Source: Mobula hypostoma
Taxonomy: Eukaryota
DNA length: 64,000 bases
NCBI RefSeq assembly: GCF_963921235.1
Contig: NC_086108.1
Span: 76,572,001-76,636,000, forward strand
Reading direction: 5' to 3'
The translations under genes and the position numbers were made by a program. The notes beneath the pieces are model-generated. The model worked only from the letters and a program-made list of their open reading frames with translations. It was not told the origin of the DNA and made no database searches. Below are positions 1 through 64,000 of the stretch, piece after piece; the first letter of the stretch is position 1, and each line of letters begins with the position of its first letter.

Positions 1-190
1 ACGTCATACTCTCCACCCACCTTCTTATTCTAGCCTCTCCCACCCCCCATCCTTTTCAGTCCCAGTGAAGGGTCCCAGCCTGAAGCATCAACTGTTTATT
101 CCCCTCCATAGATACTGCCTGACCTACTGAGCTCCTGCTGGATTTTCCGTTGCTTATGGTTGAATACATCTGCAAAACTTCTTGTGCTTA
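1..190 (+). mobile_element. Degenerate Penelope-like 3' end (pLTR) fragment
   Basis: cagtcccagtgaagggtcccagcctgaagcatcaactg...agatactgcctgacct is a decayed version of the hammerhead-containing repeat intact at 33363-33400. Confidence 0.6.
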
Positions 191-421
191 TCTCATGCAA
201 GAAATACTAAGGCACAAAATGTTAAAAAAGGAATAAAGTGAATAATTTATCGAATAAACTCTTATTGGGCTTCAGCTGGGTACAGGTATCAATTATAACC
301 AATGTTTCCATGACAAACTCTGCCATCTTCATCAGGGATGATGCCTGGGCATGTCTAGTCTGGTGGTATTTATACCCCCATAGTCCATCCCTCCTGATTG
401 GTTAGTCTTCGTCCAATCAGG

Positions 422-619
422 TGTGGTGATATCACGTGTAATGACGTGTCAGAACGTGATTAGAAAGAGTTCTAAGCATGCACAGAAATGTTAGAATGAT
501 CTGGAACATGGCTTGGTAAAAACGTTGTTTGGTTTTGTTGCTGTAAATAAAAGTTCTAATTCTTCCAGAATATGATTCTTTATTGTTAACCCACGGTTCG
601 TATAAATAAGAACACAACA
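422..619 (+). repeat. 5' LTR
   Basis: tgtggtgatatcac...aacacaaca; about 12 substitutions and one 8-bp indel versus the 3' LTR by manual count; contains AATAAA. Confidence 0.93.
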
Positions 620-620
620 A

Positions 621-636
621 TGGTGTAAGAAGTCGG
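621..636 (+). other. Primer binding site, tRNA-Leu-like
   Basis: tggtgtaagaagt immediately after the LTR resembles TGGTGTCAGAAGT, the complement of a tRNA-Leu 3' end. Confidence 0.7.
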
Positions 637-733
637 TCTGGAAGAATAATACTTTCGCTAATACGGAAGAAGCGAAGATAATCGAAGACAAAAAGAGTTC
701 GAACTGTTTTGGTGTTTGCTAACAGTTTTAAAA

Positions 734-1140
734 ATGAAAGGTCTGCATCCTCCGCTGACACTTCAGCTGACTGGGAACATAGCTGAGAACTGGAGAAAAT
801 TTAAGCAACGTTTTGAAATGTATTTATCAGCGATCGAAGCTGATGATAAACTGGGAAAAAAACAAAAGCTGTGCTTCTACTTCACATAATAGGTGACGAC
901 GCAATAGAGGTATATAATCAGTTTATTTTTGAAGATGGAAATCATTTAAAATTAGAATCGACAATGGACAAATTTGAAGCATTTTGTATATCGAAGCGTA
1001 ATGTGACGTATGAAAGGCACAAATTTTTTACACGTGCACAGACAGCTGATGAAACAATTGATCAATATGTTACTGAATTGAGACATCGGAGCAAAACATG
1101 CGAGTTTGCAGAATTGACAGACTCTCTCATTAAAGACAGA
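734..1140 (+). pseudogene. Gypsy gag N-terminal remnant (one frameshift at A-run ~856-862)
   Basis: MKGLHPPLTLQLTGNIAENWRKFKQRFEMYL... then LLLHIIGDDAIEVY...RNVTYERHKFFTRAQ...ETIDQYVTELR...CEF...IKDR, typical Gypsy gag. Confidence 0.85.
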
Positions 1141-1562
1141 GAGAGCAAGAGAACAGAATTTGACTCCCAATGCGGCAAAAGTAAAAGTCATAAAGAAAGC
1201 TCCCAGACCCATCCCTTTGTTACCAGCATCTGACAAAGCAATGCCACCAAAACCAGGAGTTGCAATTCTGCCCTCTGGGAGTAACGCACATGCATCAATG
1301 GGCCATGCATTCCATCACAATCTCACCTCTGCAGGAGGACAGAGGCCAAACTTGCCGGTACAGTACAGTACTGATCTGAAGCCAAAAAGTGACAAGATTC
1401 TGGATCCAAATGAAGAAGTGAAAGCACAAGTGAAGGAATTGAGAAGTTTTATTGAAATGATGAAGTCTCAGCATAAAAAAAGAGATTACACAGTTAATGA
1501 ATGAATTAGATGAAGAAGATTCGTATTCATTACAAATGGAAGTGGAAGGAATTAAGAAAGCT
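1141..1562 (+). pseudogene. SH3KBP1: Captured processed fragment of SH3KBP1 (CIN85) 3' coding region, including coiled coil
   Basis: With indels repaired: ...SDKAMPPKPG...GGQRPNLP...KPK...EEVKAQVKELRSFIEMMKSQHKKEITQLMNELDEE..LQMEVEGIKKA, versus remembered human CIN85 SDNKASLPPKPG...GHRANSP...KPK...[52 protein letters not shown]. Confidence 0.85.
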
Positions 1563-1790
1563 ACAGTACTTGAAGTACAACCCAGATCATACATGGTCCA
1601 AACAGAAGAAGGAGCAGTGTTAAGAAGAAATCGCGAAGACCTTAAGAAAGAGCCAACTTCAGAGTTTCAGTTAACTGATGCAGACCAGACAAGACATGGA
1701 AATAACAATGAAACACAAGAACTGTGTGAACCACTTGGAAGGTCTACTTGTGTTCGTAAACCCCCAGAGAGACTGACAGAAACATATTAA
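1557..1790 (+). pseudogene. Gypsy pol/integrase C-terminal remnant
   Basis: KATVLEVQPRSYMVQTEEGAVLRRNR...RSTCVRKPPERL matches the PRSYxV...RRNR / RSxRxRKPPxRL tail of Gypsy integrases. Confidence 0.8.
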
Positions 1791-1832
1791 ATCATGAATT
1801 TGTTCTGAATGTTGCTAATTGTTTTTCTTTTT

Positions 1833-1845
1833 AAGGAAAGGAAGG
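1833..1845 (+). other. Polypurine tract
   Basis: aaggaaaggaagg directly before the 3' LTR. Confidence 0.85.
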
Positions 1846-2035
1846 TGTGGTGATATCACATGTAATGATATGTCAGAATGTGATTGGAAAGAGCTCTGAG
1901 CAAGCGCAGAAATGTTAGAATGATCTGGAACATGGCTTGGTAAAAACGTGGTTTGGTTTTGTTGCTGTAAATAAAAGTTCCAGTTCTTCCAGAATATGAT
2001 TCTTTATTGTTAACCCACGGTATAAGAACACAACA
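1846..2035 (+). repeat. 3' LTR
   Basis: Direct repeat of 422-619, followed by TSD tcagg. Confidence 0.93.
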
Positions 2036-3829
2036 TCAGGTTTCCACTCTCCCACCTTGTTTACAATCAAATTCCAGCTCTTACTTAGAACAAGACCTTC
2101 ATCTTTGTTAAAATCTTTTTCCTCTAGTTGTATTTCAATGGTTTCCTTTACTAGGCAGTCCCAAAAGCCATTGCTGCAGCACAGTAGTTTTGTGCCATCG
2201 ATATCAATCCTATGGCCATTGTGAATACTGTACAGTGTTCTGGTATCTCCGGTTTCTCCGAGTAACCCAAATGGATACACCACCTGTGCTCTTTCATACA
2301 GGTTTCCACCATGCGTCCTGTCTGGTTGATATACACTGCTCCACATTCACAGGGAATCCAGTAAACACCAGCTGACCTGAGTCCCAGGTCATCTTTGACT
2401 CACATAAGCTGTGATTTGAGCTTCCTTATGGGTTTGTGAATGGTATTAATTCAGTATTTCTTTAGGATCTTGGCAAATCTTGCAGAAACCGCAGAAATAT
2501 AGGGAAGACAGGCAGTAGTGACAGGTTCCTCCTCGTTGTTAGGTTTCCTGGTTCTTCCGTCAGCCCTCTTAAGGGCGTGGTTGATTTCCTTCATCTTGTA
2601 GCCATTCTGTAGGAACCTCGTACATAATCATCTTATTTTCTCATAGAGATTCTACAGGTCCGAAACAGTTTTCGCAGGGTTAATGAAAGTAGAAAGAACT
2701 GCTCTACGGAGGCATGATGGTGGCTGTTATTGTTCACGTACACGTCTGTGCGAGTAGGTTTCTGACAGACACCATGTCCGAGGCTACTGTCCAGTTTCCA
2801 TCATATTAGAATGTCCAGGAACAGGAGGCAAACATTGTTCTCCATCATAAATTGAATGTTTGGATGTGTACTGTTCAGATGGTCGTGGAACCGTTGGAGT
2901 GCCTGGAGTCCATGAGGCCAGACTGTGAAGGTGTCATCAACATATCTGAAGAAGCATTTTGGGCGTAAGGGGTGATGAACTCAGAGCCCTCTCCTCAAAG
3001 TCCTCCATGTAGAAATTAGCAATAGCCAGCAATAAAGACAATCCCATGGCCACTACGTCCATTTATTCATAGTCATTCCCCTTATAGAGGAAGTACATGG
3101 ATGTCAGGGTGCCTTCTAAAAGGTCAATGACACCCTCATCAAACCTTGATCACAAGAGGTCTAAGCTGTCCTTAATGGGAGTTCTTGTGAACAGGGACAC
3201 CACGTTGAAACTGACCATTAATGTCCTCAGCTGGCTGTTGGATACTGTTTTAATGAAGTTGGTCAAATTTGTGATGTGCTGCTCACAACTCCCAACAAAG
3301 GGAGATAACATGGTCATTAAATGCTTAGCAAGGTAGTAAGTCATAGAATCTATCCTGCTGACGATAGACCTCAATGGTAATCCTCCCTGTGTATCTTAGG
3401 GAGCCTGTGAAGTCTTGCTAGTACCAGCGCCTGAGGCACAAGTGTCTACATCTGCAATGGCCATAGGATTGACTTCGATGGCACAAAACAACTGTCCTGC
3501 ACCAATGGCTTTTGGGACTGCCTGGTGAAGGAAATCATTGAAATAAAACTAGATGAAAAGAATCTTAACAAAGACGAAAGTCTCACCCTAAGTAAGGATT
3601 GGAATTTAATTGTAAACAAGGTGAGAGAGTGGAAACTTGATTGGATGTGGACTACGGGGGGGGGGGGGTTTACAAACGCCACCCGACTAGACATACCCTG
3701 GTATCATCAAAATGTCGGTTATAATCGATAACTGCATCCAGCTGGAAGCCCAAGAAGTGCTTATTCATCTTATATGCCGGGAAAGCACTAGATTGTTTTT
3801 TTTTAATTATTTATGTCTGACAAAAGATA

Positions 3830-5545
3830 TTAAAGACCAGTTTCAATCAAAGGAAGATAATACAATGGCCAGAAAAAGTAGGTCTTAAGATTGGCAGCAT
3901 ATAGAACTGAAAGGGCCAAGAAATAGACAAAACAATAAAAAGCAAGATAGAAAATGCAAGTAGATGGCAAGAAACAAAAACACATTGCCAAAGCTTTTAT
4001 GGTATGTAACAAGGAAAAGATTAGCAAGGGCTCTTCACAGAAGAAGACAGGAAAATATATGACTGGAAAAGACAAACTGGAAGAGAACCAACAATTAGTC
4101 AAAACACAGTACTGGAGAAATTGAGCTTGAAAGCTCATAGATTCCATGAATCTGATCATCTGCGTCACTGAGATTTGGGGAGAAGATTGTAGAGATAATT
4201 AATGCTCTGCTCCTCAACATCCAGACTTCCTTTGATCCTGGAATTGTTCCTGTAAATTAAAGAGTAGTAAATGAGACCCCACTATTTAAGAAGAGTGGGA
4301 GGAAACGGAGTAACTGCGCTAGCTGAAAAACAGTAACAGGTAAAGAGCTGGAATTTACAATGAAAGGTGCAATCACAGAATATCTTGAAAATGACAATAA
4401 GATTGGGCCAAGTTGACACTGATTTATGAAAAGTAAATTGTGTTTGACTAATCACAGGAGTTCTTGGAGGAAACAACACACAGAATAAATAATGGGGAAC
4501 CTGTGGATGCAGTATATTTGGATTTTCAGAAGGCTTTCAATAAAAGTCCACACAGAAGATAAGTCAACAATGTTGGAGTACATGAAATCAAAGGGCAGTA
4601 TGCTGACAAGTATAGAAAGCAGAGAAGAAATAAACTACTGCTTCTCAAATCTGGCAGGTTGTAACTAATGGGGCACTGCAGGTGCTTGGCCCCAAACTGA
4701 TCACAATCCAGATCAGCAATTTGCCAGAGAAGAGCAAATGTCACAAGTTCAATAATGAACCAGGTGAGTGGGAATGGGGATGCAAAGATATCTCAAAGAG
4801 AAATGGACAAACTTACTAAGTGAGCAAAAATATGACAGAAAAATATAATTTCAAAGTATACGATGTAAATCACTTTGCAGAGCGTTTGTCAAATAATTGA
4901 CAACGTTGGCGTTCAAATGATGTGTTTGTACAGAAGTGCAGTTGGAAAATGATATGTTGGTCATCATGAGAGTTTTCAATTACAAGAATTAGGTAGTCTT
5001 ATTGGAATTATATAGGGCCTTTATAAGATCACCCCTAGATTTATGTACACAATTTCAGTCTTCTTACTTCAGAATGGGTATACCTGCCATAAAGAGATGC
5101 CAGTGAAGATTCACTAGATGGATTTATGATTCAGCAGATTTGCCATAAAAGGGGAGATTGAGTAGACTGGAATGATAATCTCCACAGTTCAAGAGAATGT
5201 CGGAAAATTGTTAAAGAGCTTAACAGACTGAATACAGGGAGGATGCTAAAAGTCTCGAACTAGGGGGCACGTCTAAGAATGAAGGATAGCATAGCTGTTT
5301 AGGAATGAGACCATGGAAAATTTCTTCACGGGGGTGGGGGGAGGGGGGTTTAGGATGGGATGACTGAACTTATGGAATTCTGAAGGACAATGGAAGTTCA
5401 GTCACTATTTTCTTTTAAAACAGACATCAATATATTTCTAGATATTCAAGGAATCAAGTGCAGAAAAACAGCACTTGCAGAAAAAAGCAGAAGACAGCAA
5501 AGATGATGAAGGGCCTGATAGAATATGCCTGCTCTGTATTATTAT
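3830..5545 (+). mobile_element. Old, heavily decayed CR1 LINE
   Basis: Remnants such as ccccactatttaagaag (TPLFKK) and gtatatttggattttcagaaggctttcaataaa (VYLDFQKAF), colinear with the CR1 at 6290; boundaries approximate. Confidence 0.7.
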
Positions 5546-5879
5546 GTTTTCATTTCCTTAACTTATCTCTCATAAATTCTATCATTCAACTTTACAATTT
5601 TTTTCAATGTACATGATTTGCCTTAAAGCATAATACAAACCAAAATTAAGCAGAGTCGAAGAAAAATTCGAAGTTTTTTTTCCCCATAACTTGGATACTG
5701 AGTAAAAAAGCTCCAGCTTAAACCATGGAACAAATTAGGGTAGTATCATGCAGTTGTAACTGAGTCTTCCCTTTAATATATGTGAAGGACAACACCAGCA
5801 CTTTTCTCAATGAGAATGGCAAAATAAGGAAATCAAAAGGCATTAGGTCCTGTTGTCCTCTCTATAACATTACTTCAAA

Positions 5880-6015
5880 CTTGAAGGAACTTGAAACGGA
5901 AACATTAATTCTGTTTCTCTTTCCACATGTCCAGGCTGATCTGCTGAGTGCTTCCACCATTTTGCGTTTTTATTTCAGACTTCTAATATCTACAATTTCT
6001 TTTTTGCTTTTCCGT
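5880..6015 (+). mobile_element. Degenerate Penelope-like 3' end fragment
   Basis: gaaacattaattctgtttctct...ctgatctgctgagtgcttccaccatttt...tttcagacttc resembles other copies in the window. Confidence 0.5.
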
Positions 6016-6289
6016 TCACAGGCATAAACCAAATTTACAATTCCTTTCTTTGCCAATATTAGCTGGATTATTTGCAAAATATATTGGCTTATTTCTACAA
6101 ATCCAAAGCATCTAAATTCATCAACTAGATGTTAATTATACAATATGACTGCAAGAACCCAGGATTAAGTCACCCAAATGACAAAAAGGACTAAATATAA
6201 GATGAAAGTACCAAATACTAGAAATGTGCATCATGTCAACTACCAATTGAAAGGGCAAATTAACATTTCAAGTATGAAGATCTCTTTAA

Positions 6290-8106
6290 AGATACTTAAA
6301 GTGTAAAGAGAGGTGAGAGTGGATATTGGACTGCTGAAAAACGATGCTGGAGAGGTAGTAATGGGGGACAACAAAATAGCAGATGAACTGAATAAGTATT
6401 TTGCACCAGTCTTCATTGTGGAATACACTAGCAGTATGGTGGAAGTTCCAGGTGTCAGGCGACATGAACTGTGTGAAGTTACCATAACTAGAGAGAGGTT
6501 CTTGGAAAAATGAAAGATCTGAAGATAGATAAGTCACCTGGATAAGATGGTGTACACCCCAGGATTCTTAAAGAGATGGCTGAAGAGTTGGCAGAGGCAC
6601 TAGTAATGATCTTTGAAGAATCACTAGGTTCTGGAATGGTTCCAGAAATCCGGAAAATTGCAACTGTCACTCCACTCTTTGTGGGAGAGAGGCAGAAGAA
6701 AGGAAACTATAGGCCAGTTAGTCTAACCTCAGTGGTTAGAAAAAAGGTGTTGGAGTTGATCATTAAGGATGAAGTCTCAGGGTACTTAAAGGCACACGAC
6801 AAAATAGGCCATAGGCAGCATGGTTTCATCAAGGGAAAAGCTTGCCTGACAAATCTGTTGGAATTCTTTGAAGTAACAAACAGAATAGACGAAGGTGAAT
6901 CACTTGATGCTGTGTACTTGAATTTTCAGAAGGCCTTTAACAAGGTGCCACATGAGGCTGCTTTACAAACTACGAGCCCATGGTATTACAGGAAAGATTT
7001 TAGCATGGCTAAAGCAGTGGCTGATTGGCAGGGTGCAAAGAGGAGGGAATAAAGGCAGTCTTTTCTGACTAGGTGCCGCTGACTAGTGGTGTTCCACAGG
7101 CATCTGTTTTGGAACCGATTCTTTTTACGATGTATGTCACCATGATTTGGATGATGGAAATTATGGCTTTGTTCCAAAGTTTGCAGACAATATGAAGATG
7201 GGTGGAGAGGCAGTGGAAGTTGAGGAAGTGAAGAGGCTACAGAAGGACTGAGATAGACTGGGAAAATGGGCAAAGAAATGGCAGATGGAATACACTGTTG
7301 GGAAGAGTCTGGTCATGCACTTTGGTAGAAGAAATGAAAGGGTTGACTATTTTATATTTGGAGAGAAAATACAAAAAACTGAGGTGCAAAGGGACTTGGG
7401 AGTCCTTGTGCAGGTTTCCTTGAAGGTTAATTTGCAGTTTGAGTCTGCGGTGAGGAAGACAAATGCAATGTTAGCATTCATTTCAAGAGGACGAGAATAT
7501 AAAAGTAAGGATGTAATATTGAAACTTTATAAAGCACTGGTGATGCCTCACTTGGAGTATTGCGAGCAGGTTTGGGCCCCTTATCTTAGAAAGGATATGC
7601 TGAAACTGTTGAGGGTTCAAAGAAGGTTCACAAAAATAATTCCAGGATTGAATGGTTTGTCACATGCAGCTTCTTTGATGGCTATGGGCCTGTATTCACT
7701 AGAATTCAGAAGAATGAGGGATAACCTCATTGAAACCTATCAAATGGTGATTGGCCTTGATAGAGTGGATGTGGAGAGGATGTTTCCTATGGTGGGAGAG
7801 TCTAAGACCAGAGGACACAGTTTCAGAATAGAGGGGCGTTCTTTTAGAACAGAGATGAGGAGGAATTTCTTTTGCCAGAGAGTGGTGAAGCTGTGGAATT
7901 CTTTGCCACATGCAGCTGTGGAGGCCAAGTCTTCATGTACATTTAAGACAGAGGTTGATAGATTCTTGCCTGGTCGGGGAATGAAAGGATACAAGGAGAA
8001 GGCAAGAGATTGGGGCTGAGAGAAAACTTGGATCAGCCATAATGAAATGGCAGAGAAGACTCGATGGGCCAAATGGCATAATTCTGCTTCTATATATTAT
8101 GGTCTT
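6290..8106 (+). mobile_element. 5'-truncated CR1 LINE, RT pseudogene
   Basis: Frameshifted ORFs with GNYRPVSLTSV, QHGF, CLTNLLEFFE, HLEYCEQVWAPY, FCQRVVKLWNSLP; CR1 3' tail ...ttatggtctt. Confidence 0.92.
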
Positions 8107-8229
8107 GAAAATAAACCCTGTTGAATGGTTTGTGTCCAAAATGTTAATAGATTTTTTTTCTCCGTGCTGATGTACTTCCAGGGCTGTTGTTTCAATCCTA
8201 AAAGAAAGTAAAAGTGCCCCAAAAACCTC

Positions 8230-8890
8230 CAACCATCAAAAGGCCGAGACTAAAACAGTTAAGTTTCCATGCTCCTCCTGCTCTCTCATCCCATTAACGA
8301 AATTAAAAGCTAAAGTCAAATGGATTGACCCCCAGCGCTCACTGCACAATCTCAGTTTATCCCAGGGTGACCTTAGACCAAACATTCTTAAGCAAGAAAA
8401 ACATTAACAAGATGGAAAATAAGGTCAGTTCTGAGAAGCTTGCAGATTTGGAAGGTTGGGGACGGATGGAGGGGTGGGGAAGGTATCCATCCACAACTAC
8501 AACGTCTCTGTTCACCTATATTATCCCTATTCTAAGTCTGCTGGCCTAGTCTAGGCCCGCCATGTTAAATGACAAGTGGAGAATCGTCACTGGCTACTAT
8601 AAGCCAATAAACGTCTATAACTTGTACATCCTCAACAGAATACCAGCGTTAAACAACCAAAGAGCTGTACTCAACCAAGGAGATCAGAAGTCTCAAGCAG
8701 GATTACAGATACCATCTACACATCTACAACTTTTCAATGCTGCAGAAAATACCAAAGATATCCCAACAACATAAGTAGCCATCAGTACTGGTACAACCAT
8801 CACCAACATGTTACAGCTGATACAACTGGCAAAACACATGGGGTAAGCATGGGTAAGCAATTGTGACAGAAGGAATCTGTGCGTCCTATT
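8230..8890 (+). mobile_element. Decayed Vingi/Ingi-like LINE fragment
   Basis: Broken frames give VTLDQT...K..KV..KLA...WG and LNDKWRIVTGYYKP, resembling the Vingi RT C-terminus. Confidence 0.5.
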
Positions 8891-8924
8891 TATTTGAAGT
8901 TAACTTATGTTATCCACAACTTAT

Positions 8925-9175
8925 AGACTTATTTTCAAGAACTCTACAACTCATGTTCTCAATATTATTTATTTATTTTTACTATTTTGTTTTTATTTTT
9001 GTATTTGCAGAGTTTGTTGTATTTTACCCATTGGTTGTTTGTCCATCTTTGTTTGTGTGCAGATTTTCATTGATTCTATTGTGTTTCTCTGTGTTTATTG
9101 TGAATGCCCACAATAAAATGAATCTCAGGGTAGTAGATGGTTGACATACATGTACTTTGATAACAAACTTACTAT
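8925..9175 (+). mobile_element. LINE 3' UTR fragment, Rex1/Babar-like
   Basis: T-rich tail ...aaaatgaatctcagggtagta...gacatacatgtactttgataa; same family inverted at 32425-32795. Confidence 0.6.
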
Positions 9176-9267
9176 TGTCAAATTTCTGCCAGCTCAGGAT
9201 CCTTTCATGGTCTACTCATGAATCTTGCATTAGGACTTGGCACAAGAAAAAAAATCAAGTTAGTTTA

Positions 9268-9370
9268 AGCAACACATACAAATTGCTGGAGGAAATCAGC
9301 AGCCAGACAGCTTCCATGGAAAAGAGTAAACAGTTGACATTTCATTTCGAGACCCTTCTTCAGGACTGGT
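9268..9370 (-). mobile_element. Penelope-like 3' end fragment
   Basis: tgctggaggaaatcagcag...cagttgacatttcatttcgagacccttcttcaggactgg, homologous to 33300-33400. Confidence 0.65.
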
Positions 9371-10019
9371 TTGTTCATGTGGTTAAGGCTACTTGAATTT
9401 TGGCATCAAATTATTGCACAACACTTTTCTACATTACCTTCAATAGTGCTTTTCTATCATTTGCAACAGCAAAATTATCACCAACATTTTAAATTATTTT
9501 GTTTCTCCAGTGCAAGAATGCAACATACATTATTCAAATTTTATAACCTTTTCATGTACTTCATGTGGCTTCCAACTGTCATTTACAACACACGAGATGC
9601 TGGGTCAGATAAGTATGTTGAATTATAAAGTTTTCTGAAACTCATCGACAGAAAATGAGTAGTCAGGTACCTGAAATAATCATTGCTGGGTTCACTCTTA
9701 ATCCATGCATTCCAAATTTCAAATCGAGATACCATAAGACCATTAGAAAGAGCTGTAGGTCTGACTAGCCTGATCTTGTGGCTGATCAAATTGACTTTGA
9801 GACTTGAAAATTTACTGAGCAGCCCAGAATATTCACAACTATTGTGTATCATTCTAACAACACTTTGCATTTACCCCATTAATCTTGTGTGTATCAATGG
9901 GACAGAGAGCAAAGACTGAATATCAAAGTTTCTCATTTTCCAGTGTGAACTAACAATTATCACAAAGTTAGAAGAAGGCACAATAGGCTGAACAAATATT
10001 GAACATAGCAGTGGAAAAC

Positions 10020-10205
10020 AAGACCATAAGATGAAGGAGCAGAATTATGCCATTCAGCCCATCAGGTCTGCTCCGTCATTCCATCATGGCTGATCCTGGA
10101 TCCCATTCAACCCCCACACACCTGCCTTCTCACTACATCCTTTGATACTCAGACCGATTAGGAAACGATCAACTTCAACTTCCGCCTTAAATATACCCAC
10201 GGACT
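10020..10205 (-). mobile_element. CR1 3' end fragment
   Basis: Minus reads SVGIFKAEVEVDRFLI followed by CR1 3' UTR and ...ttatggtctt tail. Confidence 0.8.
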
Positions 10206-10309
10206 TGAGCGTTATAGGATATGGTGTAGGCCATCTCAGGGATAGAACATAGAACATAGAATAGTACAGCACAGTACAGGCCCTTCGGCCCACAATGTTG
10301 TGCCGACCC

Positions 10310-11869
10310 TCAAACCCTGCCTCCCATATAAGCCCCCACCTTAGATTCCTCCATATACCTGTCTAGTAGTCTCTTAAACTTCACTAGTGTATCTGCCTCC
10401 ACCACTGACTCAGGCAGTGCATTCCACGCACCAACCACTCTCTGAGTAAAAAACCTTCCTCTAATATCCCCCTTGAACTTCCCACCCCTTACCTTAAAGC
10501 CATGTCCTCTTGTATTGAGCAGTGGTGCCATGGGGAAGAGGCGCTGGCTATCCACTCTATCTATTCCTCTTATTATCTTGTACACCTCTATCATGACTCC
10601 TCTCATCCTCCTTCTCTCCAAAGAGTAAAGCCCTAGCTCCCTTAATCTCTGATCATAATGCATACTTTCTAAACCAGGCAGCATCCTGGTAAATCTCCTC
10701 TGTACCCTTTCCAATGCTTCCACATCCTTCCTATAGTGAGGTGACCAGAACTGGATACAATACTCCAAGTGTGGCCTAACCAGAGTTTTATAGAGCTGCA
10801 TCATTACATCGCGACTCTTAAACTCTATCTCTCGACTTATGAAAGCTAACACCCCATAAGCTTTCTTAACTACCCTATCCACCTGTGAGGCAACTTTCAG
10901 GGATCTGTGGACATGTACCCCGAGATCCCTCTGCTCCTCCACACTACCAAGTATCCTGCCATTTACTTTGTACTCTGCCTTGGAGTTTGTCCTTCCAAAG
11001 TGCACCACCTCACACTTCTCCGGGTTGAACTCCATCTGCCACTTCTCAGCCCATTTCTGCATCCTATCAATGTCTCTCTGCAATCTTTGACAATCCTCTA
11101 CACTATCTACACCACCAACCATTGTGTCGTCTGCAAACTTGCCAACCCACCCTTCTACCCCCACATCCAGGTCGTTCATAAAAATCACGAAAAGTAGAGG
11201 TCCCAGAACAGATCCTTGTGGGACACCACTAGTCACAATCCTCCAATCTGAATATACTCCCTCCACCACCACCCTCTGCCTTCTGCAGGCAAGCCAATTC
11301 TGAATCCACCTGGCCAAACTTCCCTGGATCCCATGCCTTCTAACTTTCTGAATAAGCCTACCATGTGGAGCCTTGTCAAATGCCTTATTAAAATCCATAT
11401 AGATCACATCCACTGCACTACCCTCATCTATATGCCTGGTCACCTCCTCAAAGAACTCTATCAGGCTTGTTAGACAGGATCTGCCCTTCACAAAGCCATG
11501 CTGACTGTCCCTGATCAGACCATGATTCTCTAAATGCCTATAGATCCTATCTCTAAGAATCTTTTCCAACAGCTTTCCCACCACAGACATAAGGCTCACT
11601 GGTCTATAATTACCTGGACTATCCCTACTACCTGTTTTGAAGAAGGGAACAACATTCGCCTCCCTCCAATCCTCCGGTACCATTCCCGTGGACAACGAGG
11701 ACATAAAGATCCTAGCCAGAGGCTCAACAATCTCTTCTCTCGCCTCGTGGAGCAGCCTGGGGAATATTCCGTCAGGCCCCGGGGACTTATCTGTCCTAAT
11801 GTATTTTAACAACTCCAACACCTCCTCTCCCTTAATATCAGCATGCTCCAGAACATCAACCTCACTCAT
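10310..11869 (-). pseudogene. CR1 reverse transcriptase domain, 519-codon open segment of frameshifted ORF2
   Basis: KSPGPDG, NYRPVSL, QHGF, DFNKAFD, PQGSVLGP, FADD motifs. Confidence 0.92.
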
Positions 11870-13400
11870 ATTGTCCTCACCATCATCAAGTTCCCTCTCA
11901 TTGGTGAATACCGAAGAGAGAAGTATTCATTGAGGACCTCGCTCACTTCCACAGCCTCCAGGCACATCTTCCCACCTTTATCTCTAATTGGTCCTACCTT
12001 CACTCCTGTCATCCTTTTTTCTTCACATAATTGAAGAATGCCTTGGGGTTTTCCTTTACCCTACTCGCCAAGGCCTTCTCATGTCCCCTTCTTGCTCTTC
12101 TCAGCCCCTTCTTAAGCTCCTTTCTTGCTTCCCTATTTTCCTCAATAGACCCAGCTGATCCTTGCTTCCTAAACCTCATGTGTGCTGCCTTCTTCCTCCT
12201 GACTAGATTTTCCACCTCACTTGTCACCCATGGTTCCTTCACCCTACCATTCTTTATCTTCCTCACCGGGACAAATTTATCCCTTACGTCCCGCAAGAGA
12301 TCTCTAAACATCGACCACATGTCCGTAGTACATTTTCCTGCAAAAACATCATCCCAATTCACACCCGCAAGTTCTAGCCTTATAGCCTCATAATTTGCCT
12401 TTCCCCAATTAAAAATTTTCCTGTCCTCTTTGATTCTATCCTTTTCCATGATAATTATAAAGGCCAGGGAGCGGTGGTCACTGTCCCCCAGATGCTCACC
12501 CACTGAGAGATCTGTGACCTGACCCAGTTCATTACCTAGTACTAGATCTAGTATGGCATTCACCCTGGTCGGCCTGTCCACATACTGTGACAGGAATCCA
12601 TCCTGGACACACTTAACAAATTCTGCCCCATCTAAACCCTTGGAACTAATCAAGTGCCAATCAATATTAGGGAAGTTAAAGTCACCCATGATAACAACCC
12701 TGTTATTTTTGCACCTTTCCAAAATCGGCCTCCCAATCTACTCCTCTGTATCTCTGCTGCTACCAGGGGGCCTATAGAATACCCCCAGTAAAGTAACTGC
12801 TCCCTTCCTGTTCCTGACTTCCACCCATATTGACTCAAAAAGAGGATCCTGCTACACTACCCACCCTTTCTGTAGCTGTAATCGTATCCCTGACCAGTAA
12901 TGCCATCCCTCCTCCCCTTGCCCACCCCTCTCTATCCCTTTTAAAGCACTGAAATCCAGGAATATTGAGAATCCATTCCTGCCCTGGTGCCAGCCAAGTC
13001 GCTGTAATGGCCACTACGTCATAATTCCATGTATGTATCCAAGCTCTCAGTTCATCACCTTTGTTCCTGATGCTTCTTGCATTGAGGTACACACATTTCA
13101 GCCCTTCTACCTTACTGTCTTTACACTGTTTATTCTGCTTCTCTTTCCTCAAAGCCTCTCTGTATGTTAGATCTGGCTTTACTCCATGCACTTCTTTCAC
13201 TGCTCTATCGCTCTGGGTCCCATCCCCCTCGCAAATTAGTTTAAACCCTCCCGAACCATGCTAGCAAACCTACCTGCAAGGGTATTGCTCCCCCTCGAGT
13301 TCAGGTGCAACCCATCCAATCTGTACAGGTCCCACCTTCCCCAGAAGAGATCCCAATGATCTAAAAATCTAAAACCCTGCTCCCTGCACCAACTCCTCAG

Positions 13401-13817
13401 TCACGCATTCAACCGCCATCTCCTCCAATTTTTACCATCTCTGTCACGTAGCACTGGCAGCAATCCTGAGAACGTCACCCTTGAGGTCCTGTTCTTCAGC
13501 CTTCTGCCTAATTCCCGAAACTCACACTTCAGGACCTCATCCCTCTTCCTGCCTATGTCATTGGTCCCAACATGTATCACGACTTCTGGTTGCTTTCCCT
13601 CTCGTACCAGGATGTCGTGCACCCGGTCAGAGACATCCCGGACCCTGGCACCCGGGAGGCAACAAACCATGCGGGTGTCCTGCTCATGTCCACAAAATCT
13701 CCTGTCTGCTCCCCTGACTATACAGTCTCCAATGACGACAGCTCTCCTCTTCTCCGTCCCACCCTTCTGCACCACAGGGTCAGACTCAGTGCCGGAGGCC
13801 CTGCCACCGTGGCTCAC
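13401..13817 (-). pseudogene. CR1 ORF1 SGNH-hydrolase-like segment
   Basis: GDS-like (here GDC) and GTND blocks. Confidence 0.85.
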
Positions 13818-13855
13818 ACCTGGTCGGTCGTCCCCGCCAATAGTATCCAGGACGG

Positions 13856-14400
13856 ATGAATACGCAAGTTAAACAGTTAATTTGTAAGGGGAAACAGAGA
13901 GAAATGGAGCTGCATTACATCTAAATACAGGTGCCTTAGATCAACTTATCAGAAAACGACAGTACAGACATTTACAATAAAGTGTATGCATTAATCGGGG
14001 ACTGAATACAAGAGTAAAATGGCCACAATGGCTATTCTCAAAGCTATATTGAGATTATATTTGTTACATCTGAATATACTTGGTTACCAAAGGAATAAAA
14101 TGGGGAATGGGCAATGCAAAATAGCAAAGTCACATGGCACCAGACTGACAATTGGACAGGTTATAAAGAAATGGGGAGCTTTGATTAAAGTATTCAAATA
14201 AAGGAATTGAAAAGATTGATAGATAATTTCTAGTAGCAGGTAAATCAAAGGTGAGGTCATTATAAAGACTGATAAGAACAGATTCATATAATTTTTTTCT
14301 TGCAGAATTGTTAAAATGCAGAATGCTTTATCGGAGGGGTGATCACTAACAAGTCAACTACAACATTCAAAATGATACTACATAATTACTTAAACACATA
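13856..14400 (+). mobile_element. Old CR1 3' fragment
   Basis: Decayed RT C-terminal sequence (aatcggggactgaatacaagagt..., ttttttcttgcagaattgttaaaatgcagaatgcttta). Confidence 0.6.
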
Positions 14401-15189
14401 AAAAGATATGCAAATAGCCTGAAAGTAACCTCACAAAAGTGGTTTAATTTCTGTGCAAGCCTTTTCACATATAAATATTCTGTAAATATACTGGCAAATT
14501 TCCACACACCATGCTCAAAAGGGATGTCGTGTTGTTACATTTACTACCATGAAAACTCTGGAATTAAGTATTTAAAAGATGTATGTGCGATTTTTAAAAT
14601 CATTATCAGATCAGAATGGATTGGACATCTGAAAGAGCATAGAGTAAACTAGAATGATTTGTCCCAGGAATTCAGACATCAATAGTTAATGCTAATATTG
14701 TCAGTGTACTGGAGATTTTAAAAATCAAGTGTTTTATGGCAATTCAGTTGGATTCAAATATCTCAGAACTTAAGTAATAATGGTGAGGTTATTTAAGAAC
14801 AAGGTGTTGAGTTTCTGGAGTACACAGATAAAAGAAGAAACTGCACTTTAGAATCAGAAGACAGAGTATATATCTACAGTGTATCACAAAGGAGACTGAG
14901 ACATGGCTGCCTTGAACATAGAAAAAAAAAGGAAGGTGTGTTATACCTCTTGAAGCTAAAGGTTTTGGGAATTGGTAGAGAAGAATTATTTACCCTTGTC
15001 AAAATATTAATTTACTGTGACATGTTTCCAAAGGCAAATTAGAAAACACAAGAAGCTGTCTATACACTCATACTGGATGACTAGAATTATGAGCTTTGCC
15101 CAATTTATTACAATTTTTTTTAAATGCCTGCAAGAGTCCAAATTTTGAAACAAATTACAACTTTCAAGTAAAAGTATTCTAGGCAGTTT

Positions 15190-15262
15190 CTAGAGTAGGT
15201 TGCATGGTCGGCACAACATTGTGGACCAAAGGGCCTGTAATGTGCTGTAGATTTCTATGTTC
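15190..15262 (+). mobile_element. CR1/HE1-type 3' tail
   Basis: ggtcggcacaacattgtggaccaaagggcctgtaatgtgctgta...ttctatgttc matches the tail of the 10242 element. Confidence 0.75.
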
Positions 15263-15294
15263 AATGCAACTAAAGACAATTCTCAATTGTGTTT

Positions 15295-15500
15295 CATACA
15301 CAGGAGATTATGCAAATACTGGAAATCCAAAGTAACCCACACACAGTACTGGTGGAACTCAACAGGTCACCCATACGGAGAGAAATAAAATCAACACTTT
15401 GGACTGAGACCTTTCATCAGCCTGAGGCATTGACTATTCCTCTCCATAGATGCTGCCTGACCTGCGGCGTTCCACCAGCATTTTGTGTGTGTTGCTTGAT
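15295..15500. mobile_element. Old inverted pair of Penelope-like 3' ends
   Basis: Minus-oriented copy to ~15420, then plus-oriented copy ending ...agatgctgcctgacctgcggcgttccaccagcattttgtgtgtgttgct. Confidence 0.7.
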
Positions 15501-16123
15501 ATTATTTACATTGACATACTTGATCATGGTAAAGCCTATTAAACTTTTGCCTCAAAAAATAGAATATACCTACATTCCATAAGTAAATTTAACACCGCAA
15601 TTAGAAATTTACATTTCACAAATATAAAGAACACATACTGTAAAACACAAATTAGATCATGCTTGCCACACCGCCACTTCACCTTCCAAAAAAATGACGC
15701 ATTACTTGTTTAAGCATTGATTTATTAACTTGAGCTTTAAGTTATTATAACTTTCGTTTTACAGGTAGAGACGTCACGAGGCAGAACCGAAATTTCGCAA
15801 ACGCACAATTTGCCTTCCCAGGAATATTTTGTATTGAATCAAAGCAAGGCAGAGCTTCAAAGAATGAAGCTTCAACGACAGACCGAACAAAACCATTTAT
15901 GAGAAAGGCCACTGCCTAACGGCCTCGCACCCGCTCACTTACAAAGTGCAGCTTTCAAGCACTTCTAATCGAAAGTTTATTTTTGTTGTCAGAGTTTGCA
16001 CTCTGTTGAAAGATGCAAAGCCCCCTTGTTTATCCCTTTGCCTGCCGATGCAGAAACACCATAAGTTTTCCGACAATAAACCCAAACCAGTCACTTTCAA
16101 TCATCGGCCTTGGCCTTACTCAC

Positions 16124-16303
16124 CCTACCTATCCTGCTTGGTGAACCTTTCGTTTGACACGAGTTATTATTGACACCACTACTGGCCACTCCGAACCCAA
16201 AATTTGTGCGGAAGACCGGAATGAAAACCAATAGGCTTGGAAGAGAGGCGGGCCGACTGCTCGGGAAACTGTCGTCATCAGGTTTGGTTGAGACAACAAA
16301 CAT
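16124..16303 (-). CDS. Candidate first coding exon of a divergent gene, possibly ERI3 (synteny only)
   Basis: gccgctATG at 16303, 60 open codons, then donor AGG|GTGAGT (phase 0). No recognisable protein similarity. Confidence 0.4.
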
Positions 16304-16331
16304 AGCGGCGGTTCTCCCCGGAACATGGTGG

Positions 16332-16349
16332 GATTCTGGGGGTTGTAGT
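16332..16349 (-). promoter_or_regulatory. ZNF143/THAP11-type motif
   Basis: Minus strand ACTACAACCCCCAGAATC fits ACTAYRNNNCCCR. Confidence 0.7.
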
Positions 16350-16779
16350 TTGTCGTTGCCGGGCGATCCGCCTCCCGAGGTCAGAACACTACAGCACACT
16401 TCCAACCCTTTCATCAAAAGTTCTTGACTGGGCCAAGCCGCACTATGTAGTGCCAGATAGTTTTATTGAACCAGTCCGTTAGATCATTTTTATTATTTTT
16501 AACCTGTTACCAACTTTTGTTTTACAAATGTGACGACAAACCTCAAATGACTGAGCAAGGCGTTCAGCGGCCAGTATAAATACTGCCCCGAAAATAGTTG
16601 GCGTTCTACTAATAAACCCATCATAAAAGAAAATAGTATGCAATAATAAATGGTAACATGCTATTTCACATCTTTCAATTGCGAGCGTGCGATAAGGGCA
16701 TCCCGTTTCCCACTGCTGTGATGGACTTCAGATGCCCTGCTTACTGAAGACTTCAGTGTCTTTAGTTTCTTGAGTTAAG

Positions 16780-16797
16780 GATGCTGGGAATTGTAGT
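16780..16797 (-). promoter_or_regulatory. ZNF143/THAP11-type motif
   Basis: Minus strand ACTACAATTCCCAGCATC, near consensus. Confidence 0.8.
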
Positions 16798-18741
16798 TTA
16801 ATATCATTCCATTCAACAGGCTTGCGAACACAGTGAATTGCAATGCAAGGCATTTTAGATTTGCTATCAAGTGCCGCGAATTTTCAATTAAATTTAATCT
16901 CATTGCCATTTTACAATTCTGAATTAAGTTTTGTCTATGATTAAATGTAAATTTAGATCATGTTTCATCCCTCCAACAGTAACATTAGTTAAAAGATGTG
17001 AAACCATTATCACAATATGAAATTTTTATGCGGTTATTTATGCTGTTGTAGTTCGAACTAATCCTGCCATATTATTGGCATTATCTTGTTTGGTTTTGAC
17101 TGAATCCTTTGTAGTGTCCATATTATATGGTCAGAATATACAATGTATACAGTGATGAGGTGTAAAATAATCTGGAAAAACTATATATTAAAAATACTCC
17201 TTTGCTGGTTGTAATACCGCTGATGATACAATACCGCTTCACCGATATTAACACGGATTATTTTGCATTTTCTTGCAATTGCGAGTTTGTGCGTCGATCT
17301 TTTAATTTGTTAGGGTAAATCTTAGTGAGTATTTTGTTGTAGATTGCAACATATTTGTAGTGTTAACAAGTTCTTTATCAGAGCTGTTTGGTCCGTTAAA
17401 CTGTTTACGTTCAATGGGGGGAAAAAAAGATAATTGTTAATGTTAGGTATTGATTTTGGGAGAGGGTTTCGTTGAAATGCGGGCTTATGTAGGCCGTTCA
17501 AATGGGTTGGTGTACTAATAGGTACCACAACGACTCAAGTTTATCAGTCTCGGCATGACAATATTTTACCTATGTTTTGTCCATAACTGGCTCGGGAAAC
17601 CATGTTTCTCATTGTATTTTTAGGCCCAGGAATCTTCCGATGAGCACCCTAGTCGGTACTTAGAGGGATAACTTCGATCACGAAACTTTAAAAATATGTA
17701 ACTGCGTTCTTGTTGGATACTTGCTCCCCATCCTTTCCCAATCGACATTATGAATTTTGGACCTGTTATCGTACCTTGAAGAAGCGATCCGAATATGACA
17801 TGGGAATACTACGTTCTCGAAAGACGATGGCAAGAGTTTAAAACGGAAATTTGTTAAATGATAGAAAGAAACGAAACGGTAAACAGACCTAAAGGAATGC
17901 ACGAAGGCATTCGAAAAGGCAAATCATCAAGAGAGTGAGCAGCAAGAAAATAACAAGAAACCGAGTACGCTCAAAATGTTTCGAGTAAGTGCTCTGAGTA
18001 TAGCTATGCGAAGAGATTTGGCGGATCCGGGGAAGTTGAAGAGACAAGGAAAATAAATACCGCGGCAGATGATGCCTGAACTATTGCACCCGCGGTAACG
18101 GAACCAGAACGGTTTTATGTAGGGGACGCGGGGTGTGGTGTGGGTAGGGGTGGAGGAATGTAGTGGGGGGGGCGGTAGGGAGGGAGGTGGGTTCATGAAG
18201 CAGAAAGAGATCAAGTGGAGAATCAAAAAGGCAAAAGGTCAACAGTTCCATGTAAAAAGCAGAGATACTTAAGGAAAGTAAGCAAATGATCCTAATTATA
18301 AAGCAGAAAAAGAATGTAGATGAAGAGAACACGAAAAAAAACAACGTTTAAGAGCGCAAATAAAAACTGTGGAATGATAAAATAATGAAAAGACATTCCA
18401 AAAGAAGTTTCTATTATAAAGGGCAATTGCAAAGTAAGAATTGAAAAAAAAACACTTCGGAGGATCTATGCACTTTTGTGCGTAAAAACACATTTTAGGA
18501 GTTATATATTTTCACACGCGAACAAAAGAAAGGAATAAACAAGAATTAAGCGAGTATAAAGACAGATACATACGAATAGTATCTCAAATGAAAAAGATTG
18601 AATCGATAAAGCAGAAACATGAAAAGGGAGGAAACAGAAATTACAACCAGCTAAATAATTAAGATGAGCAAAAAGAGAGACAAGGAAGAAGTCGCAAGAG
18701 AGGTAAAAGGAAGAGCAGGAGATGAAACGATGAGTGTCCGG

Positions 18742-18759
18742 ACTACAATTCCCAGATGC
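18742..18759 (+). promoter_or_regulatory. ZNF143/THAP11-type motif
   Basis: ACTACAATTCCCAGATGC, ~65 bp upstream of a strong donor. Confidence 0.8.
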
Positions 18760-18823
18760 CAGTGTGGAGCTAATGCGGCTGCGCAGTAGGCTGTTGGGAC
18801 TGCGTTGGTATATTGCTGTCCCG
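18760..18823 (+). other. RNF220: Candidate non-coding first exon of RNF220 (start approximate)
   Basis: Donor CCG|GTGAGT at 18823/18824, downstream of the ZNF143 motif and upstream of the acceptor at 20267. Confidence 0.5.
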
Positions 18824-18844
18824 GTGAGTGAGTTCTGAAATTGA

Positions 18845-18951
<107 letters not shown>

Positions 18952-20267
18952 ACTGAGCCAAGCGGCAGCAGCGGAGCAGCAGCACAACATTCCTTCTCTG
19001 ATCGGACTCGGGATAGGGATCCCTCTGTGCATGTAATCAACACCCTTCTACAACAGCAGACTTCATTCACACACACCCGGTATTCCAGACTTCCACTCCA
19101 CAGTCCATATATACTGAAGGAGAGTTTTGCCAAAAGAAATAAACCTTTTATTTTCGCGTATATATGTTCTATTATAATAAGTGAAAACATCCTTGGGAAT
19201 TAAAGTAAGTACAGTAATAAGAATGTATCTGTGATGTGTTGTCTCCAACTTTGTCCGGAAGTCATTGTTTACATACTTCACGGTCTGTGTGTGCCGGTGC
19301 GTGCACCTTGCAATTAAAAATACTGTAGTGGTTAGCCCAGACAATCCGTGTTCATTGCTTATCGCCTGAACTATTTAAACCCTTATTTAGAATAGATTGT
19401 ACCGTGATTATTAGATGTGAGAATTGTATTCATAGTGACTTACAACGTGTTTCTACATAGTTCTTGTTAATTCTATACGGCACAATCGCTTTACTTTTCG
19501 TCCTATTCTCTATTTTATTCCTTGATAATCGCTACTTAGCATCATTAAATTAGCTGTTTAATTGACCTCAGTTTCAAAGTTGCACTGAATTATAGGGCAC
19601 TGGATCTTATTAATCTTGATAGTTGTAACAAAAGTAGCAACTGGGTTTTTCTAGTGTCTTGATGTCTGACTGGAAAAGTATGAGCTGATTTAGTGCTGGT
19701 ACGTTTCGATTTTTGGCTGGAGTCCTGCTTTCTCTCCTTTTTACCAGCTCTGTCATTCGTTATTAGTTACTATTGATCGCTTCGCAAAGTGATAACTGAA
19801 CTAAAATTAATGTCAATTCTACCGCGTAAATCAATACCGTTAAGTTATTTTAATCTTTATTTTTAACCATGTGCCAAATTAAAAATCAGAAAAGTAAATA
19901 TATTTGTATGAAAAACAGTGAAGTGTTACCTTTATTTCTTTGGTGAGCAGGATTTTAAGGGCAAAGAATGCTTAATCAGTAACCACCTCCTGTGATTTCG
20001 GAGCAATAAATGCATTTTTGATCACAGGGCTATAGAGGCTCTGTTATTTGGGGTCAGTCTTTAAGCCGGTGACTTTTTGACATCAGAGTGTATTAAGTAT
20101 AGATTTTCATAATTACTGTGGTCAAATAGAACCTAATCTATACAAACGTCAGAATCCCTGTAATAGGATGCAATATATATGGGTGTGTATTTTATATATA
20201 TATATGTAAGCAAAAGGAGATGAGATTGTGTGTGCGAATATTTATTTTGTTCTCTTTATTAATATAG

Positions 20268-20379
20268 GGTCTATCAAGCTGTGGTGTTAATGATGTCACA
20301 CTGCTCTTTATAAAGCCAGCCTTGCCTGCATTTGAGAAGGTCATATATAAGTCTGGTATCAGCGAGCAAAGAGTTTCCA
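20268..20379 (+). other. RNF220: 5' UTR part of the RNF220 first coding exon
   Basis: Polypyrimidine tract and acceptor tttattttgttctctttattaatatag| ending at 20267. Confidence 0.7.
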
Positions 20380-21007
20380 ATGGACTTGCATAGAACAGCT
20401 TTCAAGATGGAGAATTCTTCCTACCTCCCTAATCCCCTAGCATCTCCAGCTTTGATGGTCCTTGCCTCCACAGCAGAGGCTAGCCGAGATGCCTCTATCT
20501 CTTGCCAGCAGCCTAGACCTTTTGGAGTACCCGTCTCAGTGGACAAAGACGTCCACATCCCCTTCACCAATGGTTCGTACACCTTTGCTTCAATGTACCA
20601 TCGTCAGGGTGGGGTGCCAGGGGCCTTCCCGAACCGAGATTTCCCCCCTCAGCTGTTGCATCTGCATCATCAATTTGCACCTCCAAACCTGGACTGTACC
20701 CCCATCAGCATGTTGAACCACAGTGGTGTTGGGGCTTTCCGGCCTTTTGCCTCCACTGAAGACAGAGACAGCTATCAGTCTGCCTTTACACCTGCCAAAA
20801 GACTAAAGAACTGCCATGAAACCGAATCCCCCCATCTGAGGTTTTCAGACTCTGAGGGCAAGGAATATGAGTTCACAGCCCAGCTCCCATCCAGTTCCCC
20901 CAGCTCTCTAAAGCTAGATGACTCTGGAAAAAAGGTCTTTGCTGTGTCAGGTCTCATCTCTGACCGAGAAAATTCTGCAAGCCCTGAAGAAAGTCGAAAC
21001 GAAAGAT
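20380..21007 (+). CDS. RNF220: E3 ubiquitin ligase RNF220, first coding exon (209 codons + 1 nt)
   Basis: MDLHRTAFKMENSSYLPNPLASPALMVLASTAEASRDAS...SAFTPAKRLKNCH...FAVSGLISDRE is nearly identical to the remembered mammalian RNF220 N-terminus; donor T|GTGAGT at 21007/21008. Confidence 0.96.
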
Positions 21008-24000
21008 GTGAGTGTTATTTACTTACTTTAACTTATTTTTAAATTTTTATTTGCAGATTCAAATGTTCCAGTTAATGTATCACAAGCTTTTTGGTAACTG
21101 CATTTGACATAAACCGTGCTTGACATAAAATAAGTTATCTTACTGAAGTTGCTACTTTAAAATTCAAGCTATTTGAACTCAGAATTATTCCATTTTTCAA
21201 ATAAAAACTCAAATATATGTAGACATCCAGAGTAAATATTCTTGTCAGTATATCACTTTTCAAAATCTGTATTTTAATTTCAGTTATGGGAGTTGGTTTG
21301 CTTGTGAGCAAGGTTTTTAATGGTCTGCTTTTAAAATAAAGCCAAGTAAAGCAAGTACAACTGTATCTTCTAATGATTAAAATTCTTTAAAGGAATTTAG
21401 TGAAAATCAGGTTCAGTGGAAAGCTAATGATATGAATATTCTTATAAAGAAAGGCTTACCACTAGCATTACTCAACAGCACCCTACTTCCATCACCATAC
21501 CCCCCCCCCCAACACTAGCACAATCAACCAAGCAACTTCTGGGAAAAAAGAGAGTAAAGAACCCATAACAGGGAGGAAGCCAATTCCCGCATCGGTATTG
21601 TGATGTTTGTTGAGTGAAATTGCAATCCCAGAAGTTTGTGGGGCCCGTCAGTGTTTTGAGAAGAAAGGTGGGACTTGGAAGATGAGGTGATAATGGGTGA
21701 TAAGCTAACAATCCTCAACTGTGGGAAGCTACTGACTTTTGTTGCTGTTTGTTTTGGTTGAAGAAAAGAAGTAAGAGGCGGCAAGGGGGAAAAGTGAGAA
21801 GAATAACGGAGCTGAAAGAGTGAGGGAGAAAGTGAAAGCAAAGGGAGGTAAAAACCAAGTGGGTGATAAAAAGTAGCATCAAAAAACAAGCGGCGAAGTA
21901 GAAAGACGTGAAAAATGTAGAGGACAAGTAAAGATTTTTTTTCAAAAGTTTGATTGCAGTAGGGAACACAGATGGGCTATATTATGTTAAGAATGAGTAA
22001 TTAATCAGCAATTGTTGAGTCAGAATCCAGGCCCCTATCTTCCTTCCTGTGCCGTTAACAAAAAAAATTAAAACAACAAAACGTGGATGTCTTTGCTTCC
22101 TTCCTGACAAGACCAACCTGGTTGCTTTTCTTCTTCATAAATGTCTTCTGATTTATTAAGAAAACAATTTGGAGCAGTGTTGGTGGAATGGTAACGATAG
22201 GGGAAGTAGTACAAATTGAAACCTATATGAATACTTTATTCCTTTCCCTGCAAGTAAACTTTGCATGGGTGTTCTTACGGCTGTGTTTTGTAGTGCTTAA
22301 CCAGATGTGAAAACACTGATCTTTTCAGTTCTTCCTATTGGATTTCAACTGGCATCCTTTTCACATTTCTTTTAGTGCTTCCCTCCCCTCTTTTCCCCTG
22401 CCCTCTTCTTATGGTAATGATAGGCACTAATATGGAAAAATCGAGAGGAAGGCAGCAGTGGATCGGCGTTGAGCTCTTGCTGAGAGCTGGTATTATGCAG
22501 CCTCAGTCTTTAAGCCTGCGGTGTAGCAAAAAGGATTTGAGAGTTGTAGGAATGAATATTGAGGTGCGAAGGAGACAAGACAAAGGACAATTGGTCTTTA
22601 ACACAATGCCATTTGTTATAAGGCTGAGGTGTGAGTTGCCGCAGTTTAAAAAATACCTTGGCTTATATTCGTATTAGTCATAGAGCTGGGGACTAAATTT
22701 CTTTAGCTGATAAATATGCAATGGCAGCTTTTTAGAAATGTAAGTGCAAATGCTAAGGAAAAGCTGATGGGATGGAAAACCATTGAAATAGTCTGCAATT
22801 AGTCAAAATATGTTTTAAGCTGTTTTATGAATGACGATTTGTTAAACATTAACATTTAATTTTAATAAAGCTACGTTAAAAGCCTTCTCTTCAATATCCC
22901 AGGCCATCTGTTTATATTTTAGGAATTCTTCATACCCTCTGGTTAACCATCTCCATTCTTTGAATGATAACAAAATCAAACACATTCAAATATGAATTTG
23001 ACTTGTTATAAATAACTTTCCACTTGATTTTGAGCATCGCTTTAAATTAAAAATTAAATTTCACTAGACATTCCTCTACTTAATATCTAATTTTTATCTA
23101 GCAATGGATAATAAAGTATTCAGTTTTTTTAAAATGACAGTGTGGTACATTGAGTGCCTAATGTGGATCATTTATAGATGTTCTTTTGAAAATGGTACGT
23201 AATATTTAAAAATTGATAGTAATGTGCCATTTCTTCAGATATATTTATTAGCAAAATTGTTATGATGTCAGTTAAACAATCTATACATTTATGGCTTTAT
23301 CTATTGGTCTGTCTACATCTTACTATTTATTGCTTTAGCTACTTTTAGTTAACACTGATTGCATTGCACTAGCATGTAGGATAAATGGTTGATTTACAAA
23401 GTGGAGTTTCATTACAAAGGCTGTAGCTTGAAATATTGCAGCTAAATGGTAATATGTATGGAATTTTTGGGGCTGCCAGAGGCTTAGTACACAGATCTGT
23501 CACTTTCCCTGAGCAACAACCCTGACGACCTCTATTCAAAGTGCCATCGATTTCCTTTCTTTATTTCTTCCCAAAAAATCTGTTACAAGACTTCTGCCAA
23601 GGGAGTACCTGCTCAATTGTGGCATAGCAGTTCTTTGCTTTTAAACACTGTTCTCTTAGAAATAAAAATGAACCTATATATTAAAACTTCAAAAAATTTC
23701 CTTCAAAATGAAAAACCAAAATATATGATGCTGTGGTACAGATATTCTAGTCCCTGTATTTTAAATGATTTGGATATTGCATGTCTAAACAATAGAGGTC
23801 TGAGTTAAAGGAGTTTATCTATTAACGTGAGCACTGTACTTCACGATTGGCAAAATGTAGCTAGGCAAATATTCAGAGTTGTTTCACTGTTAGAATTTCC
23901 ATTTGTTAAAAATGTATTGTGTGTGATTCGGGTCTTGAGTAAATGATTCAGAAAGAGGCTCGTGACTACCAGTGTACAGCCAATTTCCTGCTTGATTTAA

Positions 24001-27000
24001 ATATTTTATTTTGAATTAATAGAGTTTAGCAAAATACTTGCCTTTACTGTTCAAGTACAACTTTTGAAGTACAAAGGGATGAATGAAGTAGTTACAAGTT
24101 ACTAGTAAGAGAAATAATACTTAAGATAGGTTTTAAAAATGAACGTTTCAAGGAGAGAGGATCATTATGATCTAATTAGAAAAATCTGAAGATCTTTTGT
24201 CTTGGTGGCTTAGCATAAGATTATTTTTATCTTCCGTGCAATCATTTTACATGCAACTTGCACTCTCTCTGAAACATAGAAAAGAAACTTTATGTACTCT
24301 TGCATCTAATTAATGGTTCTTGAACACAGACTCAGCAGCATGTGAACACATCCAACAGTTGTTTAACTAAAAGTTGGGGTGCAGGGATTTCAGGGTTTGT
24401 AGCATTTCAGAATAATCACTGGTCGCTGTTGGAAAATGTGGTATGGAGTGAGGTTGGGGGGGGGTGCACAGTGCTTGACAGATAGCTTCTCAAACCCATA
24501 ATCTGTGTAAGGCTTTTCATATAAAGTCTTGGCTTTGGGTTAAAAACAAACAGCTCCTCAGATGCTAACAATCAATGGCAATGCTGCTTGTACTACATTT
24601 TGCTAGTCCCTGTGCAACATTTTTTCATGTTAGACCTTCTTTCTTTATTTTTCATTTCAAAGTCTTCTGTTCACAGTTAGTGGCCCAATTTAAATTTTTG
24701 TCGTAGAATCCATAGCAAAGTGAGGCATCTGTCTTGTCTATCCTTGTTTTATTTGTAAATGCCTCATTTCTCTGTAGGGGTACTATCTCTGTCTGGCAAA
24801 ACATCTTTATTCTCATCAATTACTGCTCATTTGCCCTCTGTCTACATTTGTGCAATGTGTCTGGTCTACAGAGGCTGAAGGGGAGCTTGATGTTCAGTCA
24901 GTAAACCCACCAGGGAGACTCGGTCAGTATCCTCAGCTCTCTCCGACAGCAGGATAGCACATACAACAAAGCAGACTACTGTCAGAAAGCAAGCTAGCAT
25001 TATACTGCATGTCTATAACCAATTTTTACTTTTAAATACAAAGAATATTAATCATCATAATTTGTTGTTTTCACAATTATATGTTGATACTTAATCATTG
25101 TTAGAAACTCTTCACTTATTACAGCATACATTTTACATTTTTGAAATAATGGCCAGGATTATTATTAGTCAACAGTTTTTAATAGCAATATGATCATTTT
25201 TAATGGTTTTCAAAATAAAAATAAATGAATGAAGTAAATTTGCACCAAATAATGGATAAGCCTGTTTTACCATTTTTATTTTGTGAATTCTCAGTTGCAT
25301 GATCTATCTTTATACCAGATAGGAGAACGAATAAGATGGTAAAGGGTGCAAGCTGAAAATCTTTAATCTCTCAGTATGATTTTCTACTGTTGTTCAATAA
25401 ATTGGTAACATTCAAGTAAATTTTAAAACATATCTTGTTGTATTTTTCTATTTTGCAAATAATTCATTGATTTTGTTGCCATTATAGATTTTCACACAAA
25501 TGTTCAGCCACTGCAATATTAGTATAAGTTGTCACACCTTTCCAAAAAGAACGTGTAACGGCAGCATTTCTGAGCTAATAACCGATAATCCTTTTAAGTG
25601 TTTTAAATCATTTCCACACAGAAAGTATGAATTGTTGTGGAACAAATATTACACAGGTAAAGAGAAACATGCCAAATCTGACCAGTAACTGAGGATATGG
25701 GAGAAAGTAGTAGAGAGGGTTCATCAATGAACAGAAAATATAATTATCTTAGCCTTTAAAGAGGAACAAAATAAGGAAGGAGAAATATAAGTTTTTAAGG
25801 GTTAATAAATGTAGCATTAAAAGAGCCACAGATCCTTGCAACAGGTTTGCCTGTTGCTTTCCAGCTACTTTTCTTTATTCAGCAAGTATCTTGTCCTTTT
25901 TTTTGTGAAAAATGGGTAGCAGCTGCTCTGGTGGGCTGTGTACCGTAAGTATAATTCAGTGTCTCAATTGTGTCTTCCTGCTTGTGTGCGAGAGGGAGAG
26001 AAAGAGCCATCCCTTTGTTTCCTTTGTGAGAGCCAGGTGACAGAGCCAGTGTTGAGAGGGCAGAAAAATAGCAACCGGCAGTTCTCTGGCAGCCGAGATC
26101 AAAGAAGAAGGCAGGAGGTCTTTTCAAATTGGGGGCCCTGGTGTTGAAGCTGTAATCACAGCTTACAGCCAACCAGTTTCTGAAAGATACTAGCCTGGAA
26201 AAGGGGGGAAAAACTTTCCAGGAGTTAAGATAGTTAATTAAAACCAGCAAACAGGTGCCCTAACAGCAGCAGTGAATCAAATCATAAAGTTTTACAATGG
26301 AACGGTTTCTTTAAAGGCATAGGCAGGGGGAAAAAAGAGCAAAAGAATTGGCTTCACCTAGCATGTGGCACATGCCATTTACAAGCTCAGAAGCTTTTTG
26401 GAAGAATATAAACACTTACAGTTTGTTCACAGAGTCTTGCAGATTTAATATATTAAAATGTCCCTTTCGCTTCTGGTGCAAGTCAAACAGCTGTTTTAGT
26501 TTATTCAAAAAAAAAGGCTGTGGTTAATGCAAAATCAGCAGTGGCACAGGGCTTATAAGAAAAAGATCAATCATGGAGTGGGGTGATAAATTAGACACAT
26601 CAGCGAAAGAGAACACCTTAAATCGAGCTGGCTTGGTGACGGGGGAATGTGTGTTGAAGGATGGTGGCTGCTTGTGTTTTTCAATAAATGGAAACATCAC
26701 AATGAATGGAGCAAAGCAGACATTTGAGTTCAGAATGTGGTAAATCTCTTCAAACCCATGTTTTAATGTTATTTTGTACAACTTTATATCACTGTGAATT
26801 AATAACAGAAAGTGCCACATCATTCCTTTTTATAGCTTGACAATAGTAAAGTCCTGCTATTGAGTGAAAAATATAAATATTTTGACCTAGATCATTATTT
26901 TAAGATTTTTGAAATAATTTAGGGAATTTTATATTGGATTTTATCCCATCATATCTATATTTTGTTCAGAGCTTCTGATTTAAGGAGTTAGTTTTTAAAA

Positions 27001-29267
27001 TTCTTGTTGATGATAATTATGTAAAGTGCAAATTTAAAAGTAATTAGACCAAGGACAACAGGTCGTCACCGAGTTGTTAATCACAGAAGAAACCCAGTGA
27101 ATTCACCCCAGCTAAAATGCAGTCATCCATTTCCCTCAGGAAGACAGCTCATCATTTACATTTCTGATAGACAAGATTTTCCATCCTCTTCAGCCCAACT
27201 GTGGAACAAGTATAAGAAAAGTTGGCATCCATATTAACCAGGCTGTCTGTTCACCCCCTAACAGATTGCCATTTGGAATATTGATTGAGAAAGTGAGAGA
27301 GCATCGGGTTTTAAACGGAAAAGAGAGATCTGTGGACAGGGCCTGATGTTGGGGTGGGGGTTCTGGTGGTGCAGGGTAGGACTGAAGAAATAAAACTGAA
27401 ACAGTTTTGCAAAAATACTTATTTTTTACTTCTCAATGCAATCAATAAAAGAAAATAATAGGTCAATCCATTGTAGCAAAGGCTGAACACTTCTTATTTT
27501 TCCTAGAAATTAAGAAAATTATTTATTAATGACTCTTTACACTCAAATAGCTAAACAAATCATTCCCCAGTTTTTTTTCCTACAGCCTTCATAGTTCTAA
27601 TTATTGAACTGTCCTTATGACCAGGAATTAATTTTTGTATGGCCTAAAGTATTCTTTAAATTTATTTCCTTAGCAATTTAAAATAGGAAATAAATCTGTA
27701 AGGAGAAGGTGATAAGGGATTACCAGTCTCGGATATCAGGGTATTAATCCCAATAGTTGTGCTCTTGTCAAATTAATGGATTATATTTTCTCCCTGTGAC
27801 AAATTAATTTTAATGATGACTAGTTTTATTATAAGGTCCATGTTATTGCTTGTAATCTGTGCAACAGTTTTAGGTGTTTTTTTCTATTTCGTTTTCTTTG
27901 TTTAATTTAAAGTGTCCTGTAATTACAGGGGTGTTAGCATATGTGGAGAAGATGATATGATTTATCCTGCACAAACAGCCATGACACAGCTGTTTGGAAG
28001 ATAAAATAGTACAACTGTGTAGCTACAAAATGCTCTCCTTATTATACCTCATTAAAAGCAGGCTGTGATAAGTCAGCCAGGCAATGAATAAAATCTATTG
28101 CCTGTGTAGAAAATAGATATATAAGTACCTTCAGTTGGGGGGGGAGGGATTAAATGAAGGTGGGGGCAGGCTGCTCTGTGTGTGTGTTTATTTATGACAA
28201 AGCTAGGAAGAGAAATAATACCTTCTTCTTCTCTTTTCAGTCTGCCTGTCAGTAGAAGCAAAGAGACTATAATGTTTCGAAGTAATTAGTAAACCTTCCA
28301 GGTGCAACCGAAAGAAACAAATATTTGATTTCAAATATTTTGTTCTTGGTCTTATCGTGTGTTAATTTGACCTTTAGTTATCTGACTACCTGAAATCATA
28401 ATGTCTTTGATCACATCTTTCCATTATCATCAATTGATCACCGTGAAATCTGAAACAGAGGAAAAGTTATTTATCATTGATTGCTTCTTGTGTCATCATT
28501 TTACCATTATTATTATTATTCTTCTTCCTGCTTGAATATTAGAATATTCAAGCCTGAGGGACAGCCTACTCTGCTCTGTTTGAAAATTGGGAAACTTGTC
28601 TGAATTTCTCATATAGAATCACAGGGATGTTAAGAATTTGAAAAATCTTGCATCTTTTCTTTCACTATTTTATGTGGTATCTTATGAATTTCCAGTTCCT
28701 TGTTGTTTGAATAAAAACTGTAAATGATGGCTCTGGAATTATTATCTAAGTAGCTTGCTGTGATATTGTGAAATCTGCTCCATGTGAGAATGCACCTTCT
28801 CGATACTGTTATTTTGCTAAAGTGTAGGGCCTTTGAAACTCTTACATCAATTTAATACAAGGAAAGAAGGATCTTTTCCTGCTACATTTTATGATTCTTT
28901 TTCTCTAAAATGTTTATCAATGAACAGACACATTAAATGAAAATCAGAAATAAAAAGAGCATCAAAAGGAATGTATAAAATATTGTTAAAGTTGTATAGA
29001 ACAATAATCAGCATGAATAAGGATGCAAAAAGGGAAAGAGAAGATTTTCGGTGAATAAGAATGGGAAAGGAGCCTGTGCTCAGTAGATGCTGGGAATGGT
29101 AAGATAGAGAGTATGGTAATATAAATTAGAGAATACGGAATAGAGTTATATAAAGTAAGTGTACATACACTGAAATGCAAGGTGTGAATTCATACGGTAA
29201 GAAAAGTGCACTCAGTGTTGTAATGTAGATAAGATTATAACTGTGAAGTAGGCACAAGTATATAAGC

Positions 29268-30200
29268 GCATAAAAGTTGCAACGGAGAAATGGGCCATTC
29301 AGCCCAATTAGTTTGTCTCATGATTAACACACCTGGAAGCAAATATTTCTAATAATATTTACCCACCCTGTTCCATTATCCCTTTATCCTCTTTTTGTTC
29401 ATCTATCTATCTAACTCAGTCTCAAATGTTGACATAGTTTCTGTCTTAACCACTAACCCTGAAAGTGAATTCCACAGCCTTACAACTCTCTGTGTAAAGA
29501 AGTTTCTACTGGTCTTTGTTCTTAATCTTGTATCAATGGTCCTTCACGGTTGACCCCTCAACTGTTGGAAGCAGTGTATTCTGTCTGTCCTTAAAGATAT
29601 TTTTATAATTTTAGGCAGCATGATCCTATATATGTACAATTTGTATTCCAGTCGAATTGATAATATTTTTAAAATCTTTCTTCACGTCATAATTTTTCTT
29701 ATCAGATCCCATCTGATTCTGTATTTTAGCTAACGATGAAAGCTTTAATATCCTGCTTATAGTTGCAGCCCAGTACTTTACACAGTCATCTAATTTAGAT
29801 CTTATTAAGTTTTTAAATAGGTTATCATTATCTCTTGTCTTTTATATTCCATACTTCTTGTGATAAAATCTAAAATTGCATTAGCATTTTTTTTACAGCC
29901 TCATCAACCTGAGATACTGCCTATTTCATCTTTTGAACCTGTTTTCCACCCCCACTCCAACTCCACCAAATGTCTCTGCTGTTCCACAGTTCTGAACCTA
30001 CTTCCACTCAGATTATAATTACTGGTGTTACTCACTTTTTTCCACACTGCATTTCCTCAGACTTTGTGACATTGAATTCCACCTCCTACACCTTAGCTAT
30101 TGTTTTATTTTATCATCATTCTTTAGAGTTTCATTTGTCTTCTTTTGAATTAACAATATGTCCTATTTTGATATCCTGTGAAAGTGTTGATGTCTTATTG
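29268..30200 (-). mobile_element. Old CR1 fragment
   Basis: ggccattcagccc tail and gaattccacagccttacaactctctgtgtaaagaagtttc (reverse of FFTQRVV..WN). Confidence 0.7.
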
Positions 30201-31099
30201 GGCTTTATTTTAAATTAATACTGTAAATAATGAACAAGTATGGCCCAAGAACTAAAGCCTGCAAGGTAACCGTGATAATTTAAACCTATTCTGAAGAACT
30301 GTGGCTGAGGAAATATGAAAAATCATGAAAAAATAATAATAAAAAGAAGAAATATCATATCATAGGCTTTATAGAGTATATAAATATGAGGACAGATTAT
30401 TTACAGATCAATGCAATAAGTACAATTAGGAAATCATGTTTGGCATGTATTAAGAATACTTGAATAGAAGTATGCATAGAGTATATGTGAATGGAATGGA
30501 ATATAGGTATTCAAAGATTATTTTCTCTTATTATAAAACCACTTCATGAAAAATATGATCAATCAGTGTTTCATTGTCCTGGGTTATCCAACATTTTTAG
30601 GATAGTGTGGTGGACCTTCTTAAAGATGTCAGTGAATATCAAAATACAGGAGTTATCGAGGTTTCACACCAAATCTCTTCAGGAAATAATATCTAAGGCT
30701 GATGGTCAGGATTGTTAGCTACAAACCAATCAGTCACTGTATGAAGAAAAAGGAAAATTCAAAACCTTGACTCCATCAAGTTACTAGGTGCACTTTGACT
30801 AAAAACATGTAGAGTAAAAGTGAACATGGTTGCTTCTTACACTTTGCATTATGAATCAGTTTGCTTTGGCTCCAGATTTTCATTAACCAGTTTGCTGGTT
30901 TTAGCTCTCCTTTGAGATGAACCATATCCAAAATACTATTGGTTGTGGACTTTTTTCTTGCCACAAATTCCATACATGCTTTTTCTAACTCTTTCTCAAC
31001 ACACCCAAAATAACATAACAAAAGAAAAGAATAAATGAGTCCATAGGCTTTATAAATAAAGTCATGGAATACAAAAACAAGGAAGTCATAATGAATCTT

Positions 31100-32265
31100 T
31101 TTGAAACACTGGTTCAAACAACAGATCTGGGCAGTATATTTGTGAAAGGATGTGAAAGACTCTGAGAAATTGTATGATTATGAAGACATGTAGTCCTCTT
31201 TTATTGTCATTTAGTAATGCATGCATTAAGAAATGATACATTATTTCCTCCGGTGTGATATCACAAAACACAGGACAGACCAAGACTGAAAAAACTGACA
31301 AAACCACATAATTATAACATATAGTTACAACAGTGCACAATACCATAACTTGATGAAGAAGTCCATGAGCATAGTAAAGTTCAAAGTTTCTCAAATGCCC
31401 CACATCTCACGCAGACGGGAGAAGGAAGAAAAACTCTCCCTGCCATGCCGACCACAATCCGACTCTGAGTCATCCGAAAACTTCGAGCTCTGATCAGCTC
31501 TCCGACACCGAGTACCGAGCGTCATCTCTGTCCGAACGATTTGACCTCCTTCTCGGTCGCCAAAAGCAGGCAAGGCCGGGGATTTTGAGGCCTACCCTCA
31601 GAAAGATTCCCGACCACACAGTAACGACAGCAGGGAACGGGCGTTTCAGAAATTTCTCCAGATGTTCCTCTGTGCTTTCAAGTCCATTCTCCATCAAATC
31701 AGAATTGTCCACGGCCCCTATTTAACAGATATGATATCATTTTTCACCGGAGGGCTGCGCACACGCAGGCATGCCACCACCTTCTCCTCCCAAATTGTAG
31801 AGCAATTTGCTAGAATTATTCCAGGATTGAATGATTGTAGAGTTACATACATAAACTGGAGAAGCTGGGATTGCTCTCCTTGGTACAGAGGAAATCGAGA
31901 GGGGGATCTTACCAATGTGTTTAAGATCATGAAGAATCTAGACAGAGAAGGCTGAGGGAAATTTTTCCTATTGACAAGAAATATCAACAACCAGGGTCTG
32001 TAGGATGAAGGTGAATGGCAAAAGAATAAAAAATGAGATGAGAAAAGAAATCCTTGTGCAGCTAGTGGTTAGAATCTGGAATGTACTGCCTGAGGTAATA
32101 CTGGAAACACACTCATCAAAGAAATAAATTGTAAGGAATGTAAATACAGTGCCACTTGAGGAGGGCAAATGAATGGGGAACTGGCTGGATTGCACTTGCA
32201 CAGAGCCAATACAGACTCAGTAGCTTGAGTGGTATCCTTCTATACTGTAGACATCCTGTGTTCTC
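31100..32265 (+). mobile_element. Old CR1 3' fragment interrupted by a 617-bp insertion
   Basis: aaggatgtgaaagactctgag[aaattgta]gagcaatttgctagaattattccagga rejoins across the insert as CR1 KDV...RIIPGL. Confidence 0.7.
31175..31791 (-). mobile_element. Non-autonomous non-LTR retroposon with 8-bp TSD
   Basis: TSD aaattgta (31167-31174, 31792-31799); CpG-rich 5' part; AATAAA and short-repeat tail at minus-strand 3' end; no meaningful ORF. Confidence 0.7.
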
Positions 32266-32424
32266 TGATTAAATTACACTCTTTCATCACCGGTGGCCTC
32301 ACTAGCCTTCATTGGCTGTTTGCCTTCACCTAGAATTCAGAACCACTTTTAGCTACAAATCGCTCATAGAGCATTATCTTCAGCACACCACTGGATTTTT
32401 CAAGTGCATTATGATCCAATTCTT

Positions 32425-32795
32425 CAAAGTAAGTTTATTATTGAAGTACATATGTGTCACCATATACAACACTGAGATTCATTTTCTTGTGGGCGTACTC
32501 AATAAACGTATAGAATAACCATAACAGAACCGCACCAACTTGGGTATTCAACCAGTAGGGCAAACAACAACAAACTGTGCAAATACAAAAAGAAAGAAGA
32601 AATAATAAATAAATAAATAAACAAACAAACAAACAAACAATAAATATCTAGAGCATGAGATGAAGAGTCCTTGAAAGTGAATCCATTGGTTGTGGGAGCA
32701 CTTGTTGGGGCAAATGAAGCTGAGTGAAGTTAACCCCTTTGGTTCAAGAGCCTGATGGTTGAGGGGTAGTAACTGTTTCTGAACCTGTTGGTGTG
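32425..32795 (-). mobile_element. Rex1/Babar-like LINE 3' end with (AAAT)n(AAAC)n
   Basis: Reverse-complement homolog of 8925-9175 plus gttcaagagcctgatggttgaggggtagtaactgtttctgaacctg (reverse of RFRNSYYP). Confidence 0.75.
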
Positions 32796-33268
32796 GGCCC
32801 TTCAGTACTGTGCTTCATTTTTGGTGTTCAGTACATGCCCTTCTCTCCTTATTATCTGTCAAATGGTGTTATTTTAAATGTAATACCTTGCTGCCCCCAA
32901 TGTTATGACTTGACGTTCTCTATTTGTACTCTGTTGTCTAGTTCAAGCCCTCTTCTCTTTGTTTTCCTGAGTCTCCAGTACTTAGGCCTATTCCCTGGAA
33001 ATTCATTGCTTCACCATCGTTAAAAATCTTATTCATACCTGAGTGCACTTTCAGTAATTCCATTGTGCGTCTACAGCCATTCAGTAACTTTAGACCAGCA
33101 TTAAAAATTTTGGTGTGTTTTCTACGAAACTGCTACATAGATGTGTGATGACATTCCTAAATAATGGCATGTAATGGAATCACAGATAAGACAATATAAT
33201 ATTCACATTCAATTTATTGCGACAATTTGCAATTTACTTCTGAGGGAAAAGCAACTCAAAGTGCATAA

Positions 33269-33580
33269 CAACAGGAATTCTGCAGATGCTGGAAATTCAA
33301 GCAACATACATCAAAGTTGCTGGTGAACGCAGCAGGCCAAGCAGCATCTGTAGGAAGAGGTGCAGTCGACGTTTCAGGCCGAGACCCTTCGTCAGGACTA
33401 ACTGAAGGAAGAGTTACGTTAGAGCAAAACACAATAACAATCATTTCCAGGTCATTTTGCATTACACTCTTCCTTCAGTTAGTCCTGACAAAGGGTCTCG
33501 GCCTGAAACGTCGACTGCACCTCTTCCTACAAATGCTGCTTGGCCTGCTGCGTTCACCAGCAACTTTGATGTATGTTGCT
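33269..33580. mobile_element. Young fold-back insertion of Penelope-like 3' ends with TSD
   Basis: 115-bp inverted arms 33300-33414 / 33466-33580 with 2 mismatches; direct repeat ctcaaagtgcataa at 33255-33268 and 33579-33592. Confidence 0.9.
33363..33400 (-). ncRNA. Minimal type I hammerhead ribozyme (Penelope-associated)
   Basis: Minus: UAGUC-CUGACGA-AGGGUCUCGGCCU-GAAACGUC-GACUG: CUGANGA and GAAA cores, stems I and II, palindromic ACGU helix III, GUC cleavage triplet. Confidence 0.75.
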
Positions 33581-33904
33581 CAAAGTGCATAAGCCTTTTT
33601 TTTAATGCGATAAGCATTTTGTACAAGTTGATCATGTTGTGGCTTTCACTGACGTCCAACTGATGTTCTTTGTCAGCTGTCGGTATCATTTTTCAGTAAG
33701 CATCAGTGTAGAAGTTGGGGTGACATCTGATGCTAATAGCCCAGAGGTTGTGATTGGAAAAGGTTATCAGTTTTCTTGATCTCAGATTTGGACTGCACAA
33801 AGCATGGCACAAACATTCAGCCCAGACTTGCCCATGAAACCAATCCAGCCTGGCCTATCAATTGTCCTGAGAGGCAGAACTAAATGACGTCCTGAAATGA
33901 AAAT

Positions 33905-34032
33905 GAAAAGGCTGCAGACGGTGGAAATCTGAAATAAAAACAAAAAATGCTTGAAACACTCAGCAGGTTAGGCAGCACCTATGGAAAGAGAAACATAGTA
34001 AGTGTTTCAGATTCAAGACTTTTCATCAGAAC
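33905..34032 (-). mobile_element. Penelope-like 3' end fragment
   Basis: ctgcagacggtggaaatctgaaataaaaac...cactcagcaggttaggcagcacct...ttttcatcagaac. Confidence 0.65.
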
Positions 34033-34494
34033 ATTCTGCTGAGTGTGAATTTCAGAAACGTTTCCATGTAGCCTATCATTTTGCTTCCTCTCTGTCAGTC
34101 ACAGACCAGGGCCTTTTTCTTACTGATCACTCCGTATGTTCTTCTTTTACTCCATTGCCACTGTCTGTTTATTTTCTCTCTCCTTCCTTTCCAAATCAAA
34201 CAATCATAATCACTAAGGGCCGTGAGAGAATCTGTGTGAGAGAGGAAGGTTCAGTGTGTGAGGGAGAGAGTGTCCAGAGCAGAACTCTGTGACATTGCAG
34301 AATTTACTTTCTGCTAAATCGGAGTTTAGGTGTGGCATTAATTATACGTAGATCAAGCCGTGCACACTGAAAGTTATGGCGCAACAAAAACAATAAAGGA
34401 AGACGTATGTATGGAGGGTCATTAGGTCCAAGGAATCTGTAGAAAATGGATATGTTTAATAGTGGGAATTTTAAATCAATGCTGCTCAGCATTA

Positions 34495-34770
34495 TTTATG
34501 TACTTATTTAGAAATACAGCGCAGAAAAGCTCCTTCCGGCCAATCAACCGCACTGCCCAGCCACCTGCCTATTTAACCCTAACCTAATCATGGGACATTT
34601 TACAATGATCAATTAACCTGCTACCCAGTTACCCAGTACACCTTTGGACTGCGGGAGGCAACCAGAGCATCCGAAGGGAACCCACATGCTCGAGGGAAGG
34701 TCAGACACATTTCTTACAGATAGTGTCGAAATTGAACTCTGAACTCTGATGCCTACTACGCTGCCTGGAC
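34495..34770 (-). mobile_element. V-SINE (HE1-like)
   Basis: Reverse complement contains the V-domain gtgggttcccttcggatgctctggttgcctcccgcagtccaaag and a CR1-type tail. Confidence 0.75.
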
Positions 34771-37481
34771 ACCTTTTATAGCATCTTCAATATACATATA
34801 TTACATTATTATAATCAAGCAGCTCACTTCTTTCATTCTAAGTTGATCAGTTCCAACAAAGAAACAGAATCCATCACATACAGTAAATTGTAAAATATCT
34901 CGGTATCACAAACTGATAACTAGGATTTTATTAAAATTCATTTTTGTACTTTTTAAACTTGTTTTCCTTTAATGGGTGTTCAGATAATTGCTTTATATTT
35001 TGCTGGTTATTTATTCAATCTCACAATTTGACTTCCTTTTAAATTATAAAATGACCTTGTTATTCAACATTACCGAGGAGGGAGAAATGAAATCTGTAAA
35101 ACTAAATGACCTAAGCAGTGACAAAGGGCCTTGGAGGGTTAAACTGTTCATATTTGTGTTTGGTGATTCATAGGAGTAATAAAACAAATCATATGTTGAC
35201 TGAAAATTCACCTTTGTTCAGTAGATTAGCGCACGGGAAATCACTAAGAAATGAATGGTTCTGGTTCCAAATAAATGCAGCTTTGTTAAGTGGATGGTTA
35301 GCTATGTACATTCTCTGAGATTGACAATTTGCTGAAATTAAAACTTAACCAAGCATGGTTGTGTTCTGTCTTTGAATAATTTAAAAATCAATTGTTTTCT
35401 TAAAAGTGTAGACTTGCAATGTTGATGTTGATTTAGCCAATCATTTAAAATCTTGACTTCATCAGGTACGTTTGTTTAAATTTATAATATATTAAGAACT
35501 ATTTTAAGATGTTTGGTCCAAGGTTCGTCAATCAGAAAAGCATTTTGGAATGAGATTTAAATAGACAAAATGCTGCTTTTTCAAGGAGCTGCATCAAGTT
35601 ACTTTGAATACACCCTCTGTAGTTGGAATTAATCTGCAGTGGCGTTCAAACCTTTGTCCCTAGCTGTAAGTCTGTGGTTTTATTAACTCTGTTTGGAGAG
35701 TGTCAAAAGAGTTTTAAAGACATTCCACTGAATTTAAATTAGCTTTAACACCACAAGTCATACAGTAGCAACATTACAATGCACTGTGAGTATAATATAG
35801 TAGATTGAGTTAACAACTTTAAATTTGAAGAAAACTTTCAACAAAGAAAGAAACAAACTTGAAGGTAAAGTTTAAAATTTGTCCATAGTTTCCTCTTTGA
35901 ATTGTTAATAGTAAATATGCTTAGTGTCCTAATTAATATGCTGAGCATTCAGTGCTACTAGTATGTCAAATAGAAGAAACCCCAAAAGTTTAGTACTTGA
36001 ATGCTAAGTACTGCATTTTCACAGGCAGTTACATTTGCATTGCTTTCAATACAATTAATACTTTTACATCTACAGGTATGGTTTTAACATGCTGCACTTT
36101 CAAAATAAGTTATTTACAGCTAGTTCTTAATGAAATCATTTTCAAATTGTTTTTTAGTTCCTTACATGTCACAAGGGGTTGCATGACCTCTTCCTTTGGT
36201 ATTTTAAACATGTATAATTCTATGCATTTTAATGAAGGTATGCATTAAATACCATGCTTTCTAATCCCTTGGCCCTTAGGTAATTAGTTTTCTTTAAATA
36301 TGCTCCAAAATTTAGTTATTAAATACTCACAAGTATTAAATTCATTTTGTTTCCTAATTACTTCCTTTTTTCATAAATGCATTGAAGTTCAGGCAAAGAA
36401 ATTATGTAAATTGTTTAAGGAATGCTTTGTTATTTTTTCTGCATAACTTAGTGTGTTACTTCACTTGGCCACTAATGATGATATTTAAGAGTGCATTATC
36501 TAAAAAGATTACTAATAAAGATATTTTTGGGAAGTTGTCCAGCTTACCAAAACGTTGAGCTTATATTTTAATTAACAGATCATCAGACTAAATATAAGAT
36601 GAATATATTTCACGATCATTATCAGCTCTGCCTTCTCCACATATAACGTTATTTTCCGATAAAACCTGCTTGAGAGAAATTATACAGACTGAGGTGATTA
36701 CAATTTTTTGTCCAAAAATCAAGCAGTACCTCCTTTTACACAAAATTCAGCACCATGCAATTGAAAATGTACTTACGTTAGAGCAAAATACAATAACAAT
36801 CATTTCCAGGTCATTTTGCATTACACTGGATAGTTGGTTGATTTGGTCTTCCTGATGTGTGTCGTGCTTGCTCACCCAATGGGATTTTGCATCAGGTGTT
36901 CATCATAGTCATATCATTCACCACGCTCTACTCCGGCTCCTGGTTGAGCATTGGAGGCTAAATTAAACCAAGATATCCTTCACGTGACCAACCCTTTACA
37001 GTACCACTCTTAACCCATGCTGATCAGTCTCTCTAATTCCTGATCAACAACAGGACCGTTAGATAATTCCGTATCTCCAAACTTTCAATTTTCCCTAACG
37101 GATCTCTCAATCTCGACTGCTTTCGGCCATTTATCTGACAATTGTTCTCAAAGCACCCACTGATCTCTTCTTTCCTGCCTCCAGTCACAAGCCCAAACTC
37201 TAATTTGCCTACAGGTGTTGTCACCCTTTCCTGGCATTAGTCCAAGGTGGCAGATTTTAGTTCCAAAAAAAATCATTAGATAGCAACTGAGGTCTTGGTG
37301 CTTCACTGTTAGACCATCTAGTACAATCACTATGATATATTGACATTTCTAGGGCCTCTCTGCTTTCGAGGAGAAGTGACCAAACCAAATATAAATTGTC
37401 ATTTGAAAACTTGGAGTAATAATTGTAAAAAAATCCTCGTGTAACATTTAACTAAAAACTTACAGTAAGTTATTTGACGAA

Positions 37482-37530
37482 CTTCCTTAGTTACAGCTCA
37501 ACCTTCCTTAGTTACAGCTCAACCTTCCTT
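37482..37530 (+). repeat. 21-bp tandem repeat, about 2.3 copies
   Basis: cttccttagttacagctcaac twice plus a partial unit. Confidence 0.9.
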
Positions 37531-40500
37531 TCAAGTCCACCATCTTTGGCATGCCTCTAAAAGGGCATTGAACGTTGAGGTGCCTTCAGTTGGCTTTGGG
37601 CTCGCAACATTTCCTACTGTTTATTGTAAGTGTGGAGACGATTAAAGAGGTTGAAGCAAGACAAGATGAAATATAATCCAAGATCTACAGTAGATTCAAA
37701 TTCCAGTGAGGTTGTTTGACATGAAAGCCTGTCACATTTGGATAAGTCATAATTTTTGTCAAATAGAACATTTAGGAGAGTCGTTTCTGTAGAAAAAGAA
37801 ATTGAATAATAAGTATACTTTGTATAAAATTAACTAATGTTCATTTTTGCTTGTTAGTTATGGACAGTGTTAGTTGGTTAATCTAAAGTATAATTACAGT
37901 TCTAGAGGGGATATAAATAAGATGCATGACTGGTCTGGAAGAATTATGAGAATAATGAATTAGGAGTTTTTCTTGAATTTGAGCCACAGTTGTATGTTAA
38001 AAATCACAAGCCTTTTGATAGCTGATATTTGGTTTGTAAATTGCAGAAGGATTCAAGAGTTAAAAGTGACATGTTGATCTGTGCTGTGAATCTGAGATGT
38101 TGGCTTATGAAGCCCAGCTCCCATCTCTTTGAAGACAGAGAGAAATCCTGAAGTTCTACTAATTTCTTGCTCATTTGACAGATTGCAGAGCAGTGAAATG
38201 CTGGGATGGACTCCCACCGAGACAACACAGCTATAACCAGAGGATAGTTTGTGTAGCAATTGTTTGAGCTGACCCTCAAAAGCTCCTGATCTGTAACCGT
38301 GAAATCTCTAATCTCATGGTGGCAGGAGGGAGGAGTAGAATTCATACATGCCCCCGACCAAAAAAAATTATTAGAATCATGGCTTATCTTGTCTAATCAT
38401 ATGCCTTCATCTGGAGCAGATATTTAGAGTATCATGGATTTATTCTTTGTTTAATTTTAGCCTATTCTGTGAACAGACTCAAAATTCAATACGTTAAGTA
38501 GATTAGAGTTTACTAAAAGCTTATGTTTATCTTTAAAGAAAAGTTTCAGATGAGAACATTGCCATTCAAAATATGTTCAATGTGCAAGCATGGAACAGAA
38601 ATTTAAAATGATCAGATTCAAGTCATTCAGAAACAAAATAATAAATAATTTATTTACATTTCTTTATGTTTGAATGCATTTTGATCATACACAAAGTAAC
38701 AGGTACTTCATAATTAGTTTAGTAATGAATCATTGGTTAAAGTAACTTTATAAGGTTGTAAAAATTATACAGGATTAATATTTTCATCCTAGAAACCTTG
38801 CAAATTCTGGTCATTTTATCTTTCACCGTCGTCAGCTGTTGGCATTGTATCTAAATATTAAAATCTTGTTGTCTATATATTTTTTTCTGTTGAACCATTT
38901 TACACAAAAGATCTCCCTCCTCTGTTGTGTGAACAACTGTTTGAATTGTTGGATATAAAAAGGAAAAGAAGAAAATAAAGCTGACTGCAGATGGTGTGGT
39001 GTATTTGATGGCCTTCATGCAATAAGGGGTGTTTTCCCTTCCCTTCCTCTATTATGCCGAAGTTTCTTGAGTGGGTGTGAACGTTCTCCCCTCTGTCTCA
39101 CTTTGTCTTTTTCTCCTCAATGCACACTTTCAAGCCTTTCCCCTTGTTAAATCCAGTGTGCAGTGCCGTGAATTAAAAATGAGTAGGGAGAGACGCTATA
39201 AAATAAACTCCCTGGAATTGTGGGTGGCCATCAATAACTGAGACAAAGCTAAACCTGAAAAAGCAAGATGCAGTGGGGAGAAAAAACACAATTTATAAGA
39301 AGGAAAAGGATATGCCTGAAATGCATTTTGTTTTTTAACTGGAATTTTCTTTCGAGGATGTTTCAATCTTGGTCAGGCATTAACATGCAATATGCCGTGG
39401 ATTGAGCATCAAAAGGTTTTTAAGCACAGAATTTCAGTGGGTGTTTTGTGTGTGTCTGCAGCATAAATAATGGTAACTTTATGGTTATTAGGTGCAAGTG
39501 AAGACACAGTGGCATACAAGCGAAGAACACCAGCTCGCCTTCAAAAGAAACAGCCTGGCATAAAATGTTCTGATAATTGCATTACTGTGGGGTTTAGTCT
39601 TTTTTTGTGTCTGATTTGTCCCTTAAGCCAGCGTAACGCTTCTGCTGCTGAAGGAGAATGTGAACTGCAAATCGTAGGCAGAGCGTGAATGACACTACAT
39701 GGTACACTGCTGCTTTCTTTTTTAAAAAATCTTTCTCTCCGATTCCTCAGCCACCGCCACTCAGCTTCAACTGCTTCCCTTTTTACTTCCCAATTCTTTC
39801 TTGCTATTCCCCCACATGCAAGTGTACACAAACATTAAATGTAAGAAGCTTTGCAAACTGAGTGTGTGTGATTCAGTGTCAAGTTGAACTTGCATATATT
39901 GCAGTTGGCAGCTATCTCAGCCTCATAACAAGGAGTGATTGCATCTCTCATGTGAAGAGGTTCCTTGCATGTGAAGTGTTGGTTTTGGGTCAGGTTAAGA
40001 GGGGCCACAACAACATGAGGATTTCAAGCCACACATCCATCTATAAAGTGACAAGTTGTTGCTTTTTATTCAATAAGGCTTTTCCCAAATCTTTTCGATC
40101 CAGAAAACAAGTATTTAAATTTTTGTAAAGTTTGTAATGTGGCAAATTATATATCGGAAGGTTGCTATTCGTAATAATTGTGAGACTGTTAGTATGAAAA
40201 TTTTTGTCTGTTAATAGGGCAGTGAAATTGATACTTTCTTCTAAGTATTGCTATTAATTTTAATTAGTTGGCTTCATGCTTCCCAAAATGATGAAAGGAA
40301 AAATAAAATATGATGAATGTTAAATATTAATTATTTTACTTAAGACAAAATATAAGAAATGCTGTACATTATTACTTAACAATTTGATTATTAAACTTTA
40401 TTCCCTTGTTTTCTTTTTCCCCCACAATTATTACTGCAGCTTTCAGGACGGTTCCAATCAATGCAGAATAGTGAAGATCCAAAATGAATCCAGAAAGTAT

Positions 40501-42852
40501 GAAACTATCTGATTTCAATATGGATAATTAAGAGGGTGGTTTTAATTTGATGGTCATATTTGGTTAGCATGGCATCTTCACCATTAGGCATCACAAATAG
40601 TGAATCGCCAATCTGTATGGTACCAGAATTCATCCAAGGAAACACAGCACAATATGAGTAGATGTTTTTAGACCTGAAGGGAAGAACAGATGAAAAAGCT
40701 GCATATATCAATATGAATATTTTTACTGTCAGTAGATCATGCCATCCTTGCAGAACATATATTTCACATTTTCTGTAACTAATTCAGATGCATACTTTTT
40801 ACTTATGTACAGGATGTATCACCACCAGCAGGGCTCCCGGTTATCGCCCATCCTTAATCACCCTTGAGGAGATTGTGTTGAGCTATCTTCTTGAATTATT
40901 CCATTTCTTACACTGAAGGAACTCCCACATTCTCAATGGGAGAATTGTTGATTTGAAAAGCAAAGGACACTGTAGTATTCTCAGTTGTTTGGAGCTTCAA
41001 AATTGGAAGGGCATTTTTGCATTTCATGAGACTGATTAAAACTCCTCAAGCATTTAGACACATTTCCCTTTTGCACTTCTTGTGACTCCTTGCTGGTACT
41101 TAACATCTACATCAGATTTGCTTTATCTTCAGCCACTGATTTCTGCAGGTTAACATGCTGACGTAAACTGTTACACAGACATTGCCCGCCACTCAACCAG
41201 CACCACCACAGAGATGCACGAGTAGTAATGTTTCATTCATTCCATTTAAATGTATTTCACGCCTCTATGATTTGCAAAATGTGGTGGATTACTTCCAGAT
41301 GCTAGCCAGATTCTGAGAGTACTGTTAATATTTTTACTGATTTATAAAAAAACTGAATAACCACAAACCATACTGATGCCACTAATGATAGAATATAAAT
41401 CCTTAAAAATTGCCCTTTCTTTATTTAAAACGTTATTCTTTATCAATTGGCCAGGCAGCATATCTCGCTCTATTCCTAACCCACTAATGTTATGCCCACT
41501 AAAATAATTTAGCAGTGAGAATAATAAATGATAAACACAAAGAAGATGTGGAATATTTGTGAGTGTGTTGGCTATGCTTTTCTGCTGTAATTAGTCTAGT
41601 TCATGAAGCAGGCCATCATTTTATTTTTTATTAAAATAGTTTTGGAAAAATAATGGGGCAAGGTATCACATTTATGTGTTAAAGGTCTATAATCAGAGTG
41701 GATTTAAGCTTATCAAGGCCGAGAGTGCCGAAATGCCACCAAAGTTTTCTGCCAAAGTGGCCATCACGCCTTGACAGTCATAATGTGGCCTGTCTTCTGA
41801 CCCTTAAATGCACTCAAAAGGATCAGGTTTTCTGTATTATCCAAGAGCTTGAAAAGGACCAAGTAAAATGGGGCTTTTGTTAATTCTCTCGCTTTCTCTC
41901 TTTTTTTTTAAAACATCTAGTGATGACTGCTGTTTTTTATTGGTACGGAGACAGTAGTGACTGACTGTTAGCAAGCCATCTGTGCCAGCATTTAGGTCAG
42001 TGCATGTAAAAACTACAGTGCTTGGAAAAGAAATCTTTTTAACCACCAAAATTCACTGCATTAACTCTTTTGTTAACTCACTGCATTTCGTGGGCAAAGT
42101 ACTAAATCTGAGCTTGTCAAAAGATGTTTTTAATTAATTTGCATTTGCTTATACTTTCAGTTTTGTTAATTGTTTCATTTCTCTGCCCTCTCATCTATTT
42201 TAATTGATCTTGCAGACAGTTCAGTACAAAATATGCTCTTCCAACAGGCAGTGCTGGATGATTTGGGAATGTTAAGTAACAATACTTGCCTTCATTGAAT
42301 AGCTTAAGGGATGGACAGACAATCTTACTTTCTGGTTTTTCTTTTGCTAAAACTGAATGTCTTGGCCTCAAAGTGCCAGTGTACCTTAAAAGGTACACCA
42401 TATGGTTATAGCAGCATCTCACCAGTGTACTTTTCTGTCTTGAGTCTACAAGAACTGATTTCAACCTCAGATGACCTGAATGGGCATTACATTTTCTCAC
42501 ATTCAAAAATTTATTGCCTTGGGAGTGTGAATTATATGCTGAGGATCAAAGCCTTTTATTCTAGGAATCACTTTGTAAAAAAAGCACGGTAGCCTCTCAG
42601 GCAAAATTATATCCTTCTGTTAGGATAGAGATCAAAACTGGATGTGGTGCCATGAATGTGATCACCCTAAAGTCCAATAATATTGCAACAAGATTACTAT
42701 ATTCTAGCATTTCAACTCCCTCAGGTCTAAAGATCAATATTTAACTTGTCTTCCTAGTTTCTTGATGTACCTGTACACATTCTGTGTTTCCTGGGGCTGG
42801 GCACCCGAATTACTCTGAGCACTGACATTTAAAGTTCCTCACCATTTAATAC

Positions 42853-43282
42853 AAACATAGAAAACCTACAGCACAATACAGGCCCTTCGGCCCACAAAGT
42901 TGTGCCGAACATGTCCCTACCTTAGAAATTATTAGACTTCCCTGTAACCCTCTAATTTTCTAAGCTCCATGTACCTATCCAAAAGTCTCTTAAAAGATCC
43001 TATCGTATCCGCCTCCACCACCGTTGCCGGCAGCCCATTCCACGCACTCACCACTCTCTGAGTAAAAAATTTACCCCTGACATCTCCTCTGTACCTACTC
43101 CCCAGCACCTTAAACCTGTGTCCTCTTGTGGCAACCATTTCAGCCCTGGGAGAAAGCCTCTGACTATGCACACGATCAATGCCTCTTATCATCTTATACA
43201 CCTCTATCAGGTCACCTCTCATCCTCCATCGCTCCAAGGAGAAAAGGCCGAGTTCACTCAACCTGTTTTCATAAGGCATGCT
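42853..43282 (-). mobile_element. Young CR1 3' end
   Basis: Open frame MPYENRLSELGLFSLERWRMRGDLIEVYKM...FFTQRVVSAWNGLP...; CR1 tail. Confidence 0.92.
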
Positions 43283-43812
43283 CTGTTTTATAAGGTGTTC
43301 TGTTCCTTTAGCTGTTGTTGTTCTTCTTTGGTTGTCCTTCGAAATCCGATGACGACGTCCACTCCTTTAACAGTGAGATCTTTGATGACTATACAGTCCT
43401 ATCCTGGACCTACAAGCTCTATTGCAGGTGGGACATGTATTTGTGGTAGTGGTGGCAACCATGGCTGCACTTCTCCTGGCTCTTTTCTGCTGTCTTCTGG
43501 TTGTTCTTTCCATCTCCAGAATATGAACCCCGTCCCTGCACAGCTGTCGTCAAGTGGTATGGTCAGCAGCAACATCCTCTAGGTCCTCGGGTCTAATCTT
43601 ACTCTTCCTTAAAGCATTCTTCATCTGATCCTTATAGCGCTTCTTTGGCCCTCCATCTGAGCATCGACCATGATGTAGCTGGCCGTATAACACTCTGCCG
43701 GCTAGCTGAAATGAGGGCATCCCTGTCACATGCCCCAGCCACTACAGCTGGCGCTGGGTGATCATGGCCTCAATACTTCTTCAGTTGGTCTTTACAAGTA
43801 TTTCAGTGTGTT
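43283..43812 (-). mobile_element. RTE-clade LINE 3' fragment
   Basis: Minus reads SIEAMITQRQL*WLGHVTGMP...VLYGQLHHGRCSDGGPKKRYKDQMK, the RTE/BovB-type C-terminus. Confidence 0.8.
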
Positions 43813-44699
43813 TCACAGTTCTTACAAACAAAATGACTAACCACATTGTGTATCTGCAAACTTGAATGCATTAACGATTTACTAGAAAAGGTGACATGCA
43901 ATAAAGTTTGTGAATATCCACTACCAGCATTGACCCTTCTCACACCCTGCTCATGACCATCTGGCAAACTGAGAATGACCACATTTCTCTCTTCTGTTTT
44001 CTGTCCCTTAAACAAAACCCTACCAACACTCATGTGTATTTTCTTAGTCCTGCAACTTCATAAATTGCATAAATAGCTTCGCATGTGGCACTTCATTAAA
44101 TGTCTTTCGTAAATCTTGATCTACTAGATTCATGCTGTAATCTCCTCAGAAAACATTACTTTGTCAAACTGAGTTATCTCTTCAGAGAACCACGTTGACT
44201 CTGTCTAATCAAATTATGATTTACTAAGTGGGTTGATTCCACTTCTTTAACAATGGTTAATTGATTCCCTATTTTCTTTTCCTCTCTTTTATGGATTAGC
44301 GGTGCTGCATTTATTACCTTTAAATATGCAGGCTGGATCGGAATCTGATGAATTCTGGAACATTAGTAATAATATGTCCAGTCTCTCTGCAACCACCTTT
44401 TTTAAAATCCTGGGGTGTGGACCACAAGGTCCAATGGAATTGCTGACTTCTCTACAATTTTTTGACTAACATTTATTCCCTTAATTGCCTGATTCTTGGC
44501 TTACTGGTTATTCAATATTACTGTAATGTTACTTGTCTTTGTGAAAATATGCAAATATTTACAAACACTTTGTATTTAAAGTCTCAGTCATTTTCTTATT
44601 TCCCTTTAACATTTCTCCTCTCTCAAATGCCATGTTTGTTCTGTTTTCACTATCTTAAAACCTGTTTTCTTTTGGAAGCTTACTTTTATATTTCCTTAT

Positions 44700-47090
44700 A
44701 AAAGAACCACAATGGTCCTTATTGTGAAGATACCTCAACATAGGCAGTTCCAGGATTTAGGCCCAAGCATAATGATGTAATGACATTATGTGTCTAATTT
44801 GGGATGATTTTGGACTAGGGTTGTGGAACCTGTAGGTGTTGGTATTGATATGCGCCTGCTGCCTTGTCTCTTTGATTCTAGAAGTTATTGTTTTGGAAGG
44901 TGATGTGTGGTAAACCAAGGCAAATAGTTACAGTGTATTTTGTATATGTAAATACTGACACCATCAGCACACCATCTACCACTGTATCACTTTCTCCATT
45001 TCTGGATGTCAGAAGTGGAGAAAGTGACACGGTGGTAGATGGTGTGCTGATCAAGTGGGCTGCTTTGTCCTGGATGGTGTTGACTTTCTTGAGTACTGTT
45101 GAAACTTCATGAATTGGGCTGTTGATTTCTGCCTTTTGGAAGGTGGAAAAGCTTTGGGATATCAGGAGATGCAGCATTCCCAGAATCTCACCTGCCCTTG
45201 CAGACACTCATGTCCATTTGAAGTTCTGGGCAAAGGTCAATCCACTGGATATTCATGCTCATGCTATTAAATATCACAACTAGGTGATTAAAGATGGTCA
45301 TTACCTGACAGTTTATTGGCACAAATACTATTTTCGCTTGTCTGTCCATGCCTAAATGTTGTCTGGGTCTTTCAGCAAATCTGATTGGGCTGCTTACTTT
45401 GTTGTGAAATTGTGAGTGGAATTTAACATTGTGTAAACATCAGGAAAACATCCCTGTTTCTTGTGATAAAGGGAAGGTCACTGATGAAGCAGCTGAGATG
45501 GCTGGGCTCAGAAGGCTATCCTGACAAACCTTTGCAGTGATGTTCTGGAACTTGGATGACTGAACTTCAAAAACCCCAACCAGATAACTTGGTGCAAGGC
45601 AGGACTCTGAACATTAGAGTCTTTCCTTCTTCATGTCCATTGACATCCATTTTACTTGTGTTTCTTAATGCCACATTCAGTCTAATGGTCTCTTGATGTC
45701 AAGGGCGGTTACTCTCACCTCACGTTCTAAGGCTTTATTGATTATTATTGATGAGAAATTGCTTCTTGACCACCATTTATTCCAACATTACCATCAACAA
45801 CAAAGAAAAAGCTTGACACCGTCCGGGACAAAGGAGTCTTATTGATTGGTATCCCCATCTGCTCTCCTTAATATTCATTCCCTCCCCTATTGGTACATAG
45901 CAGTTGCAGAATGTGTATCTCCAAAATGCACTTTGCTATTTATTTCAAAGCCTATGACTTCTAAAACGAGGGCTTCAGGCATGTAGGACCACCATAACCT
46001 GCATATTCCCCTCTAAGTCACACACCACCCTGACTGAGAAATATATTGATGCTCCATGATCATTACTGGATCCAAATCCTGCAACCTCATATCCAACGCA
46101 ATTGAAAGTGTACTGCAGCACTTCAGAAAGATGGCTAGGCACCACTGTCTCAGTGATATTTATGGACAGGCAATAAATGCAATGCTCCGGTCCCAGTGAA
46201 TGGAAACAGATTAATTAGAAAATGTGCAGTCAGTTTAAAGTTCTTATTGTGGGCACAATATTTCTGGTAATCATCCACACTCTAGGCTGGTTGCCATTGC
46301 TGTATCTCTGTTGGAATAGTTTGGCTGGAGGCATGAATAGTTTTCAAATTTAAGTCTTCGTTGCTAAAACCTGGATATTGCTTGGTGCTGTTCATATGCT
46401 CATCCGCCTCTTTGGTTTGCATAGAGTGAATACTAAGCTCTTTAGTGGTAGGAATCCAAGATAAGCAATTCGTCTGACATATCTGGTTGACTGTGTCATG
46501 ATTGCTTCAGTGTTGCCTTTGGGCCTCACATGCTGGGTCCTGCCATTATTGAGGACAGAGATGTTCTTGGCATGCCCTGTTCCCATTAACTGCTTAATTG
46601 TTCATCATCATTTGTGACCGGGGCTGCTGCGGTTTGATCTGGTTGGTTGTTGAAGGATTGCCTAGCTCAACATATTGTGCACTGTTTTTGTTGTTGAGCA
46701 CACAAGTGACCTTCTTTTGCAGCTTTGACAAGTTGAATCCTTGTTAAGTATCCCTGCTGCTGCTCTCAGCATATCTTTCTGCACTCTAGTTGAATCTCAG
46801 CAGAGTGAGGGATGTGCTGGGCCATGAGGAAACGGAGTATGGTGATATATGTTTCTGCTGTGATGGCTAAAGATCTTAGCACTTGACAGTTGCCAGGATT
46901 TGAGCTTCCAGATCATTTCTGGGTCTCTCCCACTTGGCACAGTGATAAAGCCACATAGCAAGATGCCAAGTGTCCTTAATGTGAGGAAGTGACTTTATCT
47001 CAAGAACAATTGTGTAGTGACCTCCCCTGCCAATGCTATCATTGACAGGTGCACCTGCAACAAGTGCAGTAGTGAGGACAAGGTCAAAGT
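44700..47090. mobile_element. Rearranged decayed LINE fragments (L2/CR1-related), both orientations
   Basis: IQDKAAHLISTPS-like segments on - (~45040-45080) and + (~45815-45870); family and boundaries uncertain. Confidence 0.5.
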
Positions 47091-47410
47091 TGGTACCGTA
47101 GTGGTTGGTGAAACACCTTATTGCACCAGTTGTAAAATCTGGTTTCAATTCCTGTTGCTGTCTGTAAGAAATTTGTACGTTCTTCCCGTGACCATGTGGG
47201 TTTCCTCTGGGTGCTTCAGTTTCCTCCCACATTCCAAAGTGGTACAGTTAGGTTTATTGAGTTGTGGGCATGCTTGGATGCTGCCGGAAGCATGGCGACA
47301 CTTCCAGGCTGCCGAGCACAATCCTCATTGACTGGATTTGATGCAAATGACCATTTCACTATATGTTTCACATATTTTGTAGATATTACAAATAGAGCTG
47401 ATCTTTAAAG
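47090..47410 (+). mobile_element. V-SINE
   Basis: tRNA-like head remnant then gtgggtttcctctgggtgcttcagtttcctcccacattccaaag V-domain. Confidence 0.75.
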
Positions 47411-48079
47411 ATCATCCTATGTATGATGAGATTATTTACTTTTCACTTCTTTCTTGAGGTGGTGACTAAGTTGTGAACATTGTGTCACAGTTGATCATCA
47501 GTTTCTTGCCCACATTGCTATTTTTCATGTACAGGCTATTCAACCATATGATGTGTTACAGCTGAGCCTCATTCTCAGTCAGTAACCACTTCCCAGCTGT
47601 AATGGAATACCCCAGCCTAGATTACTAACTGCTTTTCATGAAACCCCATGCTCCTCTCAAGTACAGTTTAGTTAACTTACCTTTGATCAATAATCAAAAC
47701 TGAAACATTCTTTTAGTATTGTACTGGATCATGCCATTAACCCTTAGGCCACTGGAGGAGAATCTTATAAAAATTTCCAAGGATTATTTGTCCATGCTTG
47801 AAGCAAATTCTGAGAGTCAGCACAAGGTGCTAACATATGACATAGTAGATTGCAGATATGGATAGTTTTAATCTGCATCCTATGTCATGTTTCTAGACGA
47901 CAATATTATAGTGATTGAAACCTTAGTCATTCAGTTAAGAGGTTCATACATAAGCAAAGTTGGTGCAGTTTATGAACATAAATCAAACTATTGAAATTGA
48001 ATTACGGACTCCTTATATTCACTTATTGTTACATATAACATTAAATGCATATGGTATATGTTTAAGAGTGACTAACCTA

Positions 48080-51000
48080 CCAAAGAGAACTGAGGGACTG
48101 CTGTGTGCAATGTCAGACCGAATTGTGGCTTACATCTGCTCCACCTGGCAATACCCTACTACCTGGGGGCTTCTCAATTCATTGGATGGACTGCATGGCA
48201 TCCTTGGGCAAAGTTAGGGATGAATGGGGTCTGCTTCCTAATTAACACCTCATAGTTCCTGATGTGATGTTCCTGCTAACCCGACCTGGAATATCTAATG
48301 GTAAAGTGTCATCTATACTACCTGCCACGGGAGTTCACTTCAGCTATCCTGAGGGCTGTTTCCATCTCATCCCAGGCAGACATGAAGCTAGCTCTCAATG
48401 ATCTATGCTCCTTGAAACAGGACAGCCTGAAGCTTTCCTCATCATTGCCATTGACTTCAACCTGGGCAGTTTCCAAAATACTACCAGCATGTCTCCTGTC
48501 CCACTAGGAGCCCAAACAAGGTCAAGTTTAACTTCAGTTTATTGTCTTTCAACTGTACACATATATACCACCAAAAAAAACAACATTCCTCTGGTCCAAG
48601 GTGCACAATACAGTACATATAACTCATACACATAACACCTCAAGTAATATTACCACAAATAAATTAACAAGTAATAAGACGCATATATGACACAAGTTAA
48701 AAAGTGGACTGTATAACACTACTGGAGCTTCATACGTAATGAGACCTGGGTCTCATGAAGCATGTATGAAACACCCTTCACCATTACTATACAGCTATCA
48801 AAGATGACCTGCGAGGCACTCCTGGTTTACACTCTGGTAAATCAGACCACCAGGCTGTGCTCCTTCTCCCTGCATACAAACAGGAGCATCCAGCACAGAA
48901 AGCTGGTCTGAGGAAACAGATAAGCTAATATGCGACTGCTTTGATTCTGTAGACTGGTCCATGTTCAAAGACTCAGCAGTCAGCCTAGTGATTATGTCAC
49001 CACCATCATGGACTTTATTAGCAGGTATATTGGGGACTGTCTACCAAAGAGGACAATCCAGGTGTTACCAAACTAGAAATCATTGATGATCTGCAAGATC
49101 CACTCATCTTCCGAAGTGTGGGGCAGCAGCATTAAATTCAGATGATCCTAACCTTACAGATACAACCTCCATACAGGCATCAGGAATACCAAGGGACAAT
49201 ACCAGTGCAAGACAGAGTACCACACCAGTAGTCACTTATGGCAGAGTTTACATAACAAAGTCAGGTAGCATCAGTGATACAACACATCCCTTCACAATGC
49301 ATATTTTGAACAAAAGAGGACTGGAATGTCACCACCCACTCTGACAGACTCCAATGAACCCACAGTTACTGCTGCTGATGTAAATTCAGTCTTATGGAGA
49401 GTGAACCTATGGAAAGCAACCTGGCTCATATGTTGTCCATCGCCTTATCTTTAGATCCTGATGATGGGGAGTTATTGTAGACATTTTTAACCTATCCCTG
49501 CTTCCATCTGAATACCTGTGTTAAGAAGACCACTATCATCCTGGTATCTCAGAAAAGAGGATGATGTGCCTTAATGTCAACTGGCTGGTGGCTCTAACAT
49601 CCACAATCATGGTGCTTCGAAGGTTGATCATTAACTCCAGTGTCCCAGATAACCTTGACCCAGTGCAATTCATCCACAGCCAGAAGAGATGCCTCCTCCC
49701 TGCCCCTACGCTCATATCTGAAGTATCAGGACAGTAAAAGACACCTACATTAGACTATTCCTAGATAATCTTGACCCAATGCAATTCATGCACAGCCAGA
49801 AGAGATGCCTCCTCCCTGGCCCTATGCTCATATCTAGAGTATTGGGACGGTAAAGACACCTACGTTAGACTATTTTTATTGGCTACAGCTCTACCTTCAA
49901 TAATATAGTTCCAAGCAAACTAATTTCCAAACTCAACACCTGCCTTTGCAACTGGATCCTTGACTTCCTGGCCAACAGACTGCAATCAGTAAGGATAAGC
50001 AGCAACACTTCCCCATGATTAATCTCAACACTGGTACCCCACAAGACTACGTCCTCAGTTCCCTATTCTACTCCCTGTGCATTCAAAACTGTATGGCTAG
50101 ATACTGTTCTAAATCTATCGACAAGTTTGCAGATGATACCAATGTAGCGGGCCATATCTCAAATAACAATGAATCAGAGAACAGGAAGGAGATGGAGCGC
50201 CATATGACAACAACCTCAGTATCATCAAAACAAAAGAGCTGGGCAGTTACTTAAGGAAGTGGGGTGGTGCACAAGCTCTGTTCACATCAACATAAGCTGA
50301 GGTCAAGAGGGTTGAGAGTTTCAGGTTACTAGGAGTGAACGTCACTAGGAGCCTGTTGTGGCCCAATCACACTGACACCAAAGAAAACAACCTATCCAGA
50401 TGCACCAGGGCTTGGTATGGTAGCTGTTCTGCCGGTGACACTAAGAAACTGCAGAGAGTTGTGTACACAGCTTATCAGAATCGGAATCAGGTTTATTATC
50501 ACCGGCATGTGACGTGAAATTTGTTAACTTAGCAGCAGCAGTTCGATGCAATACATAATCTAGCAGAGAAAAGAAAAAAATTTTAAAAAATAAAATAAAT
50601 ATAATAATATTAAATAAACAAGTAAATCAATTACATATATTGAATAGATTTAAAAAATGTGCAAAGACAGAAATACTGTATATTAAAAAATAAAGTGAGG
50701 TAAAGATTCAATGTCTATTAAGGAATTGGATGATAGAGGGGAAGAAGCTGTTCCTGAATCGCTGAGTGTGTGCCTTCAGGCTTCTGCACCTCCTACCTGA
50801 TGGTAACAGTGAGAAAAGGGCATGCCCTGGCTGCTGGAGGTCCTTAATAATGGACGCTGCCTTTCTGAGACACCGCTCCCTGAAGATGTCCTGGGTACTT
50901 TGTAGGCTAGTACCCAAGATCGAGCTGACTGGATTTACAACCTTCTGCAGCTTCTTTCGGTCACATAACATCACATAAACCAGCCTTCTCCCTCTGTGAA

Positions 51001-51390
51001 CTCTGTCTACACTTCTCACTGCCTTCGTAAAGTAGCCAGCATAATCAAAGATCCCGGATACTGTGGGTATTTGCTCTTTTCCCCTCAGCCCTCAGTCACC
51101 CTGCCCATACAAAAGCCTGAAAACACGGACCGCCAGGCTCAAGCACAGCTTCTATCCCACTACTATAAGACCTAGTACATTAAGATGAACTCTTGACCTC
51201 ACTATTCATTGTGACCTTGTGCCTTACTGTCTCTCTGTACTGTAACACTTTATTCTGCATTCTCTTGTTGTCTTACCTTCTACTGCCTTAATGCACTGTG
51301 GTGATGAACTGATTTGTATGGTCAGTATGCAAGTCAAATTTTTCATTGTACCTCGGCACATGTGATAATAATAAACCAATTTACCAATTT
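48080..51390 (+). mobile_element. Decayed Rex1/Babar LINE with nested insertions
   Basis: VKCHLYYLPREFTS (APE); NTGTPQDYVLSSLFYSL...KFADDT (RT); 3' end ...taataaaccaatttaccaattt. Confidence 0.85.
50474..50962 (-). mobile_element. Rex1/Babar 3' end nested antisense in the older element
   Basis: Minus reads DRKKLQKVV...RCLRKAASIIKD..PGHALFSLLPSGRR..RFRNSFFP; (ATTCTG)-like tail. Confidence 0.85.
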
Positions 51391-53619
51391 TAGGATTTCT
51401 GTTTCTTCAAAAGCACCATGTGTGCCTGATTCACAGGACACTTGAATTTTTGATGGATAATTAAAATAATCTGAAAGCTGTTTTATTAATAGTGCACTGC
51501 TCAATCTCACAATTTCAGTAAAGCTGTGACTAAATTATGATACAAGCCAATTTCATTGTAATTTAGTTTTCTGTTGAGGTTAATTCAAAAGAAAATTCCA
51601 TGAAGTGTAAATTAAACTAACAATGTACTGGCATTTTATTTTGTGTTCCTGGTGGCGATAATTTTTAATTGTTATGCTTGCCTTTTGACCTACTGACACA
51701 GATATACAACTCCATGGGGAAAAACAATTCAATTTTTTGCATATAAAATATTGCATCATAAAGTATGTAATGTAGTGTACATTATGAATTATGTGTATAA
51801 AGTACTGAATTATTCAAATAAGTGATATTTTACATTTGAATATGTCATATATAGTGGATCAGTTAACTAAAATTTTTTATACAGTATGCGCAGTGGTGTC
51901 AAAATTAAATTCACAAAATATCTTTATTTAAGTTATTTTACACAACATACCACAAAAAACCATACTAATTTGGGGTAAAAATATGCTGCACAAGATATTT
52001 TTAGTGTAGTTTATGAAACACTTTTCAAGCATGGTATCCTATTCATAGATGATTCAGTTAGTAACTATTATTTTTCTCTAATTCAAAACTGGTTAAACCA
52101 GCAAATGAAATTCACATTTTAAGCCAAAACCTAAAATCTTTAACATTTTAATATGCTTACATAATTTATAAAATTTTAATCAATAAATAATGACAAATTG
52201 CATTTACTAAATCCCAAAATTGTAAATTGATTGTAAATAATTTGTATTGAACATTGAGTCATGGAAATAGATTTCACTGAAGGACTAGAGTGATTTGACT
52301 AATGCTCAGGAATGTGGAATTACTACGAACTGTCTTCAGGGTTCCTTCATTACTTCTTTTGTTTGTTTCTCAAGCCTTGGTAAGAAGGGAGACTAGTGAG
52401 CTATCTTGTGAACCAGCATGGAAACAAAAGAGGTTGAAGTACAATATTCAGACAACATTAAAATATGGATTGATAGTTACTTTTCAAATAATACCCTGAT
52501 GAGTAGCCTACCTCCTTCAATATTTATTTTCTGCCTGGCATCAAGATAAAGGTAGCTCCTTTTCTGAAAATCTTCTGTAGGATTCTCAAATCAAAAGCTG
52601 AATTTTATGGAAGGAATTGGGAATGTTAGAGAAGTTGTTATGAGGAATTTTGAAATAAAATTGTTGAGCTTCACTAACCTATTTCTGGAATAATGATAAA
52701 TGCTATAAGCAAGCTTTGTATAAATGCAAGACTGAATGTGAAATGACACATTGTGATTTAGTAATTGCTTTTCAGTTTTGATTTCAGCATTTTATGAATA
52801 GTAGGACAATGTTGTATTGTCAAATAATAATGCATTTACTGTGATTGTGTAGCATTGAATTTTTTTCTTGTTGTTAAGAAAAACATCTTTTATACGCACT
52901 TAATTAAAGACAAAAATAATTACAGAAGTTTCTTATCTGCATGCTGATTTTATTAAATGTCTTTGAAAAACAAACAAAAGCATCTTAATGACATTCATTT
53001 TTTTTCCAAAGAAAAACACATGTCATGAATGAGTCAGCAACAATATGTTTTTGAGTTCTTATGGCCTTTCAAAAAGTTTCTTTAAAAATAAATTAAGGGA
53101 TTGCATCCTGCTGATCCAGAGAATGCCAGCATATAGAGGGTTAATTCTTTGCTAAAAAATGATTTCTTCCTTTTAGTATTCTGAGTCATTCGTTTGCATT
53201 TGATGGCACCAGCCTTAAGTTTTACAATTCAGCTGTTTTTTAACATGATGGACTGAAAGTGGGTGTAGATTATAGCTCTCTCACTTCTGCTGGCTATCAG
53301 GCAGTCAGTAATGAAAGCCTAGCCACTGGCATGATGTGAAACTAATGGTCATAATTGCCCTCAGTGTTTGACAGGGCCGCTATCACAGCTCTTGAAAACT
53401 CTGTGTTTAAAGTAAAATTTACAGTAAATTACACCATAATGGTGCAAGGAGCAGTGAATCCACACACATATACAAACAGTATTCCTGCTTCACTCTAATC
53501 GTATCTATCTACTGCAGATTTTGGCTATATATCTAACTGATATGTGGGTATAATGTTTGACAGTTATTAGATTGTTAAATCCTGGAGTGCATTTACACTT
53601 CTTGTAGTGCAGAAAGGTA

Positions 53620-54745
53620 GCTGATCGGGCAATCGGACTGGTCTCCTGAAGTTAAGAAAGTAAAATCATACCACAAGCTTAATATAACCTTATTTGAAAA
53701 CCACCCAGAGAAAAGTCCCAAGTGCCTGGAAAATGATTGACAATAAATAAACTTGTAAAACAAAGAGTCGACTATGGACCCATTAGTCTTGCTTCCACTC
53801 TATGTAAAATACTGGAGTCAATTATCAGGAGTAAACTTAAGTACTGTCCGTACAACCATAATATAGTTAACAGCAGTCAACATGGATCCAGATGGGGATG
53901 ATTCTGGCTAACCATCCTTCCTAAGGAATTAACAAATGAGTGATTTGTTGTAAGTATTTGAACATGTTTTACAATGTCTTGCAAAATGTTTTGGTAAAGT
54001 TCCACAGAACTACCTTTTAATTGAACTCAATACTGTGAAAATTTAAGGTCATTTTAGGGAGTAAATTAGAAACTTGCTGCTGCAGAAGAAACAAACTTTT
54101 TAATGAGTTCAGTCGAAGGTTGGAGAAATATCAAATGCTTTGGCCCAGCAATGGAACCACTGGTTATTTCCAATTTACAGAATGTGGCATGAATTCAGAA
54201 ACTCATTTCCCAGTCATGAATCATGATCACCTTGGAAAGGTATTAGAATTAGCTCAAGAATCACTTGAATTGGACAGTGCATGTAAGCGAGCAGGACAAT
54301 GACAGAGTAAATTCATTACAGAAACAAGTCAGGTCCTGCAGATAGGATGAAGAAATACAGAAGATACTCACCCCTCCACGTTTGGTTTTAAAAGAGCTAG
54401 GGATGGCAAAGACCAAATTAAGACTGAAGACTAGCAATTAACAAAGATAGTAATGTGTATAACAATATATACTCAAAACAGTAAAAGAATCCGCTCTAAC
54501 TATCCATCTGTTCTGATCATAAAAAATCAAGTAAAGCATTCAAGCTCTGGATGGAATACAGGCAAACATAACATCATGAGAGTGACCACAAGGGTAGAGT
54601 GCCCAACTGTTGAAGAGAGACAGGAGAAATATGTTGCTTTAGATTAGAAAGATGTTGCAGAGGCCACCTTGTGAAGAGTACGAAACTGCTAATAACATAA
54701 TATTTTAAAATATGTTTATTACTTTGACTATGTTGACCCAATATA
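53620..54745 (+). mobile_element. Very old CR1 fragment
   Basis: gactatggacccattagtcttgcttcc...gtaaaatactggagtc, agtcaacatgga (NYRP.SL.S..K.LE, SQHG). Confidence 0.6.
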
Positions 54746-54849
54746 GTCAGGGATCCCTCCCAACCTGATCATTCTCTCTTTTCTTCACCCCACGCCTGCC
54801 CCTGGATTCTGTTGAGGGAAGATACAAAGTATTGAAAAGATATGTCACC

Positions 54850-55080
54850 GGGCTTCAGGTCACAGTCTATCCTGACGATATAAGAGCTTGAACAGACCTT
54901 TTGTACAATAAAGCTAAACTCTGGATCGCTCAATCTGCATCGTTCTGACTTTTGCAGCTTTTTTGCCTGCCTGCCCTGCACTTTCTCTGCAACTGTAACT
55001 CAGTTTTCAGCTTTCTAATATTTCATTCCATTTGATGTTCTCGTGTTTGTGAATGATCAGTCTGAATGGCATGCAAACCA
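54850..55080 (+). mobile_element. Rex1/Babar-like 3' tail fragment
   Basis: ggcttcaggtcacagtctatcctg...ctgcactttctctgcaactgtaac...atgatcagtctgaatggcatgcaa resembles 51140-51340. Confidence 0.5.
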
Positions 55081-56868
55081 AAAGGGTAAAAGAGAGTTGA
55101 GGGTAGATATAGGACCAATACTAAATGGTGCTGGAGGTATTGTAATGAGAGACGCAGAGATGACAGAGGAACTGAATGCGTATTTTGCATCAGTCTTCAC
55201 AGTGGAAGACGTCTGCAGTATACCGGACATTCAAGATTGTCAGGGAAGTGAAGTTTATGCAGTGAAAATTATGAGTGAGAAGGTGCTCAGGAAGCTTAAT
55301 GGTCTGAGGGTGAATAAATCTCCTGGACCTGATGGAATTCACCCTTGGGTTCTAAAGGAATTAGCTGGAGAGTTGCAGAGGCATGAACGATGATCTTTCA
55401 AGAATTGACAGATCCTGGCATTGGACCGGATGACTGGAAAATTGCAAATGTTACTCCTCTATTTAAGAAGGGTGGGAGGCAGCAGAAAGGAAACTATAGA
55501 CCTGTTAGCCTGACATCAGTGGTTGGGGAATTGTTGGAATTGATTTTTAGGAATGAGATTACGGAGTGCCTGGAGGCACAAGACAAGATAGGCCAAAGCC
55601 AGCATGGTTTCCTGAAAGGAAAATCCTGCCTGACAAACCTATTGCAATTCTTTGAGGAAATTACAAGCTGTAAAATTACAAGCTGACAAAGGAGGAGCAG
55701 TAGATGTGGTGTACTTGGATTTTCAGAAGGTCTTTGACAAGGTGCCGCACATTAGGCTGCTTAGCAAGATAAGAGCCCATGGAATTACAGGGAAGTTACT
55801 AGCATGGGTGGAGCATTGGCTGGTTGTCACAAAACAGACAGTGGGAATAAAGGGATCCTATTCTGGCTGGCTGCTGGTTACCAGTGGAGTTCTACAGGGG
55901 TCGGTGTTGGGACTGCTGCTTTTTACGGTGTATGCCAATGATTTGGACGACTGTATTAATGAATTTGTGGCTAAATTTGACGATGATATAAAGATAGGTG
56001 GAGGAATGGGTGCTGTTGAGGAAACAGAGAGACTTAGATAGTTTGCGGGAATGGGCAAAGAAGTGGCAAATGAAATACAATGTTGGAAAGTGTATAGTCA
56101 TGCATTTTGGTGGAAGAAGTAAATGGGCAGACTATTATTTAGATGGGGAGAGAGTTCAAAATGCAGAGGTGCAAAGAGACTTGGGAGTCCTTGTGCAGGA
56201 TACCTTAAAGGTTAACCTCCAGGTTGAGTCGGTTGTGAAGAAGGCAAGTGCAATGTTGGCGTTCAGTTTTAGAGGTATAGAATATAAGAGCAGGGATATG
56301 ATGTTGAGGTTCTATAAGGCACTCGTGAGACTGCACTTGGAGTATTGTGTGCAGTTTTGGGCTCCTTATTTTAGAAAAGATATACAGTACTGACATTGGA
56401 GAGGGTTCAGAGAAGATTCACGAGAATGATTCCAGTAATAAAAGGGTTACTGTATGAGGAACGTCTGGCAGCTCTTGGGCTGTATTCCCTGGAGTTCAGG
56501 AGAATGAGTGGGATCTCATAGAAACATTCCGAATGCTAAAAGGCCTGAACAGATTAGATATGGCAAAGTTATGTCCCATGGTAGGGGATTCTAGGACAAG
56601 AGGGCACGACTTCAGGATTGAAGGACATCCTTTTAGAACTGAGATGCAGAGAAATTACTTTAGTTAGAGGGTGGTAAATCTATGGAATTTGTTGCCATGA
56701 GTGGCTGTGGAGGCCAAGTCATTGGGTGTATTTAAGGCAGAGATAGATAGGTTCTTGATTAGCCAGTGCATTGAGGGGTATGGGGTGAAAGCAGGGGAGT
56801 GGGGATGACTGGAAGAATTGGATCAGCCCATGATTGAATGGTGGAGCAGACTCGATGGGCCGAATGGT
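55081..56868 (+). mobile_element. 5'-truncated CR1 LINE, RT pseudogene
   Basis: KSPGPDGIHP, WKIANVTPLFKKG, GNYRPVSLTSV, DFQKVFDKVPH, QGSVLG, HLEYCVQFWAPY in frameshifted ORFs. Confidence 0.92.
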
Positions 56869-58884
56869 AAAAACCTTTCCCAGTATCTTGGGATTTGATT
56901 TGCATTCCATTCATCCCGGTCATTCCAATTGCCAATTACCAATTAATTATGAGTCTGATGTTACGAATTATTCTGTACCCAACTTGTGATCAAGCTATTG
57001 ACTTCTTGATGGAGTGGTAGAAGCAAATACTTAGATTTATTTGACACTGTAAGTGCAAAATATTTGGCTTTCTAGGTGAATGAGTTATGTTGGGTCAAAT
57101 GGCCTTCAGATCTTTACTTATTTTGTACTACTATGGCAAAAAAAAACAAGAAAATATAAAAACTCGAGTAAATGCCTTCCTATTTCTTCTTAATTTATCT
57201 TTCAATTACTTAAAATTCTAAACCCAAACTCTATAATAAAACTTAAAGTTGAACATTATGGCAATAGATCATGCATTAGAGTAAGTTTGTTGTACTCCTG
57301 CAAACAATGCAGAGGTTGGCTCTCTACAGCAGTGAAACTCTCAGTTGGAGACCATCTTGAAAATGTACAATACCAAAGCGTAGCTTGCTCTGGCATCAGG
57401 TTCACACAGATAAAATGCACAAAGTGGTTGCCTTGCTTACTTTGTGCAGGTTTCAAGTATGTATTGCTTCTGCTGCAGTGATTCCATTTAAGGGGTACAT
57501 CTATTTGGTCATGAAGGGTAAAAAGACATGTGGAGAGATGACTGCTTCAAAATATGAACATATTGCCTGCCTAAATTTGCAATTCACAACAGAAAAATAG
57601 TCAATATTGTCCGGCCTAGCATTAAGCTGAACAGAAAACAAATATAATTTAAATCACAGAACTGTGTGCCTATGGACATTGTGTCAAACTAATGCCATTT
57701 CAGTAAGCTGGCAAATGCACTGTGTTTCTAAGTAATCAGTCTCATATGTTCAGGACCACTTGATACAATATAGGTCATGAAAGGATCTAAATTCTTGAAC
57801 TTTCAAGGATATCAGACCAAAAATAGCACACACTGTCTGGGCAGAGTGTGACCGGTTGGTCATCATTTCATACAGCAGACCGGCAGCTTTGTTTGGCTAA
57901 TGCAGCTCTCTGGCCCATGAGAATGTTTAGTCTGGATGGCTTCAATGACTCTGACATCCTGCGCATCATGAACATCTGCAAAACTCATTTCTTCTTTCAA
58001 AGGCCCAGGATTCTTGTAACCAAAAGAAAGTCTTGGCGCTCCATAGAGTATGGCTTGGTAATGTCCGCAAACGCTATGACAAAGAATGTTAAGTGGGTTA
58101 AGAGTCAGAGGTGCAGAACAAAATTTACTTAATGTATTTATGACAGGTAAATTTCATGTTTGTTTTTCAATTTTTCTGTCTGTTATATTAAAAGTAGCCT
58201 ATTGTTTCTGAAGATTAAATCTAACCAGTTTCTTTTTTACGAAAAGAAAGATTGCTTTGAAATACCACTCAGAATTTAAAGGTTTTGATTTTTTTGTGTA
58301 CTTTGGGCAGCAGAAAACTTTTTTCACATCTTTCTCCTGCCCTTTCTTCCGCCCCAGACCACAAACATGCAGTGAATTTTATCCTCTCCTCGAAAATGCA
58401 TGTTGATTTTAAAAATAATCATTAAAATATGCAGTATTGAAGGAGATCCTTTGGGCCATTTTGCTGAGGCAAGCTCTTTGCGAGACCAATCCAAAGTTAC
58501 TCCCACTCCCCTCATCTTTACCCCTAACCTTGGAAAAATGCTTAAAACTCCCATGACATATATGTTTGGAATATTTTGAATCCTATTCCTTCTGTGCCTC
58601 ATCAGTGAAGTTCAAATGAAGTTACTTTCAATGTTGACTGATTTGATGCAGAATTTTAAGTTAAAATTATGAAAGCTTTACTCCTATCCCTTCTGAAAGT
58701 TGGAGCTGCTTTAAAGAAATTTCCTCAAGTGTGTAACATAATTTCAAATCTGGCTACAAATGTCCTTCCAGTCACTAGGACACCATTCCTTCCTGCAATT
58801 GAACAGTTTTTAGAGTTAATTTGTAAGTTTTCCTTGCACTCCTTGTTATTTTATTTTTCTAATTAGTTTGCCATGTGGAACTTT

Positions 58885-59285
58885 CAAAAGCCTGGGAGAG
58901 GGATAAAAGCTGATAGGTGATTGGTGGAACTAGATGGGGAGGAGCTGAGGGGTAAATGGGACCAGGTGGGGGAGGGGTTGGAGAAAGACGAATAAAGGGA
59001 GAAGAAAGCTAGGTGTGTAGTTGAGTGGATATGGGAGGAGAACAAATAACCACTTCTCCTCCCATAGACACTCATTCAACCAATTTGTTTTCTTCACTCT
59101 TTGTTCACCTCTCCCATCCTGCCCTTCCTCCACCTGCCAATCATCCCCTCCCCCACCCACTTGCACCTCTATCCCACTCTTTTTACTATACTGCTATATA
59201 CTAACAACATTTTGCCTTTCAGTGTCTCAACCTGACACCTCAACTTGAAACACATTTTGCCTCCTCAGATGCTGCATGACCTTTT
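58885..59285. mobile_element. Old inverted Penelope-like 3' region
   Basis: Purine-rich half mirrored by a pyrimidine-rich half around tatgggaggagaa...ttctcctcccata; ends with agatgctgcatgacct. Confidence 0.5.
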
Positions 59286-59594
59286 TACCTTTTATACATT
59301 TTTAGGCCTTCCTTTCTCTTAGATACCAATATTTCTTTATGCACTCTTTTTGCCTTTCTAATTATATCCATTGCACTTTCTATATTCATTTGTCTTTTTA
59401 TTACACCGAATTCCAGTTTAAAGTGAGAAGCAGAAGGAAATATTGGATGAATCAGGCAGAGATTTATTACAAAGGGCCAAATATTAGTTATGATGAAAGG
59501 AGAAAGGGAGGAAATATTAAGGGATTGTTATCTTTATATCTAAATGAATAGCCCAATCTGTTAAGAAGATATTTTTAAACCAAGAACGTGAAGA

Positions 59595-59742
59595 AACTCA
59601 ACATTTAAGAAACTCTTAGAAAGGCACATGGGTGATAGAAAAATAGAGGGAAGGATTAGATTGATCTTAGAGTAGGTTAAAAGGTCAGCACAACATCGTA
59701 GGTCAAAGGACCTTTACTGTGCTGCAAAGTTCTATGTTCTAA
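59595..59742 (+). mobile_element. CR1 3' end
   Basis: catttaagaaactcttaga...ggtcagcacaacatcgtaggtcaaaggacctttactgtgctg...ttctatgttcta. Confidence 0.8.
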
Positions 59743-61254
59743 CAAATAGCAGGTGATCTTCTGTTTTGTCCACAGCATCAGTACAGAGTAGAAAAAACCC
59801 TAAAGGGAAGTATATGTTGTTGTAGGAGACTGTGCACCATGTGGTTTTACAGCGACATCAAGACCTTTATCCTATTTGTAAACTATTAGTTTGGGTAATG
59901 ATCTCGCTATTCCGTGCTGCTAAAGAGCAGCTTCCCAAAGAGTTTTCAATATAGTTAGGCCTCTAGCTATTTGATGGCAACACCATGGGACAGTACCCTT
60001 GGTAAGGACAGTGCAGCCTAGTCAACTTTGACCAATGTTCAAGCAGGGAAGCAAGGCAAAGAGAAAAGATTACCATGAAGATATTCACAGATTGGAAGCA
60101 TTTTAAAAGCCCTGACAGCTTTCTAGAGTGGTATTGGATCAAGTAGTGTCTCACTGAACTGATAACCCTAAGTCTGGGTTATGATTAGCAGTTCCTTAAA
60201 TATCAAATACCTCTTGAATCTTATTAATATATTTTTTAAAAAAGAATATCATGCCCAATTATCTAAGTTTAGAATACTTATCAATTATTTTCATTCGTTT
60301 TATGGACGTGTTCTTCATGAAGAGTGTGGTGATAGATGTGATTTGTCATGCGCTATAGGTGCTGAATAGATAGTTACACTACCTGCACACCAGATGGTGC
60401 CATTTTGGGAATGTTACTTGCATATTTAAATTAGAAGTCAACAGTTTTAGGAGAGTAACTCACTTTTCTGCAGGAATCACTTCTATCCTGTGTTTGAATG
60501 TTCTGTTTTTACTTCACAGCCAATCCACAGGTACTATCAACCTGTTTCTTTCTTATGCCAAAGTTCTAAAATTCGATCGGTATCCTTATTTTTCTTCTGT
60601 GAATGACCCACTCAAATCTTCTATTTGTTATTTCTCATTTTTGAAGACTTTCCACCTGGGACTCTTTCACTCAGATAACTGACAGTGCCCTGTAAGACTA
60701 ATAACTTGCTGTTTTTGATACTGCTATCCGACTTAATGTATCCTTGTTTCCATTTTGGGGCTGTTATGAACCCATCTTATGCAAATATTAGACCATACCC
60801 AAATTTCTTTCAGCTTAATATAGGAAACACCTTTCTAATTTCTGCTAAATGCCAAGTAAATGCCCTTATGCATTTACTTATATTTCATCAACTTCCTCAA
60901 ACTGCTTGGGTGATCCTCGTCTTTACATCCCTTCCCTATGAAATTCTTTTCCAAGTCAATTGTTTACACAGCTTTCTTTTCATGCTTTAATGACAATTTG
61001 GTATCTCCACAACTATTTCTGTTTCTGATGTCCTCCTTACCATTTAAACAGAGCAGAGTCATTCCCTTGTTGGTTATGGTGTGCAAGTTTGCGGTAAGCA
61101 AATCTGATTGAATTGATTGCACACAAAATGAATCATTTTACTTCTTCCTGCTTGCTTGAACTGCATTAAAGTGGACATTCCCCTCTTTTCGGACAAGTGG
61201 CCAAAACAGCCTCTGCTGTCACTCTATTCCACCTAGGGAAGTTCTAGTTGCCTT

Positions 61255-61435
61255 CCTCATTTGTCCCACCTTTCATTTACCAGCCTATAACCCACCCACC
61301 GAAGTACTGCTGCACATTATAAATCTTTCCTGTTCCCTCTCAATCCTGAAGCACGGTCTTGATCCAAAATGGCTTCTTACACCTTTTGGCTCCACAGATG
61401 CTGCTTGACCTGCTGAGATTTTCCAGGGTTCCTTT
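61255..61435 (+). mobile_element. Penelope-like 3' end fragment
   Basis: ctcaatcctgaagcacggtcttgatccaaaat...cacagatgctgcttgacctgctgagattttccag. Confidence 0.55.
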
Positions 61436-62907
61436 TATCCCCCCTATAAAGATTGATAAGGATCATTGCCAACCCAAACTCAACAACACTGTAAATACAT
61501 CATCTGCCCACCCCACCCCCTCCCATGACGCACACATACAATTTGTTGGTAAGTGGGTTGGATAAGTGGTGTATTTACAGTGTTGGTGAGGCTGTTCCAT
61601 ATTACATTAATCTTAAGTGACAAGCAACAGTGGGAACGTTTGACATGCTCTGACCAGTTGCGTGGTCTTGAAATGAGTCAAGCCAGTCGGTGGCTGTCTC
61701 AAGCAGCTAATCAGCATGCTTCATTAATTGGCCACTTTAGTTTATACTCTTGACAAAGTGTTCTCACTTAATTGGACCCTCTATGCCATTTTCAACTCGT
61801 GCCTTTGTGTAGTCTTGAGAGCATCATACATTACATGTTCTTAGGCTGAGAAAGTAAACCTAAGGTCTTGTCTGCTAATTTCTGTGCTTTAGGTGTTATT
61901 GCATAATTACAAAAAGCAATAATAATCACTCCCAGTGACCTGGCTGACATTGCTCCCCCAAACAACCCCCACCCCCACTGCCCTACCCCTTGATCAACAT
62001 CTCTACAATCAGATTAACTGGTCATTCAACTCATTACTCCTTATGTAATCATTATTGTGACCTCCTTTTCCTATAACAAAGGTACCTATGACAACTGTAA
62101 CTGCAATAAACCCTGTTAATCTCATACGCCATTTGACCTATTGATTATTTCCAGCGTTTCTTGCTTTTATTTCAGATTTTCAGCATCCCCGGAGAATTAC
62201 TTAGCAACTGCATTCAAAGTCATTAATTCTTTGTTAAGCACTTTGAGACAATTAAGAGGGACACAATTAACAAAAAAAAATCATACCTTTCTGTTATATG
62301 AATGCTGTTCTGATGTTTGATCCTTAGCAAGTACTACATTAATTGATCTTGCCTAAGTGAGAGAGGCATTTTACACTGTTCATCAACAGTTCCTGCTGGA
62401 GTGGGAGGGAACTTAAAATGGTATCTTGTTTCCATGTCCCACTGTAAAACAATAACTTCTGGTGGGAAGGTGAAAGGTGAAAGAAGGGATTAGACTCAAT
62501 TTCTATTAGCTCCATAGGTGAATAGCTTCCTAACATTCAGGATTTGATTTTCCAGTTGCTGATCTTTATTGATGCAACACTTTATTCAATATCGAGTACC
62601 AAATGACTGTATTTTCTGTCTCTGGTAAATGTAGCAATGGTAAGATGCTACAGTGGAAGAAAAATATGGAAAGAAAGAAGTAAGTTCTTAGAAAAACTAG
62701 TCTCTGACCTTAAAAATTTTGTCCAGAAAATATTTAGTGAACTGCACATTATTAATATACTTATTTACTGTGACTTTGAACCTGATTTCGTCTATGTCTG
62801 ATCCTTCATGTCTTACAACATTGGAGCCTTCAAGTGGCTGATCAGCCAATCACATTAAAATATTTTTATCGGCAAAAAACTTGTAAACTAAAAGAATGTG
62901 CTATAGT

Positions 62908-63930
62908 TTAGAATATAGAATAGTACAACATGGGATCAGGTTCTTTAGTCCACAACGTCTGCATTGAACAGGAGGCCGAATTAAACAAAAATTTCTTACA
63001 GTATATCTGTACCTTGCTGAATATTCATGTGACTCTTACACACTGCTTTTGTATCTGCTTCCATCATCGCCCCTGGTAGATTGTTCCAGGGCCGTTCCAT
63101 TCTCAGTTTGACAAAACCTGCCCTGTGTATCTCCTTTCAACTTTCCTCCTCTCGTTGTAAATGCATGTCCTCTAGTATTTGACATTTGTATCCTGGGGTA
63201 AAGATTTTGACTGTTTACCCTATCGATGCCTATCTTAATTTTCTAAACTTCCCTCAGGTTTCCCTTCAGCCACTGATGCTCATGAGAAATCATCCAAGGT
63301 TTGTCCATCTTCTTCTCATAGCTCAGACTTTCTAATCCCTTTTGCACTCTTCCTAAAGCCTACACATTCTTGCTTCCTGTAATAGGGTGATCAGAACTGC
63401 ACACAGTACTCCAAGTGCAGCCTAACCCAGTATTTTTTAACTGCAACTTGACTTCTATTCTCTTATACCTAATGCCCCAGCCAATGATGCCAATCACGCC
63501 ATATTCCTTCTTTACCACCCTATCTGCTTGAGTGGCACTGCAGACACACCACTTGTCATGGGCTTCCAGGCAGAATAACACTGTAAAAGGATCTAGCACT
63601 TTCCTGGTGTATATGACGAATAAACTCATCTCAGGCTTCCAGCCGGGTACAGGTACAGATTACAACTGACATTTCAATGACAAGCTCCACCATCTTCTGA
63701 AGATGGCAGAGATGGTCATCAGAATGTTGGTTATAATCGATATCTGTACCCGGCTGGAAGCCTGAGATGAGTTTATTTATCAGAATAACATTCTTTTACC
63801 ACAATGCTCCGTCTTTTATGGGTGAACCAATTCTGAATCCAAACTACCAAGTCATCTTGAATCCCATGCAGATTAATATCTGGATCAGCCCACCATGGGG
63901 GATTTACTTTTAGTGATTTTGCATAAGGCA
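62908..63930 (-). mobile_element. Old CR1 fragment, interrupted at 63581-63780
   Basis: tagaatatagaatagtacaac tail; ccagaactgcacacagtactccaagtg-like (reverse of HLEYCVQF). Confidence 0.8.
63581..63780. mobile_element. Miniature fold-back Penelope-end insertion with 10-bp TSD
   Basis: Inverted arms 63619-63777; TSD cagaataaca (63571-63580, 63781-63790); same family as the termini of 251-3804. Confidence 0.85.
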
Positions 63931-64000
63931 AAAAAAAGATGGGACATACCGAAATGATTAAAGTAAAAGCTGAATATCACAGAAAAGCCATAAAATTGTG

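Follow-up and report, generated by a model that had tools for sequence, protein, structure and literature searches.

A Ty3/gypsy LTR retrotransposon family of rays carrying spliced host SH3KBP1 and RABEP1 mRNA

The genome of Mobula hypostoma harbors a family of non-autonomous Ty3/gypsy elements in which part of pol is replaced by spliced mRNA of the host gene SH3KBP1 (CIN85), of RABEP1, or of both in a double chimera; each of the two genes encodes a coiled coil of a protein involved in endocytosis. The copy described here lies on C50 of the 3.48-Gb genome (G000), at positions 422-2035 of the stretch analysed (64,000 nucleotides of contig NC_086108.1, positions 76,572,001 to 76,636,000; hereafter the window), and is one dead insertion of the chimeric family that carries an extra private deletion. 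Taken as a whole, the observations are very probably best explained by a Ty3/gypsy family that would have captured two spliced host mRNAs by template switching and spread in trans with selection for reading frame, followed by neutral decay.

All features of the window copy are on the forward strand. Its 5' LTR with TG...CA ends (422-619) and its 3' LTR (1846-2035), both delimited by LTR-LTR alignment, share 90% identity over 198-201 nucleotides including gaps (K2P 0.067 over 190 sites) and are flanked by a directly read target-site duplication, TCAGG, at 417-421 and 2036-2040. The primer-binding site TGGTGTAAGAAGTCG (621-635), which we take to be of the tRNA-Leu type, reads TGGTGTCAGAAGTCG in most other copies, and the polypurine tract AAGGAAAGGAAGG was read directly at 1833-1845. 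The original prediction of a complete cis-architecture, with two LTRs, primer-binding site, polypurine tract and 5-bp duplication, was thus borne out. The 5' part of gag starts at the ATG at 734, shows a frame change near 850-889 and is 77% identical to the gag of the full-pol relatives L055 and L056, the match to element relatives ending at 1140. The integrase C-terminal tail (1555-1790) is 90% identical to L056:5107-5281 and runs to the element's own stop codon (TAA, 1788-1790). Env is absent, the tail leading directly to the polypurine tract and LTR both in the window copy and in the full-pol relative L057. With LTRs, target-site duplication, primer-binding site and polypurine tract present, and reverse transcriptase (RT), RNase H and integrase core absent, the window element is a non-autonomous Ty3/gypsy LTR retrotransposon. 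A Pfam search of four window reading frames returned nothing informative.

Elsewhere in the window, a 242-codon open stretch at 20314-21042 (+) reads like a large host coding exon, presumably resembling the first coding exon of RNF220; it has no Pfam match and follows the element, on the same strand, at a distance of about 18 kb. At 2151-2980 (-) there are broken frames resembling RT and endonuclease, which we assume to be Penelope-like; a 46-nt inverted pair is located at 2176-2221 and 3455-3500. LINE-type endonuclease and RT frames, presumably CR1/L2-like, are found at 10310-12737 (-) and 7252-8019 (-).

The roughly 420 bp between gag and the integrase tail, which had been judged not to be pol, align at 1142-1561 with the last four coding exons of host SH3KBP1 on C18. 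In the host gene, introns with GT-AG borders (4180, 1087 and 2037 bp) lie between these exons, whose translation forms the end of protein P0002. The insert comprises the 3' part of the fourth-last exon (1142-1225; host exon G000:C18:80902064-80902210), the third-last exon with a proline-rich motif, the linker and the first half of the coiled coil (1226-1477; C18:80906391-80906641), the second-last exon, also coiled coil (1478-1535; C18:80907729-80907792), and the start of the last exon (1536-1561; C18:80909830 onward), ending before the host stop codon with no 3' UTR or poly(A). Three exon junctions are thereby crossed with zero intron sequence, so this segment is spliced SH3KBP1/CIN85 mRNA, as had been proposed. 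In 24 other loci the junctions are crossed gap-free within 5 nt in 23, 19 and 24 cases, respectively; the loci that fail carry indels of a few bases, none of them an intron.

Relative to the host mRNA, the window insert has six indels: -2 nt near 1147, +1 at 1164, -3 near 1187, +1 in the A-run at 1475, -5 after 1512 and -1 after 1525. The copy had been described as frameshifted, and the last three of these indels correspond to damage already listed; a loss of about 780 bp of gag and protease had been overlooked. The two frameshifted halves of the insert match the human CIN85 coil structures 2N64/5ABS as their top PDB hits, weakly (E 0.02-0.04). An unbroken natural copy, L007, matches the same structures at E 1e-14 over residues 426-487 and ray SH3KBP1 with 96% identity over residues 352-490 (E 3e-71), which supports the proposed identity of the segment as the CIN85 C-terminus with its oligomerisation coiled coil; the inserted coil is about 97% identical to that of the host. 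The protein search behind the SH3KBP1 match gave 17 hits among 282 candidates, 16 full-length three-SH3 proteins and one chimera. Residues 245-331 of L007 match an aspartyl protease below the Pfam cut-off.

Copies of the element are numerous. In searches with the whole element and with the insert, 40 of 1570 and 40 of 446 candidates were scored, and all of those scored are element copies; the CIN85 3' junction pattern had 138 genome matches against 0 for a reversed-pattern control (at most 2 mismatches). The chimera has thus been amplified, as predicted, but in a different form: the copies that spread read gag-protease-CIN85-integrase tail, and not gag fused straight to CIN85 as in the window. 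Other copies retain the approximately 780 bp (gag C-terminus, zinc (CCHC) knuckles and aspartic protease) missing at the deletion junction at 1135-1147, between window position 1140 and the insert. The gag-CIN85 junction of the window has a single exact genome match, itself, and the window copy is therefore a derivative, private to this locus, of the subtype with an insert beginning at host position 59. This junction was rejected as a subfamily marker; its other match is a simple repeat, and the controls gave 5.

Twenty further loci were chosen from 43 exact matches as new with respect to earlier tables, a set enriched for rearranged copies. Eleven of these were typed, L066 and L067 were compared with each other, and L070, L072 and L074 were dropped, having no element sequence in the stretch read. 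Target-site duplications agree in all nine loci with both flanks readable, out of 20 loci inspected for this feature, and eight of them are distinct. Between the LTRs of 14 other copies divergence ranges from 0.06 to 0.15, the highest figure stemming from an alignment that overruns the LTR. The identical pairs L015/L016 (C1:168.38-168.43 Mb) and L066/L067 (C9:86.07 and 86.43 Mb) have target-site duplication or sequence in common and are recent segmental duplications or assembly duplicates. L018 (G000:C73:40739663-40743486) consists of two adjoining partial chimeric copies in inverted orientation.

Three full-pol relatives, L055-L057, display the order PR-RT-RNase H-IN, are about 82% identical to the chimera in gag-protease and are all interrupted. 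None carries the insert, which disposes of the possibility, set out beforehand as grounds for refutation, that the segment is an ordinary part of the autonomous element. Pfam matched RVT_1 and RT_RNaseH in these relatives, with Integrase_H2C2 only below the cut-off and no match for the integrase core fragment; the best PDB match of their RT is Ty3 RT (E 3e-39). An intact autonomous partner of matching age was not found among the three relatives read. A 274-match motif was discarded as a tally of autonomous parents, since it also occurs in RABEP1-only chimeras and in deletion derivatives free of host sequence. One locus of the latter kind, L093 (G000:C21:70119255-70119950), contains no host insert; an in-frame deletion has removed its RT and RNase H, and part of the integrase end is duplicated.

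Comparison of the chimeras with these relatives locates the switch points. At the 3' end, the CIN85 insert stops at host positions 484-488 in 24/24 loci, at the 7-nt word AGAAAGC (window 1555-1561) common to the host mRNA and the integrase tail of the relatives (L056, L057). At the 5' end there are two entry points, host 105 (at the RT start) and host 59 (just after protease), both at short common words; derivatives of these entry junctions have element or linker sequence deleted. About 2.2 kb of L057 pol is missing between the switch points, where the chimeric element is discontinuous. Since microhomology with a full-pol Ty3/gypsy relative occurs at both insert ends, RT template switching onto the host mRNA is the likely route, in agreement with the capture mechanism first suggested. 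A LINE-made processed pseudogene inserted into a gypsy element, or a pick-up at the DNA level, is an extremely improbable alternative. LINEs are abundant here and RT frames occur in the window, but the insert lacks poly(A), 3' UTR and a target-site duplication of its own, that is, the L1 hallmarks; it stops short of the host stop codon, pol is replaced rather than interrupted, microhomology is present at both ends, and the absence of introns excludes capture of DNA.

The same family separately captured a second spliced mRNA. In five of the 20 further junction-bearing loci (the set enriched for rearranged copies), a host segment ahead of the CIN85 coil corresponds to the coil at the N terminus of RABEP1, with a match to Pfam Rabaptin at E 1e-27 and 93% to the RABEP1 of the devil ray. 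The host RABEP1 splice donor and acceptor each occur once in the genome, on C71, 9.06 kb apart, and element copies run across this exon junction at 92-95% identity, so that one host junction is spanned. L091 and L092 are RABEP1-only chimeras that pass from the RT start to RABEP1 and on to the integrase tail, with microhomologies of their own at the insert ends (AGAGCT; CAAGGAG[A]). The chimeras recombined into a RABEP1-CIN85 double chimera, whose junction has 131 genome matches and none for the reversed-pattern control (at most 2 mismatches), two of the matches coming from one internally duplicated locus. A 171-match pattern was set aside as a count of double chimeras, as it also matches RABEP1-only copies. 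The simplest order of events would be two independent captures followed by recombination of co-packaged chimeras. In one double-chimera subtype (3 loci) protease is missing and gag continues into RABEP1. One double chimera (L078+L075+L079; G000:C66:33008300-33009300) contains the region around its RABEP1-CIN85 junction as internal tandem repeats. P0045, a Hemitrygon gene model, represents a further recombinant, in which the CIN85 coil is nested inside RABEP1 and the resumed RABEP1 segment is followed by the integrase tail; recombinants of this type may explain why many double chimeras are absent among the CIN85 3' junction matches listed. A protein search anchored on the protease, which does not amount to a census of captured genes, yielded 8 proteins out of 122 candidates; all 3 ray proteins among them are CIN85 or RABEP1 chimeras.

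Occurrence of the chimeras is not restricted to the devil ray. The same chimeric junctions are found in gene models of Hemitrygon (P0003, P0045) and Hypanus (P0047), a DNA contig of organism D bridges the CIN85 3' junction, and five organisms contain 0.37-0.45 of the sampled words of the window stretch. Both CIN85 inserts have M39/G40, which are common to devil ray and stingray as opposed to sawfish, and show none of the changes that arose later in either host lineage; a stingray-specific residue is similarly missing from the RABEP1 inserts. Judging from these shared and lacking residues, capture would therefore date to the stingray/devil-ray stem, later than the divergence of sawfish but earlier than that between devil rays and stingrays, provided that descent was vertical.

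A further regularity concerns the reading frame. Junction types present in at least two loci or species are in frame with gag-protease in 12 of 13 cases, in a small, non-random sample whose types were assigned by eye from translations. For CIN85 these are the 3' junction, the 5' junction at the RT start and two element-side deletions thereof, the 5' junction after protease and two linker deletions, one of them single in G000 but present in 14 contigs of run X7 (net 93-nt deletion); for RABEP1 they are the 5' and 3' junctions, protease-RABEP1, RABEP1-CIN85 and gag-RABEP1. The out-of-frame type is a gag-CIN85 fusion of the C9:86.0-86.4 Mb cluster, read in L065 and L086 and deduced for L066/L067 from equal spacing. 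Singleton junctions are in frame in three cases (one being the host-free L093) and out of frame in one (C9:176.67 Mb), and the window's own junction is in frame only with a 2-nt gap beside it. The in-frame share expected from microhomology alone, element versus host, is 38-54%, and the binomial probability of 12/13, calculated by hand, is approximately 5e-4 at 45% and 4e-3 at 54%. Also, non-CpG variants of gag-protease in 17 copies (L016 and L018 left out) comprise 31 synonymous and 44 other changes when found in at least 3 copies, against 86 and 319 when private (synonymous share 41% versus 21%; Fisher p 4e-4), an excess for which recombination with autonomous relatives could account.

These patterns suggest that replication favoured RNAs with the gag-protease frame open into the insert. 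We lean slightly towards the explanation that chimera RNA must be translated in order to be stable and packaged by its own Gag; the coils would then be passengers. Spread of the chimeras as plain RNA parasites, with the in-frame excess produced by in-phase microhomology and sampling, appears rather unlikely. It would accord with the phase bias of the microhomologies, with the amplified frameshifts and with the origin of loci L021-L030 in a protein search that favours open frames; against it stand the low probability of the 12/13 score, the synonymous excess of shared gag-protease variants and the fact that a protein search does not choose the frame at the element-host boundary. Selection for translation need not have extended to the end of the polyprotein: a 1-nt deletion six codons before the insert end is common to 8/24 copies and the extra A in the A-run to 5/24, and an open frame through the integrase tail was thus not required.

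Both captured segments are coiled coils, which raises the doubtful prospect that the coils themselves were selected for the element, an oligomerising coil behind protease (or, in the subfamily without protease, behind Gag) replacing multimerisation by RT/integrase or tethering particles to membranes. The family would then have twice recruited coiled coils as modules of a shortened Gag-protease polyprotein, and afterwards a double coil, with improved packaging or maturation benefiting the element and not the host; such a role, for which we see only a modest chance, would add to the capture mechanism without replacing it. Analogies are offered by a leucine zipper placed behind HIV-1 protease, which is reported to enhance multimerisation and cleavage (PMC3291649), and by the binding of the CIN85 coil to phosphatidic acid (PMC4096430); the same zipper, however, lowered particle yield. 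In the double chimera the two coils are fused in frame, and its junction matches (131) are roughly as numerous as those of the CIN85 3' junction (138), but one double chimera, at C5:70.79 Mb, has lost most of the CIN85 coil. Deletion derivatives trim the proline-rich linker or element sequence and keep at least part of the coil in 11/11 cases, although all had been chosen by the coil-end junction, so that retention of this end follows from the choice. With its 46% A, the CIN85 coil has 2-4 times more microhomology with the A-rich element than non-coil sequence has (only 0.9-1.4 times for RABEP1), which weakens the case that coils were chosen. The host-free derivative L093 is in frame as well, and the non-CpG changes common to several inserts, 4 nonsynonymous and 1 synonymous and of little power, give no sign of constraint.

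After insertion, the copies decay neutrally. Private changes in 24 inserts, a small share of all copies, amount to 121 nonsynonymous, 39 synonymous and 7 stops, against expected shares of 0.71/0.25/0.04 (L016, the duplicate of L015, and re-fetched loci left out), and the differences from the host that nearly all inserts share are confined, within the counted codons, to two synonymous sites. With these neutral changes, and with the six indels of the window insert, the cargo is neither intact in frame nor seen to be under purifying selection. Domestication of one copy as a host gene, a free CIN85 or RABEP1 coil then acting on endocytosis, is very unlikely. L007 does have a 563-codon open stretch over gag, protease, insert and tail, and the annotations of two stingrays include three copies as gene models; nevertheless the L007 stretch starts inside gag, such a stretch is present in 1/20 loci, four amino-acid changes but no synonymous one are private to the L007 insert, and the annotated stingray copies are full of scattered replacements.

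In three runs guessed to be RNA, host mRNA is dominant and element parts are thinly covered (32 of 2358 pieces listed), and none of the contigs listed extends at least 31 letters to each side of a chimeric junction. In run X15, where an unspliced intron end also occurs, a contig crossing the 3' junction reaches only 17 letters into the host part, and in run X19 one crossing a 5' junction reaches about 20 letters into the element part; neither was counted. When compared with L007:1822-1959, contigs of runs X7 and X17 omit the coil end and show 9-25 other letters in between, which makes a further junction type.

The events leading to the present copies may be reconstructed as follows. A Ty3/gypsy family active in the stingray/devil-ray ancestor would have co-packaged host mRNAs, and its RT presumably jumped from element RNA to spliced SH3KBP1 mRNA at AGAAAGC, copied 380-430 nt, as the structure of the inserts suggests, and jumped back near the protease/RT boundary, so that RT, RNase H and integrase core were replaced. 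The family would have independently repeated the capture with spliced RABEP1 mRNA, and the two chimeras, whose recombinant products are observed, probably recombined later at a further microhomology. Having kept LTRs, primer-binding site, polypurine tract, gag and usually protease, the chimeras would have been mobilised in trans by full-pol relatives and so have reached hundreds of sites, a spread visible in the junction counts and separate target-site duplications. RNAs with an open frame would have been favoured during this replication, and the inserted copies left to decay.

Acutely transforming retroviruses carry gag-onc fusions in which host coding sequence replaces pol, and they depend on helpers. 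The ray chimeras resemble them in the replacement of pol, in the frame shared with gag and in helper dependence, but have no env, infection or known growth advantage; their germline copies are fixed and the RT of the family is closest to that of Ty3. The likeness to oncogene transduction drawn in the original prediction is loose, env being absent, and the closer precedent is LTR-mediated retroposition (PMC5131818).

By its exon junctions, replaced ORF, microsimilarity and absent L1 hallmarks, the ray family is an LTR-mediated retrocopy in the sense of Tan et al. 2016 (PMC5131818). Such retrocopies also have an internal ORF replaced by partial spliced mRNA, with both LTRs kept and no poly(A); switch points show microsimilarity (median 6 bp there, 5-10 here), two-gene chimeras occur, and copies are re-amplified as non-autonomous elements, with 18 insertion sites for nine fly retrocopies and 5 LTR-type cases in zebrafish. 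The mechanism, the joining of two genes in one chimera and the renewed amplification are already known from that source. In contrast, those retrocopies are young and "in-frame" refers there to the parental gene, whereas the ray chimeras are fused in frame to the element's gag-protease, exceed 130 copies per junction, are common to ray families and are accompanied by both single chimeras and the amplified recombinant. Old vertebrate LTR elements multiplied with captured host mRNA across related species are also exemplified by CrocERV29 (KIT ligand) and CrocERV31 (nectin3); these are env-bearing retroviruses (PMC4299795) with 9 and 6 copies and separate-ORF cargo reported under purifying selection, unlike the gypsy element of rays, whose cargo is fused into the polyprotein and decays neutrally. 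Maize Bs1 is likewise a single LTR element with fragments of several host genes in a chimeric frame, but it is a plant element reported to be transcribed and translated (summarised in PMC13317346), while the ray chimeras are known here from genomic sequence.

No published description of the ray chimeric family was found in a search of the literature, and the main text of the devil-ray genome preprint (10.64898/2026.10.27.761883) contains 0 mentions of SH3KBP1, RABEP1 or retrocopies. The family differs from known cases in copy number, in age, in being fused to the polyprotein of the element itself and in the preserved series that leads from the parent to the double chimera; the scale, the double capture and the frame bias are unusual.

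The family provides an unusually complete natural record of mRNA transduction by a vertebrate LTR element, with parent family, two single chimeras, recombinant, deletion derivatives, both donor genes and several species. With more than 100 copies per form, it allows the direct question of whether the translation or the cargo of a non-autonomous element is selected in replication, which the few-copy published cases cannot answer. The chimeras are mis-annotated as genes in stingray genomes. Also, hundreds of repeats 92-98% identical to SH3KBP1 and RABEP1 mRNA could draw small-RNA silencing onto these host genes and, if rays are a hot spot of capture, such elements would constitute a lineage-scale source of exon shuffling.
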